Assembly (NCBI GenBank): GCA_963804645.1
Contig: CAWDRG010000015.1
Span: 384,001-448,000 of the forward strand
Length of the DNA: 64,000 bases
Source: an uncultured Bacillota bacterium
GTDB lineage: Bacteria; Sysuimicrobiota; Sysuimicrobiia; Sysuimicrobiales; Segetimicrobiaceae
Reading direction: 5' to 3'
Of the stretch, positions 1 to 64,000 are shown piece after piece. The notes under the pieces are model-generated. The model had not been told where the DNA came from. It did not search any database and saw only the letters and a list, made by a program, of their open reading frames with translations. A program made the position numbers and the translations under genes. Within the stretch, counting starts at the first letter, position 1. Each line of letters opens with the position of its first letter.

Positions 1-2
1 AC

Positions 3-533
3 CGCGTCGGCAGTGCCCTCGCGCGGATCCGCCAGACCCTTCCCGTGCCGGTGCTGGGCCTGCATACTGACAACGGCAGTGAATTCCTCAATGGCGTCCT
101 GGTGCCGTGGTGTCGCGAGAAAGGCGTAGCCTTCACGCGCGGCCGGCCATATCGCAAGAACGATCAAGCGTATGTGGAGGAGCGCAATGGCCATGTGCTC
201 CGCCGTTACATCGGTTATGATCGCTTCTCGACCCAAGCGGCGTTTGCGGCGCTGCAGGCCGTCCATGCGCGGCTTCGGCTCTACGTGAATTTCTTCCAGC
301 CCATGCGCAAGCTCATCTCCAAGGAGCGCGAGGGCGCCCGGGTGACGAAGCGCTACGACCTCGCCCAAACGCTCTACCGCCGACTCCTGGCTACCGGCAT
401 CCTCTCGCCTGACCGCACGGCCGAGCTCACCGCTCAATATCGCGGCCTCAACCCTCGGACATTACGGCGCGAACTGCAAACCTGCCTGGAAACGCTCTGG
501 AGCTTCGCCGACGAAAGGAGGCGCACGGCATGA
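3..533 (+). CDS. Integrase-core (rve) DDE transposase, ISNCY/IS481-like; 5'-partial at window edge
   Basis: The frame is open from position 3. Motifs LHTDNGSEF, FTRGRPYRKNDQAYVEERN and YVNFFQP...KRYD are typical of this transposase group. Confidence 0.85.
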   Translation, partial: RVGSALARIRQTLPVPVLGLHTDNGSEFLNGVLVPWCREKGVAFTRGRPYRKNDQAYVEERNGHVLRRYIGYDRFSTQAAFAALQAVHARLRLYVNFFQPMRKLISKEREGARVTKRYDLAQTLYRRLLATGILSPDRTAELTAQYRGLNPRTLRRELQTCLETLWSFADERRRTA

Positions 534-1158
534 GTCTCGTCAGGAGCCGACACCGACGCGCGCGGCCGCCGCGGCCGACGGCAAGACAAAGACAAGGACG
601 TTACAGACAGCCTCTGGGTGACACCCATTATGAGGGTGCGTCCAGACTAACGCGGACGCGTTCAGCGGGAGACAGCCCCGCCGAGGGAAGAGCCAGACCC
701 CTTGTAGCTCGGGCAGCGGGAAGGAGGGAAACCAACTTACCTAAAGCCTGCCGACAAAGCCCCTCGTGGAAGGGCGAGCGAGTCACCAGGCCGTAGCGTA
801 AGCGAACGCGAGGTGGCCTCGAGAATCCGAATCCGGAGCGCCGAGCCTTCCCTCAAAGGGCGAAGGCAACATGAGGACGGCATATCTGGCAGAGAGGCCG
901 TCTTCAGTCCGGCGGGGTGGTTAGCGACGGCATGGTGACAAGGACGCGTACAGCAACTGGAGAGATCCTCCCCACCCCGATGTGAAAGCATCGGAAGCTG
1001 GGTAGGCGCGATAACCGGGCAACACCCGGGAAACGCGCCGACGGTGGGAGGAAGTCGGAGGGGCTCGTACGAGCGATGAACGCGGGTAATGCCGCGGGAG
1101 CAAAGGAGCCCTGCTGTCCACAGGCCCGAGTTCGAGGGGAGGCACGGACGGCCTGACA

Positions 1159-4100
1159 ATGGCGTCCATCACGGTGCAGGACCTGAGACGAAGGCTGTAC
1201 GCCAAGGCGAAGGCTGACAGGGCTTGGCGCTTCTGGGGCCTCTACGTCCACGTTTGCAAGCTGGAGACACTCCAGGCGGCTTACATGGCGGCCAAGGCGA
1301 ATGATGGCGCGCCGGGTATCGACGGCGTCACATTCGAGGCGATCGAGACCGCCGGCGTGGAAGCGTTTCTGGCACGTTTACGGGACGAATTGGTCGGAGG
1401 AAGCTATCGCCCATTGGCAACACGGAGGCATCCGATTCCCAAGCGGGGCGGCGGAGAGCGAGTGCTCCAAATTCCCGCGATTCGGGATCGGGTGGTGCAG
1501 GGGGCGCTGAAACTCATTCTCGAGCCGATCTTCGAGGCAGACTTTCAGCCCGGTTCGTACGGATATCGCCCCAAACGCTCGGCGCATCAAGCCGTGGCCC
1601 ACGTTGCAGAGGCGATCCTACTTCGCCATACGCGGGTGATCGATCTCGACCTGCACGCGTATTTTGACCATGTCCAGCACCACATACTGCTGGCACAGGT
1701 CGCGAAACGGGTCAGTGATCCCGCGATCCTGCATTTGCTGAAGCAGATTCTTCAGGCCACGGGCCGTCAAGGGCTTCCACAAGGTGGCCCTCTCTCACCC
1801 TTGCTCTCCAATATCTATCTGACTCCAGTCGATGAGATGTTGGAGAAGGCGCGGCAAACTACACGGCGGGGAACGGTCCCGAACGTGACGTACGCGCGGT
1901 GGGCTGACGATCTGGTGGTCCTGGTGGATGCGCACCAACAGCACGATTGGCTACTACGGGCGATCAACCGGCGGATTCGGGAGGAAATCGCGAAGCTCGG
2001 TATCCAGGTCAATGAGCAGAAGAGCCGCGTGGTGGATCTTGAGCGGGGGGAAACGTTTACATTTCTCGGGTTCGACTTTCGCCGGGTGCGGAGTCATCGG
2101 GGTGTGTGGCGGCCACATCAAGTGCCCACGCGCCACAAGTGCACGGAACTCCGGCAAAGACTCCGAGAGGTCTTCCGGCAACACCGCTCCCAGCCGGTGC
2201 AGCGAGTCATCGCCGAGGTCAATCCCATCCTCGCGGGATGGCTCAATTATTGCGTGTCCAGAGGGCACGCGCGACGGAAGGAGGTGGTGTCGGGAGGTAT
2301 GAGCGCGTAGCCCGTAAGCTCGTCACCGCCAGCGGGTGAAAGTCCCGTCCAGGTAATCGCCAGGGAGCCTGGTAGCAGGCTGGCGGCGTCAGGGGGAAAC
2401 GCTTGACGCCGAAGCCCAGCGTCGGAAGCCTCACGGAGGTAGCAACCGAGCGGTCCGCAGCATTACGTGAAGTCTGCCGCGGCGTTAGACCAGCCCGAAA
2501 GGGACCAAGGGGGAGCCGAGCCCGGAATACCAGGGCGAAGGCCACGGAAGGCGTGGAGAGCCTGGAAATGCAGCGCCGAAGAACCCCCCGCCGTAAGGGG
2601 CGCGGAACGTTCGGATGGTGGTGACGGGAACTGGAGAGGCCCTCCCCGGCCCCGGGTCTGCGATCCGGGAGCAGCCAGTGCGTATAACCGCCAAACGGGA
2701 AGTCGCACTGAGCCGGGAGGGCGTCGGATGGGGCCATATTAGCGACGACCGGCGGGACAACATAACCCGCCCGAGCGAAGGGCCCCTGCTTCGTCCACGT
2801 TTGTGGGAGAGGGAGGAACTGGTGCATGGCCGTGAGGCCCAACAACACCCTCGATAAAGTTCGAGCCCTTCAACACAAACTGTACCGGACGGCCAAGCAG
2901 TCGCCGAATCGACGTTTCCACGCGCTGTATGACCGGGTCCATCGCAGGGACGTTCTCCGGCGCGCGTGGTTGGAGGTGCGCGCCAACCAGGGAGCACCGG
3001 GAATCGACGCCATCACCATCGCGGATATCGAGGCGGCCGGCGTAGAGGAGTTCCTTGACGATCTAGAGGCCAGCCTGCACGACGGGACGTACCGTCCGCA
3101 GCCGCTGCGGCGCGTCTGGATTCCCAAACCAGGCAAGCCGGACAAGCTGCGTCCACTTGGGATCGCGAACGTGCGGGACCGGGTGGTCCAGCAAGCGCTG
3201 AAGATCGTCATCGAGCCGATCTTCGAGGCGGACTTTCTGCCCTGCTCGTACGGGTTTCGGCCCCGGCGAGACGCCCATCAAGCACTGCAAGCAATGCGGG
3301 AGGCGATTCGGGCAGGAAGGACATGGGTGGTGGATGCCGACATCGAGAGTTGCTTTGACCGATTGTCGCATGGCCGCATCCTGGAGTGTCTCCGGGAGCG
3401 GATCAGCGACCGGAAGGTCTTGGAACTCATTCGGGGCATCCTGTCTGCCGGGATACTCGACAGCGGTACGCTGACGAACCCGACGGAGGGCTCTCCACAA
3501 GGTGGGCCGCTCTCGCCAGTCCTGGCTAATGTGGTCCTGCATCATTTAGACCGAGCCTGGATGACGGAGCACCAGCCGCTAGGAGTGCTCGTTCGCTACT
3601 GTGACGATCTTTGCATCTGCTGCTCAACTCGGGAAAAGGCTGAAGCCGCGAAAGCGGTTTTGGCAACCACCCTGGAAGAGTTGGGGCTGACATTGTCCGG
3701 CCCCAAGACGCAGATCGTTGGAGTCGCAAGCGGGAGTGCGGGATACGACTTTCTGGGGTTCCATCATCAGATGGTGCCCTCGCGGCGCAGACCGAGCTTT
3801 CGCTATCCGGCGTGCTGGCCGAGTGCCAAAGCCGTGCTCCGGTGCCGTTCTCGGATTCGGGAACTCACCGGGCGCAATCGTCGCCACGTCCCCACGCACA
3901 CGGTTGTGGGCGACCTCAATCGTTTTCTCGGGGGATGGCGCGAGTACTATCGGTATGGCAACTCGACTCGTTGCTTCGCCAAGTTGGACCGGTATACGGT
4001 CGAACGAATGGCGTTGCTGCTCTCCAAACGACATGGACGGAACGGGCGGGGACGCGGCATGAAGTACATCATCATGTCCGGCAACCGCCTCAGTTTGATC

Positions 4101-4527
4101 CGGTTGGTCGGAAGCGTTCGATTCGAGCGGAGCGAAAACCGTCGGTGAAGGGCGTCGGTGAGCCGGGTGACCGGAAAGGTCATGCCCGGATCGATGAGGA
4201 GGAGTTGGAAACGTGTGTCACCCAGAACGAAGGCTGGAGGCTGCACGCCACCGACGGAGGTGGACAGGCTGCACCCCTAATCGGCAGGGCGGCGCGGCGC
4301 GCCAACTCCTTACTCTACTTCGCATCGGTCACGCCAGTCGGCACTTTACATATCTGCGGTTTTGGGTCGAGAAGAAAGTGCGACGCCACTTGGCGAGGGC
4401 GGCAAAGCGGCCAGGCTTCGGCTGGAAGAGGTGGAGTAGGGAGTGGATCTATGGCACGCTCGGACTGTACGAGGATTACGGTGTCCGATATGTGCACAGG
4501 CTCCCGAAAGCGCTCTCAGCGCGATAG
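1159..4527 (+). CDS. ltrA: Group II intron reverse transcriptase/maturase of the outer intron, split by the inner intron (segments 1159-2251 and 4319-4527)
   Basis: RT motifs GAPGIDG, PAIRDRVVQ, GYRPKRS, PQGGPLSPLL and YARWADD. Removing 2252-4318 gives ...GWLNY-F-RIGHASRHF...KRWSREWIYGTLGL, a continuous domain X. Confidence 0.88.
2252..4318 (+). mobile_element. Group II intron (inner intron of the twintron)
   Basis: Starts GCGTGTCCAGA (the outer intron starts GTGCGTCCAGA). Domain V AGCCGGGTGACCGGAAAGGTCATGCCCGGAT starts at 4161. Ends ...CCTTACTCTAC at 4318. Candidate EBS1 AATA (2526-2529) pairs with the exon end TATT (2248-2251). Confidence 0.88.
2826..4148 (+). CDS. ltrA: Group II intron reverse transcriptase/maturase of the inner intron, no endonuclease domain
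   Basis: 440 aa with RFHALYDRV, GAPGID, RPLGIANVRDRVVQ, SYGFRP, PQGGPLSP, RYCDD and domain X GWREYYRYGN. No C-terminal HNH motif. Confidence 0.93.
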   Translation: MAVRPNNTLDKVRALQHKLYRTAKQSPNRRFHALYDRVHRRDVLRRAWLEVRANQGAPGIDAITIADIEAAGVEEFLDDLEASLHDGTYRPQPLRRVWIPKPGKPDKLRPLGIANVRDRVVQQALKIVIEPIFEADFLPCSYGFRPRRDAHQALQAMREAIRAGRTWVVDADIESCFDRLSHGRILECLRERISDRKVLELIRGILSAGILDSGTLTNPTEGSPQGGPLSPVLANVVLHHLDRAWMTEHQPLGVLVRYCDDLCICCSTREKAEAAKAVLATTLEELGLTLSGPKTQIVGVASGSAGYDFLGFHHQMVPSRRRPSFRYPACWPSAKAVLRCRSRIRELTGRNRRHVPTHTVVGDLNRFLGGWREYYRYGNSTRCFAKLDRYTVERMALLLSKRHGRNGRGRGMKYIIMSGNRLSLIRLVGSVRFERSENRR

Positions 4528-5042
4528 GTCCCATAACCCTTGGTGCGAAGTGGACAGGGGAGCCGGATGCGGGAGATCTGCATGTCCGGTTCGATGAGGC
4601 GGGGGGTGGAAACGGAGTCGCAAGGCCACCGCGCCACTCCTCGACCCACCCATCACCCCCTACTTCGGTGTCGAGGACTTTTGAGTCAACACGGTAAAGG
4701 CGTACCCATCACCCTTGCGCCGGTCGTGACGCTCAACAAAATCGCGCCGCCGAACAGCGCTCAAATCCTGGTCAAACTGGTTTCATACCTCGTAAAAGGG
4801 CGTTCAAGTCCCGCCACTCGAGTGGGTCCAAGAGCGCATCGCCCAACTGCAAGAGATCCTGCAGCCTTAATGCCCTAATGCGGTTTTTCCGAGTTACAGC
4901 GCGCGACGTGAAGCAACTGATGGTCGAGCAATGTCCCGGACCGGTCTCCTGCATCCATGAAGCGGACAACGATGCCTTGTCCCGTTTGTGCGGTGCGCGG
5001 CGCGGGGTACCATCGGGTTCGCTGCCCAGCGAAGGCATTCAT

Positions 5043-6263
5043 TTAGAAATAGACGACCTCGAGCTTTGGAGTCTCGTATTGTGTCATGCAGGCGGCCAGG
5101 CCCGAGGAGGGCAGGACCCCCGGCATGGTCGTCGGGTCTAGGTTCCCCCTGAGGATGAACCCATTGTCGCCGCCATCGCGGTCGTTGGCCCACGTCTGTA
5201 CGATGGAGGTGACGTCAGCCTGGACCGACGCCGTAGGGCCGAACGCGAAGGAGGCCTTCTGAGAGCCGTAGCCCCACAGATGTAGGTCTGCTGCGGTCCA
5301 CCAGGGGGCCGCAGCGGGATCGGCGTCCTTGACGCACAAGGAATCGCTGGTGCGCGTCGAGAGGCCGCTGATGCGCGCTAACTTGCCGGCCTTGAGTACC
5401 GTCGACGGACCGATGCCCATCGTCAACGTCGCCGAGAACACTCTATGTTCGGAAAGCCCCTTGAGTGGAAATGCGACGCCGATGGAGGCGTAGGCCGAGG
5501 CGTAGTTCTTCGTCGTGTGGTACGAGCCCAGCGAGCCACACTGGAGAAACGAAAATGCCTGCGTGCTCGAGTTGATCACGAAGGGGCTACCGAGTGCTCC
5601 CACTTCGCGCACCGAGCTTTGGACGGTTTGTGTCCACGGGAGGGCAGTGTTGCCCGTATCTATGCCGGCGCTGAGCCATGAAAAGTTCGACGCAAACAGG
5701 GGGCCGAACAGGTTTGTCAGGCCGGAGAGGATCTTGCTGCCCTGGATATTCAGGCCGCAGGCGTCGTCCCCCCGTTCCAGCCCCAGGCGCGTCGTCGACA
5801 GAGAGGACAACTGACTCGGCGTGAACGTCTTGACGGTCGGCGTGGAGTCGGGGCCCGCGCACCATCGGCCGCTGGGACGGGACGCGAGCGTACCAAGAGT
5901 CGCCGCAACCTCATAGCAGTGCGCTGCAAACGGTCGTTGTGACTTAGGCAGCGCCGCCCACGTGGTATAGACGGCGATGACGAGATCGTGCCGGCCACCG
6001 TCGACCCGATAGACTTTATACGTGCTGGGCACCGAGATGTCGCCCTTCCAAGCCAGCATAATCCCCCCGCCGCTGATCACACCGTCGCAGAAGCTCGGCG
6101 GAGGGACGGTACCGCACTCCTTCTTGCTCATGATTTCGTGCAAGTCGCTCGGCGCCGGAGGCGCGGTCGCAGCCGAGGCCGAGTGCGGCATGGCGGCGAC
6201 GCCAATGACGCCCACGACCACGGCGACCGCCACTCCGTAAATGTGCCCTCGAGAAGTTTTCAT
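5043..6263 (-). CDS. Secreted protein with an FN3-like N-terminal region and a DNRLRE-like C-terminal module
   Basis: Signal peptide ending in ASA/A. APPAPSDL...LAWK...YKVYR...CYEVAA pattern. C-terminal DVTSIVQTW...NGFIL...PKLEVVY. Confidence 0.6.
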   Translation of the reverse strand: MKTSRGHIYGVAVAVVVGVIGVAAMPHSASAATAPPAPSDLHEIMSKKECGTVPPPSFCDGVISGGGIMLAWKGDISVPSTYKVYRVDGGRHDLVIAVYTTWAALPKSQRPFAAHCYEVAATLGTLASRPSGRWCAGPDSTPTVKTFTPSQLSSLSTTRLGLERGDDACGLNIQGSKILSGLTNLFGPLFASNFSWLSAGIDTGNTALPWTQTVQSSVREVGALGSPFVINSSTQAFSFLQCGSLGSYHTTKNYASAYASIGVAFPLKGLSEHRVFSATLTMGIGPSTVLKAGKLARISGLSTRTSDSLCVKDADPAAAPWWTAADLHLWGYGSQKASFAFGPTASVQADVTSIVQTWANDRDGGDNGFILRGNLDPTTMPGVLPSSGLAACMTQYETPKLEVVYF

Positions 6264-6340
6264 CGACGCCTCCCCGATTTCCCAATGATCTGCGAATCTG
6301 CGCGAACAGCAGGAACGCTGCTGTTAAACAATGACCCTAA

Positions 6341-7074
6341 CCGGAATTTCCATGATCTGTGTCTGGACACCCTTTGTTGAAGAAGTCCATCTGACTTTTC
6401 GGGGACGCGTGTGACCGACGGCCCCATGAAAGGGGGTTCGGGCCCGTCCGAACCCTCCCGGGCATGGTCGCGCTGGCAAGGGCTTCATAGAGCTCCGGCT
6501 TGGCAAAGCCGGCATCGGCCCGGACGACTGCATCCTTGCCCTGCCGCCGTGGCGGGGCGTCCGCGGGGTCCACCTTCGCGATCAACTCCCGATTGATCGC
6601 GGCCAGCCCGGCGAGATTCTCATCTTGGGTCAGCAGCACGTCAGGGCGGCCAGCGCTCCCAGAGCTGCTCCGAGCCAATCAGCCGGAAGGTCGGATCCTG
6701 GGAGAGACGTTCAGCATCATTCACGTCCTCGTACCCTGCTAATCGACGGTCGACGGATTGCCGGACCAGGTCGGCGAGCGAGAACTGGGTGTTCGGGCCC
6801 CGCGGATCGGTCAAATGGCGTACGATGAGGGCACTGAAGCCCAACCGCTCGTCCAGGTCGCGCACGAGGATCAGGTCCCCATCGGAGGTGACCCGGGGTC
6901 CCTGGAACTCGACCTTCAACATGGGGTTGAACGAGAGCTGGAAGGGCTGGCTTTGGGCTTTACCCATCGGGTACGCACCCCCCCAGCATCTTCAGTGCGC
7001 GCAAACCCGCATCCGAAAAAGGCATTCGACGCGACCCCGAGGTTCTCCGTGCGCAGTCAAATCAGAAATCTAGG
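6341..7074 (-). mobile_element. IS1380-family element, internally deleted, with a frameshifted transposase remnant (6967 to ~6480)
   Basis: Transposase N-terminus VTSDG.LIL...RQ...AGYED.ND..L..DP plus an isolated VVRADAGF fragment. Imperfect inverted ends CCGGAATTTC / CCTAGATTTC. CTAA flanks both sides (6337-6340 and 7075-7078). Confidence 0.8.
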
Positions 7075-7093
7075 CTAAGTAACGGCGCGGTTC

Positions 7094-7634
7094 ATGCACA
7101 AGGACCGCAAGGCACGCACGATCAAGGGCACCGGAGGTATGGGTAAGGTCGCTGTCATGGGTCTGCTGGAGCGCCACGGCGCAGATGGGCACAGCACCGT
7201 GCGCGTCAACGTCGTCCGCAACGTACGGCGCAAGAGTCTTACGCCCGAGGTTCACCAGCACGTCGAGGAGGGATCGGAAGTCTTCACCGACTCCCTATTG
7301 TCCTACCGGACACTAGGCGAGAAGTACGTCCATCAGGTCATCGACCATGCGGAGTCCTACGCGGAGGGTAAAGTCCACACGAACGGCATGGAGAACTTCT
7401 GGTCCCTCCTGAAGCGAGGGATCAAGGGGACGTATGTAAGCGTGGAACCGTTCCATCTGTTCCGCTATCTCGATGAGCAGGCGTTCCGGTTCAACAACCG
7501 CAAGGGCAAGGATGCCGACCGTTTCCTGAAGCGTGCTGCGCGCCACCACAGGACGGCGGTTGACGTACCGTGGATTGACCGGGAAGGATATGCCGATGGA
7601 AGAACCTTCCCCGTCCTCGCCAGCGGCGGGGTAG
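7094..7634 (+). pseudogene. IS1595-family (ISXO2-like domain) transposase, N-terminally truncated, +1 frameshift near 7530
   Basis: Motifs KVAVMGLLER, VFTD, HQVIDHAESY, VHTNGMENFWSLLKRGIKGTY and LFRYLDEQAFRFN. The shifted frame continues GRRLTYRGLTG to TAG at 7632-7634. Confidence 0.85.
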
Positions 7635-7652
7635 ACGTGGTAAACTGAAGGC

Positions 7653-7796
7653 GTGAGGAAATCTGCCGACCGCGACACTGATGATTCCATCGAACGTCTG
7701 CGCGTATTTACGCGCAGGATTCTTGCGGTGCCGAAGAAGGAGTTAGACGCAAAGCGGGCAGAATATAGCCGGAGCAAGCGCAAAGCAAAGAAGTGA
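7653..7796 (+). CDS. Small basic protein (47 aa) directly downstream of the IS1595 transposase
   Basis: GTG...TGA ORF read by hand: MRKSADRDTDDSIERLRVFTRRILAVPKKELDAKRAEYSRSKRKAKK. Below the ORF-track cutoff. Confidence 0.5.
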   Translation: MRKSADRDTDDSIERLRVFTRRILAVPKKELDAKRAEYSRSKRKAKK

Positions 7797-7935
7797 TCGA
7801 AGGATAGGTTGACTAGGACCCAGGTAACTGGGTATACTGACAGTGCGGAACTCAGGGCGCCAGCCGAGGGTTCGGGTTAACGCTCGATCTCCTACGACAG
7901 CTGGTTCACCTGGGTTTCTGCTTTTCTTTGACTCC

Positions 7936-8713
7936 CTATTTCTCCGGTCTCCAAAACCACTCACTAAACTTTGGGAAATGCTTTGTTAGTGTGTTCTTAT
8001 GGTATCCTCGCCAGAAACTAGGTGCGCTATCTCGGACACCGAACTCGCGGAGACCATCGTAAAGGTGACTGGCTGTTTGGTCTCTTAGCAGGCTGCGCTT
8101 CGTCTGTGGACCAGCCGGCACGAGAGTATGATAAACACACCCGGTGAGAAGATCGGCCAACTGAAGACATTGGTTCGCGTCTCTCCATGAATCCGTGACT
8201 TGAAACTCCGAGATCCAGGGCGTAGTGCCTTGGTAATTCCGAGTGAATCGATCTTTCAAGTGCTCGAGAAGATCGTAACCGTGCAGTACGTGGAGCGCAT
8301 CAAGATAGAGTGTGGCATCTCGAAGGTATGGTGTTTCCTGATGGATGATCATCTCGGTCCATTTTTTGTAAGCGCGTCTCTTCTTAAGGGCATCGTGCTC
8401 AAATGGACCGCCAAAAAACTGCCCCTGCCAGATCGACCAATCTATCACGATGCTGCGAAAATAGCAGCCATGCGTGAAAAACGCCTTGATCCAAGCTAAT
8501 GCCACGTTGCGGTCACGGTGTGATTTAAAATCGGCCAAATGAGTTTCCTTGTACCTCGCGTTACGCTGAGGAGACGCGTTGAAAGTACTCCTGGGATTCC
8601 TTTGTGCCGCACAGCTCGGAATGAAACATCCCGTGGTCCGGCACAAAGAGTATGCCAATCACAAGCCACGGACTACTGCCATGAGTCCCAGACTCGTCAA
8701 CGTAGATACGCAC
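7936..8713 (-). CDS. DUF3800 domain protein (frameshift near 8581)
   Basis: N-terminal IYVDESG (ORF 8561-8773) and C-terminal QCLQLADLLTG (ORF 7936-8658) are the family's signature motifs. The two frames join by removing one base. Confidence 0.8.
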
Positions 8714-8769
8714 TCCACCACCCAAGAGGGGGATACTCTCATCGCCAGTTCCGGCGATGCCCGTACTTT

Positions 8770-9243
8770 TCATCTTGTTCGAACGTACTGCTCCGACGCC
8801 TTTAGCAGCGAATCGGTCAGCCGATATTTGATGGCCCTGGCGCCATTCACCTTAATGCGCTCGTGAGAAATCGCGGGGGTGTTGTTCACCCGCTTCGCGT
8901 TCTTCACGAGACTTGTAATGAGCCCAGAAATCGCGCTGTTGCTTTTCGCTTGTGCGCCCATCTCTCTCTGGATATCAACGGTTGTCGTCCACCCAGAACC
9001 GCCGGCAAAGAGTATCTTCAATAACTGCTTTTGTCGTGGCTTCTGGACGTAGGAAAGGAATTTCACGTATTGGTCCGGTGTCCACTGCCCATCGTCCACC
9101 ACAGCCGAATCTGAGGGTGCGGCACGATATTTTTGAGAGATAGCGCCGTTACCATTCTGTCCAAGCGACCGTACGGCGTCCCGTAACTCCTCAATCGTGT
9201 CGCACTCAATCGCTAACCCTGCGATGTTCAACCTATAGGGCAT
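8770..9243 (-). CDS. Hypothetical protein, possible winged-helix C-terminal domain
   Basis: 157-aa ORF with a strong RBS (AGGAGG) upstream. It abuts the DUF3800 gene. Confidence 0.6.
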   Translation of the reverse strand: MPYRLNIAGLAIECDTIEELRDAVRSLGQNGNGAISQKYRAAPSDSAVVDDGQWTPDQYVKFLSYVQKPRQKQLLKILFAGGSGWTTTVDIQREMGAQAKSNSAISGLITSLVKNAKRVNNTPAISHERIKVNGARAIKYRLTDSLLKASEQYVRTR

Positions 9244-9268
9244 TCTTCTCCCCTCCTTTTTGCTCGCC

Positions 9269-9296
9269 TTGACAAGGCAAACAAATGTGCTACTAT
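9269..9296 (+). promoter_or_regulatory. Sigma70-type promoter (plus strand)
   Basis: TTGACA (9269-9274), 16-nt spacer ending in TGC, TACTAT (9291-9296). Confidence 0.55.
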
Positions 9297-9301
9297 GGGC
9301 A

Positions 9302-9436
9302 ATAGCGGGAAAGGGCCACCGGCCCGTGCGCTATGCACTCGGTCCGGCAACGCAACCGACTTCAACAGCCGATGACCCAACCCCGCAGCCCAAGTACTGC
9401 TCTACGAGATGACCTCCCCGCAGGAGGTCATTCTCG
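9302..9436. ncRNA. Candidate structured non-coding RNA or leader
   Basis: Successive hairpins ATAGCG/CGCTAT enclosing GGGCC/GGCCC, TCGGT/ACCGA, GCAG/CTGC and ATGACCTCC/GGAGGTCAT. Bounded by two convergent promoters. Confidence 0.45.
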
Positions 9437-9450
9437 CTTCGTTAGAAGGA

Positions 9451-9479
9451 AGTATAGGACCCGTGTTCGGGTTTGTCAA
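9451..9479 (-). promoter_or_regulatory. Sigma70-type promoter (minus strand) for the hypothetical-DUF3800 operon
   Basis: The reverse strand reads TTGACA-17 nt-TATACT. Confidence 0.65.
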
Positions 9480-9672
9480 TGGGGCGTATATGGTTTCGTA
9501 GTAACCCGTGTTGCATAACCGTGTATCAACCCGTAAAAGAAGAGAGCGGGTCAGTGATGACCCACTCCCAACCGCGCTGGTCTCCGTTTGTGATTCTATC
9601 CGAACAGTCCTAGTCAGTCAAGTATGTTGTTACCCTAATAAGGAACGGCAGGGGGGTTTCTGGGTGGCGCGA

Positions 9673-9689
9673 ATTGTATATTGTATGCA
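9673..9689 (+). promoter_or_regulatory. Candidate GntR-type operator upstream of the catabolic operon
   Basis: AT-rich tandem ATTGTAT-ATTGTAT-GCA in a GC-rich background. A GntR gene lies at the far end of the operon. Confidence 0.35.
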
Positions 9690-11153
9690 GAATGCCCGGC
9701 CGCTCCCCGATCGGGTCGCGTCCCGGGCGTTCTCTGTGGCACCGTGGGCATACGGTGATCAGCTGATACCAGTATCGGAGAGGATGCGGCATCGCGCACA
9801 TGTCATCTGCGGGCGATCGTGATCTGCCGTCGGAGACGCTCAGCGACGTGTCCCGATATGTCGATGGGCACGCCGAACGGTTTGTGGGGGATCTGTGCGA
9901 GTTCGTCCGGCATCCCAGCGAGAGCGGACGCCTGGCGGACCAGCGCGCCTGCGCGGCGTACATGGTCGATCTCGCTCGCCGCTACGGTTGGGAGGCGGAG
10001 GCGGTCGCCGTCGACGAGCTCGCTCCCATCGTGTACGCGTCGTATCCGGCGCCCCCGGGGGGCAAGCGCGTGCTGCTGTACAGCCACTACGACGTCGTCC
10101 CCGCGGGCCCGCACGAGGAATGGAGCCATCCCCCCTACGGCGCCGCGCGCGTGGACGGGCGCGTGATCGGCCGCGGGACGACCGATGCCAAAGCGAACGT
10201 GCTGGCGCTCGTCAACGCGTTTGAGTGCTTCCGGGGGACCCGGGGGCACGCTCCGTGCGGGGCCGTCCTGGTCCTCGACGGGGAGGAGGAGCGCGGGAGC
10301 CCGAACCTGGTGACGTTCGTGGACCGGTACCGCGACCGCCTTCGCGCGGATGCCGCCCTTTCCTTCGATGGCGCGATCGACCCGAGCGGCGTCCCCAAGA
10401 TCGGGCTGGGGACCAGCGGAATGCTGTACGTGGAACTCACCGCCACGGGCACCCCGAACGATCTCCACTCCGCCGGGGCGCGATTGTATCCGAACCCCGC
10501 GTGGCGGCTCATCTGGGCGCTCGCGTCGGTGAAGGGGCAGGATGAGCGCATTACCATCGACGGCTTTTACGACGATGTCACTCCCCCGACCGCGCGGGAT
10601 CGCGCGCTCATGGACGCGATGGCGTGGAACGACGACCTCGTGAAGCGGGAACTCGGCCTCTCACAGTTCGTCTTGGGGATCAGCGGCGCGCCGGCACTGG
10701 AGCGGCTCCTGTTTCAGCCGTGCGCGACGGTGTGCGGGTTCGTCTCCGGGTACACCGGCGACGGGCCGAAGGGCATCGTCCCCAGCCGCGCCTCGGCGAA
10801 GCTCGAGTTTCGGCTGGTGCCGCAGCAGACGCCCGAGCGCGTGCTCGCGCTGCTGCGGTCGCACTTGGATCGGTGCGGGTTTCAGGAGGTCAGCGTGGAA
10901 ACGCTCGCCACCGTGGAGACGGCGAAGACGGACCCGGACAGCGCGATCGCGCGCGCGGTGGTGGCCGCCGCGCGGACGCTCTACGGCGAGCCGATCGTCA
11001 AGCCGACCGAGGAGTACGCCGGCCGGCAGGGGGTGTGGCTCGGGAACTATCTGGGGATGCCCGGCGTCGGGACCGGGGTGGGACCGCCCGGGCACCGCGG
11101 GCACGCGACGGACGAGTTCGTCACGGAGGAACACTATCTCAGGGGGATCAAGT

Positions 11154-11999
<846 letters not shown>

Positions 12000-12854
12000 C
12001 GCCGCCTCGGCGGACGACGGGCTGATCTACGGGCTGACGCCGCCTCGGCGCGCGGGATTCAGGCTGACCGATCACCCGCGGCTGGTCCAGGGCGCCGTGG
12101 CGGCCGCGCTCCTCGTGACTTGGGAGCTGTACGGACGCTCGCTCAACCCGATCATGTTGAGCTATCCGACGGCGGTGGTGGGCGCGTTCTTCGGGCTCGT
12201 GCGGGATGGCGAGCTGCTGCGGGCGCTCGTGCAGAGCCTGGAGCCGCTCGCGACCGGCTTCTTCCTGTCCCTGGTCGCCGGCGTGGCGGTGGGCCTGCTG
12301 ATGGGCCGGTCCAAGCTGTGCTACGAGGCGCTCGATCCGTTTCTGACCGCGCTGTACGCGACCCCGACCGTGGCGCTGATCCCGCTGATCATGCTGTGGT
12401 TTGGGTTCGGATTCTCGGCGAAGGTCGTGATCATCTTTCTCTCGTGCTTCTTTGCGATCGTGATCAACACGTACGCCGGGGTGCGCAATGTCAGCCGGGC
12501 CACGGTCGACGTCGTCCGCGCGTACGGGGCGAACAGCCGGCAGATCATGTTCAAGGTGGTGCTGCCGAGCGCCCTGCCGTTCGTGATGGCCGGCATTCGG
12601 GTCGCGATCGGCCGCGGGGTGATCGGCATGGTCGTGGCCGAGTTCTTCACCGCGCTGACCGGGCTGGGCGCGCTGATCGTCGTGTTCTCGAACGCGTTCG
12701 CGACCGCCAAACTGTTTGTGCCCGTGCTGGTGCTGTCGTTCCTGGGAGTCGGGTTGACGACGCTGGCCGGCTGGACCGAACGGCGGCTGGCGCCGTGGAA
12801 AGAAACCGAACGGGCCGGATGAGGCCCGGATCACGACACACGGAGGGTGACGGC

Positions 12855-13877
12855 ATGAGACGCCGCGCGGGGCACTGGCTCGGATGGCTGATGGTCGTCG
12901 TCTGCATGGGGATGCTCGTCGGCATGGGAACGACCGCGGGAGTGGCGCAGCAGCTGATCAGGGTCCGCTACGGCCTCGCCACGGCGCCGCCGGCGATTAC
13001 GACGGTCCAGCCGTATTTCGCGTTCGAGCAGGGGTTTTTCAAGCAGCAGGGGCTTGACGTGCAGATCATCCCGCTGCCGGGGTCTGTGACGGTCGTGCGG
13101 GCGCTCCTCAGCGGGCAGGTCGACGTGGCCCTGACGGATCCGGGGACGGCGTTCCTCGCGTACACGAACGGCGCGCCGATCAAGATCATCTCGGGCCCGG
13201 CGGAGAAGGGCACCGATGTGCTCGTGGCCTCGTCGGCGGTCAAGACCATCGCCGATTTGAAGGGGAAGCGCTTCGCGATCTCGGACCCCGGGGGGCAGCA
13301 GCAGAACGAGATCAAGCTGATCGCGGCGAAGTACGGGATTAATCCCGACGACATCCAGTACCTGCCGATCGGCGGCCCGGTCCCGCGCGCGCAGGCGCTG
13401 CTGCTGGGCCGCGTCGACGCGACCTCGCTCACGATCGCGGTGCTGAAGCCGATGCTGGACGCCATCGACCAGGGCAAGGTCCACGTCCTCACCTCGCTGG
13501 GCGCCGAGTTTCCCGATCTGCCGACGTCGTACGACATCACGTCGGACACCGTCGCCAAGAACCAGTCGCAGATGCTGGCACGGCTGGTGACGGCGGACAT
13601 CCGCGGCTGGCGCTGGGCCGTGCAGAACCCCGACGCGGCGGCGCAGATCGTGATGAAGGACGTGCCGGGGCTCGATCCGTCGGTGGTCGCGCGCGGCCAG
13701 CGCGAGATCGCGATGGCCTACGGGCTCAACGGTGGCGTGACGGCGGCGTCGGTCCAGGGCGCCCAGGACCTGCTCGTGAAGCTCGGCATCCTGCACGGCA
13801 CGATCGACGTGAACCAGATCCTGGCGCCGCAGTTCATCACGCTCGCGATGGGCAGCCTCGGGTACATGCAGCACTAG
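12855..13877 (+). CDS. NitT/TauT (NMT1/THI5-like) ABC substrate-binding protein
   Basis: RBS GGAGGG before ATG 12855. Signal peptide, A.EQGFFKQQGLDV and DLKGKR. Confidence 0.9.
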   Translation: MRRRAGHWLGWLMVVVCMGMLVGMGTTAGVAQQLIRVRYGLATAPPAITTVQPYFAFEQGFFKQQGLDVQIIPLPGSVTVVRALLSGQVDVALTDPGTAFLAYTNGAPIKIISGPAEKGTDVLVASSAVKTIADLKGKRFAISDPGGQQQNEIKLIAAKYGINPDDIQYLPIGGPVPRAQALLLGRVDATSLTIAVLKPMLDAIDQGKVHVLTSLGAEFPDLPTSYDITSDTVAKNQSQMLARLVTADIRGWRWAVQNPDAAAQIVMKDVPGLDPSVVARGQREIAMAYGLNGGVTAASVQGAQDLLVKLGILHGTIDVNQILAPQFITLAMGSLGYMQH

Positions 13878-13890
13878 CCGTCGGCCCGCC

Positions 13891-13922
13891 GCGGTCCCGG
13901 GGGGGGCGCGCCCCGGGACCGC
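13891..13922 (+). terminator. GC-rich hairpin after the binding-protein gene (stabiliser or attenuator)
   Basis: 12-bp inverted repeat GCGGTCCCGGGG / CCCCGGGACCGC with no U-tract. Confidence 0.35.
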
Positions 13923-13966
13923 CGCACGCACCGCCGAGCCGCGCCGCGAAGGGGGACGGAACGCCG

Positions 13967-14674
13967 ATGGCCGCATGGGACGACATTCTTTCCGAGCGCG
14001 ACCGCCGCGTGATCGAGGCGAGCGGGCACGGCGCGGCCCGAGGCCTCGGGACGCGCCCGGTGGTCCTGGTGGTCGACGCGCAGGAGCACTTCGTCGGCAT
14101 GCGCGGCGACATCTTCGCCTCGACCGCGGTGTATCCCACGAGCGTCGGCGACGACGCGTGGGCCGCGGTCGCGTGCATCCAAGCGCTCATCGCCCGCGCG
14201 CGGGCGCTGGGGGTGCCGGTGATGTACTCGAAGTCGGGCATCAAGGCGGGCGAGGAGGCGTTCGACAGCTTCGCCCGCAAGCGCCGGTCTGCCGACGTGA
14301 CCCACGGTGTGCCGTCGCTCGAGATGCCGATCGTTCCGGAACTCGCGCCGCGGCCGCGCGAGGTCGTGATCGAGAAGAGGTTCCCGAGCGCGTTTTTCGG
14401 ATCGCCCCTCGTGAGCTTCCTGCACGCGCACGGTGCGGATACGATTCTCCTCGCGGGGTTCACCACGAGCGGGTGCGTCCGGGCGACGTGCGTGGACGCG
14501 ATGTCGTACAACTTCCGCGTCGGGGTGGTCGCCGACGGCTGCGCCGACCGGCTCCATCTCGCGCACAAGGCGAGCCTGCTCGACATGCACTTGAAATACG
14601 GCGACGTCATCCACTCGCCCGAGGCGCTCGAGTATCTCGAGCGCCTCGGGCGCACCCCCGCGCCGGCGCCGTAA
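13967..14674 (+). CDS. Isochorismatase-family cysteine hydrolase (N-carbamoylsarcosine amidase/maleamate amidohydrolase-like)
   Basis: Catalytic triad motifs VVD, EKRFPSAFFG and GFTTSGCVRATCVDA. Confidence 0.88.
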   Translation: MAAWDDILSERDRRVIEASGHGAARGLGTRPVVLVVDAQEHFVGMRGDIFASTAVYPTSVGDDAWAAVACIQALIARARALGVPVMYSKSGIKAGEEAFDSFARKRRSADVTHGVPSLEMPIVPELAPRPREVVIEKRFPSAFFGSPLVSFLHAHGADTILLAGFTTSGCVRATCVDAMSYNFRVGVVADGCADRLHLAHKASLLDMHLKYGDVIHSPEALEYLERLGRTPAPAP

Positions 14675-14737
14675 GCGCGGCAGCACGGCCGCTCGACGTC
14701 GAGCTCGTCAATTGAACCACGGACAGGAGGCGTGTGA

Positions 14738-16102
14738 ATGAGCGTGGATCTGATCGTCAAGAACGGTACGATCGTCAGTGCGGCCGCGAGCTACCGCGGG
14801 CACGTCCTGATCCAGGACGGGAAAGTGCTGGCCATCCAGGTGCGCGACGACCTGCCGCAGGCCAAGAAGGTGATCGACGCGACGGGCCTCCACGTGCTGC
14901 CCGGGCTCATCGACCCGCACGTGCACTTCCGCGTGCCGGGCCTCGCGTACAAGGAGGATTTTGACACCGGGTCGCAGGCGGCGGCGGCGGGCGGCATCAC
15001 GACGATCATCGACATGCCGAACGTCGTGCCCCCGACCTCCAACGTGGAAGGGTTTCACGCCAAGGTCGCGTGCGCCGACGGCACGTCCTACGTGGACTAC
15101 GGCATCTACGCCGTAATCGTCGAGGGCAATAGCGGCGAGATCCTGCCGCTTGCCGATGCGGGCGTCGTCGGGTACAAGATCTTCCTCGGCGAGACCGTGG
15201 GCAACATCCCGGCCCCGCCGGACGGGGAGATCATCGACGCGTGGCGGATCATGGCCGAGACCGGCCTGCGCTGCGGCGTGCACGCGGAGGACAACAGCAT
15301 CCTGCTGTATCTGCGCAAGAAGCTGCAGGACCAGGGACGCAAGGACCCGCTCGCGCACCTGGAGTCGCGGCCGGCGGTCGCGGAAGCCGAGGCGATCTCG
15401 CGCGCGATCATGTTCGCGCGCGAGGCCAAGAGCAAGCTCATGATCTATCACATGAGCGCCGCGGAGGGCGTCGCGCTGGTGCGGCAGGGCAAGGACAGCG
15501 GCGTCGACGTGGTGGGCGAGACCGGGCCGCACTACCTGATCATGGAAGGCGAGGACATGGTCCGCATGCAGCTCGGATCGCTGCTGAAGATGAATCCGCC
15601 GGTCCGGTCGCACGAGCACGCCGAGGCGCTCTGGCGCGGGCTGCTCGACGGCACGATCGAGGTCATCGGGACCGACCACTCGCCGCATACCCGCGAGGAG
15701 AAGAGTTTCGACAATCCGATGGGGGACATCTGGAAGGCGATCGCTGGATGGCCGGGGGTCGAGACCAACGTGCCGCTCATGCTGACCCAGGTGAACGCCG
15801 GCCGCATGAACCTGTCGCAGTACGTCAAGGTCCAGGCCGAAGGCCCGGCGCGCGCGTGGAATCTGTGGCCGCGCAAGGGCCACCTCGGGTACGGGGCCGA
15901 CGGCGACGTCACGATCGTGGACATGCGGAAGGAAGGCACGATCGATCAGGACAAGCTGCACAGCAAGAGCAAGCTCACGCCGTTCCACGGATTCCGGGTG
16001 AAGGGGATGCCGGTGTACACGATCGTCCGCGGCCGGGTCGTGATGGAGAACGGCGAGGTGGTCGGAAAGCCGGGCGGGCAGCTGCAGAAGCCGATCGTCT
16101 AG
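14738..16102 (+). CDS. Cyclic amidohydrolase (allantoinase/dihydroorotase family)
   Basis: Motifs PGLIDPHVHFR, AAAGGITT, HAED, KMNPPVR and GTDHSPH. Confidence 0.9.
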   Translation: MSVDLIVKNGTIVSAAASYRGHVLIQDGKVLAIQVRDDLPQAKKVIDATGLHVLPGLIDPHVHFRVPGLAYKEDFDTGSQAAAAGGITTIIDMPNVVPPTSNVEGFHAKVACADGTSYVDYGIYAVIVEGNSGEILPLADAGVVGYKIFLGETVGNIPAPPDGEIIDAWRIMAETGLRCGVHAEDNSILLYLRKKLQDQGRKDPLAHLESRPAVAEAEAISRAIMFAREAKSKLMIYHMSAAEGVALVRQGKDSGVDVVGETGPHYLIMEGEDMVRMQLGSLLKMNPPVRSHEHAEALWRGLLDGTIEVIGTDHSPHTREEKSFDNPMGDIWKAIAGWPGVETNVPLMLTQVNAGRMNLSQYVKVQAEGPARAWNLWPRKGHLGYGADGDVTIVDMRKEGTIDQDKLHSKSKLTPFHGFRVKGMPVYTIVRGRVVMENGEVVGKPGGQLQKPIV

Positions 16103-16154
16103 CCGGGCGCGCGCGTCCGCGCGCCGGGTCGAGAGCCGAGGGAAGGAGACCATC

Positions 16155-17372
16155 ATGGACGTGCTGGTGAGCGCCGGGACCGAATGGCAGATCGGCTACG
16201 CGCACGGGACGCAGCTCGCCGAGGCGGTCGCGGCGAACGTCGGACAGTTCTGGGGGGACGCCGCACGGGCGGGGTGGGACCGGCGCGCGGTGCTCGCCTC
16301 CGCGCTCCGCGGGGAGCGCCGGGTGCTCGGCGACGCCCGGTGCGAGGAGATCGCCGGGATCGCGGCGGGCGCCCGGCTGGCGTATCCTGATGTCCTCGCC
16401 TACAACCTGTACCACGGGCGGATCGCTCCCGACGAGTGCTCGGTCATGTGGGCGCTGCCGGATGCGACCGCCGGCGGCCGCGCGCTGTTCATGAAGAACA
16501 GCGACAAGATCGGACGCGAGGACATGGTTGGCCCGAACTTCCACAAGAACAAGGAGATCAACATCCTGGTGGCGCTCCGGCCGCAGGGGAAGCCCGCGGT
16601 GATCGGGGTCGGGCAGGCGGGCGGGACCGGACTGAAGATGGGGGTCAACGACCGCGGAGTGTGCGCCGGGACGAACATCGCCCGCACCACGGAGCTGCGC
16701 ACCCGCGCGGTCACGTCCACGCAGGAGCGCGCGGTCGACCGGGCCCAGCTCGCCCGCGACGGCCTCGAGCTCACGGCCGCCATGCTGGCGACCCAGGCGA
16801 TGATCGCGCGCGTGGCGGAGTCGCCGATGGCGACCCCGGGCAACCTCGAGTTTGTCGATGCACAGCGCGCGTTCGTGATCGAAGGCTCCTACGACCGCGT
16901 GGCGGTCCAGAGTTACGACCGGGGCGTCGGGCTGCGGACGAACCGCTTCGTGACGCTGCACGATCTCAACGACCCGCAGGACGTGTCGTCGTACTGCCGG
17001 TTTGCGCGCGCGCAGGAGCTCCTCGGCGGCCGCGCCGGCCGGTTGACGCTGGACGACTTCACGGGGTTCACCCAGGATCACGGCAACGGGCCGGGACCGA
17101 ACTCGATCTGCCGGCACGACTCCGACGTGCGGTCGGAGACGACGCAGTCCGCGCTCGTGGCCGAGCTCGACGGGGCGTCGCCGGCCGATACCACGGTCCG
17201 GATCGCGCTCGGGAAGCCGTGTCACGCGTGGCGGCACGCGGACGGGCACATCGAGCTGACGCTGCGCTTCCGGACGGAGGACATTCCCGAGGGGCTCCGC
17301 ACCGGCGAGGTGTGGAAGCGATACTGGACGGAGACGCCCTACGCGGAGCCCGTCGCCGCGGAGGCCCGCTGA
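16155..17372 (+). CDS. C45-family autoproteolytic Ntn hydrolase/acyltransferase
   Basis: G...QIGYAHG, EIAGIAAGA, DE/CS nucleophile, KNSD, GVNDRGV and SICRH. Confidence 0.75.
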   Translation: MDVLVSAGTEWQIGYAHGTQLAEAVAANVGQFWGDAARAGWDRRAVLASALRGERRVLGDARCEEIAGIAAGARLAYPDVLAYNLYHGRIAPDECSVMWALPDATAGGRALFMKNSDKIGREDMVGPNFHKNKEINILVALRPQGKPAVIGVGQAGGTGLKMGVNDRGVCAGTNIARTTELRTRAVTSTQERAVDRAQLARDGLELTAAMLATQAMIARVAESPMATPGNLEFVDAQRAFVIEGSYDRVAVQSYDRGVGLRTNRFVTLHDLNDPQDVSSYCRFARAQELLGGRAGRLTLDDFTGFTQDHGNGPGPNSICRHDSDVRSETTQSALVAELDGASPADTTVRIALGKPCHAWRHADGHIELTLRFRTEDIPEGLRTGEVWKRYWTETPYAEPVAAEAR

Positions 17373-17398
17373 CGCACTGAGCGGAGCGCACCCGGGCG

Positions 17399-17869
17399 AT
17401 GCGATTCGAGAAAGCGCTCGTCGTCGGGGCGCCCCCCGAGCAGGTCTGGGCGTTCCTGTGGGACGTCGAGCGCGTGGCGCGGTGCCTGCCCGGATGTACC
17501 GACGTGCGCACGGTCGTACCCCACAAGCAGTACGCGGCCGTCGTCAGCGAGCGGGTCGGGCCGTTTCGGGTGCGGTTTCCGCTCGACATCGAGGTGCTCG
17601 AGGTCGATGAGGGGCGACGGCTTGCGGCGCAGGCGGCCGGCCGCGATTCTGCCGTGGGCAGCTCGCTCAAAGTCGCGCTCGAGCTCCGGCTCGAGGCGGC
17701 GCCCGCCGGCTCGAGGCTGGTGATCCTCACCGACACCACCGTGCTCGGCAAGCTCGGGACGCTTGGGCAGGGGGTCATCCAGCACAAAGCCGACGAGCTG
17801 ATGGCGCAGTTCGCCCGCGCCGTGCAGCAGGCGCTCGAGGCTGACGCGGCCGGCCCGGCCCCTGGCTAG
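17399..17869 (+). CDS. CoxG/SRPBCC family protein
   Basis: VWAFLWDVERVARCLPG and GKLGTLGQGVI. Confidence 0.85.
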   Translation: MRFEKALVVGAPPEQVWAFLWDVERVARCLPGCTDVRTVVPHKQYAAVVSERVGPFRVRFPLDIEVLEVDEGRRLAAQAAGRDSAVGSSLKVALELRLEAAPAGSRLVILTDTTVLGKLGTLGQGVIQHKADELMAQFARAVQQALEADAAGPAPG

Positions 17870-17958
17870 GCGGGACGCCCGAGCGCGGCCGGGCGCACCC
17901 CCGCGCGTCACGCAGGAGGGGACCGCATGCTCGAATCGTCGTGGAGGGGCGTGGATCG

Positions 17959-18684
17959 ATGAGCGTGTCTGTCGAGCGTATCCGCGAACTCCGGGACGCG
18001 GTCGCGTGGGGCTGCCGGATGCTGCATCACGGCGGGCACGGGGACATTGCCCTCGGGCACGTCAGCGCCCGGTACCCCGGTCTCGATGCCATGCTGATGA
18101 AAGGCAAGGGGGTCGGGCTCGACGAGGTCACGGCGGCCAACGTCGTCGCGATCGACCTCGAGGGACGCCGCCTCGAAGGGGCGCATCCGATCCACGCAGA
18201 ACTGCCGCTCCACACCGAGGTCTACAAAGCGCGCCGCGACGTCGGAGCGGTCGTGCACACGCATCCGCCGTACGCGACGGCGCTCGGCGCCACCGGACAG
18301 CCGCTGCGGCCGATCACCCCGCATGCGACGCTCTTCGCCGACGGGCTGCCGGTGTTCGATGGGACGGCCGCGCTGATCACGGATGCGCGGCAGGGCGCGG
18401 CGGTTGCCGCGGTCCTGGGATCCCACAAGGCGGTGCTCCTCAAGAACCACGGGATCCTGGTGGTCGGACCGACCGTTCCTTGGGCGGTGTACACGGCGGT
18501 GACGCTCGAGCGCGCCGCGGAGCTGCAGTTCATCGCGCACGGGTTCGGCACGCCCGAGCCGATCCCAGACGCCGCGGCGCGAGCCATGCAGGAGCCGCAG
18601 CACGGCGAGCGGCACGTAGCGGAGTACTGGGCGTACGAGAAGCGGGTGCTGCGCCGCGCCGGATTGGCCGACGGGCTCGACTGA
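17959..18684 (+). CDS. Class II aldolase/adducin family protein
   Basis: GHVSAR, ELPLHTEVY, VVHTHPPY and LLKNHG. Confidence 0.9.
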   Translation: MSVSVERIRELRDAVAWGCRMLHHGGHGDIALGHVSARYPGLDAMLMKGKGVGLDEVTAANVVAIDLEGRRLEGAHPIHAELPLHTEVYKARRDVGAVVHTHPPYATALGATGQPLRPITPHATLFADGLPVFDGTAALITDARQGAAVAAVLGSHKAVLLKNHGILVVGPTVPWAVYTAVTLERAAELQFIAHGFGTPEPIPDAAARAMQEPQHGERHVAEYWAYEKRVLRRAGLADGLD

Positions 18685-18693
18685 ACGCCGGGG

Positions 18694-19416
18694 TCAGCGC
18701 CGGAGCGCTTCTTCGAATCGAGGAGTGCCCGCCGGGACCCGATCGCGCCCAAAGAACGCCCGGCGGGCGTTCGCGACGTGCAGGCGCGCGGCGCGTTCGG
18801 CGGCGTCGGGGTCTCGGGTCGCGATCGCTTCGACCATCGCCGCATGCTCGGCGCGGATCTCGTCGGCGCGGCCCTGCCTGGTGAGCGAGACGAGCTTGCC
18901 GTGTTCGATGTACTGGCTGAACTGCGTGAGGATGCCCAGGAGACGCTGGTTTCGGCCGGTCTGGTACAATAGGTCGTCGAATCGGGTGTGGATCTGCGCG
19001 GCGCGCTTGTACTCGCCGGCCGCGAACGCCTCGCTCATCTGGTCCAGGAGCTGGCGCAGCGCACTCAGATCCTGCTCGGTGGCGTGCTCCGCGGCGAGCC
19101 GCGCCGCCAATCCCTCCAGCACCTCGCGGGCGGCATAGATCTCGTCGATGTCGCTCTCTGAGAACCCCGTGACGATGACGCCGCGGCGCGATTGGTACCG
19201 GACCAAGCCTTCGATCTCGAGCTTGCGGATCGCCTCACGCACGGGCGTCCGGCTCACATTGAACTGCTCCGCGAGGTCCTGCTCCACGAGCTTGGCGCCG
19301 GCCGCGTAGGACCCCGAGATGATGAGCTGCCGCAGATGCTTGAACAGCAGCTCGCGAATCGTCTTGTAGTCGCCTCGTCGGAGCGAGTTGATCTGGGGTC
19401 CCACCGATGTGTCCAC
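18694..19416 (-). CDS. GntR-family (FCD) transcriptional regulator
   Basis: HTH LAEQFNVSRTPVREA and an FCD domain with EH. RBS GAGGAG before GTG 19416. Confidence 0.9.
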   Translation of the reverse strand: MDTSVGPQINSLRRGDYKTIRELLFKHLRQLIISGSYAAGAKLVEQDLAEQFNVSRTPVREAIRKLEIEGLVRYQSRRGVIVTGFSESDIDEIYAAREVLEGLAARLAAEHATEQDLSALRQLLDQMSEAFAAGEYKRAAQIHTRFDDLLYQTGRNQRLLGILTQFSQYIEHGKLVSLTRQGRADEIRAEHAAMVEAIATRDPDAAERAARLHVANARRAFFGRDRVPAGTPRFEEALRR

Positions 19417-19600
19417 GGATCGCTCCTCGGCCCCTGTGTCGTGAACCACTGCGCCGGCCGCGGCGGCGTGCGGGCCACCCGGTCCGGCCACTGCGCGACA
19501 GCCCCTGAGTTCCACGGATGGATCGGGATCACCTGCCGGGCCGGCCTGGGGCCCCGCCGCAGCGAGCGGACGCGTTGCCCGGACGCGCGCAGTCCTCCGA

Positions 19601-21181
19601 TCAGTTCCAGGACGCGTCCCGCATCAGGAGCAGCAGGTCGGGACGCGGCGTCCACGTCAGCGCGCGGTTCATGCCGTAGGCGTTGGGTGCCGTGAACAAC
19701 GGGACCGTCGGCATCTCCTCCCGGAACAACAGCTGCGCCTGACGCAGCAGCGCCTTGGCCTTGGCTCCGTCCGCGGATTGTGCGGCGTCGGCGAGCAGCT
19801 GTTCGAAGCGCGGATCCGCAGGCGACCACGACGTATACCCGGCTTGACTGGTGTAGGTGGCCGCGATCTCTCCAGCGTCGCCGTAAAAGCTGGTGTGTCT
19901 CGTGAGCGTGGAATCGTACGCCAGCTTCTTGTTGGCGACCTGCTGCAGCAAGATGCCGTACTCGACGATCACCGCCCGTGCGCGCACTCCGACTTCATTC
20001 AGCTGCGCCGCGATGGCCAGCGCGAGATCGCGGTCGCCGGGGTACACGCCGGACGTCGTCGCAATCGTCATGTCGAACCCGCCGGCGTAGCCTGCCTCGG
20101 CCAGCAGCGCCTTGGCTCGGCCGGGGTCGTACGACCACGCCGGCACCGACGCATCGCACCCGAACTGGAGTGCCGTGCAGAAAGTGACAATCGGTGTCCC
20201 GTCGTTGTGCATGATGGTGGTGAGCAGCGCCTTCCGCGCCACGGCGTAGTTCAGGGCCTGCCGGACTCGCGGATCCCCCAGCGGCCGTCCCGCCGGAAGA
20301 TTCACGATGTTGAGGTCCATGAAAAACATCGACAAGCTGATCGCGTGCACCAGCTTCGCGTTGCGGTCGCGCTGCACCACGTCGAACTCGTCTGGGGGAA
20401 TCAGATTGATCAGGTCCACCGATCCCGCAAGCAGCTCGGCCAGCCTGGAGGCCTCGTTGGGGATCGCCCGCACGATCACGTGCGCGATCTTCGGAGCGCC
20501 GCCCCAGTAGTCGGTGTTCGCGGCCAGCGTCACGTGATCGTCCTGTACCCATTCCACAAACTTGTACGGCCCGGTGCCGACTGGGTGCCGGATGAGCGCG
20601 TCGTCGCCGTTGGTCGCGAGGTAGCCCGGCGGCACGATCCAGCTGTTGACGGCGATGAGCTGAAGAAACAGGGCCGGCGGCATCGGCGACTTCGTTTCGA
20701 TGCGCACGGTCGTGGCATTCACGACCGTCACCGCGCGAATCGGCGCGAACAGCCGGGCCCGGGGCCAGCGTAGCCGCGGATCCAGTCCCCGCTCGATCGA
20801 GAATTTCACGGCCTGCGCGGTGAACGGTTCGCCGTCGTGAAAGCGTACCCCGGGGCGAAGCGTGAACTCCCACGTCGTCGGATCGATCATGCGCCAGGAC
20901 CGCGCAAGCCCAGGGTGCAGGTGCAGTTGCGCGTCGCGATTGATGAGGGTCTCGTAGATGTTCGAGAGCACGTTGAGGTCCGGTGTCAGCCCCGTTCGCT
21001 GCGGGTCGCCCGTGGTGATATCGGTCCCCTGCGCGATGACGACGGTATCTCGCGACGCTCCGAACGCCCGGTCGAACACGCCAATGCCGACCGCGAGCGA
21101 TGCCACCAGGCACCCGGCGACGATGGAACTGCGCCCGAACGTGCCCACCCAGTTCGAGCTGTGCCTACGCATGTTGCGCAC
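19601..21181 (-). CDS. Peptide/nickel ABC substrate-binding protein (family 5)
   Basis: LRPGVRFHDGEPFTA.AVKFS, GTGPYKF and DPRVRQALNYA. Signal peptide present. Confidence 0.92.
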   Translation of the reverse strand: MRNMRRHSSNWVGTFGRSSIVAGCLVASLAVGIGVFDRAFGASRDTVVIAQGTDITTGDPQRTGLTPDLNVLSNIYETLINRDAQLHLHPGLARSWRMIDPTTWEFTLRPGVRFHDGEPFTAQAVKFSIERGLDPRLRWPRARLFAPIRAVTVVNATTVRIETKSPMPPALFLQLIAVNSWIVPPGYLATNGDDALIRHPVGTGPYKFVEWVQDDHVTLAANTDYWGGAPKIAHVIVRAIPNEASRLAELLAGSVDLINLIPPDEFDVVQRDRNAKLVHAISLSMFFMDLNIVNLPAGRPLGDPRVRQALNYAVARKALLTTIMHNDGTPIVTFCTALQFGCDASVPAWSYDPGRAKALLAEAGYAGGFDMTIATTSGVYPGDRDLALAIAAQLNEVGVRARAVIVEYGILLQQVANKKLAYDSTLTRHTSFYGDAGEIAATYTSQAGYTSWSPADPRFEQLLADAAQSADGAKAKALLRQAQLLFREEMPTVPLFTAPNAYGMNRALTWTPRPDLLLLMRDASWN

Positions 21182-21511
21182 CTCTCCATGCGCCGGAGTC
21201 GAGCGAGGCCCCGCTCCGCGCGTGTCGTTTCATGGGGCATTCCCGAACGTACTGGCAGGGGACATCGGGATAGGACTAGCGGTGATACGTTCGAGGGTTG
21301 ACGAGGCTTCCCTGCGGGGTTGGGCGTCCTACACACCCGCTGACGTGCCGGAGATTGCGGAGATGTACGTGGTGAAGCCCCCGGGCGGGAGTCAACGTCC
21401 GGCACGTCGTATCCAGTATCCCAGTGCGATGGGCGGGGCTCCGGCAGTGTTGTTCCGGCGGCGCGCGTGAACTCGGCTGCCACGACGTGGGAGATAGGCG
21501 AGGGCGCATCG

Positions 21512-22396
21512 GTGCTGAGACCGTTCGAGATCCATCAGCCTGCGACCACGGCGGAGGCGAGCCGGCTGTCTGCGCGATACGGCGATGAGGCCGCGTTCTA
21601 CGCCGGCGGCACGGAGCTGTTGCTCGCGATGAAGGAAGGCCTCCTGCGCTACCGCCACCTCATCGACCTCAAGACGATCCCTGGACTTTGCGGCATCGAG
21701 TGCGATTCCGCTGGGAATGCGCTCTGTGTCGGGGCGCTCGCGACGCACCGCACGATCGAGCGCTCCCCGGCGGTGGCGGAGCATCTACCGCTGCTGGCGG
21801 AGGTGGAGCGCGGCGTCGCGAACATCCGCGTGAAGCACATGGGGACGATCGGCGGCAACCTGTGTTTCGCGGAGCCGCGCGCCGACCCAGGCACGCTGTG
21901 CGCCGCCTGCGACGCGACGGTCCGGCTCGACGGCGCGTCCGGCACCCGGCAGATGACCATCGAGGAGTTCTTCGTCGGCCCGTACGAGACGTCGCGCGCG
22001 CCGGACGAGGTGTTGACAGAGATCCGGCTGCCTCGATTCGGGCCCCGCACGCAGGGCGCCTACATGAAGTTCGGTGTGCACGAGCGGCCGACGCTCGGTG
22101 TGGCGGTCGTGCTGACCCTCTCCGCGGACGGCGCGGTGGTCGCGGATGCGCGCGTCGCTGTCGGCTGCGTGAATCCACGCCCGACGCGGCTGCGTGAGGC
22201 CGAGGACGCGGCGAGAGGACGGTCGGTCGCGGATCTCCTGCGGACCGTTGACGAGGTCGCCGCGGCGTCCGAGCTGGCGCTGACGCCCGTCAGCGACGTG
22301 CACGGCTCGGCCGAGTACAAAACGGCGATGACCAAGGTGTTTGTGCGCCGCGCGCTGCAGACGGCGTGCGGTCGGGTCGAAAGGGGCGAGGCGTGA
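21512..22396 (+). CDS. Molybdenum hydroxylase FAD-binding subunit (CoxM/XdhB-like)
   Basis: YAGGTELL, GTIGGNLC and DVHGSAEYK. Confidence 0.9.
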   Translation: MLRPFEIHQPATTAEASRLSARYGDEAAFYAGGTELLLAMKEGLLRYRHLIDLKTIPGLCGIECDSAGNALCVGALATHRTIERSPAVAEHLPLLAEVERGVANIRVKHMGTIGGNLCFAEPRADPGTLCAACDATVRLDGASGTRQMTIEEFFVGPYETSRAPDEVLTEIRLPRFGPRTQGAYMKFGVHERPTLGVAVVLTLSADGAVVADARVAVGCVNPRPTRLREAEDAARGRSVADLLRTVDEVAAASELALTPVSDVHGSAEYKTAMTKVFVRRALQTACGRVERGEA

Positions 22397-22908
22397 CGCC
22401 CGCCGACGCCCCTCGCCCCGGCGGGCGCACGATCGCCGTGGACGTCACGGTGAACGGGCATCGGCATGCGCTGGCGATCGCCCCGAACGATCTGTTGGTG
22501 GATACGTTGCGAGTCGAACTCGGACTGATCGGGACGAAGCGGTCGTGCGACCTGCAGGTGTGCGGCGCCTGCACCGTGCTCGTCGACGGTGCGCCCGTCA
22601 GCGCGTGCACCTACCTGACGTACGAAGCACGGGGGAAGGACATCCTGACGATCGAGGGGTTGGCACGCGGCGAGGTCCTGCACCCGCTCCAGCAGGCGTT
22701 TATCGACCACGCCGCGTTTCAGTGCGGATTCTGCACCCCGGGCATGATCCTCGCGGCGCGTGCGCTGCTCGTGGAGACGCCGTGCCCGTCGGTCGAGGAG
22801 ATCACGCACTACCTGCGCGGCAATCTCTGCCGGTGCACCGGCTACAAGAAGATCGTCGAGGCGATCCAGGCCGCCGGGGCGGTGCTTCGCGGCGGGAGCG
22901 GCGGCTGA
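22393..22908 (+). CDS. Molybdenum hydroxylase [2Fe-2S] subunit (CoxS-like)
   Basis: C....CGACTV, QCGFCTPG and GNLCRCTGY. Confidence 0.93.
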   Translation: MTPADAPRPGGRTIAVDVTVNGHRHALAIAPNDLLVDTLRVELGLIGTKRSCDLQVCGACTVLVDGAPVSACTYLTYEARGKDILTIEGLARGEVLHPLQQAFIDHAAFQCGFCTPGMILAARALLVETPCPSVEEITHYLRGNLCRCTGYKKIVEAIQAAGAVLRGGSGG

Positions 22909-22959
22909 GATGCGGCGACACCGGTCTGCGCCCGCCCGGGGTCGCGCGGGGGTGCGCGG

Positions 22960-25275
22960 ATGACCCGACGCGGCGGACCCGATCAGCCGTTGACGATCGT
23001 GGGGCAGTCGACGCCGCGCCTCGACGCGGTCGACAAGGTCACCGGCCGTGCGGTGTACGCGTCGGACCACGTGGTGCCCGGGATGCTGGAGGCGCGCATC
23101 CTCCGAAGCCCGGTGCCGCACGCGCGGATCGTGCGGGTCGACGCGTCCCGCGCCGAGGCGCTGCCCGGCGTCGTCGCAGTGCTGACGGCCGCGGACGTCA
23201 GCGACATCGACCCGTACTACGGGCCGGCGTTCAAGGACCAGCCGCTGGTGGCGATCGATCGGGTGCGCTATCAGGGCGAGCCCGTGGCGGCCGTGGCCGC
23301 GGTCGACGCGGCGACCGCCGAGGCCGCGGTCGAGCTGATCGACGTCGCGTACGAAGACCTGCCCGTCGTCGAGACGATTGACGACGCGCTCGCCGACGGC
23401 GGCGCGCGTCTGCATGGGGCGCTTCGGACGAGCGGGCACTTCCGGGATCTGCGGTCGCTCGCGCCGATCCCGGGCACCAACGTCTGCCACCGGTACCACC
23501 TGCGCCGCGGAGACGTCGAGGCGGCGTTCGCCTCGGCGGACGTGGTGCTGGAGAACGTCTACACGTTTCCGGCCGTCCAGCACTGCGCGCTCGAGTCGCA
23601 CGTCTCGATCGCGGCGTGGCGGCCCGACGGCATCGAGGTCTGGTCCTCGGCCCAGCATCCGTTCCCGGTGCGGCGGGAGCTCGCGGAGATGTTTGGGGTG
23701 CCGCAGCACGCGGTGCGCGTCCACGTGCCGCTGATCGGCGGCGCGTTTGGACAGAAGTGCTATACCAAGATGGAGCCGCTCGCGGTGGCGCTCGCCCGCA
23801 AGGCGGGGCGGCCGGTCCGGGTGGCCCTGTCGATGGCCGAGGCGTTCCTCACGCTGACGCGGCACGGCACCCGCGTGCGGATCAAGACCGGCGCCCGGCG
23901 CGACGGCGGCGTGGTCGCCCGCAAGGTCGAGCTGTGGCTCGACACCGGGGCGTACGCTGACGTCGGACCGCGCGTCACGCAGAAGGCGGGCTACCGGTCG
24001 ATCGGACCGTACCGGTTTGCCGGCGTCGAGGTTGACGCGTATTGCGTCTACACGAACAAGGTGCCGGCCGGCGCGTTCCGCGGATACGGCGGGCCGCAGG
24101 CCTCGTGGGCCGGCGAGTCGCAGATGACCGAGCTGGCGCATGCCCTCGGTATGGACCCGGTCGCGTTCCGCCGCCGGAATCTGCTCGGCCGCGGCGACGA
24201 GTACCAGACCGGGGACACGCCGATCGACGGAGATCTGAGCGGGCAGATGGACCGCCTCGAGGAGGTCCGGGGCGCGCCGGGGGACCTGCCGCCGGACTGC
24301 GGCCGCGGCATCGCGATCGGATTCAAGGACGGCGGAGGCACGCACACGGTGTCGAACTCGATCGTGCGCCTCCACGCGGACGGGAGTGCGACCGTCGGTT
24401 CCGGCAGCGTCGAGATCGGCCAGGGCGCGCGCACCGTCATGTCTCAGATCGCCGCGGAGGCGCTGTCGCTTCCGCTGCACCACGTCCGCGTCCCGGAGCC
24501 GGACACGGACGCGACGCCGTACGATCAGGGGACGAGCGCGAGCCGGTCCACGACGCTCATGGGCTACGCGGTGTGGCAGGCCGCGCTCGACGTCCGGCGG
24601 CAGCTGGTCGCGCTCGCGGCGGACGCGTTCGAAGCGCCGGCCGACGTCATCCGGCTCGCGGACGGCGCGGCGATCGCGGGGCAGCGGCGTCTGACGTACG
24701 CCGACCTGATCGCGAGGCATTACGGGCTGGCGGGCGGGGAGTTGATCGGCAGCGGGGTGTTCCGGCCCGGGGTGTTCTCGGGACCGCTCGGCGGATCGAC
24801 GACGTTCTGGGAGGCGGGCATCGGCTTCGCCGAAATCCACGTCGACCGCGACACCGGCGAGATCCGGGTGCTGCGCTACCTGTCCACCGTGGACGTCGGC
24901 CGGGCGATCAATCCGGCGCTGTGCGAGGGACAGGAAGAGGGCGCCGCGATGCAGGGACTCGGCCACGCGCTGCGCGAGGAGCTGGTGTTCGAGCGCGGGC
25001 AGCTCCTCAACGGCAGCCTGATCGACTACGCGGTGCCCACGATCGAGGCGCTGCCCCGCGAGTTCGGTGCGATCCTCATCGAGCACGGAGACGGGCCGGG
25101 CCCGTACGGCGCCAAGGGCGTGGGCGAATCGGGGATCGTCGCCCCCGCGCCGGCGATCGCGGCGGCCGTCCACGCCGCGACCGGGGTGTGGGTGCGGGAT
25201 CTCCCCATGACGCCCGAGCGGGTGTGGCGGGCCCTGCGGGGCATGGATCAGCGGGAGCCGGGGCCGGGAGGCTAA
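22960..25275 (+). CDS. Xanthine dehydrogenase-family molybdopterin-binding subunit
   Basis: GGAFGQK, GAFRGYG, EIGQG, SASRST and GAKGVGE. Confidence 0.93.
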   Translation: MTRRGGPDQPLTIVGQSTPRLDAVDKVTGRAVYASDHVVPGMLEARILRSPVPHARIVRVDASRAEALPGVVAVLTAADVSDIDPYYGPAFKDQPLVAIDRVRYQGEPVAAVAAVDAATAEAAVELIDVAYEDLPVVETIDDALADGGARLHGALRTSGHFRDLRSLAPIPGTNVCHRYHLRRGDVEAAFASADVVLENVYTFPAVQHCALESHVSIAAWRPDGIEVWSSAQHPFPVRRELAEMFGVPQHAVRVHVPLIGGAFGQKCYTKMEPLAVALARKAGRPVRVALSMAEAFLTLTRHGTRVRIKTGARRDGGVVARKVELWLDTGAYADVGPRVTQKAGYRSIGPYRFAGVEVDAYCVYTNKVPAGAFRGYGGPQASWAGESQMTELAHALGMDPVAFRRRNLLGRGDEYQTGDTPIDGDLSGQMDRLEEVRGAPGDLPPDCGRGIAIGFKDGGGTHTVSNSIVRLHADGSATVGSGSVEIGQGARTVMSQIAAEALSLPLHHVRVPEPDTDATPYDQGTSASRSTTLMGYAVWQAALDVRRQLVALAADAFEAPADVIRLADGAAIAGQRRLTYADLIARHYGLAGGELIGSGVFRPGVFSGPLGGSTTFWEAGIGFAEIHVDRDTGEIRVLRYLSTVDVGRAINPALCEGQEEGAAMQGLGHALREELVFERGQLLNGSLIDYAVPTIEALPREFGAILIEHGDGPGPYGAKGVGESGIVAPAPAIAAAVHAATGVWVRDLPMTPERVWRALRGMDQREPGPGG

Positions 25276-25278
25276 CCA

Positions 25279-26709
25279 ATGGAGTTTCGGGACCTTCGCC
25301 AATGGATCGATGCGGTGCGCGGCCTCGGAGAACTCCGAGAAGTGCGGGGGGCGCACTGGGATCTCGAGATGGGGACGATCGTCGATCTCTACCAGCGGCG
25401 CATGGGCCTCCCCGCGCTGCTGTTCGACGAGATCGGCGAGTACCCGGCCGGCTGGCGCGTGCTCGCTAACACGCTGACCAGCCGCTCGAGGATCGCGCTC
25501 ACCCTCGGGCTGCCCCCGGACACGGACGCGCGCGGCATCGTGATGGCGTGGCGGGAGTATGCCCGCCACTACCCGACCGTGCCGTGCCGCGAGGTCCCCG
25601 ACGGTCCGGTCAACGAGGTCGTGGAGACCGGCGACGACGTCGACATTCTGCGGTTCCCGTCGCCGCGCTGGCACGCTAAGGACGGCGGCCGCTACATCGG
25701 CACCGGCTGCCTCGTGATTCAGCGCGACCCGGAGTCGGCCTGGGTGAACGTCGGCGTGTACCGCGTCCAGGTGCATGACGGCCGCAGGACCGGGCTCTAT
25801 ATCTCGCCCGGCAAGCACGGGCGGCTGATCATGGAGAAGTACTGGAAGCAGGGACGGCCGTGCCCGGTGGCGGTCTCGCTCGGACACGACCCCTTGGCGT
25901 TCTTCGTGGCCGGGCTGGAAATCCCGCATGGGGTCAGCGAGCTCGAGGTGGTCGGCGGGCTGCGCGGCGAGCCGTTCGAGGTGGTCCCCAGCGAGTTCAC
26001 CGGCCTGCCGATCCCCGCGACCAGTGAAGCCGTGCTCGAAGGAGAGATTCATCCGGGGGAACTGCTCGACGAGGGTCCCTTCGGGGAGTGGCTCGGGTAC
26101 TACGCCGGCGGGACGCGGCCGGCGTCCGTCATCCGGGTGACCGCCGTCCGCCGGCGGCGTGATCCGATCGTCATGGGAAACCTGCCGGCGAAGCCCCCGA
26201 ACGACGATACCTACTACCGCGGCTATCTTCGGGCCGCCGCCATCTGGAGCGAATTGGAGGGCGCCGGCATCCCGGGCGTCTCGATGGTGTGGTGCCACGA
26301 GGCCGGCGGCTCAAGGATGTTCACGATCGTCGCGCTCCGGCAGATGTACGCGGGGCACGCCAAGCAGACCGGACTGGTGGCGGCGCAGTGCCACGCCGGC
26401 GCGTACGCGAACCGGTGGACGGTGGTGGTCGACGACGACGTGGATCCCACCGACACGAACGACGTCGTCTGGGCGATGTGCAGTCGCGTGGATCCTCGGG
26501 AGGACGTCGACGTGCTGACCGGCGGGTGGAGCACGCCGCTCGACCCCATGAGCTATCCGCCCGACCGCCGCAACCTGAACGCGCGCCTCGTCATCAACGC
26601 GTGCCGTCCGTTCGGGCGGGAGTTTCCTGAAGTGTGCACGGCGAGCCCCGAGGTGAGAGCGGAGATCGTCGCCCGCTGGCGCGACCGGCTCCCGGAAATC
26701 GCCGACTGA
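25279..26709 (+). CDS. UbiD-family (prFMN-dependent) decarboxylase
   Basis: DGGRYIGT, NVGVYRVQV, EGPFGEW.GYY and VVVDDDVDP. Confidence 0.93.
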   Translation: MEFRDLRQWIDAVRGLGELREVRGAHWDLEMGTIVDLYQRRMGLPALLFDEIGEYPAGWRVLANTLTSRSRIALTLGLPPDTDARGIVMAWREYARHYPTVPCREVPDGPVNEVVETGDDVDILRFPSPRWHAKDGGRYIGTGCLVIQRDPESAWVNVGVYRVQVHDGRRTGLYISPGKHGRLIMEKYWKQGRPCPVAVSLGHDPLAFFVAGLEIPHGVSELEVVGGLRGEPFEVVPSEFTGLPIPATSEAVLEGEIHPGELLDEGPFGEWLGYYAGGTRPASVIRVTAVRRRRDPIVMGNLPAKPPNDDTYYRGYLRAAAIWSELEGAGIPGVSMVWCHEAGGSRMFTIVALRQMYAGHAKQTGLVAAQCHAGAYANRWTVVVDDDVDPTDTNDVVWAMCSRVDPREDVDVLTGGWSTPLDPMSYPPDRRNLNARLVINACRPFGREFPEVCTASPEVRAEIVARWRDRLPEIAD

Positions 26710-26812
26710 TGACCGCGTAGGCATCGCGACGCGGCGCCCCGTCGCGCCGCACCCAAGCCTCCCCGGCGCCGTCCGAAGCCCTCAAAGTGACCGCACTCGG
26801 GTCTCCGCCCGA

Positions 26813-26841
26813 TTGATATACCCTACGGGGTATGGTATTTA
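26813..26841 (+). promoter_or_regulatory. CsoR/CstR-type operator overlapping a promoter
   Basis: Palindrome ATACCC-TACG-GGGTAT (26818-26833) between TTGATA and TATTTA. A CsoR-family gene is in the downstream operon. Confidence 0.7.
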
Positions 26842-26895
26842 GGGTTGGAGGGCCGCGGCTGGATGCGGGGACCGTCGTGCGAGTGTGAGGAGGGA

Positions 26896-27129
26896 ATGCA
26901 GATGCGCGGGCGTGTCGGGGCGACAGATCGTGCAGTTCGTGTGCTTGTCGGGGGTGTCGCGCTGTTGATGGGGCTGACGCAGGCCGGAAGCATCGGAGCC
27001 GGCTGGGCCTATGTGGCCGACGCGGTTGGTGTCATCGGGCTCGTCACGGGGCTCGTCGGACGGTGTCCACTCTACGCCCTCTGCGGCGTCGAGACGTGCG
27101 GCAAATCGGCAGACGCGGTAAAGGAGTGA
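26896..27129 (+). CDS. DUF2892 (YgaP-like) membrane protein
   Basis: VG.TDR.VRV..G...TGLVGRCPLY.LCG..TC pattern. Confidence 0.85.
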   Translation: MQMRGRVGATDRAVRVLVGGVALLMGLTQAGSIGAGWAYVADAVGVIGLVTGLVGRCPLYALCGVETCGKSADAVKE

Positions 27130-27134
27130 TTCGG

Positions 27135-27599
27135 ATGCGGGTCGAGGCGCGTTGGGCGTCTGACATGCGGTTTGAAGGCACCAACGAGGACGGACTGCGG
27201 GTGGTGATGGATGCGCATCCCGACCACGGCGGGACCGGCGGGGGGCCGACGCCGATGGAGAGCCTTCTGCTCGCGCTTGCCGGGTGCACCGGGATGGATA
27301 TGATCCCCATGTTGAGGAAAATGCGTGCGCCCGTGGAGCGATTTGTGATCGAGGTGACCGGCGAGCGCGCTCACGAGCATCCCAAGGTGCTCACGGCGAT
27401 CCACCTCCGCTACCTCGCGGCGGGGCGGGGTCTGCGGGCGGAACAGGTGGAGAAAGCCGCCGCGCTCTCCCAAGAAAAGTACTGCTCGGTTTCGGCGATG
27501 CTGCGGAAGGCCGCTCTGGTTACCTACGACGTCGTCGTGACGGACACGGGGGACGCGGTCCTGTCCGCCGGACCGGTGTCTGTCGGGCACGCTGGATGA
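27135..27599 (+). CDS. OsmC family protein (YhfA-like)
   Basis: GPTPMESLLLALAGCTGMD and LSQEKYCSVS. Confidence 0.9.
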   Translation: MRVEARWASDMRFEGTNEDGLRVVMDAHPDHGGTGGGPTPMESLLLALAGCTGMDMIPMLRKMRAPVERFVIEVTGERAHEHPKVLTAIHLRYLAAGRGLRAEQVEKAAALSQEKYCSVSAMLRKAALVTYDVVVTDTGDAVLSAGPVSVGHAG

Positions 27600-27898
27600 G
27601 CCCGAAAACGGGTACGCCCACACATCTGCGGCTCGATCAGGAGACGCAGGACCTTCTGCTCGCTCGACTGCGCAGAGTCGGCGGCCAGGTGGAAGGCCTG
27701 CAGCGCATGCTCGCGGAGGGCCGCGACTGCGTGGAGATCGCGCACCAGGTCGCGGCGGCCCGCGGGGCGCTGGACCGGGTCGCGATGGACCTGATCGCCG
27801 CCGGGCTGGAGCGGTGCCTGCGGATGCAAGCCGACGGCCAGCCGCAGGCGGCAGATCGGCTCAAGAAGCTGAAGCAGACGTTTCTGATGCTGAGGTAG
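27596..27898 (+). CDS. CsoR/RcnR-family transcriptional repressor
   Basis: RLRRVGGQVEGLQRML...DC.EI..QVAA. Confidence 0.9.
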   Translation: MSPKTGTPTHLRLDQETQDLLLARLRRVGGQVEGLQRMLAEGRDCVEIAHQVAAARGALDRVAMDLIAAGLERCLRMQADGQPQAADRLKKLKQTFLMLR

Positions 27899-28246
27899 CG
27901 GGGGCGGACACGTCAAAGTCGGCGCCTTCGCCACGGCAGGGAGCCGGCAGGCCGCAGCGGCCCGGGGGCATCCCGGACGGCGTTCGCTGAACGGGGGGCC
28001 GACATGGAACGTGTCGAGACGACGAGCACGCTCCGGAGCCCGGAAGTGGCGGGGGTGCTCGAGCTGCTGATCGCCGTTCTGCGTGCCCAGCGCGGCGACG
28101 GCTGACCCGTCGGGCGCCCGCAGGGTACCGGTAGAAATCTCTCGAACCACGAGTCCGCGGATCGGGCCGCGCGGTTCCGGGGTGGTGCCGGGCCTCGGTG
28201 CGGCGCGGGGCCGGCACAGGTCCTGGAGGGCGGCGGAGGTTGCTGC

Positions 28247-29635
28247 ATGTCGACCGAACGCGTGCACCGCTACATCGATGAGCACCGCGAGCCGGCGCTG
28301 GAGATCTTGAAGGGTCTCATCCGGCAGCCCAGCGTCAGCGCGCAGGACATGGGCGTCAAAGCGTGCGCGCGGTACCTCGCCGAGCTGCTTCGGGAGCTCA
28401 GGATCGCCGCCGAGATCATGCCCACGCCGACGCAGCCCGTCGTGTACGCGGAGATCCTCCGCGATCCGAAGGCGTACACGCTGCTCTGCTACGGGCACTA
28501 CGATGTGCAGCCCCCCGAGCCCCTTGACCTGTGGCAGAGTCCGCCGTTCGAGCCGACGGTGCGCGACGGTCGGTTGTACGGCCGCGGCACCGGCGACAAC
28601 AAAGGACAGCTGATCGCGCATGTGCTGGCGGCGAAGGCCTGGATGGAGGCCGCCGGCGGGCCGCCGATCAACCTGAAGTTCGTGTTCGACGGCGAGGAGG
28701 AGTCGGGCTCGCCGAGCCTCGCGGGGTTCGTCCGTGAGCACCGGACCCGGCTTGCCGCCGATCTGGTCTATATTTCGGACGGCGGGCTGCACCCGTCCGG
28801 GGCGCCCACCCTGTCGCTCGGCAACCGCGGCATCCTGGGGCTGACGCTGGTCGCGCAGGGCGCCGACCGCGACAATCACTCGGGGAACAAGGGCGGCGTC
28901 GCCCCGAACCCCGTCTGGATGCTCGTGCACCTGCTGTCCACGATGGTCGACCGCTCCGGCCGGGTGCTGATCGACGGATTCTACGACGACGTCCGCCCGA
29001 TCGGCGCGGTGGAGGAGCGGCTGCTCGCGAAGATGGAGTTCGACCCGACGGCGTTTGCGCGGACGATGGGCCTGGAGTCGCTCGCGATCGACGGCCCGAC
29101 GTACTGGAAGCGCATCATGCTGGAGCCGTACTTCAACATCAGCGGCATGCAGAGCGGCTACGTCGGGCAGGGGTCCAAGACGATCATCCCCGCGCGCGCG
29201 GAGTGCCGCATCGACGTCCGCCTCGTGGTGGACCAACAGAGCCGGGACATCTTCGAGAAGGTGAAGCGGCACATCGCCAGGGTCGACCCGCGGGTCGAGG
29301 TTCAGGGCCGGCAGCTCGGGTCGATGGAGGCCAGCCGGACCGCGCCCGACCACCCGGCGGTCGGCATCGTCGCTCGGGCCATCGCGGCGGTGCGCGGGGT
29401 GGAGCCGCAGATCAACCTCTCAAGCGGCGGCAGCCTCCCGAACGCGGTCTGGCCGAACGTGCTCGGCGTGGACCACATCGGCGTCCCGTATGCGAACGCG
29501 GACGAGAACAACCACAGCCCGAACGAGAATCTGAGCGTCGACCGGTACTACGACGGCATCCACGTGAGCGCGGAGGTGTTCCACGCGCTCGCCGAGGCCG
29601 ACCGGGCGGGCACCGCGCGCCGCCCCGCGACGTAG
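28247..29635 (+). CDS. M20/M25/M40 family metallo-hydrolase
   Basis: YGHYDVQP, GRGTGDNKGQ, DGEEESGS and HSPNE. Confidence 0.92.
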   Translation: MSTERVHRYIDEHREPALEILKGLIRQPSVSAQDMGVKACARYLAELLRELRIAAEIMPTPTQPVVYAEILRDPKAYTLLCYGHYDVQPPEPLDLWQSPPFEPTVRDGRLYGRGTGDNKGQLIAHVLAAKAWMEAAGGPPINLKFVFDGEEESGSPSLAGFVREHRTRLAADLVYISDGGLHPSGAPTLSLGNRGILGLTLVAQGADRDNHSGNKGGVAPNPVWMLVHLLSTMVDRSGRVLIDGFYDDVRPIGAVEERLLAKMEFDPTAFARTMGLESLAIDGPTYWKRIMLEPYFNISGMQSGYVGQGSKTIIPARAECRIDVRLVVDQQSRDIFEKVKRHIARVDPRVEVQGRQLGSMEASRTAPDHPAVGIVARAIAAVRGVEPQINLSSGGSLPNAVWPNVLGVDHIGVPYANADENNHSPNENLSVDRYYDGIHVSAEVFHALAEADRAGTARRPAT

Positions 29636-29648
29636 GGCCGCCCGGCGC

Positions 29649-30601
29649 CTACTGCCGGACGCGCACCAACTTCGACAGGCTGCGGAGTTCGCGGGGGGCG
29701 TGCGCGACCGCCCCCAGTATGTCCACGACACCTCGCCGACATAGACATCGCCGTGCGAGTCAATCGCCACGCTGTGGGGGGCCACGAACTGTCCGGGCTC
29801 GCTGCCGGGCAGCCGGTCCCCAAGGCGCGCAAGGAGCCGGCCGTCCGTGGTGTAGATGCTCACGCGCGCGCCGAGGTTCGCGACGCCTTCGCTGATCCCG
29901 ACGCCGCACAGCTCGCCGACGTAGACGCGCTCGCCCGCCGGATCCCGCGCATCGAGGTACAGGGCGGCCGGCTTGTGCATGTTGTGCCATTGGGCGCGGA
30001 AGCGCCCGTCGGCATCGAAGACCTGCATGCGGTGGTTCTCGCGATCGGCGACATACAGCAGCCCGGCCCGATCGATCACGATCGCATGGGGCAGATTGAA
30101 CTGGCCGGGGTCGCTGCCGGGCTCGCCCCCCGAACCCAGCAGCTCGCCTGTGGGCGAGAATTTGTGGACGCGCGTATTGCCGTAGCCGTCGGTGACGTAC
30201 AGGGATCCGTCGGGCGCGACCGCGACGTGGGTGCAGCGGTTGAACGGCCGCCCGCTGTGCTTGGGCGCGGGCTGGTTCGGGACGCCGAGCGTGAGCAGGA
30301 CCTTGCCGTCCAGCGTGCACTTGCGGATCGTGTGATCGCCGTCGTCGGTCAGGTAGATCGTGTCGTCCGGGCCCATCGTCACCGCGTGGGGCCGGCTGAA
30401 CATCCCGTCGCCCCAGGAGCCGACGAAGGTCCCGTCGCGCTCGAAGATCGTGAGGGGATGGTCGCCGCGGCTGAAGACGTACACGCGGTCGCGCCGGTCG
30501 ACGCCGACCCCGGAGACTTCCTTGAAGGACCATCCTTCGGGCAGCCGCGCCCAGTCCTGGACGAATTCGAAGACGTAGTCTCCGCTGCCGACCGTGACCA
30601 C
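29649..30601 (-). CDS. NHL-repeat protein (peptidyl-alpha-hydroxyglycine alpha-amidating lyase family); frameshift in the G-run near 29695
   Basis: Repeated F..PH...D...YV.D motifs and DGYGN.RVHKF. The shifted frame gives RELRSLSKLVRVRQ* ending at 29649. Confidence 0.85.
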
Positions 30602-30718
30602 CGTGCACCCCCGCGCCGTGGTATCCTTCCACGGTCTTCGACGGAGGCCGCGCAGATCCCGCGCACGCCCGCGCGGCCTCCGGGGGGAGAGTCCGCGGGC
30701 CGCGCGTAACTAGCCGCC

Positions 30719-31972
30719 GTGGACGCTTCGAGACCCCCGGCGCGGGATGGTGCGGTCCCACCCGCGCCGCGGCCGCTGCACCTCGCCGCGCTCGGCGCCG
30801 GGTGGTCGGTGTTCGTGATCGCCAACGCGCAGCGGATCGACGTCGTGCCGTTCTTTACGGGCCTGCGCGTGGACTACGGCGTCGACTACGCCGGCGTCGG
30901 CGCCCTGCTGTCCGCCTACCTGCTCGGGTACGTCCTGGGCCAGGTGCCGATGGGGCTCGCCGCCGACAACCTCCCCACGCGGCGCGTCACGGTCGCCGGC
31001 CTCGCGCTGATGGTGGTGACGTCCGGGCTGTTCGCGCTGACGCGCGAGTACTGGCTCGCGATGCTGTGGCGGTTCCTCATGGGGATCAGCGGCGCGGCGC
31101 TGTACTCGTCCACGGTCAAGCAGCTCCTGGCCGTGGCGCCGAGCCGAGGCACCGCGATGGGCGTGCTGCAGTCCGGCGCCGGCGCCGGGATGATCGTCGG
31201 CCTGGTGGGGCTGCCGCTCGTCGCGATCGCGGCCGGCGTGCATTCCGCGTTTTGGGTGCTGACCGCGCTGACCGCAGCCGCGTGCGCGTACGCGGCCGTG
31301 TGCCTGCCGGCCGGCGCCGCGCACCGCCCCGCCACCGAATCGATGCGCGCACAGATCGGCGGCATCGTGCGGGACCGGCTGTTCCACTACATCGCGTCGT
31401 GCACGGCCCTGGTGCTGTTCAGCGTGTACGGGATCACGGCCTGGATCCCGACCTACCTGCAGACCGAGTACCGGTTTACGAGCGCGGCCGCGGGCGGCGT
31501 CGCGGCGCTGATCAACGTCGGGCTGGCCGTCGCGTCCCCGGCCGCCGGCGCGCTGTCAGACCGGTTGGGCGTGCGGGGTCCCGTCGTCATCGCCGGCGTG
31601 AGCCTGCTGGTGCTGGCGTGCCTCCTGCTCGCGGTGATCCACGGCGCTCCGGTGGTGGCGCTCGCCGCGGTCATCGGCGGGGTCGGCATCGCGCTCACGC
31701 TGCCGATCCTGACGACCATGACCACGGATGCGTTCGGGGTGCGGCGCGCGGGGGTGGCGATCTCCCTCAACCTTGCGGTCGGGCAGGTGGCCTCCACGAT
31801 CTCCGGGGTGCTGTTCGGCGCCCTCCTCGACGCCACCCACAGTTTCCCGCTCCTGTGGACCGTCGGGGGCGCGGTCGCCGCGGCCGGGCTCGGGCCGGCG
31901 ATGTTGCTCCAGGCCCGGGAACGGACGATGGCTTCGGCAGCGGGATCCTCGGGCGGCGCGCCCGGCAGCTAG
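30719..31972 (+). CDS. MFS transporter
   Basis: About 12 hydrophobic segments and motif A G.LSDRLGVR. Confidence 0.88.
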   Translation: MDASRPPARDGAVPPAPRPLHLAALGAGWSVFVIANAQRIDVVPFFTGLRVDYGVDYAGVGALLSAYLLGYVLGQVPMGLAADNLPTRRVTVAGLALMVVTSGLFALTREYWLAMLWRFLMGISGAALYSSTVKQLLAVAPSRGTAMGVLQSGAGAGMIVGLVGLPLVAIAAGVHSAFWVLTALTAAACAYAAVCLPAGAAHRPATESMRAQIGGIVRDRLFHYIASCTALVLFSVYGITAWIPTYLQTEYRFTSAAAGGVAALINVGLAVASPAAGALSDRLGVRGPVVIAGVSLLVLACLLLAVIHGAPVVALAAVIGGVGIALTLPILTTMTTDAFGVRRAGVAISLNLAVGQVASTISGVLFGALLDATHSFPLLWTVGGAVAAAGLGPAMLLQARERTMASAAGSSGGAPGS

Positions 31973-32016
31973 CCGGAGCGGGCACGGCGCATGACGGCGC
32001 GTCGTCCGCGTCGCGG

Positions 32017-32673
32017 CTAGTCCGGGTCCGAGATGGCGTGCGAGTAGCGCCGGAACACGGCGGCGTTCGCCGGAAAGATCAGAAGCGGCGTGTAGGACGC
32101 GAGCGTCACACTGAGAAACGCCACGCCGATCGAGAGCAGAAGGATCAGCGGTGACACGAGCGTCCGCGCCATGAGGTAGTCGGCGACGGCCGGACTGACG
32201 CCTGGGCTCGTGAGACCGCGCGTCCTCGCTCCTTGCCACAGCCACGCCAGCGTTAAACCCACCAGTGCGAGCGTGGCCGCATACACGATCCAGGCGGTCC
32301 GCTCGTCGGCCAGCCTGGCGAAGTGCTCTTCGCCGATCAGGCTCGTCGGAAATGGAGTCAGGACGACGAACGCGAGAAACGCGAAGTTTCTCAGAAGCAA
32401 CTGGCGATCATAGGCGACGATGTACGCGACGATACGATGGTACGCGATCCAGTAGATCGCGACGACGAAAAACGTGAGGCCGAAGCTGAATAATCTCGGC
32501 CATAACGACAGGAGCTGCGCCGCGAGATACTCGACCGACGGGCCCAGCAGGTGCACGTCGAGGACGAGCAGGGTCATCGCCACACCGAAGATGCCGTCGC
32601 TGAGGGCGGCGATGCTGGAGGAGTCGTACCGTTCGAGCACGCTTCTTGAAACCATGCGTCCACCCCCGACCAT
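32017..32673 (-). CDS. TMEM175-family (DUF1211) membrane protein
   Basis: SDGIFGVAMTLLVLD, YW..Y.R and PFPT. Confidence 0.85.
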   Translation of the reverse strand: MVGGGRMVSRSVLERYDSSSIAALSDGIFGVAMTLLVLDVHLLGPSVEYLAAQLLSLWPRLFSFGLTFFVVAIYWIAYHRIVAYIVAYDRQLLLRNFAFLAFVVLTPFPTSLIGEEHFARLADERTAWIVYAATLALVGLTLAWLWQGARTRGLTSPGVSPAVADYLMARTLVSPLILLLSIGVAFLSVTLASYTPLLIFPANAAVFRRYSHAISDPD

Positions 32674-32756
32674 ATGCGCGCCTTTTCGAGTTGGCACCGG
32701 GCGGACCCTAGGCGGGGCCACGTGTGCGCGTGCGGGCACAGTCGCCGCGCTGTGGG

Positions 32757-33200
32757 TCAGCGCCGCGTCGGTGATCTCGGTGTATCCGCCTCGGGCGGCC
32801 AGGCGCCGGGGTCCCCAAGCGCGCACGTGCCGCCGAAATAGCGCCGGTGCGCGGCGATCCAGTGGTACACCCATCGAATCACCCGCGTGCCCCCGGGCAG
32901 CGCGCCGACAGCGATCAGAACCCACGCCCACCAGATCGACCGGATCTGGCGGGCGAGATAGATGCAGGCATCCGCTCCCCCGAGCACCCGGCCGTCATAT
33001 GCGAGAAGCCACACCTGAGAGAGCAGCTCGTCGGGCGTCACGCCGAGGCGCTCGGCCACGCCGCGCGCCTGCAGCGGTATGAGCTCGAATCCGTGCTCGC
33101 GCAGCGTGTGCCGCCATCGGGCCGCGAGCGCGGTGCACATGGAGCACTCGCCGTCGTAGAACACCCACCCGCCGCGGCGGCTCGGCGGCCGTTGGTCCAT
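32757..33200 (-). CDS. DUF393/DCC1-like thiol-disulfide oxidoreductase
   Basis: VFYDGECSMC and Y.WIA.HR. The real start is at 33200, inside the long track ORF. Confidence 0.85.
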   Translation of the reverse strand: MDQRPPSRRGGWVFYDGECSMCTALAARWRHTLREHGFELIPLQARGVAERLGVTPDELLSQVWLLAYDGRVLGGADACIYLARQIRSIWWAWVLIAVGALPGGTRVIRWVYHWIAAHRRYFGGTCALGDPGAWPPEADTPRSPTRR

Positions 33201-34564
33201 CACGGCGGCTTGGCCCGGGTGGGCGTCGAGCTGGCACCCGGCCCGTGTGCTGCGTTCGCCACGATTCCGGCGGCCATCGCGGCGAGGCGTGCGGCACCGG
33301 TCCCGGCCGCCTCCTGCGTCACGGAGACGATCGGCGCCTGGAGTGCCGCCCCGATCCGCGCCCGCAGCGAGGGAAGGGCGGTCAGGCCGCCGGTCAGCGC
33401 ATAGCTCCGGGCGGCGACGCCGGCCGCGTGCGCATCCTCGACCAGCCGTCCGAGCGCATCGACCAGCGCCGCCGCTGCGGCCGTGTAGATCGCGTTCGCC
33501 GTCCAACCGCCCGCGCGCAGCGCTAGCACGCGCTTGGGGACTGGTGTCGGGTCGCGGTCCGGTAGCGTGAATGGCTGAGAGGTACTCGGATTGCCGCATC
33601 TCCCATTCGATCCGACGAGGGCGGCATGCCGCGCCGCGTCGGCGGGAATCGGCCCGCCGTCCAGGGCGGAGACGACCGCGTCGAGGAACCGGCCCGCGCC
33701 GGTGCATCCCCGGACCCACGCCCACGCGCCCGATGGGGCGATCGGATAGCCAAACGCGCCAGAGACGATCGACCCGGTGACGATCCGCACGACCGCGTTG
33801 GTCGACAGTGTGATGCACCCGTCTCCGTCGTCCGCGGCGCCCGCGCCGAAGGTGGCGCAGGAGCCATCCTGCGCACCGACCGCAACCGGGATGCCGCGCT
33901 CGAGCCCGAGGGCTGCCGCCGCGGCCGGGGTCAGCCGTCCTGCACACGCGTGCATCGGGCGGGAGGTCGGAAAGGCGGAGACGGGGACGCCCGCGAGGGC
34001 CGCGGCGGCCGGCGGCCACACCGGTCCTCCCGGGCCGGTCGCGTAGTCGGTCACCCAGACGTCGCACAGGCGGAGCGTCAGATAGTCGCGCAGCGCGCCG
34101 GCGCGCCGGACCAGACGGTGCCGATCCGGATAATGGCGAGCGAGCCAGCGGGCCGTCCCTACCAAGAGTGGGGCGTACGCGCACCCCAGCGGTCCGGCGG
34201 GACCCCAGCCGTCGGCGTGGTAGATGTCGCGCATCTCCGGATCGGCGCGGGTGAGCGGCGGGATGGGGTCGGCGGCGATTGCCGCCCCCCGGGCGTCGAG
34301 AAAGATCCCCGGATGGTGGCGGCACGAAGTGCCCACGGCGCGGACCTGCGTCGTGCCGGCCGGAAGCGCCGACAGCGCCGCGCGCGTCGCCTGGCAGACC
34401 GCCTGCCACCACGCGTCGAGCGCCGTGTCGTCCGGCGCCGGGCCGTGCGGTCCCGCGGGACTGGACGTCCGGCCGGCCGCCACGATCGTCCCCTGCGCGT
34501 CGCAGACGATCGCCTTGCACAGCGTCGACCCGACGTCGATGCCGAGGCACAGCGGTGCGCTCAT
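33200..34564 (-). CDS. FGGY-family carbohydrate kinase
   Basis: LGIDVGSTLCKA, GAQDG, LSTNAV, LTGG and EAAGTGAA. Confidence 0.8.
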   Translation of the reverse strand: MSAPLCLGIDVGSTLCKAIVCDAQGTIVAAGRTSSPAGPHGPAPDDTALDAWWQAVCQATRAALSALPAGTTQVRAVGTSCRHHPGIFLDARGAAIAADPIPPLTRADPEMRDIYHADGWGPAGPLGCAYAPLLVGTARWLARHYPDRHRLVRRAGALRDYLTLRLCDVWVTDYATGPGGPVWPPAAAALAGVPVSAFPTSRPMHACAGRLTPAAAAALGLERGIPVAVGAQDGSCATFGAGAADDGDGCITLSTNAVVRIVTGSIVSGAFGYPIAPSGAWAWVRGCTGAGRFLDAVVSALDGGPIPADAARHAALVGSNGRCGNPSTSQPFTLPDRDPTPVPKRVLALRAGGWTANAIYTAAAAALVDALGRLVEDAHAAGVAARSYALTGGLTALPSLRARIGAALQAPIVSVTQEAAGTGAARLAAMAAGIVANAAHGPGASSTPTRAKPP

Positions 34565-34595
34565 TCAGCTCCGTGCGCGGCGGCGGCCGACCGCC

Positions 34596-35748
34596 TCACG
34601 GATCCGATCCCGGCCGAGCGGCCACGCAGGGAACGACCACCCCCGCCCGCACGGCGTAGACCGGCTCCAGCGTGTCCCGCGCCTGCTCGACCCGTCCTTC
34701 GGAGTCCCGCACCTCGACCGGGCCCGGCCGCAGCCGGAACAGGGTGACGTCTGCGCAGGCGCCCGGGTCGCAGGGTCCCGATCTCCCCATCGAGGCCGAG
34801 GGCCTGGGCCGGCCCCGCGGTCGCCGCGGCGACGACGCGGGGCAGGTCGAGTCCCAGGTGCAGCATCTTCGCCATCGTGGTCGCGAGATCATAGACCGGT
34901 CCGGCGAGGTTGCGCGCGTGCAGGTCGGTGCTGACCGCGTGGAGCGGCAGTCCCGCCGCGATCGCCCGGCGGCCGGTCTCGAACGAAAAACTCTCCGAGC
35001 CGTGGGCGAGATCGAACACAACGCCGCGGTCGACCGCGGCCGCGGCAGCCGGACTCGGACGTCCGCGCCGGTCCAGGAGGCCGCCCGGCTTGCCGTGCCA
35101 GCAGTGCGTCACGATGTCCCCGGCGTCGAGACACGCGAGCACGTCGTCGATGACGGGCGGGGCGTTGCCGATATGGCACATCACACGCGTCCCGGCGAGG
35201 CGCGCCGCCTGCGCGGCGAGCTTGACCGGGGTCACCCCCATGACGCCGCAGTGCGTGCGGCTCGCGAGGACTTTGATCCCGACGATCTCGCCGGCGTGGC
35301 GCTCGGCCATCGCGATCGTCTGCTGCTGGTTGAAGTTTTCCCAGATGCCGTGCCGCGGGGCGATCGTGGTATGGAGGGAGACGTTGAGGAACGCCAGCAC
35401 CCGCGTGGACGCGCCCGGAATGACGTAGGCGTGCATCGCGTCGTAGAGTCCGGCGCCGCACGACCCGGCGTCGACGACGGTCGTGACCCCGCGGGCGACG
35501 CCCGCGTCGCGGTCCGGATCGACGCTGGTGCGGCCGAGACGGTAGGCCACGTGGGCATGCAGATCGATCCAGCCGGCGGAGGCGATCAGCCCGGCGCCGT
35601 CGAGCGTCGAGGCGCTCATGCCGGCCGCGCGGCCCACGGCCACGATGCGTCCGCCCCGGATGCCGATGTCCGCCGGGCCGTCGAGGCGCTGCGTCGGATC
35701 GATCACGCGGGCGCCGCGGATCACGAGGTCGTACGACTCGCTCGGCAT
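34596..35748 (-). CDS. Amidohydrolase/deacetylase-family metallohydrolase (dihydroorotase-like); frameshift near 34765
   Basis: GWIDLHAHV, GVTTVVDAGS, MCHIG, THCWHG, AHG..SFSF and STDLH. The C-terminal ADVTLF is in the adjacent frame. Confidence 0.85.
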
Positions 35749-35861
35749 CTCAGCACCGCCTCCGGGGAAGGTTCGCGACGGCGCGCGCGCTATTCCTTGC
35801 GTCGCCGCCGGGGGCGCGTTGCGGGTCGGGGGCTCTCGCGTTACCATGAGACCGAGCGATC

Positions 35862-36770
35862 ATGCGCATCGTGTCCCTTGTGCCAAGCGCCACCGAGATC
35901 GTGTGCCGCCTCGGGCTCATCGGCGACCTGGTCGGCGTCTCCGGCGACTGCGACTATCCGGCGGAGATCGCCGGCGTGCCGGTGCTGAGCCGGCCCGTGG
36001 CCACGCCGGAACTCACGAGCGCGGCGATCGACCGGCGCATCCGCGAGGACGTGCACTCGGGGACGAGTGTCTATCACCTTGACGCGGAGACGCTGGCCCG
36101 GGTCGATCCGACCCTGATCCTGACGCAGGAACTGTGCGCGGTCTGCGCGCCGTCGTTCACGACGGTCCGGCGCGCGGCTCGGCTGCTCGAGGCGCCCGTG
36201 CGCATCGTGTCCCTGGAACCGCGCAGCCTCGCCGACGTCCTGGACAACGTTCAGCTCGTGGCGGACCTCTCGGGGATTTCCGCGCGCGGCCGCGCGGTCG
36301 TCGCCGAGCTCCGGGCACGGATCGATGCGGTCGCGGCGGGGACCGGCCCGGCGCGCCCGCGCGTCGCCGTCCTCGAATGGGTGGATCCGATCTTCGTCGG
36401 CGGGCACTGGGTGCCCGAGATGATCGCGGCGGCCGGCGGCGTCGACGTGCTCGGGGCCGCCGGGCAGCCGTCGGCGCAGGTCCCGTGGGACGCGGTGCTG
36501 GACGCGCGCCCCGAGGTGCTGATCATCGCGCCGTGCGGATTCCATCTCGCCCGGGCCCGCGAGGAGGCGGCGCTGTTGGCCCGGCGCGATGGGTGGCGCG
36601 ACCTGCCCGCAGTGCGCCGGGGGCAGGTCTACATCGTCGATGCGTCGTCGTACTTCAACCGGCCGGGACCGCGGTTAATGGACGGCCTGGAGATCCTGGC
36701 GTCCGTCCTGCGGGGGCACGGGGGCACGTTCGCACTGCCATCGGACGCGGTCGAGCCGTGGTCTGTCTGA
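35862..36770 (+). CDS. Cobalamin/iron-siderophore binding protein (BtuF-like), no signal peptide
   Basis: MRIVSLVPSATEI, TQELCAVC, GHWVPEM and FNRPGPRL. Confidence 0.88.
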   Translation: MRIVSLVPSATEIVCRLGLIGDLVGVSGDCDYPAEIAGVPVLSRPVATPELTSAAIDRRIREDVHSGTSVYHLDAETLARVDPTLILTQELCAVCAPSFTTVRRAARLLEAPVRIVSLEPRSLADVLDNVQLVADLSGISARGRAVVAELRARIDAVAAGTGPARPRVAVLEWVDPIFVGGHWVPEMIAAAGGVDVLGAAGQPSAQVPWDAVLDARPEVLIIAPCGFHLARAREEAALLARRDGWRDLPAVRRGQVYIVDASSYFNRPGPRLMDGLEILASVLRGHGGTFALPSDAVEPWSV

Positions 36771-36818
36771 TCGTGATTGAGTGATCGGCGACATCACGCG
36801 CGACACAGGAGGACACTC

Positions 36819-37063
36819 ATGACGACGTGTCGCGCGTCGTGCTCTACGGGCTCCAGGGGCAGGTCACCGTCAACGGCCAATCGTACAACGGGGCAATGCC
36901 AGGATTTGCCTCGTCGCTGACGGATGACCAGATCAGCCAAATTCTGACCTACGTCGGGAGCTCGTGGGGCAACAACGCGTCCGCTGTCGCCGCCAGCGTG
37001 GTCGCCGCCGAGCGGGCGAACCCCGGCACCCCGGCCGACAACTACAAGAACTATCCGAAGTAA
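36819..37063 (+). pseudogene. c-type cytochrome remnant lacking the signal peptide and CXXCH
   Basis: VVLYGLQG.VTVNG..YNGAMP.F..LTDDQI..ILTYV..SWGN is the C-terminal half of a class I cytochrome c. The RBS and ATG at 36819 are out of frame with it. Confidence 0.7.
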
Positions 37064-37154
37064 CTCCGGCGTCGCGACGGCGCACCGCTTCTCGCACGGG
37101 ACGCGCGCGCCTGCGGTCGCGACGCCCAGTCTGCCGGCCCGCAGGTTGTCACGG

Positions 37155-38523
37155 TCACACGGCGATCGCGGTCCCCCGCTCGGGGACCGCCGCCGCGTAG
37201 CCGACCCCTCCGAGCTTCGCCGCCAGGGCCTCGGCCTGTGCCGCCTCCCCGTGCACGAGGACGATGCGGCCCACCGACGGCACGCGCCGGACCCACGCGG
37301 TCAGTTCGTCGCCGTCGGCGTGCGCGCTGAAGGAGGCGAGCGTGCGCACGGTCAGGCGGACCGCCTGCGGGTCTCCGAGGACGTTGACGCGGGACGCCCC
37401 CGCGGCCAGCCGGGCCCCGAGCGTGTACGGCGCCTGGTACGAGACGAACACGAGCATCGAGCGCGGGTCGCCGAGATGGTGCCGCAGGTGGTGGAGAATG
37501 CGCCCCGACTCACACATGCCCGATGTGGCGATGACGACGGATGGGCCGGAGAGATCGTTGACCGTCTTGGAGTCGTCCACGGACCGGAGATAGCGCAGCT
37601 CCCGAAATCCGAACGGATCTTCCTGCTTGAGAAAGGCCTGCGTCGCCTGGTCAAAGCACTCGGGGTGCCGACGGAAGATATCGGTCGCGTCGGCGGCCAT
37701 GGGGCTGTCGACAAACACGGGCACGGACGGGATCGCATGCGCATCCTTCTGCCGGTGGAGCGCATACGCGAGTTCCTGCGCCCGTCCGATCGCGAACGAG
37801 GGGATCAAGCACCGTGCCGCCGCGGGCCGCGGTCTCGCTGACCGCCTCGCCGAGGCGGCGTTCGCCGACGTCAATGGAGTCGTGTACGCGGTCGCCGTAG
37901 GTGGACTCCATGAGGAGGAGATCCGCCGCCGGCGGGACCGCGGGATCGCGAAGGATCGGCGTGGCGGGCCGGCCGAGGTCTCCCGTGAAGACCAGGGTCC
38001 GTCCTTCCGCCTCCACGACGATCATCGCCGATCCGAGGATGTGTCCGGCGTCGAGCAGCGTGACGCGGAGGCCGCCGATCGCCTGCGCCGTGCCGTACGG
38101 GACGGTGGCCATCCGCTCGATCACGCGGTCGACGTCGTCCTCGGTGTACAGCGGAACCGCCTCGGGCTGGCCCGGCCGCCGGTGTCGCCGGAGATAGGCC
38201 GCGTCCTGTCCTTGAATCTTCGCGCTGTCGCGCAGCACGAGCTCCGCCAGCTCGCGCGTCGCCCCGGTGCAATAAATCGATCCGGCGAAGCCGCCGCGCA
38301 CCAGGACCGGCAGATCGCCGCAGTGATCGAGGTGGGCGTGCGACAGCACCACCGCGTCGACGCTCCGGGCGTCGAACGGGAGAGTGCGGTTGATCCGGTC
38401 GGCCTCCTCGCGATGTCCCTGAAACAGGCCGCAGTCGAGCAGCAGCCGGGTGCCGCCGGCGGACGCCAGGTGCATTGAGCCGGTGACCGTGCGGACCGCG
38501 CCGTAGGGGGTGACGGTGAACAT
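37155..38523 (-). CDS. MBL-fold/beta-CASP metallo-hydrolase (RNase-like); frameshift near 37808
   Basis: VTGSMH, DCGLFQG, SHAHLDHCG, DAGHILGS, MESTYG, then IPSFAIGRAQE, FSAHAD and LVHGE. Confidence 0.88.
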
Positions 38524-38650
38524 CCATGCACTCCTTGTTGGGAAGGGTCCCGCTCGTGCGCTGACGCTGCCAGCGGCCCGTCTTCCCCCGCCCAGGGATG
38601 GGCAGGACGCCATCAAAATGGCCATGGCTGGACACCACCGCGTGATTAGA

Positions 38651-38711
38651 TTGACACAAACGAACAGATTGTGCTAGCATGCCGCCATGCGATGCCGATT
38701 GTCTGACAATC
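38651..38711 (+). promoter_or_regulatory. Promoter and perfect palindromic operator upstream of GntR
   Basis: TTGACA (38651-38656), 18 nt, TAGCAT (38675-38680). GATTGTC-T-GACAATC at 38697-38711. Confidence 0.65.
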
Positions 38712-38733
38712 AGAAATCGGACAGACGCCGATA

Positions 38734-39528
38734 ATGCCACGAACCCAGCCGTTTGTCCGCCCCCCTACGCTCACAGCCACCGTGGTCGATCACATTCGGG
38801 CCGCTATTGTGCAAGGCCAGTTCAAACCAGGGGCGCCGCTCCACGAGGTCGACCTATGTAACCTGTTGGGCGTCTCGCGCGGCACCGTGCGCGAGGCGCT
38901 TCGTCAGCTCAAGGACGAGAATCTCGTGGAGATCGTGCCGCACCGTGGGGCTTGTGTCACGACGCTCTCGCCGAGACGCGCGTGGGAAATCTACACGCTC
39001 CGGGCCCAGCTCGAGCCCTACGCCGTTCGGCTCGCGCTTGAGCGCGAGGCCTATCGCGCGCAAGATCTTGAGGAATTGGACGCCCTGGTGGGGCGCCTCG
39101 GCGCGCTTGGACCGGCGGGCGATCCGATCACCGTGGTGTCCACGGACATGGAGTTCCACCGCGTCCTATGCGAGCGGAGCGAACACGCGCTCCTGATCGA
39201 CGCGCTGCGCAGACTCCGGTTTCAGACGCGTCTCTTCATTCTGAACACGCTGCTCTACCACTCAGACCGAGAGCAGGACGACCGGACGCACCGCGTCATT
39301 CTCGACATGGTCCGCGCGGGCCAGCCGGCTCCGGCCGAGGCGTGCGTCCGGGAGCATATCATCAACGCCGGGACCTACCTCGTGCACTTGATGGAAACCA
39401 CCGACGATGGGGTGGCGAGACCAACGCGGGTCGAGATGCCGCGCACGCCTTCCACCCCATTTGAGGCCGTGCCGTCGGTGCGGCGCGCAGCACTTGAACC
39501 CGCCGATGGGACGGAGCGTACACCATAG
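38734..39528 (+). CDS. GntR-family (FCD) transcriptional regulator
   Basis: LGVSRGTVREAL and DMEFH. Confidence 0.92.
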   Translation: MPRTQPFVRPPTLTATVVDHIRAAIVQGQFKPGAPLHEVDLCNLLGVSRGTVREALRQLKDENLVEIVPHRGACVTTLSPRRAWEIYTLRAQLEPYAVRLALEREAYRAQDLEELDALVGRLGALGPAGDPITVVSTDMEFHRVLCERSEHALLIDALRRLRFQTRLFILNTLLYHSDREQDDRTHRVILDMVRAGQPAPAEACVREHIINAGTYLVHLMETTDDGVARPTRVEMPRTPSTPFEAVPSVRRAALEPADGTERTP

Positions 39529-39765
39529 CACCAAGGCACGGGCAAGGCCGGAGGGGGTGATGGGGGTGGCGCCGCTGGACGAGGCGGCGCGCGATGGTGG
39601 GTGAAAGCACGGTGGCGCCGAATCGTACGAAGAGTTCGCAGCCGCCGGAGCGCCGCAGGGGTGGGCGCCGGTCGTCTGGGCGGAGCACGGGTTGAGCTCG
39701 TTCGCGTTGAAGACCGAGAAGACGGATAGGCATTCGCACCGAACATATCGGGGAGGTGGTTGGGA

Positions 39766-41079
39766 ATGTCGGTGAGATACTCCCGTCGCAAGGTCTTGAA
39801 ACTTGCGGGCGCAGGTCTTGGGGGCGCGCTCATTTCGCGCAGTCTCAGGCCCAGTCTGGGCTACGCGCAGACCGGTCCGACCGAGATTGTGCATTGGAGC
39901 TGGTACTCCGCATCCGACAACACGGACTGGAGCCATCTGATCTCCACCTTCAACACCGCCAATAAGGACATGCAGATCCGGCAGGAGTTCGTGCCGGACG
40001 ACACGTACGGCACGAAGCTGCTGGCGGCGTCGGCCACCGGCAACGCCCCAGACTTCGGGACCGCGCAGAACGGCCGGACCGCGAACTGGGCCAAGCAGGG
40101 CGTGACCTACGCGCTGGAGCCGTCGCTCAAGGCGGCCGGCCTCGACCTCGCAGACTTTGATCAACGGTCCCTCGACGTGTGCACGTACTACGGCAGCCTG
40201 CACATGCTGCCGATGGATGTCTCAAGCATGGCCGTGCTGCTGAATGTGCCGTACGCGAAGGCGGCCGGCCTCGACCCGAGCAAGCCACCCAAGACCGGTG
40301 CCGAGCTCATCGAGTGGGCGCAGAAGATGACGGTCAAACAAGGCAGCACCGTCACGCGCTCGGGATGGATGTTGACGGGGTCGGGCGCCCAGCCGCTGGT
40401 GGTGTGGAGCGTCGTTGCCTATCAGATGGGCTTTCGCCGCGCCAGCCCGAACTTGAAGGAGGCCGGCCTGAACCCGGAGGCTGGCGCACGCGCGGCGCAG
40501 TGGGTGCTTGACTGTTTCGACAAGTATCAGGTGTCGACCACGCAGATCGCCGGTTCGGATCGCTACCGGGCATACGGTGCGGGCCAGGCAGCGATGTTCT
40601 TCACCGGGCCGTGGGCGATCCGAGGCTACGCCGATGCGAAACTCGATTTTGTGTCGTTCCCACTTCCGAAGATCGGGAATGACACCTCTACCTATTACGA
40701 GGTCGACGGCATCGAGATGTACACGCAGAAGGACACCGGGCGCTATAAGGCCACAGCGCAGGCGCTCAAGTGGCTGTCGGACAACAGCGTGCCCTGGGTC
40801 ACGACGGGACGCGTCGATTCCCCTCGCAAGTCCATCCGGGCGAGCGCCGCGTTCAAGAGCGGCGGATGGCCGAACGCGTACAAGGCTGGGTTTATCGACG
40901 GCATGGCGGAAGCGCAGATCACCGATATTCCGATTGTCTCCGCGGAGGACTTTGAAATCTACGGCGCGGGCATCTTCCCCGCGAAGACGATGGACTTGGT
41001 GTGGGCCAAGCAGCTGGCGCCCGCCGCGGCGATGACGCAGTTGACGCAAAAGTGGCAGGCCGATCTGAACGCCGGATAA
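39766..41079 (+). CDS. Carbohydrate ABC substrate-binding protein with Tat signal
   Basis: SRRKVLK twin-arginine motif, G.APD, PPKT..EL and G.AAM...GPW. Confidence 0.88.
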   Translation: MSVRYSRRKVLKLAGAGLGGALISRSLRPSLGYAQTGPTEIVHWSWYSASDNTDWSHLISTFNTANKDMQIRQEFVPDDTYGTKLLAASATGNAPDFGTAQNGRTANWAKQGVTYALEPSLKAAGLDLADFDQRSLDVCTYYGSLHMLPMDVSSMAVLLNVPYAKAAGLDPSKPPKTGAELIEWAQKMTVKQGSTVTRSGWMLTGSGAQPLVVWSVVAYQMGFRRASPNLKEAGLNPEAGARAAQWVLDCFDKYQVSTTQIAGSDRYRAYGAGQAAMFFTGPWAIRGYADAKLDFVSFPLPKIGNDTSTYYEVDGIEMYTQKDTGRYKATAQALKWLSDNSVPWVTTGRVDSPRKSIRASAAFKSGGWPNAYKAGFIDGMAEAQITDIPIVSAEDFEIYGAGIFPAKTMDLVWAKQLAPAAAMTQLTQKWQADLNAG

Positions 41080-41425
41080 CGAGGGTCGCGGATCGACAGC
41101 ACCGGGCGCGCGGCGCCCGGCGGACGGTGGCATCGTAGGCGGCGGCCGGCGCCGCTGATTCCCGCGGACACGAGAGGGAGGCGGCGGACTCGTCACCTCC
41201 CTCGACGTGTCCGGCGTTCGGCGGTGCCGTGGGCGGGGAGCGTGGCTCGGCCGGTGGTCGGTTGTGGATGGAACGCAGCCGCCCGCGCGGAAGGTACGTC
41301 TCCGATCGGAACCTGGCGGCGGGCGGATGACGGGGCGCCGCGCGGCTCGACGGCGTAGGTGGCTCGAAAGGTTGTGACGCACGGTGCAAATGCGGCGAAT
41401 CGTGCCGGGTCAGGGTGACTATCGA

Positions 41426-42343
41426 GTGAGCGGCCTGCCGCATCGCAGCCTGGTGTCGCGTCTCAAAACCGCGCGGTGGGCGGGCAAGCGCATCGACTGG
41501 TCCGCCTACCTGTTTATTCTTCCGTTCTTCATCCCGTTTACGGTGACGGTGCTCGGCGCGATCGGGTTCGGCGTGTTCGTGAGCTTCACCGATTGGAAAA
41601 TCATCGGGACGCCGCATTGGGTGGGGTTGAGCAACTACACGCAGGCGATGCACGACCACTGGGTCGTGGGCGCGTGGTCCAATACGGTGCGCTATGCCCT
41701 GCTCTATGTCCCGGGCACCTTGCTGGTCGCGCTGAGCATGGCCCTCTATGTCAACGGGCGGCGCCGCGGGTATGTGTTGGCCCGCGCCGCATTCTACATC
41801 CCGAACGTAATCTCCGTGACGGTCGTCGGCGTGGTGTGGGTCTGGATACTCAGCACGCAGAACGGCCTGCTGAACCAGATCCTCGGCCACTTTGGCGTCG
41901 CGCCCATTGGCTGGCTCACCGATCCGAAATGGGTCCTGATCGCGATCGCGTTGACGTCGATTTGGTGGGATGCCGGGTTCATCATGGTCCTGCTGCTTGC
42001 CGGTCTTCAAGACATTCCCAAAGAACTGCGCGAGGCGTCAAGCATCGACGGGGCCACCGGCGCGCAGACGCTGTGGCACGTCACGCTGCCGCTGCTGAGA
42101 CCTGCGCTGAGTTTGAGCTTGACGCTGCTGACCATCGCCGCGCTCAGGGTGTTCAGTCAAATCTACATCATGACCAACGGCGGTCCGGCGGATGCGTCCC
42201 AGTCGGTGATCGGGTACGTCTATGAAATGGGGTTTACGCAGTATCAGCTGGGCTATGCTGCGGCGGTCTCCATGATGCTGTTCGTGACGATTCTGATCAT
42301 TACCGCGGTGCAGCTGCGGATCTTCCGGGAGATGGCGTACTAG
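41426..42343 (+). CDS. Carbohydrate ABC transporter permease (UgpA/MalF-like)
   Basis: AYLFILP, VGLSNY, LAGLQDIP.EL.EA..IDGA and TNGGP. Start is uncertain (41384-41426). Confidence 0.92.
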   Translation: MSGLPHRSLVSRLKTARWAGKRIDWSAYLFILPFFIPFTVTVLGAIGFGVFVSFTDWKIIGTPHWVGLSNYTQAMHDHWVVGAWSNTVRYALLYVPGTLLVALSMALYVNGRRRGYVLARAAFYIPNVISVTVVGVVWVWILSTQNGLLNQILGHFGVAPIGWLTDPKWVLIAIALTSIWWDAGFIMVLLLAGLQDIPKELREASSIDGATGAQTLWHVTLPLLRPALSLSLTLLTIAALRVFSQIYIMTNGGPADASQSVIGYVYEMGFTQYQLGYAAAVSMMLFVTILIITAVQLRIFREMAY

Positions 42344-42416
42344 CGCCCGCGGCGTGATGGGGCAGCGGGGCGCTGAGGTCGGCGGGGGATTCGTTCGCGA
42401 GGGGGCGCCGAGACAT

Positions 42417-43292
42417 ATGCCTGGACCGAAGCCGCATCGGACGCAGCAGCTGCTCAACGTGGCCGTGTGGGCCGTCGGCATGATCTTCGCCGTGACGTGG
42501 GCCGTGCCGCTGATTCAAATGGTCACCACGTCGATCAAGCCGCCGGGCGAGGTGTTGACGCACGCGCTGTCATGGGTGCCCCTGCATCCCACCCTGCAGC
42601 CCTACGTCGATGTCTTCAAGAAGCCGGTGCTCGGATGGCTGATGAACAGCCTCGTGGTGACACTGACGTCCACCCTGGTCAGCCTGATGACCGGTGCGAT
42701 GGCCGGGTACGCGCTGGCCCGGCTCAACTTTCCGGGCCGGCAGTTTGTGTTTTGGGCCGTGCTCATCGTCCTCATGATCCCGGGCGAAATGACCATCGTG
42801 CCGCTGTTTATCGGTGCGCTCAGGACGGGCCTGTTGAACCGGACCCTCACCTACACGTGGATCGCGATGATCATCCCGCAAGTCGCGAGCGCCTTCAGCG
42901 TCTATTTGTTCCGCAACTTCTTCCTGTCGCTGCCGATCGAATTGGAAGACTCCGCGGCCATCGACGGGGCGAACCGGTTTCGAATTTTCGTGTCGCTCGC
43001 GCTGCCGTTGGCACGACCGGCCATGGTCGCGGCCGCGATCCTGCTCTTCGCCAGTTATTGGAATACGTTCTTGTGGCCGCTGCTCATCTCGTTTCAGGAC
43101 AGCATGAAAACACTTCCCGTGGGCATGCTGATCTTCAGCCCCGGCGGCATCGGGGGAGGCCCGACCGACATCAATGCGTACGATACGGTCATGGCCGCCA
43201 TGACCGTGCTGGCCATACCTACCCTGGTCGCGTTTCTGCTGCTGCAGCGGCACTTTATCGAAGGTGTGACCGGCGCAGGAATCAAGGGGTAG
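42417..43292 (+). CDS. Carbohydrate ABC transporter permease (UgpE/MalG-like)
   Basis: AGYALARL.FPGR, ELEDSAAIDGA and WN.FLWPL. Start is uncertain (42354-42417). Confidence 0.92.
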   Translation: MPGPKPHRTQQLLNVAVWAVGMIFAVTWAVPLIQMVTTSIKPPGEVLTHALSWVPLHPTLQPYVDVFKKPVLGWLMNSLVVTLTSTLVSLMTGAMAGYALARLNFPGRQFVFWAVLIVLMIPGEMTIVPLFIGALRTGLLNRTLTYTWIAMIIPQVASAFSVYLFRNFFLSLPIELEDSAAIDGANRFRIFVSLALPLARPAMVAAAILLFASYWNTFLWPLLISFQDSMKTLPVGMLIFSPGGIGGGPTDINAYDTVMAAMTVLAIPTLVAFLLLQRHFIEGVTGAGIKG

Positions 43293-43297
43293 CCTGG

Positions 43298-44342
43298 ATG
43301 ACCTCGGTACTCGGGAGCGCGGCGGCCGTCTACCGCGACCCATTCGCGTACTGTTCTCATCCGAGCATCGTGCGGCTGTCGACTGGGGAGTGGCTGGTCG
43401 CGTTCATGGAGAGCGTCCGTCGGGCGGAGATCCTGCACAGTCCGGCGGATCCTCGGTTCTACAACGTGCTGACGCGCTCTGCCGATGAGGGTCGGACGTG
43501 GTCGGCCCCGACCGTGGCGCCCGGGTTCGACTGGTACGGCGTCGAGTGCCCGAGCCTCACGCTGCGGCGCGCCGGCGAGGTGCTGTTGTTCCAGTGGCGA
43601 TGGCGCTGGACCCCGAGGTCGACCGACGCAGCGCGCCCGCTCGGGCGGTACGAGCACCCCGGCTATCCGTGGGTCCGCGGGTGCGACGGCGCGTACGTCC
43701 ACCGGTCGCGGGACGGCGGGCGGACGTGGGAGATCGGACGGCGCATCGAGACGGAGCCGTTTGCCGGCGCGTACACGATCCGCGCCGCCGCCGAGCTTGC
43801 CGACGGCACCCTGCTGTACGCCGTCACGGACATCCCGCACTGGCGCCAGATCTATCTGCTGCGGTCCGTCGACGGCGGGAGCGCGTGGCGGGTCGGCGCG
43901 CTGATCGCCTCGGATCCGCAGCGGCAGTTTTCCGAGCCCGCGATCGTGCGCATCGGACCGCGCCTGCTGGTGCTGATGCGCGAGGAGGTAACCGGCTTTC
44001 TTCATCAAGCCTCCTCCGAGGACGGTGGCGCGACCTGGACGTCCCCGCAGGCGACGCCGATGTGGGGCGGTCCTCCGCACGTGCTCGACCTCGACGACGG
44101 GCGACTTCCTGTGCGTGTACGGGCGGCGCCGCGCGCCGTACGGCATCCGGGGCTGCGTCAGCGCCGACGGCGGCGCGACGTGGGACATCGAGCGCGAGGT
44201 GATCCTGCGCGACGACCTGCCGAACGGCGATCTCGGCTACCCGTCGTCGATCCTGGTGTCGCCGGGCCGGGTGTACACGGTCTACTACGGGCGTGACCAT
44301 GAGGGCGTGACGCACGTGCAGGGCCAGCAGTACGCGGTGTAG
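43298..44342 (+). CDS. BNR/Asp-box (sialidase-fold) protein; frameshift near 44106
   Basis: Repeated S.D.G.TW boxes. C-terminal DLGYPSS is in the adjacent frame. Confidence 0.85.
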
Positions 44343-44421
44343 GCGCCGGCGGCCAACTCCGGCGGCGCCGTCGAGCGGGGGCGGTTTGCCGACCCCGAGA
44401 CCTGAACAAAGGAGCGTGACG

Positions 44422-45588
44422 ATGTACCGAGTGGTCGATCTGAAGCGCGTGCACGTATACGGAGATCCGAACAATTTCTGCGCCGAGGTGTCGGTCGCCA
44501 ATCTGGGCGGCGGCGAGCTCGTCGGCGTGCTGGCGCAAAACCGCGGCCTCGTCCACACAGACACGGGGACGATTCTCCTCGTGCGGTCGAAAGATCACGG
44601 CCGCACCTGGGATCCGGCGTCTAAAGTGGTGGTGCTGGCCGAGGAAGAGGATGCTGGGTGGAACGTCGCCGCGGTGTGCCGTCTCGCCGACGGGACCTTG
44701 CTCGCGCACGCGAATCGCTGGCGCTACCTGCTCAACGGGCGCATCGACTCGAAATACGGGCAGTCGGAGATCGACGGCGTGTGGCTGACCCGATCGACGG
44801 ACAAGGGGTACACGTGGAGCGCGCCGGAGCGCGTCAACTTCGCGCCGATGCGAAACGCGCGGGTCCGCGACGCGATCGTGGAGCTGCCGAACGGGGACCT
44901 CATTCTGCCCCTGCACGGGTTTCGCTGGCAGCGCACGCATCCGGACATCTCGAGTTCCGAGCGCGAGCGGTCGTTCGTCCTGTGGTCGCCCAACAAGGGC
45001 AAGTCCTGGCACTACTACGGGACGATGGGCTATGATCCGGCCGAGATCATCCACTACCACGAGCCGGGCTTGGTGCGCCTGCACGACGGCCGCCTGCTCG
45101 GGGTGATGCGCACGCAGCGCTGGCCGTCCCCGGCCGATCCCGGCGAGCAGATGGGCCCCCCGAGCGGGTACATTTACACCGCCCTCTCCGAGGACGACGG
45201 CATGTCGTGGAGCTGGCCGAAGACCACGAAGCTGTGGGGCTACCCCAGCGACGCGATCACGCTCCAGGACGGCGCGGTGGTCGCCGCGTACAGCTACCGC
45301 ACGAAGCCGATGGGCGTGCGGATCGCGGTCTCGCCCGACGGGGAGCGTTGGTCCCAGGACGACGTCTTCACGCTCGCATCCTACGACCCCGCGAAGGTGC
45401 ACCCGGTATTCCCCACGTGGCAGGGAGAGCCGCTGAACTCGATCATCCAGCGGGGTGTGCTCTGGCACATCGGATACCCGAGCTCGATCCTGCTCGACGA
45501 CGGAAGCGTCTTTACCGGCTATCACCTCTTTAATGAGGCCGGCCGGCAGTACGTGGAAGGCGCGATCTACCGCATCGAAAAGAAGTAG
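44422..45588 (+). CDS. BNR/Asp-box (sialidase-fold) protein
   Basis: SKDHGRTW, STDKGYTW, SPNKGKSW, SEDDGMSW and IGYPSS. RBS AAGGAG. Confidence 0.85.
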   Translation: MYRVVDLKRVHVYGDPNNFCAEVSVANLGGGELVGVLAQNRGLVHTDTGTILLVRSKDHGRTWDPASKVVVLAEEEDAGWNVAAVCRLADGTLLAHANRWRYLLNGRIDSKYGQSEIDGVWLTRSTDKGYTWSAPERVNFAPMRNARVRDAIVELPNGDLILPLHGFRWQRTHPDISSSERERSFVLWSPNKGKSWHYYGTMGYDPAEIIHYHEPGLVRLHDGRLLGVMRTQRWPSPADPGEQMGPPSGYIYTALSEDDGMSWSWPKTTKLWGYPSDAITLQDGAVVAAYSYRTKPMGVRIAVSPDGERWSQDDVFTLASYDPAKVHPVFPTWQGEPLNSIIQRGVLWHIGYPSSILLDDGSVFTGYHLFNEAGRQYVEGAIYRIEKK

Positions 45589-45597
45589 GAGGGGCCG

Positions 45598-46332
45598 ATG
45601 CCGCGGCGATTGAGCACCGAGGAGCTCCAGGCGCTCGGGCGCCTGAGCACGCCCACGCTCTCCAATGCCATCGAGACGTTTGACGTGCGCCCGCACAACG
45701 AAGGGTTTGCGGGACCCGAGATCCGGGCCGTGTTCCCGGAGCTCGGGGCGATGGTGGGCTACGCCTGCACGCTGCGGGTCGCCGCCGACCGGCCGGCGCC
45801 GGCCGGCACCGGCGGCGTGCCGCTCCCGTATTGGTCGTACGTCGCGGGCAGCCCGGGCCCGAAGGTCGTCGTCGTCCAGGATCTGGATGCGGAGCCCGTC
45901 GGCGCATTTTGGGGCGAAGTGAACGCCAACGTGCACACGGGGCTCGGGGCGGTCGGCACGGTGACGCACGGCGGCGTCCGCGACCTGGACGAAATGCGCC
46001 GGGTGGGGTTTCGCGTGTTCGCCTCGGCCGTGCTCGTGTCGCACGCCTACGTCCACGTGGTCGACTTCGGCGGGCCCGTGCAGATCGGCCGCCTGACCGT
46101 CTCGCCCGGAGACCTGATTTGCGCCGATCAGCACGGCGTCTTGGTGGTGCCGCCGGACATCGCGCCGGAGCTCGGCCGGGTCGCCTCCGAGATCGAGCGG
46201 CTCGAGCACGAAATTATCAGCTGCGCCCGCGGCTCCGCGTTCACGCCCGAGCGGCTGGCGGAGGTGTGGATCAGCGCCGTGTCGCGCTGGCCGGCGCCCA
46301 GGCGGCGCGGCGCCGCGCCGGAGCAGCCGTGA
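45598..46332 (+). CDS. RraA family protein (HMG aldolase-like)
   Basis: GAFWGEVN, GGVRD and PGDLICADQHGV. Confidence 0.88.
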   Translation: MPRRLSTEELQALGRLSTPTLSNAIETFDVRPHNEGFAGPEIRAVFPELGAMVGYACTLRVAADRPAPAGTGGVPLPYWSYVAGSPGPKVVVVQDLDAEPVGAFWGEVNANVHTGLGAVGTVTHGGVRDLDEMRRVGFRVFASAVLVSHAYVHVVDFGGPVQIGRLTVSPGDLICADQHGVLVVPPDIAPELGRVASEIERLEHEIISCARGSAFTPERLAEVWISAVSRWPAPRRRGAAPEQP

Positions 46333-47285
46333 CGGCCGCGGTGCGGACCTACCGGCCGGACGACTTCGAGGCGCTGCGCGACCTGATCAACGCCGGCGGG
46401 GGGCCGCGCGTGATGACGGATACCGCGCTGCGGGAGTTTCTGGACTATCCGTGGTTTGCGCCCGAGACCGATCTGTTCGTCGTCCCGGCGGACGGCGGGC
46501 CCGGCCTGGCCGGTGCCCGCGACATCCGGGTGTGGGCGCGCGGAGACGAGCCGGTGCCGATCCTCGAGTCGTGGGGCGCCCGGGACGAGCGGCTGGGGGA
46601 CGGGCAGGCATCGGCGCTGTTCCGAGCGATGCTGGCACGGGCCGGGCAGATCGTGACCGCGCGCGGTGCGGACCGGGGGACCGTGCAGGTGCGCTGCGAC
46701 ACGAACGACACCCGCGCCATCGCGCTGTTCGAGTCGTTCGGCCTGCGGCCGGCGCGGGTGCTGCTGTCGATCCTGCGGCCGACCCTCGACGGTCTGAACC
46801 CCGCGCAGTTTCCGCCCGACATCGAAGTCCGGCCGTACCGCGTCGGCCGCGACGAGGAGGCGTGGGTCCGGGCGTTCAACGAGGCGTTTGCGGACCATTG
46901 GGGCGGATTCATGGGGATGTCGCTCCCGCTCTGGAACCGCTACGTGCGGCGTCCGTGGTTCAAGCCCGAAATGAGCCTGGTGGCGTGGGACGGGGAGGAG
47001 ATCGCGGGATTCGGTCACTTCGTGATCAACGACGAGCAGAACGAGCTCACCGGGACGAAGCGGTCGCTGATGCGGTACATCGGCGTGCGACCGCGGTGGC
47101 GCGGCATCAAGCTTGGGGTCGCGCTCACCCGCGCCGGCCTGATTCAGTCGTGCGAGCGAGGCATGAAGGCATGCGCGTCGGGGGTGGATTCGGAAAACGT
47201 GCAAGGCGCGCACCATATCTACGAACGCGAAGGATTCGTGACGACGAAGCGCCACTGGCTGTACCGGACGGAGGTGCCGGTGTGA
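46329..47285 (+). CDS. Tandem GNAT-family N-acetyltransferase
   Basis: GTG overlaps the previous stop. IGVRPRWRGIKLG.AL and GVDSEN..GA..IYER.GF. Confidence 0.82.
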   Translation: MTAAVRTYRPDDFEALRDLINAGGGPRVMTDTALREFLDYPWFAPETDLFVVPADGGPGLAGARDIRVWARGDEPVPILESWGARDERLGDGQASALFRAMLARAGQIVTARGADRGTVQVRCDTNDTRAIALFESFGLRPARVLLSILRPTLDGLNPAQFPPDIEVRPYRVGRDEEAWVRAFNEAFADHWGGFMGMSLPLWNRYVRRPWFKPEMSLVAWDGEEIAGFGHFVINDEQNELTGTKRSLMRYIGVRPRWRGIKLGVALTRAGLIQSCERGMKACASGVDSENVQGAHHIYEREGFVTTKRHWLYRTEVPV

Positions 47286-47525
47286 GTCGCGGCCGGCGAG
47301 CGTGAGGCCGCGACGGGCGCATCGGCCCTCGGATCCTCCGTGCTCCGCCGCGCACCGGGCCGGGGTTGTGCCCGGGAGCGCCGTTTGGTACCATTTTTGA
47401 GTGATAATCGTCACAGGTTTCTCGACCCAGCGCCCGCGAGAGTGCATCTGTCCCTAGCGGAGGTCACGAGCCTCCGCGTCCCGTTCCACCCCCTGTACTG
47501 ACAACAATCTAGGAGGTTTCTCTGT

Positions 47526-48524
47526 ATGCGAACGACCGAGCCTCGCTTGGGCGTGGTCTACGAACATCCCGAGTGGTTTGCCCCGCTCTTTGCCGAACTG
47601 GACCATCGCGGCATCCCCTATGACCGCGTGGACGTGAGCGCGCACGCGTTCGATCTCGACGTCGTCCACGTCCCCTGGGCGCTCGTGCTCAACCGGATGA
47701 GCCCCTCGGCGTACCTGCGCGGTCACGCCGCCGCGATCGTCCATGCCCGCGAGTATCTGCGCTATCTGGCCGCCAGCGGTGCCGATGTGATCAACGGCGC
47801 CGACGCATTCGCGCTCGAGACGTCCAAGGTGGCGCAGTTGCTGCTGCTGCGGCGGCTTGCGCTGCCGGCGCCGCGGACGCGGGTGATCAACGACGTCCGC
47901 CTCGCGCCGGACGCGGCGGAGGGATTCCGGTTCCCCGTTGCCGTCAAGCCGAACATCGGGGGCAGCGGCGCTGGCATTCAGCGGTACGAGACCCCCGAGG
48001 CGCTGCGGCGTGCGGTGAACGACGGCAGCCTCGATCTCGGGATCGATCGCACGGCGCTCGTGCAGGAGTTTCTTCCGGCCCGCGGCGGCCACATCGTGCG
48101 CGTCGAGGTCCTGGGCGGGCGCTTCCTGTATGCGATCAAGGTGTACCCGAATCCGGACGGATTCAACTTGTGCCCCGCGGATATCTGCCAGCCCGGCGAG
48201 GAGGTCACGGGCGGCGCGGTGTCGGCCGCGGATCTGTGCCCGATCGACCTGCCGAAGGTCGCGCTGCGCGTCGAGGCCTACACGCCGCCGGCGCCCGTGA
48301 TCGGAGCGGTGCTCGCGATCGCGCGCACCGCGGGGCTCGACATCGCGGGCGTCGAGTATTTGGTGAACGACCGCGACGGCGAGATCTACTACTACGACAT
48401 CAACGCGCTGTCCAACTTCGTCGCGAACGCGCAGGCGGTGATCGGATTCAACCCCTACGCCTCGCTGGTGGACTACGTCGCGCTGCGGGGCCGGTTCCGA
48501 GTACCCGTGCCCGCCGGCGTCTAG
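47526..48524 (+). CDS. ATP-grasp (RimK/glutathione synthetase-like) protein
   Basis: FPVAVKPNIGGSGAGI, LVQEF and YYDINALSNF. Confidence 0.85.
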   Translation: MRTTEPRLGVVYEHPEWFAPLFAELDHRGIPYDRVDVSAHAFDLDVVHVPWALVLNRMSPSAYLRGHAAAIVHAREYLRYLAASGADVINGADAFALETSKVAQLLLLRRLALPAPRTRVINDVRLAPDAAEGFRFPVAVKPNIGGSGAGIQRYETPEALRRAVNDGSLDLGIDRTALVQEFLPARGGHIVRVEVLGGRFLYAIKVYPNPDGFNLCPADICQPGEEVTGGAVSAADLCPIDLPKVALRVEAYTPPAPVIGAVLAIARTAGLDIAGVEYLVNDRDGEIYYYDINALSNFVANAQAVIGFNPYASLVDYVALRGRFRVPVPAGV

Positions 48525-48559
48525 ACGCCCGCAAGGCCGGGCCGACCCGGGAGCCCGCC

Positions 48560-49435
48560 GTGCCTGAACTGCCGTTTTTGACGGTCTTGAGCGAGAATCT
48601 CAAGCGGCAGGTCCAGGGCCGCGAGATCCGCGAGGTGGTCGTCCGCGGCGTGTCGGCGCTCAAGACGTTCGATCCACCGATCGACCGGCTCCGCGGCGCC
48701 CGCATCACCGACGTCCGCCGCCGCGGGAAATATCTGCTGCTCGACCTGCTGCCGGACCTGGTCCTGGTGATGCATTTGATGCGCAACGGCCGGCTCCAAC
48801 TCGCCGCGGAGCCGGCGGCGGGCCGGCGCCCGTCGGGCCGCGCCGGTCGAGACGTGGCGCTCACGCTCACGCTGGACGACGGGCGTACGCTGCGCTTGAT
48901 CGAGATGGGGACGAAGAAGCGCGCCGCCGTGTGGCTGTTCCGCCGCGGCGAGGAGAGCGGGGGGCCGCTCGCGGGGTTGGGGAGCGAGCCGCTCTCCGAT
49001 GCCTTCACGCCGGCGGCGCTGGCCGAGATGCTCCGCGCCGGGCGCATGCGCCTCAAGCAGTTCCTGACGACCCAGCGCTACGTCGTCGGCATCGGCAACG
49101 CGTACGCCGACGAGATCCTGTGGGAGGCGCGCCTCTCCCCACAGGCCATGACCACGACGCTCGGGCCCGCCGAAGTCGATCGGCTGCACGCGGCGATCCG
49201 AGCGACGCTCGCTCGCGGCATCGACGGCCACCGCCAGGTCCTCGGCGACGCGCTGCCCATGAAGGAGCCGCTGCACCTGCTCTCGGTCCACCGCCACGGC
49301 AAGGAGCCGTGTCCGCGGTGCGGCGCGCCCATTGCCGTGATCTTCTACGAGGACCGTGAAACGTACTACTGTCCCGCCTGCCAGTCCGGGGGCCGGGTGT
49401 ATGCCGACCGGAGGCGGTCGCGCCTGCTCCGGTGA
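48560..49435 (+). CDS. Fpg/Nei family DNA glycosylase
   Basis: N-terminal MPELP, RRGKYL, H2TH GIGNAYADEIL and a C-terminal CPRC...CPACQ zinc finger. Confidence 0.92.
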   Translation: MPELPFLTVLSENLKRQVQGREIREVVVRGVSALKTFDPPIDRLRGARITDVRRRGKYLLLDLLPDLVLVMHLMRNGRLQLAAEPAAGRRPSGRAGRDVALTLTLDDGRTLRLIEMGTKKRAAVWLFRRGEESGGPLAGLGSEPLSDAFTPAALAEMLRAGRMRLKQFLTTQRYVVGIGNAYADEILWEARLSPQAMTTTLGPAEVDRLHAAIRATLARGIDGHRQVLGDALPMKEPLHLLSVHRHGKEPCPRCGAPIAVIFYEDRETYYCPACQSGGRVYADRRRSRLLR

Positions 49436-49513
49436 GCGCCCGGCCATCGGAGGAACGGCGGCGGCGAGCGTCGTAGCCGAGTCGCACGGAACCGTCCGCG
49501 CAGGGGGGCCGCG

Positions 49514-50896
49514 ATGGGGATCGAACGAGCCGAGGCGCGCATCGACGCGGAGTTCGAGCAGCATCTCGACCGCGTGCGAGCGTTCGTCCGCCAGCCGAGC
49601 GTCAGCGGGGAAGGCGTGGGCATGCAGGAGATGGCGCGGCTGGTCCACGACACGATCGCCGGTCTCGGGGGGCGCGGGGAGATCGTGCCGACGCCGGGCT
49701 GGCCGGTCGTGTACGGCGCGATCGACGCCGGCCGGCCGAAGACGCTGCTGCTGTACGGGATGTACGATGTCCAGCCGGTCGACGGGGAGGACTGGCAGGT
49801 GCCGCCGTTTGCCGGGGAGACCGTCAACCTGCCGGAGTTCGGGCCCAGCATCGTGGCCCGCGGGATCTACAACACCAAGGGGCCGCTCGCGGGAATGTTC
49901 AACGTGCTCGAGGCCATCCAGCGGGCGGACGGCCGCCTGCCCGTGAACGTGAAGTTCGTCGTCGAGGGCGAAGAGGAGCTGGGCAGCCGGAATCTGCCCA
50001 GGTTCGTGGAGGCGTACCGCGACAAACTCCGCGCCGACGCCACGTACTTCGCCTTCTACTGTCAGGACCGCCACGGCAAGCCGGTCCTCTGGCTCGGCGT
50101 GAAGGGAATCCAATACTTCGAAGTGGCCTGCCGCGGCGGCGTGTGGGGCGGCCCGCGCTCACGCGGCGTGCACGGGAGCAACGCGGTGTGGGTCGGGAGT
50201 CCGGCGTGGCGCCTCGTGCGCGCCCTCGCGACCATGATGGACGACGACGAGCAGATTCAGGTCGCCGGGCTGCGCGACGACGTGGTGCCGCCGAGCGCCG
50301 AGGACGAGGCGCTCCTCGGCGTCCTCGCGGAGACCTTCGACCCGGCCACGCACCTGTGGGACTGGGACGCCGGCCGGTTCAAGTATCCGCACGATCGCGC
50401 GTCGCTGCTACGCCACTATCTGTACGATCCGACGCTCAACATCGACGGCATCTGGGGCGGGTACACCGGCCCTGGGATGAAGACGCTGCTGCCGCACGAG
50501 GTGCGGGTCAAGATGGACGTGCGTCTCGTGCCGAACATGGAGCCCGAGCGGGTGCGCGAGGCGCTGCGCGCCCATCTCGCGCGGCTCGGCCGGCCGGACA
50601 TCTCGGTGCACTTCTACGACGGCTATCCCCCGGCGAAGACCAGCATCACGGAGCCGTCGGTGCAGGCGCTGCTGCGGGCGCTGCGCTCGCTCGGCCGGGA
50701 GCCGGAGGTGTGGCCCCACCTTGCCGGATCCGCGCCGTTCTATCTGTTTCGGCGGACGCTCGGCCAGCCGTTCGTGGCCGGCGGCCTCGGACACGGCGGC
50801 CGCCCCCACAGCCCGAACGAATACGCGACGATCGAGGGCATGCGTCTGTTCGAGCGGTCGGTCGCGCGCTTCTTCTACGAGTTCGCCGGCGGGTAG
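49514..50896 (+). CDS. M20/M25/M40 family metallo-hydrolase
   Basis: YGMYDVQP, ARG..NTKG, EGEEELGS and HSPNE. Confidence 0.88.
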   Translation: MGIERAEARIDAEFEQHLDRVRAFVRQPSVSGEGVGMQEMARLVHDTIAGLGGRGEIVPTPGWPVVYGAIDAGRPKTLLLYGMYDVQPVDGEDWQVPPFAGETVNLPEFGPSIVARGIYNTKGPLAGMFNVLEAIQRADGRLPVNVKFVVEGEEELGSRNLPRFVEAYRDKLRADATYFAFYCQDRHGKPVLWLGVKGIQYFEVACRGGVWGGPRSRGVHGSNAVWVGSPAWRLVRALATMMDDDEQIQVAGLRDDVVPPSAEDEALLGVLAETFDPATHLWDWDAGRFKYPHDRASLLRHYLYDPTLNIDGIWGGYTGPGMKTLLPHEVRVKMDVRLVPNMEPERVREALRAHLARLGRPDISVHFYDGYPPAKTSITEPSVQALLRALRSLGREPEVWPHLAGSAPFYLFRRTLGQPFVAGGLGHGGRPHSPNEYATIEGMRLFERSVARFFYEFAGG

Positions 50897-50928
50897 ACGC
50901 GCCGCGGGCCCGTGTGAGCGCGCGCCCG

Positions 50929-52767
50929 CTAGCCCGCCCGCTCGCGCTCCTGATCCTGGAACTGCAGCCGGTACAGCTTGGCGTAGATCCCGTGCTGGCG
51001 GAGCAGGTCTTCGTGCCGGCCCTGTTCGGCGACGCGCCCCTTGTGCAGCACGAGGATGCGGTCGGCGTGACGGATCGTGGACAGCCGATGGGCGATCGTG
51101 ACCGACGTCCGGCCGCGCATGGCCGTCGCCATGGCGCGCTGGATCAGCGCTTCGGTCTCCGCGTCCACGCTGCTCGTCGCCTCGTCCAGCACGAGCAGGA
51201 TCTCCGGGTCCGCGGCGAGCGCCCGCGCGAATGCGATCAGCTGCTTTTGGCCGACCGACAGCCCGCCGCCCCGCTCGCGGAGTTCCGCCGCGTACCCTCC
51301 GGGCAGCGCCGAGATGAACCGATCGGCGCCGACGCGCTCGGCGATCCGACGCACGTCGTCCGTCGAGAGCGCGGGGTTTGCGAGGCGGATGTTGCTCTCG
51401 ACGGTGCCCGCGAAGAGGAACACGTCTTGGAGGACGAGGCCGATGCGTCGGCGCAGCTCCCGCTGCGCGACCTGCCGTACGTCGACGCCGTCGACCAGCA
51501 CCTGTCCCCGCTGCGGGTCGTAGAAGCGGGTGAGCAGATTCAAGATCGAGGTCTTCCCGGCGCCGGTGTGCCCCACGAGTGCCACGGCTTCTCCCGGTTC
51601 GATCGTGAATGAGACCCCGCGCAGCGCCCACGTGTCGTCGTTATCGTACGAAAACCACACGTCCCTGAATTCGATGCGTCCCTGGGGCGCGGGCAGCACG
51701 ACCGGGACCGGCGGATCCTCCACGGTCACCGGTTCGTCGAGGACGCGGAAGATGCGCTCCGAGGACGCCATCGCCGTCTGGAGGATGTTGAATTTGTCCG
51801 ACAGGTCGCGCAGCGGGTCGAAGAACCGCTCCGCGTACTGGACGGCGGCGACCAGCACCCCGAGGGTCGCGGCGTGGCGGACCACCTGGCCGCCGCCGTA
51901 CCACAGCAGGACGGCGACCCCGGCGGATCCCAAGAACTGAATCGCCGGGTAGAACAGCGAGTAGTTTTTCGTCGAGTTCAGATTGGCCGCGTACAGATCC
52001 GTATTCAGCTCGTCGAAGCGCCGCAGTGTCTGGGGTTCCTGGTTGAACAGCTGGGTGATCGTCATCCCCATGATGTGTTCGTTCAGGAACGCGTTGAGGC
52101 GGGCGAGGCGAGTCCGCACGGCACGGTAGATGTCCCGCGATCGCAGCCGGAAGCGTTCGGTCACCGCGTACACCACCGGCAGCACGGTGAACGCGGCGAG
52201 CGCCAGCCGCCAATCCATCCACAGCATGATCGCCGCGATGCCGAGGAGCGTTGCGATGTCGCCGAAGATCGCCACCACGCCCGAGGTGACGAGGTCGTTC
52301 AGCGCGTCCACGTCGTTGGTGACGCGCGTCACGAGCCGTCCCACCGGCGCCCGGTTGAAGAACGCCATCGGAAGCCGCTGGAGGTGCTCGAACATCTGCC
52401 CCCGCATGTCCGCCATCACGCCCTGGCCCACGAACTGCATCAAGTAGCTCTGGAACCAGTGCGCGACAAACCCGATCGCCAGGATCACGACGTACAGCAC
52501 GGCCACCCCGGCGAGCCCGCGCAGATCGCCGGCGCTGGATCCGGGCCCGCCGGGCAGGTGCGGGACGCCGGCGGGCGCGATGTAGCGGTCGATCGCGATC
52601 CGGTACAGCCACGGGCCGGCCAGATCGGTCGCGGAGCCGAGGAGCAGCGCCGCGATGGCGGCCGCCACCGCGCTCCGGTACGGGCGGACGTACGCCAAGA
52701 GACGCCGCATCAGGCGAGCGTCGTACGCCCGGCCGAGGATGTCGTCGTCTTCGAGGAGGTGACTCAT
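50929..52767 (-). CDS. ABC exporter, fused permease/ATPase (heterodimer subunit)
   Basis: TM domain, GHTGAGKT, LSVGQKQ and VLDEATS. Confidence 0.93.
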   Translation of the reverse strand: MSHLLEDDDILGRAYDARLMRRLLAYVRPYRSAVAAAIAALLLGSATDLAGPWLYRIAIDRYIAPAGVPHLPGGPGSSAGDLRGLAGVAVLYVVILAIGFVAHWFQSYLMQFVGQGVMADMRGQMFEHLQRLPMAFFNRAPVGRLVTRVTNDVDALNDLVTSGVVAIFGDIATLLGIAAIMLWMDWRLALAAFTVLPVVYAVTERFRLRSRDIYRAVRTRLARLNAFLNEHIMGMTITQLFNQEPQTLRRFDELNTDLYAANLNSTKNYSLFYPAIQFLGSAGVAVLLWYGGGQVVRHAATLGVLVAAVQYAERFFDPLRDLSDKFNILQTAMASSERIFRVLDEPVTVEDPPVPVVLPAPQGRIEFRDVWFSYDNDDTWALRGVSFTIEPGEAVALVGHTGAGKTSILNLLTRFYDPQRGQVLVDGVDVRQVAQRELRRRIGLVLQDVFLFAGTVESNIRLANPALSTDDVRRIAERVGADRFISALPGGYAAELRERGGGLSVGQKQLIAFARALAADPEILLVLDEATSSVDAETEALIQRAMATAMRGRTSVTIAHRLSTIRHADRILVLHKGRVAEQGRHEDLLRQHGIYAKLYRLQFQDQERERAG

Positions 52768-54590
52768 GCGTCCGGTCCGTCCGGCGGGACCAGCGCCGCG
52801 GCCGCGTCGCGGTGGTCGGGCGTGGGGTCTGCCGCCTCCAGCTCCTCTTGCAGCAGCTGCCGCTCATAGAGATCCGCGTACAGGCCCCCTTGGGCGACGA
52901 GGGTCTCGTGCGCGCCTTCCTCCGCGACGCGGCCGTCGCGGAGCACGACGATCCAATCGGCGTGCTTGATCGCGGAGATGCGGTGCGAGATCACGAGACA
53001 CGTCCGCGACGCCATGACGTCCCGCAACCGCGCGAGAATGCGCCGCTCCGTGTCCGTGTCGACGCTGCTCAGCGCGTCGTCGAGAATCAGGATCCGCGGG
53101 TCGCGGATCACCGCCCGGGCGAGCGCGGTCCGCTGCTTCTGTCCTCCGGAGAGGGTCACGCCCCGCTCGCCCACGACCGTCTCGTAGCCCGCCGGGAAGC
53201 CCTCGATGTCGACCGTGAGCTGGGCGACGTCGGCGGCCGCCGCGACCGGGTCACGCCCGTCGGTCAGCGCACGCCGGCCGGCGTCGCCGTGATCGTCGCG
53301 GCCGAGGGCGATGTTTTCCCGGAGCGTGTCGGAAAACAGGAACGTCTCTTGCGGCACGAGCGCGATCGCACGCCGCACCGACGCGAGCGTCAGATGGCGG
53401 ACGTCCTGACCGTCGATGAGCACCTGGCCTTCGACGGGATCGTACAGGCGCGGGACGAGTCCCACGAGCGTGCTCTTGCCGGCGCCGGTCGGCCCGACGA
53501 TCGCGACGGTGCGGCCCGCGGGAATGGTCAGCGAGACGTCCCGGAGCACCGGCTGGCCGTCGAACGCGACGGTGACGTGCCGGAACTCGATCGCCCCGCG
53601 GGGCGCCGTGAGGACGCCCGCGTCGGGGTCGTCCCGTACATCCGGGGGCGTGGCGAAGATCTCGTCCAGTCGAATCATCGACGCGCTTCCCTGCTGCCAC
53701 AGGTTCGTGATCCAGCCGAGCGCGATCATCGGGAAGCTTAACCGGGCCAGGTAGTACGAGAACTGCACGAGCTGCCCCAGCGTGAGGCGACCTCCGATCA
53801 CCTCGCCGCCGCCCTGCCAGAGGAGGATGACGGACGCGACGCCGACGACGAGGCCGATCGCCGGCCACAGGGCGCCCTGGACCCGCGCCAGCCGCAAGTT
53901 CGTGTGGCCGACCAGATCCACCTCGCGGCGGAAGCGCGCGCTCTCGGCCGGCTCCTGCGCGAACGCCTTGACGACGCGGATGCCGCTGAAGTTTTCCTGC
54001 GCCCGCGTCGACAAGGCGCTGAACTGCGCCTGGACCTGATCGAACCGCCGGTGAATCTCACGCCCGAGGAACAGAAACAGCAGGGTGATCACCGGCAGGA
54101 CCGAGAGCATCGAGAGCGTGAGCCGCGGGCTCAGGCTGAACATGAACGCGATCGAGGCCACCAGCATGATGGTGGTCTGCACGGAGCGCATCAACCCGAC
54201 GCCCGCGAGGCGCTGGACCGCGCGGATGTCGTTCACGGCCCGGGCCATCAGGTCGCCGGTGGGCACCCGCTGGAAGAACGCCAGCGACATGCGCTGCAGG
54301 TGCGCGAAGTAGTCGTGGCGCAGCTCCGATTCAATCCGGTACGCCGTGCCGAGGATCTGGATGCGTGTCAGATAGCTGGAGGCGTTCTCGGCCAGCGCAA
54401 AGAGCAGCAGCGCGCCGGCGAGCAGCGCGAGCCGCGTCCCCGCCTGTCCGCGCTGGATCGCGTCGATCGCGCCGCGCAGGACCCACGGCGCGGACATCGC
54501 CATGGCGACGGAGAACGCCGACGCCGCGTACCCGATCACGTACGCGCGCCGGTGCCGAAGGACGTACTGCCAGAAGCGTCTGCTGTGCAT
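52764..54590 (-). CDS. ABC exporter, fused permease/ATPase (heterodimer subunit with degenerate Walker B)
   Basis: GPTGAGKS, LSGGQKQR and ILDDALS. Confidence 0.93.
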   Translation of the reverse strand: MHSRRFWQYVLRHRRAYVIGYAASAFSVAMAMSAPWVLRGAIDAIQRGQAGTRLALLAGALLLFALAENASSYLTRIQILGTAYRIESELRHDYFAHLQRMSLAFFQRVPTGDLMARAVNDIRAVQRLAGVGLMRSVQTTIMLVASIAFMFSLSPRLTLSMLSVLPVITLLFLFLGREIHRRFDQVQAQFSALSTRAQENFSGIRVVKAFAQEPAESARFRREVDLVGHTNLRLARVQGALWPAIGLVVGVASVILLWQGGGEVIGGRLTLGQLVQFSYYLARLSFPMIALGWITNLWQQGSASMIRLDEIFATPPDVRDDPDAGVLTAPRGAIEFRHVTVAFDGQPVLRDVSLTIPAGRTVAIVGPTGAGKSTLVGLVPRLYDPVEGQVLIDGQDVRHLTLASVRRAIALVPQETFLFSDTLRENIALGRDDHGDAGRRALTDGRDPVAAAADVAQLTVDIEGFPAGYETVVGERGVTLSGGQKQRTALARAVIRDPRILILDDALSSVDTDTERRILARLRDVMASRTCLVISHRISAIKHADWIVVLRDGRVAEEGAHETLVAQGGLYADLYERQLLQEELEAADPTPDHRDAAAALVPPDGPDA

Positions 54591-54642
54591 GCTCTACGTG
54601 GAAGGAACGAGCAAACGGGACGGCGTATGCCGCCCCGCGCCG

Positions 54643-55284
54643 CTACCGCCGCTGGGCGAGCACCACCCCGTCGCGCAGCGGCACGAGCACGCTCGCGAAC
54701 TCGGGGTCTGCAAACACGGTGCGCGTGAGCTCCCGGACCCCCTCGGTATCCGGGTCCGTGGCCGACGCATCGAGGACGCGACCGGACCACAGCATGTTGT
54801 CGACGATCATGAGCCCGCCGGACGGCAGGTGGGACTTGATCACCGGGAGCGACGCCGGGTACGCTTTCTTGTTGATGTCATTAAAGATGATCTCAAACGT
54901 GCCGTCCGTGCGGCCGAGCTCCGCGACGGCTTCGCCTACCCGGTACCGGACGATCCCGTCGAGGCCGAGCCGGCCGAGATACCCTCGCGCCGAACCCGAC
55001 AGCGCCTCGTCCCAGACCACATGGGTCACCTCTCCGCCGCCGTTGTCGCGGACGCCCATCGCGAACCATGCGGTGGAGTATCCGAACCCCGATCCCATCT
55101 CAAAGACCCGGCGCGCACCCCGGAGCCGGGTGAGCAGATAGAGCAACTGGCCGACGGCGGGGCCGACGATCGGGAAGCGCTCCTTCCGGGCGCGGGCCTC
55201 CATCTCCTCGAGCACCGGGTCCCGCCGGGGCATGATCTCCTCGAGATACTGCGAGATCGCGGATAGGTCGAGCGGTCGGGCCAT
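54643..55284 (-). CDS. Class I SAM-dependent O-methyltransferase
   Basis: FPIVGPAVG, FEMGSGFGYS and IVDNMLWSG. RBS GAGGAG before ATG 55284. Confidence 0.9.
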   Translation of the reverse strand: MARPLDLSAISQYLEEIMPRRDPVLEEMEARARKERFPIVGPAVGQLLYLLTRLRGARRVFEMGSGFGYSTAWFAMGVRDNGGGEVTHVVWDEALSGSARGYLGRLGLDGIVRYRVGEAVAELGRTDGTFEIIFNDINKKAYPASLPVIKSHLPSGGLMIVDNMLWSGRVLDASATDPDTEGVRELTRTVFADPEFASVLVPLRDGVVLAQRR

Positions 55285-55536
55285 GGTGATCTCCTCTCCT
55301 CGGCACCTGTCGGGCGTCCACGTCCGTGACTGCCGCCGTACGTTTGTCTGCGCGACCGTGTGCGGTATCTCCTTGTTGGAGCCGGGGCACGGCAGGTGTT
55401 CGGCGCAGGTGTCGCCGGAGCGCCGCGTCGAATGGCGCGGGGGCAGCGGTTCGGTCTCGCCTGGGAGCGGGCCGAGTCGGTTGACACGGATCGGTGGCCC
55501 AACGGACGCGGCGCGGCCGCGCAGAGCGGGGGAGCT

Positions 55537-56311
55537 ATGTATCTCGGGTGCAGTTCTCAATCGTACGACGACGTCCTGCAGAGCGGGGAGCTCACGCTGG
55601 TCGATTGGCTCACGCTGGCGGCGGACGACCTTGGGCTCCGCGCGGTGGAGTTGGAGGACAAGCACATCGGAGACCCGACGCCCGCGCGGCTGGATCAGCT
55701 GCGTGCCGCCGCGGAACGACACGGCCTGGAACTTGTGAACATCGCGTTGATGAACAACTTCGGCGTCGAGCGCGCAGACCGCCGGGCCGGCGAGGAGGCC
55801 CGCACGATCGAATGGATCGCTGTCGCACGGCGTCTCGGGGCACGGCATCTGCGGACCTTCGCCGGGTGGCCGGAGGGGGACCGCGAGGCGCGCTGGCCGG
55901 GGATGGTGGCGTCGCTGCGACTCGTGTGCGCAGGCGCGGCGGCGGCGGGGATGCCGCTCGTGATGGAAAACCACAACCACGGGGGATTCGTCCAGACCGC
56001 CGCGGATGTGGAGGCGATTTTCGGCGCCGTCGCGAGCCCCGCGCTCGGGCTGCTGCTGGATACGGGGAACTTTCTCGACGGTCTGCCGTCGATCATCCGG
56101 ACGGCGCCGCTGGCCGCGCACGTCCACGCCAAATGCATGCGCATCGCACCGGACGGGCATGACGAGCGGGTGGACAACGAAGGCGCGCTGCGTGCCGTGA
56201 GCGGCCGCCGGCTACCGGGGCTGCGTGTCGGTGGAGTACGAAGGCGAGGAGCCGAGCCGGACCGCCGTGCCTCGCGCGATCCAGTTTCTCCGCCGGCTGC
56301 TCGGCGAGTAG
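55537..56311 (+). CDS. Sugar phosphate isomerase/epimerase (xylose isomerase-like TIM barrel); frameshift near 56200
   Basis: MENHNH, LDTGNF and HVHAK. The shifted frame gives GYRGCVSVEYEG. Confidence 0.85.
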
Positions 56312-56333
56312 CTTCCGCCCGGGCGCCGGTCGC

Positions 56334-57248
56334 ATGCGCACCGTCGTCGTCACGGGTTCGCACGGGCTGATCGGGTCGGCCCTCGTGCCCGCGCTGGAGG
56401 CCGGGGGAGCCCGTGTGATCCCGCTGGTGCGCGCCGCAGGCGCGCCCCGGCCGGGCGCGCTGTCCTGGGATCCCAGCCGGGGGCGGCTCGATCCGGGCGG
56501 CCTGGAGGGCGTCGACGCGGTCGTTCACTTGGGCGGGGAGAATATCGCGGCGGGGCGGTGGACGGCCGACCGAAAGACGCGCATCCGGCGCAGCCGGATC
56601 GAAGGCACGGCGCTGCTCGCGCGTACGCTGGCAGGGCCTGGGACGCGCCCGCGCGTCTTTGTGTGCGCGTCCGCCACCGGCTACTATGGCGATCGCGGCG
56701 ACGAGGTATTGGATGAGGAGAGCCCTCCGGGAACCGGCTTTCTGGCCGACGTGTGCCGGGAGTGGGAGGCCGCGGCCGATCCCGCCCGGGCCGCAGGCGT
56801 CCGTGTCGTGCATCTTCGAACGGGAACGGTGCTGTCGACGACCGGAGGGGCGCTTGGCCAGCTGCTTCCCGTCTTTCGCATGGGGGCGGGGGGACCGCTC
56901 GGCAGCGGCAGGCAGTACATGAGCTGGATCGCGCTGGCGGACGCGGTGGCGGTGATTCAGCACCTGCTGGCGCACGAGGAGATCGCGGGACCCGTGAATG
57001 TCGTGGCGCCCCACCCCGTCACCAACCAGGAGTTTACCCGGGCGCTGGGCCGGGTGCTCCACCGGCCGACGCTTGTCTCTGTTCCGGCCGTGGCGCTGCG
57101 GATGCTATTTGGTGAGCTCGCCGACAGCGCGCTGCTGGCGAGCGCGCGCGTCGAGCCGGTCCGGCTGCTCCGGTCGGGGTATGCGTTCCGGCTGCCCGAG
57201 ATCGAGGGCGCCCTTCGCGCGCTCGTGTCCCCGGGCGCACGTAGCTGA
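56334..57248 (+). CDS. TIGR01777-family NAD-dependent epimerase/oxidoreductase
   Basis: VTGSHGLIG, SATGYYGD, GSGRQYMSWI and GPVNVVAP. Confidence 0.9.
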   Translation: MRTVVVTGSHGLIGSALVPALEAGGARVIPLVRAAGAPRPGALSWDPSRGRLDPGGLEGVDAVVHLGGENIAAGRWTADRKTRIRRSRIEGTALLARTLAGPGTRPRVFVCASATGYYGDRGDEVLDEESPPGTGFLADVCREWEAAADPARAAGVRVVHLRTGTVLSTTGGALGQLLPVFRMGAGGPLGSGRQYMSWIALADAVAVIQHLLAHEEIAGPVNVVAPHPVTNQEFTRALGRVLHRPTLVSVPAVALRMLFGELADSALLASARVEPVRLLRSGYAFRLPEIEGALRALVSPGARS

Positions 57249-57257
57249 ACGGGGGGG

Positions 57258-57287
57258 TTGCGGGCGAGGCGACGGGTTGGATATAAT
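57258..57287 (+). promoter_or_regulatory. Promoter of the tRNA gene
   Basis: TTGCGG, 18 nt, TATAAT (57282-57287). Confidence 0.5.
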
Positions 57288-57361
57288 TGGGTCGGCCTCC
57301 TGGTGTGAGCGGGGCGGCGGTCCGTGTGCGGCGGAACGCGACAAACGGTGCGAACGTCTGT

Positions 57362-57437
57362 GGGGACGTAGCTCAGCTGGGAGAGCGCCTGAATCGCACT
57401 CAGGAGGTCGGCGGTTCAAATCCGCTCGTCTCCACCA
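57362..57437 (+). tRNA. tRNA-Ala (anticodon CGC)
   Basis: 76-nt cloverleaf: GGGGACG/CGTCTCC acceptor stem with G3:U70, CCTGA/TCAGG anticodon stem with loop ATCGCAC, GGTTCAAATCC T-arm and encoded CCA. Confidence 0.96.
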
Positions 57438-58495
57438 TCGAAAAGAATTCGAACCACCGTCCCGGTTTGTCACTTCCTCGGGGGTTTCCAGGAGCGTCAG
57501 GGTATTGAGTGACGTGGTGGCTCGGTAGTAGGGGGCGGCCGATCCGGCCTCTCGTCGGCTCAAGGCGTAACGGACCGAGCAGGGTCCTGAGGATCGGTCC
57601 GGAGCGGCCGGGGGTTCGCTCGAGGATCTCTTTGAATTGACCGAGGCGCTCCTCGAGCCATTCCAGCGGTGGCGCTTGGAAGACTTTGTCCCGACTGCGG
57701 CGCAATCCGTGAAGCTCGTCGTTGAGCGAGGTCACTTTGCGTTCGGTGTCTTCCAGGGCCTGCGCGACGCTGCGGCTGCCGCGGCCCTCGCCGATGAAAT
57801 CGAGAAAGTTCGCCAGCCGCCGTTCTTCGGCGATGGAGTTCGGTCTCCTTCAGCCGGATGGCGTCCGGGACATGCGCATACAGTTTGGCGACTTCCTCCT
57901 CCACGCGCCGGAGGGTGTACTGGAGGTGTGCGGGCTTCGACAGCCGTTCGCGGACGGCCTCGAGGACGATCCGTTCCACCAAGGTGCGGCGGACGAGCAA
58001 TTTGTTGTCGCAGGCGCCCTTGGTGGCGCCAATGCACCCGTAGTACCCGCCCGCTTTCCCGCTCACCTGGCCGATGGTGGCCCCACAGAGACCGCAGACG
58101 AGCGTCCCGGAGAGCAGGTGGGTGGGGAAGAGCTGCTCGCGGCCTCCTTGGGCGGCGGAGAATCCGCGGCGTCCCTTCCCGCCCGGCCAGCTGCGTCGGA
58201 CCTCGAGGCGGCGGGCGCGGACAGCGTCCCACACGTCCGCCGGCACGATGCGCAACGTCGCGTCCTCGTGGGCGATCCATTCCGAGGCCGGCTTCGGAAA
58301 GGGACGCCGTCTGCCGGTTTTGGGATCTCGGCGCAGTTCGTGCTTGTTCCAGACCCAGTGGCCCACGTATTTCTCATTGTCGAGGAGGCGGCTCACCGTC
58401 GCCGGCGACCAGCCGTTGGCGGATGCGAATGCGGCCGGGCACGGCATCCTGATTCAGCAGGCGGACGATGCGGATGAGGGCCACGGCGAATTCGA
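57438..58495 (-). pseudogene. Large serine recombinase remnant (recombinase, zinc-ribbon and coiled-coil domains; catalytic N-terminal domain absent)
   Basis: IVRLLNQDAVPG / GWSPATVSRLLDNEKYVG / LRIVPADVW / LLSG.LVCG.CG / YYGC...C. Frameshifts near 58424, 57835 and 57535. Confidence 0.8.
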
Positions 58496-58549
58496 GCACA
58501 TTCCGGGCGGAGAAGCGGCGACTGCTGCCGCGCCCGTTGGCACGTGCTC

Positions 58550-58813
58550 TCATGACGGCGCAAGACGCGCGCTCGTCAAATGGGTGTGCCTGTGCTTGTT
58601 CGCGTAGTGTCGCCGACGTCCGCGTTGTCCGCTCCCAACCACCCACCGCCACAGTCTCGGGCGGCTGAGACGAACCGCACGACCCAAGCGAATAGTGATC
58701 CCCTCCGGGAAAACACCCTGAGCTACAAGCGCATACAGTCTCCGCGGCGACATGCCAAGAAGCCTTGCAGCTTGCGGGACTGTGAGGAGCAACATGTTCT
58801 CTACTGCACTCAC
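58550..58813 (-). CDS. Excisionase-like helix-turn-helix protein
   Basis: LLTVPQAARLLGMSPRRLYALV..G.FP...IRLGRAVR. The C-terminus may be frameshifted. Confidence 0.75.
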   Translation of the reverse strand: MSAVENMLLLTVPQAARLLGMSPRRLYALVAQGVFPEGITIRLGRAVRLSRPRLWRWVVGSGQRGRRRHYANKHRHTHLTSARLAPS

Positions 58814-58959
58814 CTCGAGGTCTCGAAGGTGACGGGACCGGTTGCTGCGGGATCAGTGCGCCGGTGTATGAGGCTGTGGCGGGGGTTACCCGTGTTGAGG
58901 TTCGTCGTGATCGCCACCATGCGAACCCGTCTGATTGGCAGACCCAATTTACTACCGGT

Positions 58960-58988
58960 ATATTACTAATAGGAGGTCAGTTTGTCAA
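58960..58988 (-). promoter_or_regulatory. Leftward sigma70 promoter toward the excisionase-like gene
   Basis: The reverse strand reads TTGACA-17 nt-TAATAT. Confidence 0.6.
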
Positions 58989-59010
58989 GAGAGTCAAGAG
59001 AGTCAAGAGA
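58984..59010 (+). repeat. Three perfect tandem copies of GTCAAGAGA
   Basis: GTCAAGAGA GTCAAGAGA GTCAAGAGA read directly from the sequence. Confidence 0.9.
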
Positions 59011-59056
59011 GTTAGTATATGAGTGAGGGTAATAGAGTTTATGGTATAATCGGTCT

Positions 59057-59221
59057 ATGGCCAAGGTGAAATTATCGGGTTACCGCTGTGAGCGTTGCGG
59101 CCACGAATGGGTACCCCGCGAGAAGGGGCAAGAACCACGGGTATGCCCTAAGTGCAAGAGTTCCTATTGGGATGTCCCTCGCGGTAAGGGTAATACGCGA
59201 GACAAGAAGTCTCCAACATAG
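59057..59221 (+). CDS. Small C2C2 zinc-ribbon protein (54 aa), probably leaderless
   Basis: Hand translation: MAKVKLSGYRCERCGHEWVPREKGQEPRVCPKCKSSYWDVPRGKGNTRDKKSPT. TGG-TATAAT (59045-59050) ends 6 nt before the ATG. Confidence 0.8.
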   Translation: MAKVKLSGYRCERCGHEWVPREKGQEPRVCPKCKSSYWDVPRGKGNTRDKKSPT

Positions 59222-59249
59222 CCTGCAGCGGCGGGAAGGAGAGGGGTAA

Positions 59250-59522
59250 GTGCGGACTATCAAGGCAAAATACAGGACGCACGGCGGGTTCTTCGAACCA
59301 CTCGAGCCGGTGGAACTTCCCGATGAGGCTGTCGTCGATGTTGCTGTCCCCGACGCCGAAGCCGGAGAGAACATGGATGCTATCATCGTGGCCGAGCCGA
59401 CCGAGGAGACGATCGAGGCCTTTCACCGCTCCGCTGGTGGCTGGAAGGACCTGCTCACGGAGGAGTTCATCGCGGAGGTCCACAAGCGACGGGAAGTTCA
59501 GCGTCCACCGATTGACCTGTGA
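59250..59522 (+). CDS. Antitoxin, AF2212/DUF104-like
   Basis: TIKAKY...G.F.PLEPVELP..A.V.V pattern with an acidic tail. It overlaps the PIN gene (GTGA). Confidence 0.75.
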   Translation: MRTIKAKYRTHGGFFEPLEPVELPDEAVVDVAVPDAEAGENMDAIIVAEPTEETIEAFHRSAGGWKDLLTEEFIAEVHKRREVQRPPIDL

Positions 59523-59929
59523 GACTGGCATACCTCGTCGACACCGATTGGGCCGTTTGGTGGATGCGCGGCCGGTCCGAAGTGATCGCGCTTCTTACCC
59601 CAAAGGAGCGCGATGGGCTCGCGATCAGCGTCGTGACCCTGGCGGAGCTTTACGAGGGGATCGAAAGCACGAGGGACCCCAGCGCGGCCCGGCCTGTGCT
59701 GGATGACTTCCTGAAGCTCGTGACGGTCATTCCTTTCTCAGAGAAAGTGGCAGCGCGTTTCGGGGTAGAATCGGCCAGGCTGCGACGTCTGGGGCAACCT
59801 CTTCCTGACTTCGATCTTGTCATTGCGGTGACGGCCATGCAGCACGCGCTTACCCTGCTGACAGAGGACCGCCACTTCGAGCGGTTCCCGAACCTTGTCA
59901 TTGAATCGATGTACGGGACCGGTCGTTGA
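59519..59929 (+). CDS. vapC: VapC-family PIN domain toxin
   Basis: YLVDTD, VTLAELY.G, DFDLVIA.TA and LLTED.HF. Confidence 0.9.
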   Translation: MRLAYLVDTDWAVWWMRGRSEVIALLTPKERDGLAISVVTLAELYEGIESTRDPSAARPVLDDFLKLVTVIPFSEKVAARFGVESARLRRLGQPLPDFDLVIAVTAMQHALTLLTEDRHFERFPNLVIESMYGTGR

Positions 59930-60115
59930 AGGCGAGAGTGAAAGGGTATGCGCTGTGCCGGTCGCTTGCCCGCCAGTCTTTTCGCGACCCGCTTCCTAGG
60001 CCGATGAGCCACTCGCCAATCTCCATAAATAACATCAAACAACATCGCCCCGTATAGTGGTCGGGGTCCGGCCGGTCAAGGGCGCGATATGATGAACTTG
60101 GTCGTCCAGAACGCA

Positions 60116-60247
60116 ATGGCAAAACCGGAACTCCCAGCCACGATTCGCATCGTCCGTGAAGGCGATGCGTTGATCGCGTACGCCACGGAGCTTGACGTTG
60201 ACCTACCAGGAGAAGATCGGGCCACTGGGCTTGGCCTTTCACTGTGA
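60116..60247 (+). pseudogene. Possible HicB-like antitoxin N-terminal fragment
   Basis: Hand translation: MAKPELPATIRIVREGDALIAYATELDV. The resemblance is lost after that point. Confidence 0.3.
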
Positions 60248-60383
60248 TGGCGCTCAGTAGCCAAGATGCTCCCTCAAGCGACCTCAGGGCGCGGTAGGAA
60301 GTCGACTGCCCTGTGGTCAGCTGGCTCGCCAGCGTCCGCGTAATCGTGAGACGGTTTGAGCCATTACTTCGAGACGTTCCGCG

Positions 60384-62333
60384 TCATGTGGCATCAAGCA
60401 GCTCCGTGAGCGCCGCCCGCAGGTCGACCGGGACCACAGCGACTCGTGCGCGTTTGGCTTCTACCGCTGCCCGGCCGACGAAGACCAGGCTGGCGAGTCG
60501 CAGGCGACCCAGCGAGCTTGCCGGCGGGTCGTCGCCCCAGAAGTAGCCGTCGTCCTCGTCGCTGCCGAACCGGCGGGTGATTGTTCCCACTCGCGCCCAC
60601 CCGCCCCGCTGCAAGAGCAGCCTGAGCAGCATTTTGCCCTGGCCGTCGTGGTCCAAACCGGCCAGTACACGTAGGGCCGCCGCGGGGTCGCTCACAATGA
60701 CGCGGGCGACCTGACGGGCTCGGTCGCGACGGAGGCGGGCAGGCGATCGGACGGAGTAGAGTCTGCAGGCAGCGTCCAGCCACTCGGCCGGAATTCGGTC
60801 GAGCGCGCGCGGCAGAGTGAGCGTCTGCGGTGAGATGGGACGCTCGTCGACCTGCCGGCGGTACTCCTCTTCGGCCCGCTCCATGAGGTACTCCGGCAGC
60901 AAATGGGGCTCCAGGCGGTCGGTCATCGCCGTCAGTTTCTCGGCCAGCCCCGGCGGCAGGTCGTCGGTATCGATGGCTTCGAGATGCCGCCGCGCAGTCG
61001 TATAATCGCCCTCTTCGGTACACACGCCGGCCAAATTGAACAGGACCACTGGATGGTCGGGGAGCACCCCCTGCAGCAGTTCGAGAAGACTCCGTGCTTC
61101 CTTGCGTTCGCCCTGCGTTCGCAGGATGTTGGCATATGCCACTGCGGCGGCGGCGTAGAGCCGGTCGCCATGGACCAGTGGCTCCAGAATCCGGCGTGCG
61201 TCACGCAGCCGGCCGGCGTCGCGGTGCGCGAGCGCCTCGCGATAGCGCGCCTCCAATTCCGGGTCCGGCTCCGTCACGAGTTCCACCCGCTTGAGGGCCA
61301 CCTGCATGGAGCGGCCTTCGATCAGCATCGTGACGGGCGCGTCAATGGCGATGGCGCCGGATCTGTGCAGACCTTCGAGGGCGGCCATTTTCCACGGCGT
61401 CGGCGCGCGCGAAGCGGCGAACAGCGAGTGCGCCAAGCGCTCGCCCCATTCGCCACCGCCGCCGACCAGCGCACCAATCATGGCCGCCCTGCTCTCGACC
61501 GTCGATCCGGCCATCGGGGCATCCGGGACGAAGAGGTTGTAGAGCAGCACGAGAAGGTTCGCCGGGTCCGCGATGATCCGAGCCGCCACGTCCTCGGGCG
61601 GTGCCGAGTTGACGTCCCCGACCGCCCGCGAAAAATCCTCCTCGCTGGGCGTGGCATACGGAAGGCGGAACGGCGGTACCATTCCGAGGTCGCACAGCTC
61701 GGCGACCCCGGCGTACGCCTCGAGCATCCGCCACTTTGGGTGACGGACTCGCCGCCAGACTCGCCCGGCCTGCTCGAACCTGCCGAGGTTGAAGAGCGCG
61801 GTGCCGGCAAAGAAGCCGCACAAGGGAAGGACATGCCACTGCTGCCACCGCTGAAAGAGCGTCCATACCTGCCGGTCGTCGCCGATGTCGCCGGCCGCCT
61901 GGAGAATGATGGCGGTGTACTCGGCCACATTCACGAGCTCGCTGCCCAGCTGGCCGCCGAATCCCTCGACGACGTCTTCGAAATGGCGGATCGCGGCATC
62001 CAGGTGGTGACGGGCGAGGGCCGCAAAACCGAGGCTGGAGTGACAGCGCGCCGCGAGCGCATGCGCGTACGGCTGCGGGGCCGAATCCTCGAGGTTGGGG
62101 GCGAGGGTCTCGAGCGCTGCGGTAGGGTCGTTCCGATGTTCGAGTTGGATCAGCGCGAGGTTGTTGAGGGCAGCCGGTACGGCGCACGCTTCGACGGCCT
62201 TCTCGAAATACTCGGCGGCCTTCGCCAGATCTCCGCTCGCGGCGAAGCCGCGGCCCTCGTCAAGCAGGCGCTCGGCCTCGGCCACCGCGTTCACGTCGTG
62301 CAGGCCGTCCTCGAATCCAAGGTGCCCTTGCAC
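60384..62333 (-). CDS. Tetratricopeptide-repeat protein
   Basis: TPR-like A..YFEKA...ALNNLA and P.HP.VLFNLA. RBS GGGAGG before GTG 62333. Confidence 0.75.
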   Translation of the reverse strand: MQGHLGFEDGLHDVNAVAEAERLLDEGRGFAASGDLAKAAEYFEKAVEACAVPAALNNLALIQLEHRNDPTAALETLAPNLEDSAPQPYAHALAARCHSSLGFAALARHHLDAAIRHFEDVVEGFGGQLGSELVNVAEYTAIILQAAGDIGDDRQVWTLFQRWQQWHVLPLCGFFAGTALFNLGRFEQAGRVWRRVRHPKWRMLEAYAGVAELCDLGMVPPFRLPYATPSEEDFSRAVGDVNSAPPEDVAARIIADPANLLVLLYNLFVPDAPMAGSTVESRAAMIGALVGGGGEWGERLAHSLFAASRAPTPWKMAALEGLHRSGAIAIDAPVTMLIEGRSMQVALKRVELVTEPDPELEARYREALAHRDAGRLRDARRILEPLVHGDRLYAAAAVAYANILRTQGERKEARSLLELLQGVLPDHPVVLFNLAGVCTEEGDYTTARRHLEAIDTDDLPPGLAEKLTAMTDRLEPHLLPEYLMERAEEEYRRQVDERPISPQTLTLPRALDRIPAEWLDAACRLYSVRSPARLRRDRARQVARVIVSDPAAALRVLAGLDHDGQGKMLLRLLLQRGGWARVGTITRRFGSDEDDGYFWGDDPPASSLGRLRLASLVFVGRAAVEAKRARVAVVPVDLRAALTELLDAT

Positions 62334-62653
62334 GGTGAGGCCTCCCAGGAACGCATGTGTCGCGCTTTTGCGGCGGTTCTGTGGATTACCTTGTGGGCAA
62401 CCGGTGAGTTGCAGATATCGCCGTGTCCAATGCTGTTGGGCACCTGTGACGCATGCGCGCGCTCGGGTCGTTGGCGGTTCTTCCCCTCTTGGGCAGCGCG
62501 CGGGTGGGCAGTGTGAGTATCGCGCTGGTGTGCTCAACGAATAGGGGCTTTCCCCAATCGTGAGCATTACGCCTTCGTGTCCCCCGCGAATCGTCGCGCG
62601 ACATCGCTCATCGGAGTCCTCGGCGTGCCAGCGAAGTAGCCTCTTTTCGTCGG

Positions 62654-62945
62654 TCAGTCCAGCCTGTATTCCCAGTAGGGACGCCAGTGGAACGGTGTTT
62701 GGATTACTTCGGGGAGCGCCTTTCCTTCGAGCAGGACCTGAAGGCTCCACTTCGTCGCGCGGTGGCCAATGATCAACGGCCGGCACGTGGAACCACTGTC
62801 TTTGATCTCCCGCAGGAACGCCTCCACCATGGCCACCCGCTGCTGGTAGCTTTCGCCGTTCGGGAATGGCACCACGATGTGCCTAATTCGAAGCGGCTCA
62901 ATATCGTCAACCCTCATGCCGGCGCAATCGCCATAGTGGAAGCAG
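62654..62945 (-). pseudogene. Histidine phosphatase family C-terminal fragment
   Basis: YGD..G...FPNGESY...V..FL...LIIGH. No N-terminal RHG/RHA motif in frame. Confidence 0.55.
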
Positions 62946-63394
62946 CTGGTGGAGGCCTCCGGGAAAACCCAGAAGGTCATCGCCAAGACGGCCCAAGTGC
63001 CGGAGCCGAATCTCACCAAGATAAGCGTGGGGAGATAGTACCGACTCTCGACACGATTGCGCGCTTGACGCGAGCGGCACTTGGGGCCGGTTTGGAGGTT
63101 CGCGTTGTGCGGCCGAGATCCCCAAGGAGGAAGGTCGGTAAGGTTGACCCGATTGTGCTGAACGCGTAGCCACGGAAGATACCCATCCGTCCCGTGCCGC
63201 TGCTGGCCACCCAGGAGAGTGTGGTGGGAGGAGTTGGGCGGTCGGAGGAGTGCATCGCCTAAGATCCGGAGACACCTCCGTATCGGCGGTCTCCTGGAAT
63301 TAGACAAATGGTATGCGGCGAATTATACTGTTTGTGTGCACAATTTTAGAACGATGATATGCGCTAACCTATCCAAAATATATGCAGGAGTTTC

Positions 63395-63769
63395 ATGGTG
63401 ACTAAATCGAGGGGTACACGGCTTCCTTCCTCGCAGAGCCCCCGCGAAGTCGGCGTGTCCTGGTGGCGGCGTAGTGCTGAGAACCAGCGTTACGTCGTAG
63501 CATCCAGTGAACAGCCCGGTGGTGCAGCGAGTCGGTTTCTCCGTCAAGAAGGATATGTGGTTGAGGTTGCTGGCGGCAAGGTGTGGATCCTAAAGACGCC
63601 CGATCGGGACGACGTTCGAGAGCTGTGTCTCGCTAACTACTGGTCCATCGTTCGGCTGATACTAGAGCAATACGTGCCGGCGATCGTCAACCGCTGCCAG
63701 TACGTCCTCAACGGGCGCAGATCCAAGCACCGAGATGAGAATTGCGCCACCCGCGGCGTGACGTGTTGA
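63395..63769 (+). CDS. Hypothetical protein, possibly a truncated N-terminus of a Fic-associated protein
   Basis: RBS AGGAG. Protein-like composition up to about residue 98, then an apparent breakdown. Confidence 0.35.
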   Translation: MVTKSRGTRLPSSQSPREVGVSWWRRSAENQRYVVASSEQPGGAASRFLRQEGYVVEVAGGKVWILKTPDRDDVRELCLANYWSIVRLILEQYVPAIVNRCQYVLNGRRSKHRDENCATRGVTC

Positions 63770-64000
63770 TCGCGGGGAAGAAGGACAAACTGCCTCACTT
63801 CACGTGCAGTCTTTCGCAACAGCCGACGTCATTTGTGCACTTTTGGGAGCACACCGTTGGGAGTGGACATGCCCCGCTCGCGTTGCGCGCTGATTGGCAA
63901 CGGCAACTGCTCCGCTGCCACACCGAATTGGGATTTCGTTACGTGCGCTTTCACGCGCTTCTGTCGGACGAAATGGGCACCCTCGTCGATGAAAACAATA

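Follow-up and report, generated by a model that had tools for sequence, protein, structure and literature searches.

A group II twintron in a bacterial genome, with an RT-encoding inner intron in the maturase gene of the outer intron

Group II introns can carry their own reverse transcriptase (RT)/maturase genes, and a stretch of 64 000 nt from an uncultured Bacillota bacterium (the window) appears to hold one such intron inside the RT gene of another. Is this a true twintron, what brought the inner intron to that spot, and can the outer maturase be made before the inner intron has spliced? We compared the window with Rfam models, protein profiles, related genomes and metagenome contigs.

Nested structure and the restored reading frame

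Rfam models find two nested sets of group II intron parts on the plus strand of the window (Table 1). An earlier note, made from the letters of this DNA, had proposed two introns, each with its own domains V and VI (D5/D6) and RT gene, the inner one lying within the maturase (X) domain of the outer RT gene. Rfam matches, reading frames and the sequence bear out the two introns, truncated domain matches and the spliced product bear out the insertion site, and the proposed joint, frame and boundaries hold to the base. The domain models the note had called for matched D1-D4 and D5/D6 in both introns, with inner D5/D6 just below threshold (gathering scores are 49 for RF02003 and 40 for RF00029).

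Table 1. Coordinates of the twintron parts and the neighboring transposase fragment in the window
Feature	Position	Strand	Details
Transposase gene fragment (integrase core, rve)	3..533	+	Pfam rve E=3e-4; ~100 nt upstream of outer intron
Outer IBS1, UGAGG	631..635	+	last 5 bases of 5' exon; 5/5 complementary to CCUCA 851-855
Outer group II intron	636..4650	+	4015 nt including inner; 5' GUGCG; 3' ...GACCCACC; from Rfam and second copy
Outer D1-D4 segment	663..801	+	RF02003, 101.5 bits, E=2e-22
Outer EBS1, CCUCA	851..855	+	hairpin loop; pairs with 631-635
Outer RT/maturase gene, 5' exon	1159..2251	+	364 codons and base 1 of codon 365; ends ...G W L N Y + T
Inner IBS1, UAUU	2248..2251	+	last four bases before insertion; 4/4 Watson-Crick with AAUA 2526-2529
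Inner group II intron	2252..4318	+	2067 nt; 5' GCGUG; 3' CUUACUCUAC; from Rfam
Inner D1-D4 segment	2330..2465	+	RF02003, 102.9 bits, E=9e-23
Inner EBS1, AAUA	2526..2529	+	loop of hairpin GCCC-GGAAUACCA-GGGC
Inner RT/maturase gene, intact	2826..4148	+	440 aa; TIGR04416 381.4 bits, 2-353 of 353
Inner D5 and long D6	4158..4318	+	RF00029 38.8 bits, just under gathering score 40
Outer RT/maturase gene, 3' exon	4319..4527	+	two bases of codon 365 (F), 68 codons, stop TAG 4525-4527
Outer D5 and D6	4558..4650	+	RF00029 41.1 bits, at gathering

The twintron is intergenic and lies amid transposase fragments; the upstream one also gives partial NCBIfam matches to IS3 and IS481, below cut-offs.

Inner boundaries were set by comparing three copies in this genome and one in G004, another species of the same genus. 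Identity with a stand-alone inner copy starts at G2252 and stops at C4318 or T4319, and among the possible inner ends 2252-4318 alone keeps the frame. The junctions read AAT TAT T/GCGTG...CTCTAC/TT CGC ATC GGT. The outer 3' end is placed at 4650, possibly 4649 (relatives end CCTCGACCCTAC, the window copy CCTCGACCCACC). Folding gives a D5 hairpin in both introns and a bulged A in each D6, at 4312 in the inner and 4644 in the outer, in both cases the seventh base from the 3' end. Group II introns usually start GUGYG and end AY. The inner intron starts off consensus and ends AC; the outer starts GUGCG but ends CC instead of AY. Relatives, too, begin with GCGCG or GCGUG and end with CC, so the odd termini are common to the lineage.

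Joining 2251 to 4319 by script yields a 433-aa product. The earlier note had named homologues that do not align across the restored joint as an outcome that would speak against nesting. Instead, all 11 uninterrupted homologues (433-436 aa) align there without a gap and have F at the joint codon, and their C-termini share 40-62 of the 69 residues of the 3' exon. The restored frame, put by the note at about 70 further codons of domain X, is F at codon 365 and then 68 more. The 383-aa RT of the open reading frame list (1159-2310; the other listed frame is the 440-aa one) is falsely truncated, as had been suspected. Its outer part matches TIGR04416 with 331.6 bits (cut-off 300) only over profile positions 2-324 of 353 and, in Pfam, RVT_1 and GIIM positions 3-38 of 80 only, so it consists of 364 real codons and 19 codons of the inner intron. 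At the homologous site an uninterrupted relative (G014) reads ...AACTATTTCCGGATCGG. Exact removal of the inner intron restores the outer intron, as the definition of a twintron demands; window positions 636-4650 are a group II twintron with an RT-encoding inner intron nested in the maturase gene of the outer.

The inner RT has RVT_1 and GIIM (positions 3-75 of 80) as its Pfam domains; no endonuclease domain was detected in its 440 aa, and it stops shortly after domain X. The two RTs are 37% identical, and the ribozymes are of the same type (same Rfam D1-D4 model).

A second twintron (copy B; the window holds copy A) lies on another contig, at C5:192656-196671(-), and is 94.6% identical over 4078 nt. 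A third, in G004, has the junctions AACTACT/GCGTG...CTCTAC/TCCGC, with 90% identity, synonymous exon differences and a matching change in EBS1; there the outer intron has lost its 5' part and carries a frameshift, so plain decay is another fate open to hosts. Inner copies within this genome are 95.7-97.8% identical, and the stand-alone one is pieced together from blocks resembling A and blocks resembling B, so that recombination blurs any dating. Uninterrupted outer-type copies, which the earlier note had proposed to seek, are present in G014 and G041 and as a 433-aa protein (P0001) 94% identical to A and B; none was found in this genome. The flanks common to A and B are alike in 20/22 and 32/40 bases, below the identity of the element itself, which would fit homing into two diverged targets rather than segmental duplication.

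Both RT genes look selected. The 433-codon outer frame is intact in A and B, which differ by 54.8 synonymous and 28.2 non-synonymous changes (dN/dS 0.156, binomial P = 4e-15); for the 69 codons of the 3' exon taken alone dN/dS is 0.31 (P = 0.03). The inner frame is open in all four copies, with dN/dS 0.07-0.15. Synonymous divergence between A and B is 0.19 for the outer and 0.17 for the inner gene, a similarity that would fit copying as a unit. Purifying selection has acted on the split outer RT, and the 433-aa protein is therefore probably still made, which would require prior splicing of the inner intron. Part of that selection could predate the insertion, if A and B were invaded separately; the uninterrupted P0001 is equidistant from the two.

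The inner-intron lineage and its target

The earlier note had suggested that a conserved motif in other introns' RT genes may be the target through which the inner intron spreads, and metagenomes support this strongly. A probe of inner intron bases 1-22 only (22 nt, no exon) retrieved 41 contigs, of which 36 have a readable flank, defined as 16 or more bases upstream of the intron. Of these flanks, 27 close with in-frame G-W-x-x-Y codons of an RT gene, in 20 distinct 11-residue contexts; the other nine lack the motif, and one sub-lineage of inner-type introns is inserted in an IS256 transposase gene. Of the host reading frames, 17 reach 190 aa or more; 16 of them match TIGR04416 (group II RTs), and in 15 of the 16 the best match breaks off at position 324 of the profile, just where it does in the window. 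These hosts are mutually 25-68% identical, and one is of a different ribozyme type (RF02001/RF01998). Where a contig has both junctions, joining the exons continues the RT domain-X frame in 13 of 15 cases. In the genome collection, the closest two relatives, with RTs 73% and 70% identical, likewise come after ...TGWAEY and ...RGWGNY. Other insertion sites thus exist, in the RT genes of many group II introns, and by these flanks the G-W-x-x-Y position is the usual homing site of a lineage that, judged from metagenome contigs, is widespread in soil and peat and habitually occupies the same spot.

The exon-binding sequence suggests how the site is recognized. Full 4/4 Watson-Crick EBS1-IBS1 pairing is found in 23 of 29 lineage rows, the EBS1:exon types being AGUA:UACU (19 rows), AAUA:UAUU (two) and UGUG:CACA (two). 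EBS1 follows synonymous exon changes, from AAUA/UAUU in the window to AGUA/UACU in the sister species G004. This covariation with the last four exon bases (TAYT) points to recognition by base pairing. Because those bases encode a motif kept by maturases, hosts can alter them only synonymously. The outer EBS1 likewise covaries with its exon in relatives (UAAU with AUUA in G014, GAUUA with UGAUC in G041). No EBS2 was found in either intron, and the paired target bases identified for the inner intron are these four only.

A larger claim, which we regard as evenly balanced between true and false, is that the inner intron comes from a so far undescribed and widespread clade of bacterial RT-encoding group II introns parasitic on other group II introns, with G-W-x-x-Y(Y/F) as its natural homing site in any host class, the host maturase conditional on splicing of the parasite, and EBS1 co-evolving with synonymous codons. 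If this is true, synonymous codon choice would be the only escape for a host bound to keep the motif.

Order of splicing and rival readings

We think it quite probable that the best explanation holds as a whole, namely a live-looking twintron, a lineage homing to G-W-x-x-Y, ordered expression and copying as a unit. The inner intron would have reverse-spliced into the outer RT gene, carried in domain IV of the outer intron, one base past the G-W-L-N-Y codons (thumb/X domain). The inner intron's own RT would be translated from the outer intron transcript and would help the inner intron to splice out, rejoining the outer reading frame; production of the 433-aa outer maturase, and its action on the outer intron, would have to wait for that step. 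The composite would have been copied whole within this genome, and the inner intron may in addition move or recombine independently.

Three other readings must be weighed. The earlier note had raised an assembly chimera, two separate introns misjoined in metagenome assembly. The genome does look metagenome-derived (22 contigs, 96.8% complete, 4.2% contamination), introns are repeats, and among the contigs listed for DNA run X1 none bridges 2251/2252. Both junctions nevertheless recur in the diverged copy on C5 and in G004, junctions of this kind turn up in other RT genes on dozens of metagenome contigs, and excision is base-exact and restores a full protein; a misjoin is next to inconceivable. 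It is improbable, if less extremely so, that the truly nested introns are both dead relics in mobile-element debris, with nothing splicing and the outer RT never being made. Such a pile-up would suit the transposase fragments on either side (rve at 3-533; DDE_Tnp_1_4 at 6644-6967, minus strand), the decayed outer intron of G004 and the non-canonical termini. It would also suit the absence of the spliced joint from run contigs: neither 2251/4319 nor 635/4651 appears in contigs of three peat metatranscriptome runs and one DNA run, although contigs cannot show absence. Against it stand the intact RT frames in both copies with their low dN/dS in outer and inner genes, the D5, branch A and EBS1-IBS1 pairing kept in both introns, and an EBS1 that fits the window copy's own synonymous exon variant; contigs from RNA libraries are identical to outer D1 (725-1019), with DNA carry-over possible.

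The remaining reading accepts a live element and denies the ordered dependency: the outer intron would splice with the inner in place, helped in trans by the inner RT or another maturase, and the split outer RT would be dispensable. The domain IV loop, where the inner intron sits, is outside the group II catalytic core, and the likeness of the two RTs and their shared D1-D4 model suit such help. One Thermosynechococcus elongatus intron protein is described as splicing and mobilizing several introns, parts of twintrons included (PMC2882425). Yet purifying selection extends over the full outer RT and covers the 69 codons translatable only after inner splicing, and this genome has no uninterrupted outer-type gene to supply the protein. 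We consider this reading unlikely, while allowing it more weight than the other two. The two-step dependency of the earlier note survives in part. It stands for the making of the outer protein, on gene structure, with indirect support from the intact frames of both copies and the dN/dS of 0.156; for splicing of the outer RNA it may or may not hold, since the outer ribozyme might use a maturase in trans.

Returning to the twintron with ordered expression, the locus is a clear-cut example from nature of a selfish retroelement that lives on a second one. Because the target motif is indispensable to the host element, the pair can be used to follow parasite-host co-evolution at single base pairs (EBS1 versus synonymous codons). 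It also offers a testable two-step expression switch, the outer maturase being absent until the inner intron splices. Gene callers present such split RT genes as truncated proteins (here 383 aa versus the true 433), and nested introns are described as dropping out of intron surveys (accessible parts of PMC4028801 and PMC8919778), so such lineages are under-counted.

Comparison with known systems

The comparisons below draw on the accessible parts of the cited papers. In plastids, Porphyridium mat1f (PMC4476101) and the euglenophyte 'a maturase inside a maturase' (10.1101/2021.09.24.461685) resemble our case in that different outer introns carry a nested RT/maturase intron at one and the same place in domain IV; the outer proteins there are truncated remnants, and those parts describe no family-wide targeting of one protein motif for either. 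The Trichodesmium erythraeum twintron (Pfreundt and Hess 2015, PMC4649490) is bacterial and of similar size (5400 nt), but lies in a conserved host protein gene whereas ours is intergenic, and its stepwise splicing was shown by experiment whereas sequential splicing is proposed here from sequence.

In T. elongatus, TeI3 within TeI4 (Mohr, Ghanem and Lambowitz 2010, PMC2882425) is likewise bacterial, interrupts the outer ORF at one conserved site and could spread as a composite or separately. TeI3 is ORF-less and lies between the first two ATGs of the outer ORF, which leaves the second ATG available for translation of the outer protein. Our inner intron encodes an intact RT and sits at codon 365 of 433, where it splits the maturase domain, so that no functional outer protein arises without splicing. 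Inner copies in T. elongatus are identical and outer ones diverged, whereas synonymous divergence here is similar in both.

Methanosarcina acetivorans shows repeated site-specific homing of group II introns into each other with no host gene in the flanking exons (PMC4424553), as here. Those nests (Dai and Zimmerly 2003; PMC4424553) are archaeal, reach five levels and have suffered recombination deletions; ours has two levels and an intact RT in both introns, and seems to be preserved as a whole.

The earlier note was right that nested group II introns were known, but understated how close the precedent is. M.a.I5 (M. acetivorans), UA.I3, P.l.I2 (Photorhabdus luminescens) and B.th.I3 (Bacillus thuringiensis), of a lineage delimited by 58-67% nucleotide identity over the whole length, insert at RYADD, a conserved motif in the RT ORFs of other introns (Tourasse and Kolsto 2008, PMC2504315), which limits the surprise of our finding. 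Like our inner intron they encode an RT without an endonuclease domain, insert site-specifically in RT ORFs and make twintrons, and their target is conserved only in those 5'-exon bases with which the intron pairs. Their target is the catalytic RYADD (AGGTATGCTGATGACT); the lineage described here, whose hosts are very diverse RTs, is set apart by G-W-x-x-Y in the thumb/X region, ~100 codons further on, at TIGR04416 position 324 of 353. Twintrons and homing into RYADD are thus known already, and what differs here is the G-W-x-x-Y target.

Nested architecture and exact excision of the inner intron

The earlier note had described two complete group II introns, each with its own D5/D6 end and RT gene, one inside the other. 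Rfam models and the ORFs bear this out, as group II intron parts fall on the + strand into two nested sets (Table), the same in a whole-window repeat. They belong to an outer intron (636-4650) and an inner intron (2252-4318), the latter inserted after codon 364 of the outer RT/maturase gene; the inner D5/D6 score falls slightly short of the gathering threshold (40). A D5 hairpin forms in the fold of each intron, and a bulged A lies seven bases from the intron's 3′ end, at A4312 (inner) and A4644 (outer). The usual group II 5′ terminus is GUGYG and the usual 3′ end AY. The inner intron starts GCGUG, two outer-type relatives (L023 in genome G014 and L024 in genome G041) start one with GCGCG and the other with GCGUG, and several members end in CC rather than AY.

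The inner RT is a full group II RT/maturase: it matches TIGR04416 over profile positions 2-353 of 353 (381 bits), as well as Pfam RVT_1 and GIIM (positions 3-75 of 80). PDB relatives include the GsI-IIC RT (E = 9e-56), which does not decide among Zimmerly classes A-F, CL and ML. For outer codons 1-364 the match goes no further than position 324 of TIGR04416 and position 38 of GIIM. The break reads AAT TAT T/GCGTG...CTCTAC/TT CGC ATC GGT, and a scripted 2251-4319 join gives a 433-aa protein that aligns gap-free at the joint with 11 of 11 uninterrupted homologues (433-436 aa, 55-94% identical), every one with F at the joint codon. At the homologous site the uninterrupted outer-type intron of G014, from the same family, reads AAC TAT TTC CGG ATC GG. 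The exact join and this empty site therefore resolve the 383-aa ORF, which had been called falsely truncated, into 364 true codons and 19 codons from the inner intron; excision of 2252-4318 does restore the outer RT, as had been claimed.

A stand-alone inner copy lies on the same contig, just outside the window (C15:457082-459152). Its identity with the window copy starts at G2252 and stops at C4318 or T4319; the boundaries are set at 2252-4318 because no other choice preserves the reading frame. Judging from its neighbours, the twintron sits among mobile-element debris.

Features of the twintron and its downstream neighbours (window coordinates)
Feature	Position	Strand	Remarks
Outer D1-D4 segment	663-801	+	RF02003, 101.5 bits
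Outer RT ORF as called	1159-2310	+	383 aa
Inner D1-D4 segment	2330-2465	+	RF02003, 102.9 bits
Inner RT ORF	2826-4148	+	440 aa
Inner D5/D6 end	4158-4318	+	RF00029, 38.8 bits
Outer D5/D6 end	4558-4650	+	RF00029, 41.1 bits
406-aa protein	5043-6263	-	Downstream neighbour; N-terminal hydrophobic stretch, no Pfam match
DDE_Tnp_1_4 transposase fragment	6644-6967	-	Downstream neighbour

Further copies and selection on both RT genes

A second twintron (copy B) is found on contig C5 of the same genome (C5:192656-196671, minus strand), with 94.6% identity to the window twintron (copy A) over 4078 nt. In another species of the genus (G004) the inner intron occupies the same codon of a 5′-truncated, frameshifted outer intron, at about 90% identity overall to the window (inner 92-94%, outer 84-85%). 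Because of the copy on C5 and the same-codon insertion in G004, the twintron is no assembly artefact; both contradict the chimera that the earlier note had considered. No uninterrupted outer copy was found in the twintron's own genome. The G004 locus (L022, on its contig C18) has the outer intron cut at about RT codon 211 and a frameshifted stretch, with the inner RT frame open; here the guest intron has outlived its host. A codon comparison with the G004 outer piece was out of register and was discarded.

Copies A and B share 22 nt upstream (window 614-635; 20/22 identical) and 40 nt downstream (4651-4690; 32/40), less alike than the element itself. This divergence fits homing into two diverged target copies, not segmental duplication, and the 62-nt flank looks like a repeated target element. 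Three flank patterns, allowing up to two mismatches, found no empty outer-intron target in this genome.

The inner RT frame is open in 4/4 copies, with dN/dS 0.07-0.15. After inner removal both A and B have an intact 433-codon outer RT frame, with 54.8 synonymous and 28.2 non-synonymous differences between them (dN/dS 0.156; binomial P = 4e-15 vs neutrality); for the 69 outer codons readable only after inner splicing dN/dS is 0.31 (7 vs 7 differences, P = 0.03). These comparisons show both genes to be intact and, judged by their substitutions, under selection. Synonymous divergence is alike in the outer (0.19) and inner (0.17) genes, which is most simply explained if the composite was copied whole and both genes then remained under selection.

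In the stand-alone copy, blocks matching 2252-4318 alternate with blocks matching C5:192988-195054. The 90 sites that differ between A and B form runs in it that agree with A or with B (14 A-like, 12 B-like, 7 A-like in one stretch), and it has only two private substitutions and one 4-nt insertion, which suggests recombination or gene conversion among intron copies. With so mixed a copy a simple tree is invalid, and dating the inner against the outer insertion in that way was dropped.

The G-W-x-x-Y target of the inner-intron lineage

To avoid target bias, metagenomes were probed with intron bases 1-22 only. The probe matched 41 contigs, their introns 69-97% identical to the window inner intron. 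The 5′ flank ends in G-W-x-x-Y, in the window's frame, in 27 of the 36 contigs with at least 16 upstream bases; there are 20 distinct 11-residue flank contexts (e.g. LNQFLGGWAAY, INPIVRGWMHY, LSRTLRGWGGY). Host reading frames of 190 aa or longer number 17, of which 16 match TIGR04416 and one is an IS256 transposase; in 15 of the 16 RT hosts the best match stops at position 324, as in the window. Identity of the hosts to one another and to the window outer RT is only 25-68%, and the ribozyme of one is of another type (RF02001/RF01998). Joining the exons continues the RT domain-X frame in 13 of 15 contigs with both junctions (e.g. GWMHY[Y]GRFYRS, GWINY[F]RYGVSKATF). Two peat RNA-library contigs have the same junction in other RT genes (LNPVLRGWAAY and NSFLGGWAAY). 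In the genome collection the closest two relatives, with RTs 73% and 70% identical, come from an Actinobacteria and an Acidimicrobiaceae assembly and likewise follow ...TGWAEY and ...RGWGNY. The earlier note had proposed that the inner intron may spread via a conserved motif of other introns' RT genes; these flanks show a family-wide target, as read from sequence, in their G-W-x-x-Y codons.

The exact intron 5′ end occurs in 2 of 94 genomes of the host's small phylum, both of one genus, and the lineage therefore crosses phyla. For the two relatives examined near 51% RT identity, one on a Streptomyces and one on a Rhodococcus plasmid, no adjoining RT gene is annotated. A regular expression located the 5′ end in no more than 5 of the 80 genome-collection relatives, too few to bound the specialised clade.

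The nine flanks that lack the motif fall into three groups: degenerate versions, with the flank of our stand-alone copy recurring in L121 (3′ exon LRRGNSTRHF); flanks ending IWNDY or TWNDY, two with RT-like 3′ exons (L131, L140); and a 70%-identical sub-lineage (L155, L148, L138) whose 5′ exons end CACA, with EBS1 UGUG in 2/3. The L155 host is an IS256-family transposase gene, and this sub-lineage seems to have exchanged RT genes for a transposase gene as its target.

Target recognition was followed in 29 aligned members, the window and 28 metagenome contigs. A hairpin loop of the inner intron, GCCC-GGAAUACCA-GGGC, holds AAUA (2526-2529), complementary to UAUU (2248-2251), the last four exon bases; in G004 the loop is AGUA and the exon UACU. 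Three loop:exon types covary (AGUA:UACU, n = 19; AAUA:UAUU, n = 2; UGUG:CACA, n = 2), and EBS1-IBS1 is fully Watson-Crick in 23/29, which shows the predicted pairing rule. Since the target bases are coding bases of a motif kept by maturases, the host intron can alter them only synonymously, and the pairs TAT T/AAUA and TAC T/AGUA show the intron following its host's synonymous change. The outer intron has CCUCA (851-855) in the homologous loop, which pairs with UGAGG (631-635) of that intron's own exon and covaries in two relatives; this confirms the outer 5′ splice site. GGUGGU (2617-2622) was rejected as inner EBS1, having no exon covariation whereas loop 2526-2529 covaries. No EBS2 was found; candidates GAGCC and GCCAGU did not covary with the variable x-x codons and were dropped.

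Other nested introns were seen. An Actinomycetota assembly holds an RT-in-RT twintron of a different lineage (L097:1387-5499; inner RT 53% identical) whose inner intron starts GUGCG directly after ...GLDFLG, inside the host RT's conserved motif-7 region, and so targets a different RT motif. Three more loci (L049, L044, L067) have nested or abutting group II introns of mixed ribozyme types, RF02003 being combined with RF02005, RF02001 or RF01998; L067 has an outer-type intron, its RT 66% identical to the window outer RT, that begins only about 55 nt past another intron's RT stop codon. In an Acidimicrobiaceae assembly (L042:1650-2910) an inner-type intron is preceded by fragments of two RT genes that differ from each other but share a frame: the first keeps HGWVNYYGRFY intact, and the second extends from its FLG motif as far as GWGNY. 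Decayed host introns seem to be stacked here. A tblastn search for a second RT failed to pick up L041 and L042, and thus has little sensitivity for short remnants of hosts.

Proposed splicing order and known systems

Among contigs from four peat runs, one of DNA and three metatranscriptomic, neither the 2251/4319 nor the 635/4651 joint occurred, and none of those listed bridged 2251/2252 with the window flank. Joints listed in these runs had short sides (20-38 bases) in homologous parts of both introns and were rejected as cross-matches. An RNA contig starting exactly at 2252 (X9) was rejected as an excised intron; its start is without evidential weight because assembly graphs break where flanks differ. 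Outer domain I (window 725-1019) has perfect matches in two 151-nt contigs of a peat metatranscriptome, which hints that the window copy is transcribed; DNA carry-over in the library is possible.

That inner splicing is a prerequisite for making the outer protein is firm. The steps around it are inferred: the outer intron would be transcribed, the inner RT translated from unspliced RNA and helping the inner intron to splice out, and the rejoined frame would yield the outer maturase, which would act on the outer intron. The domain IV loop is outside the catalytic core. Because the inner intron sits in this loop, the outer RNA might splice without inner removal, with maturase supplied in trans. 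As a whole, what the earlier note observed is confirmed and its interpretation supported, and the twintron is well suited to experiment.

Established examples of twintrons come from Euglena plastids and from T. elongatus, M. acetivorans and Trichodesmium (PMC4424553; PMC2882425; PMC4649490). Homing into other introns' RT genes is already in print, and no new principle is involved here; for homing into GWxxY/domain X codons we found no description in the main texts covered, which took in only a minority of subscription journals. The closest precedent is section 13 of Tourasse and Kolsto 2008 (PMC2504315). The introns treated there have the homing behaviour in common with ours, but their target is RYADD, whereas here it is the domain-X G-W-x-x-Y; host breadth and the apparent conservation of the composite also set the present lineage apart.
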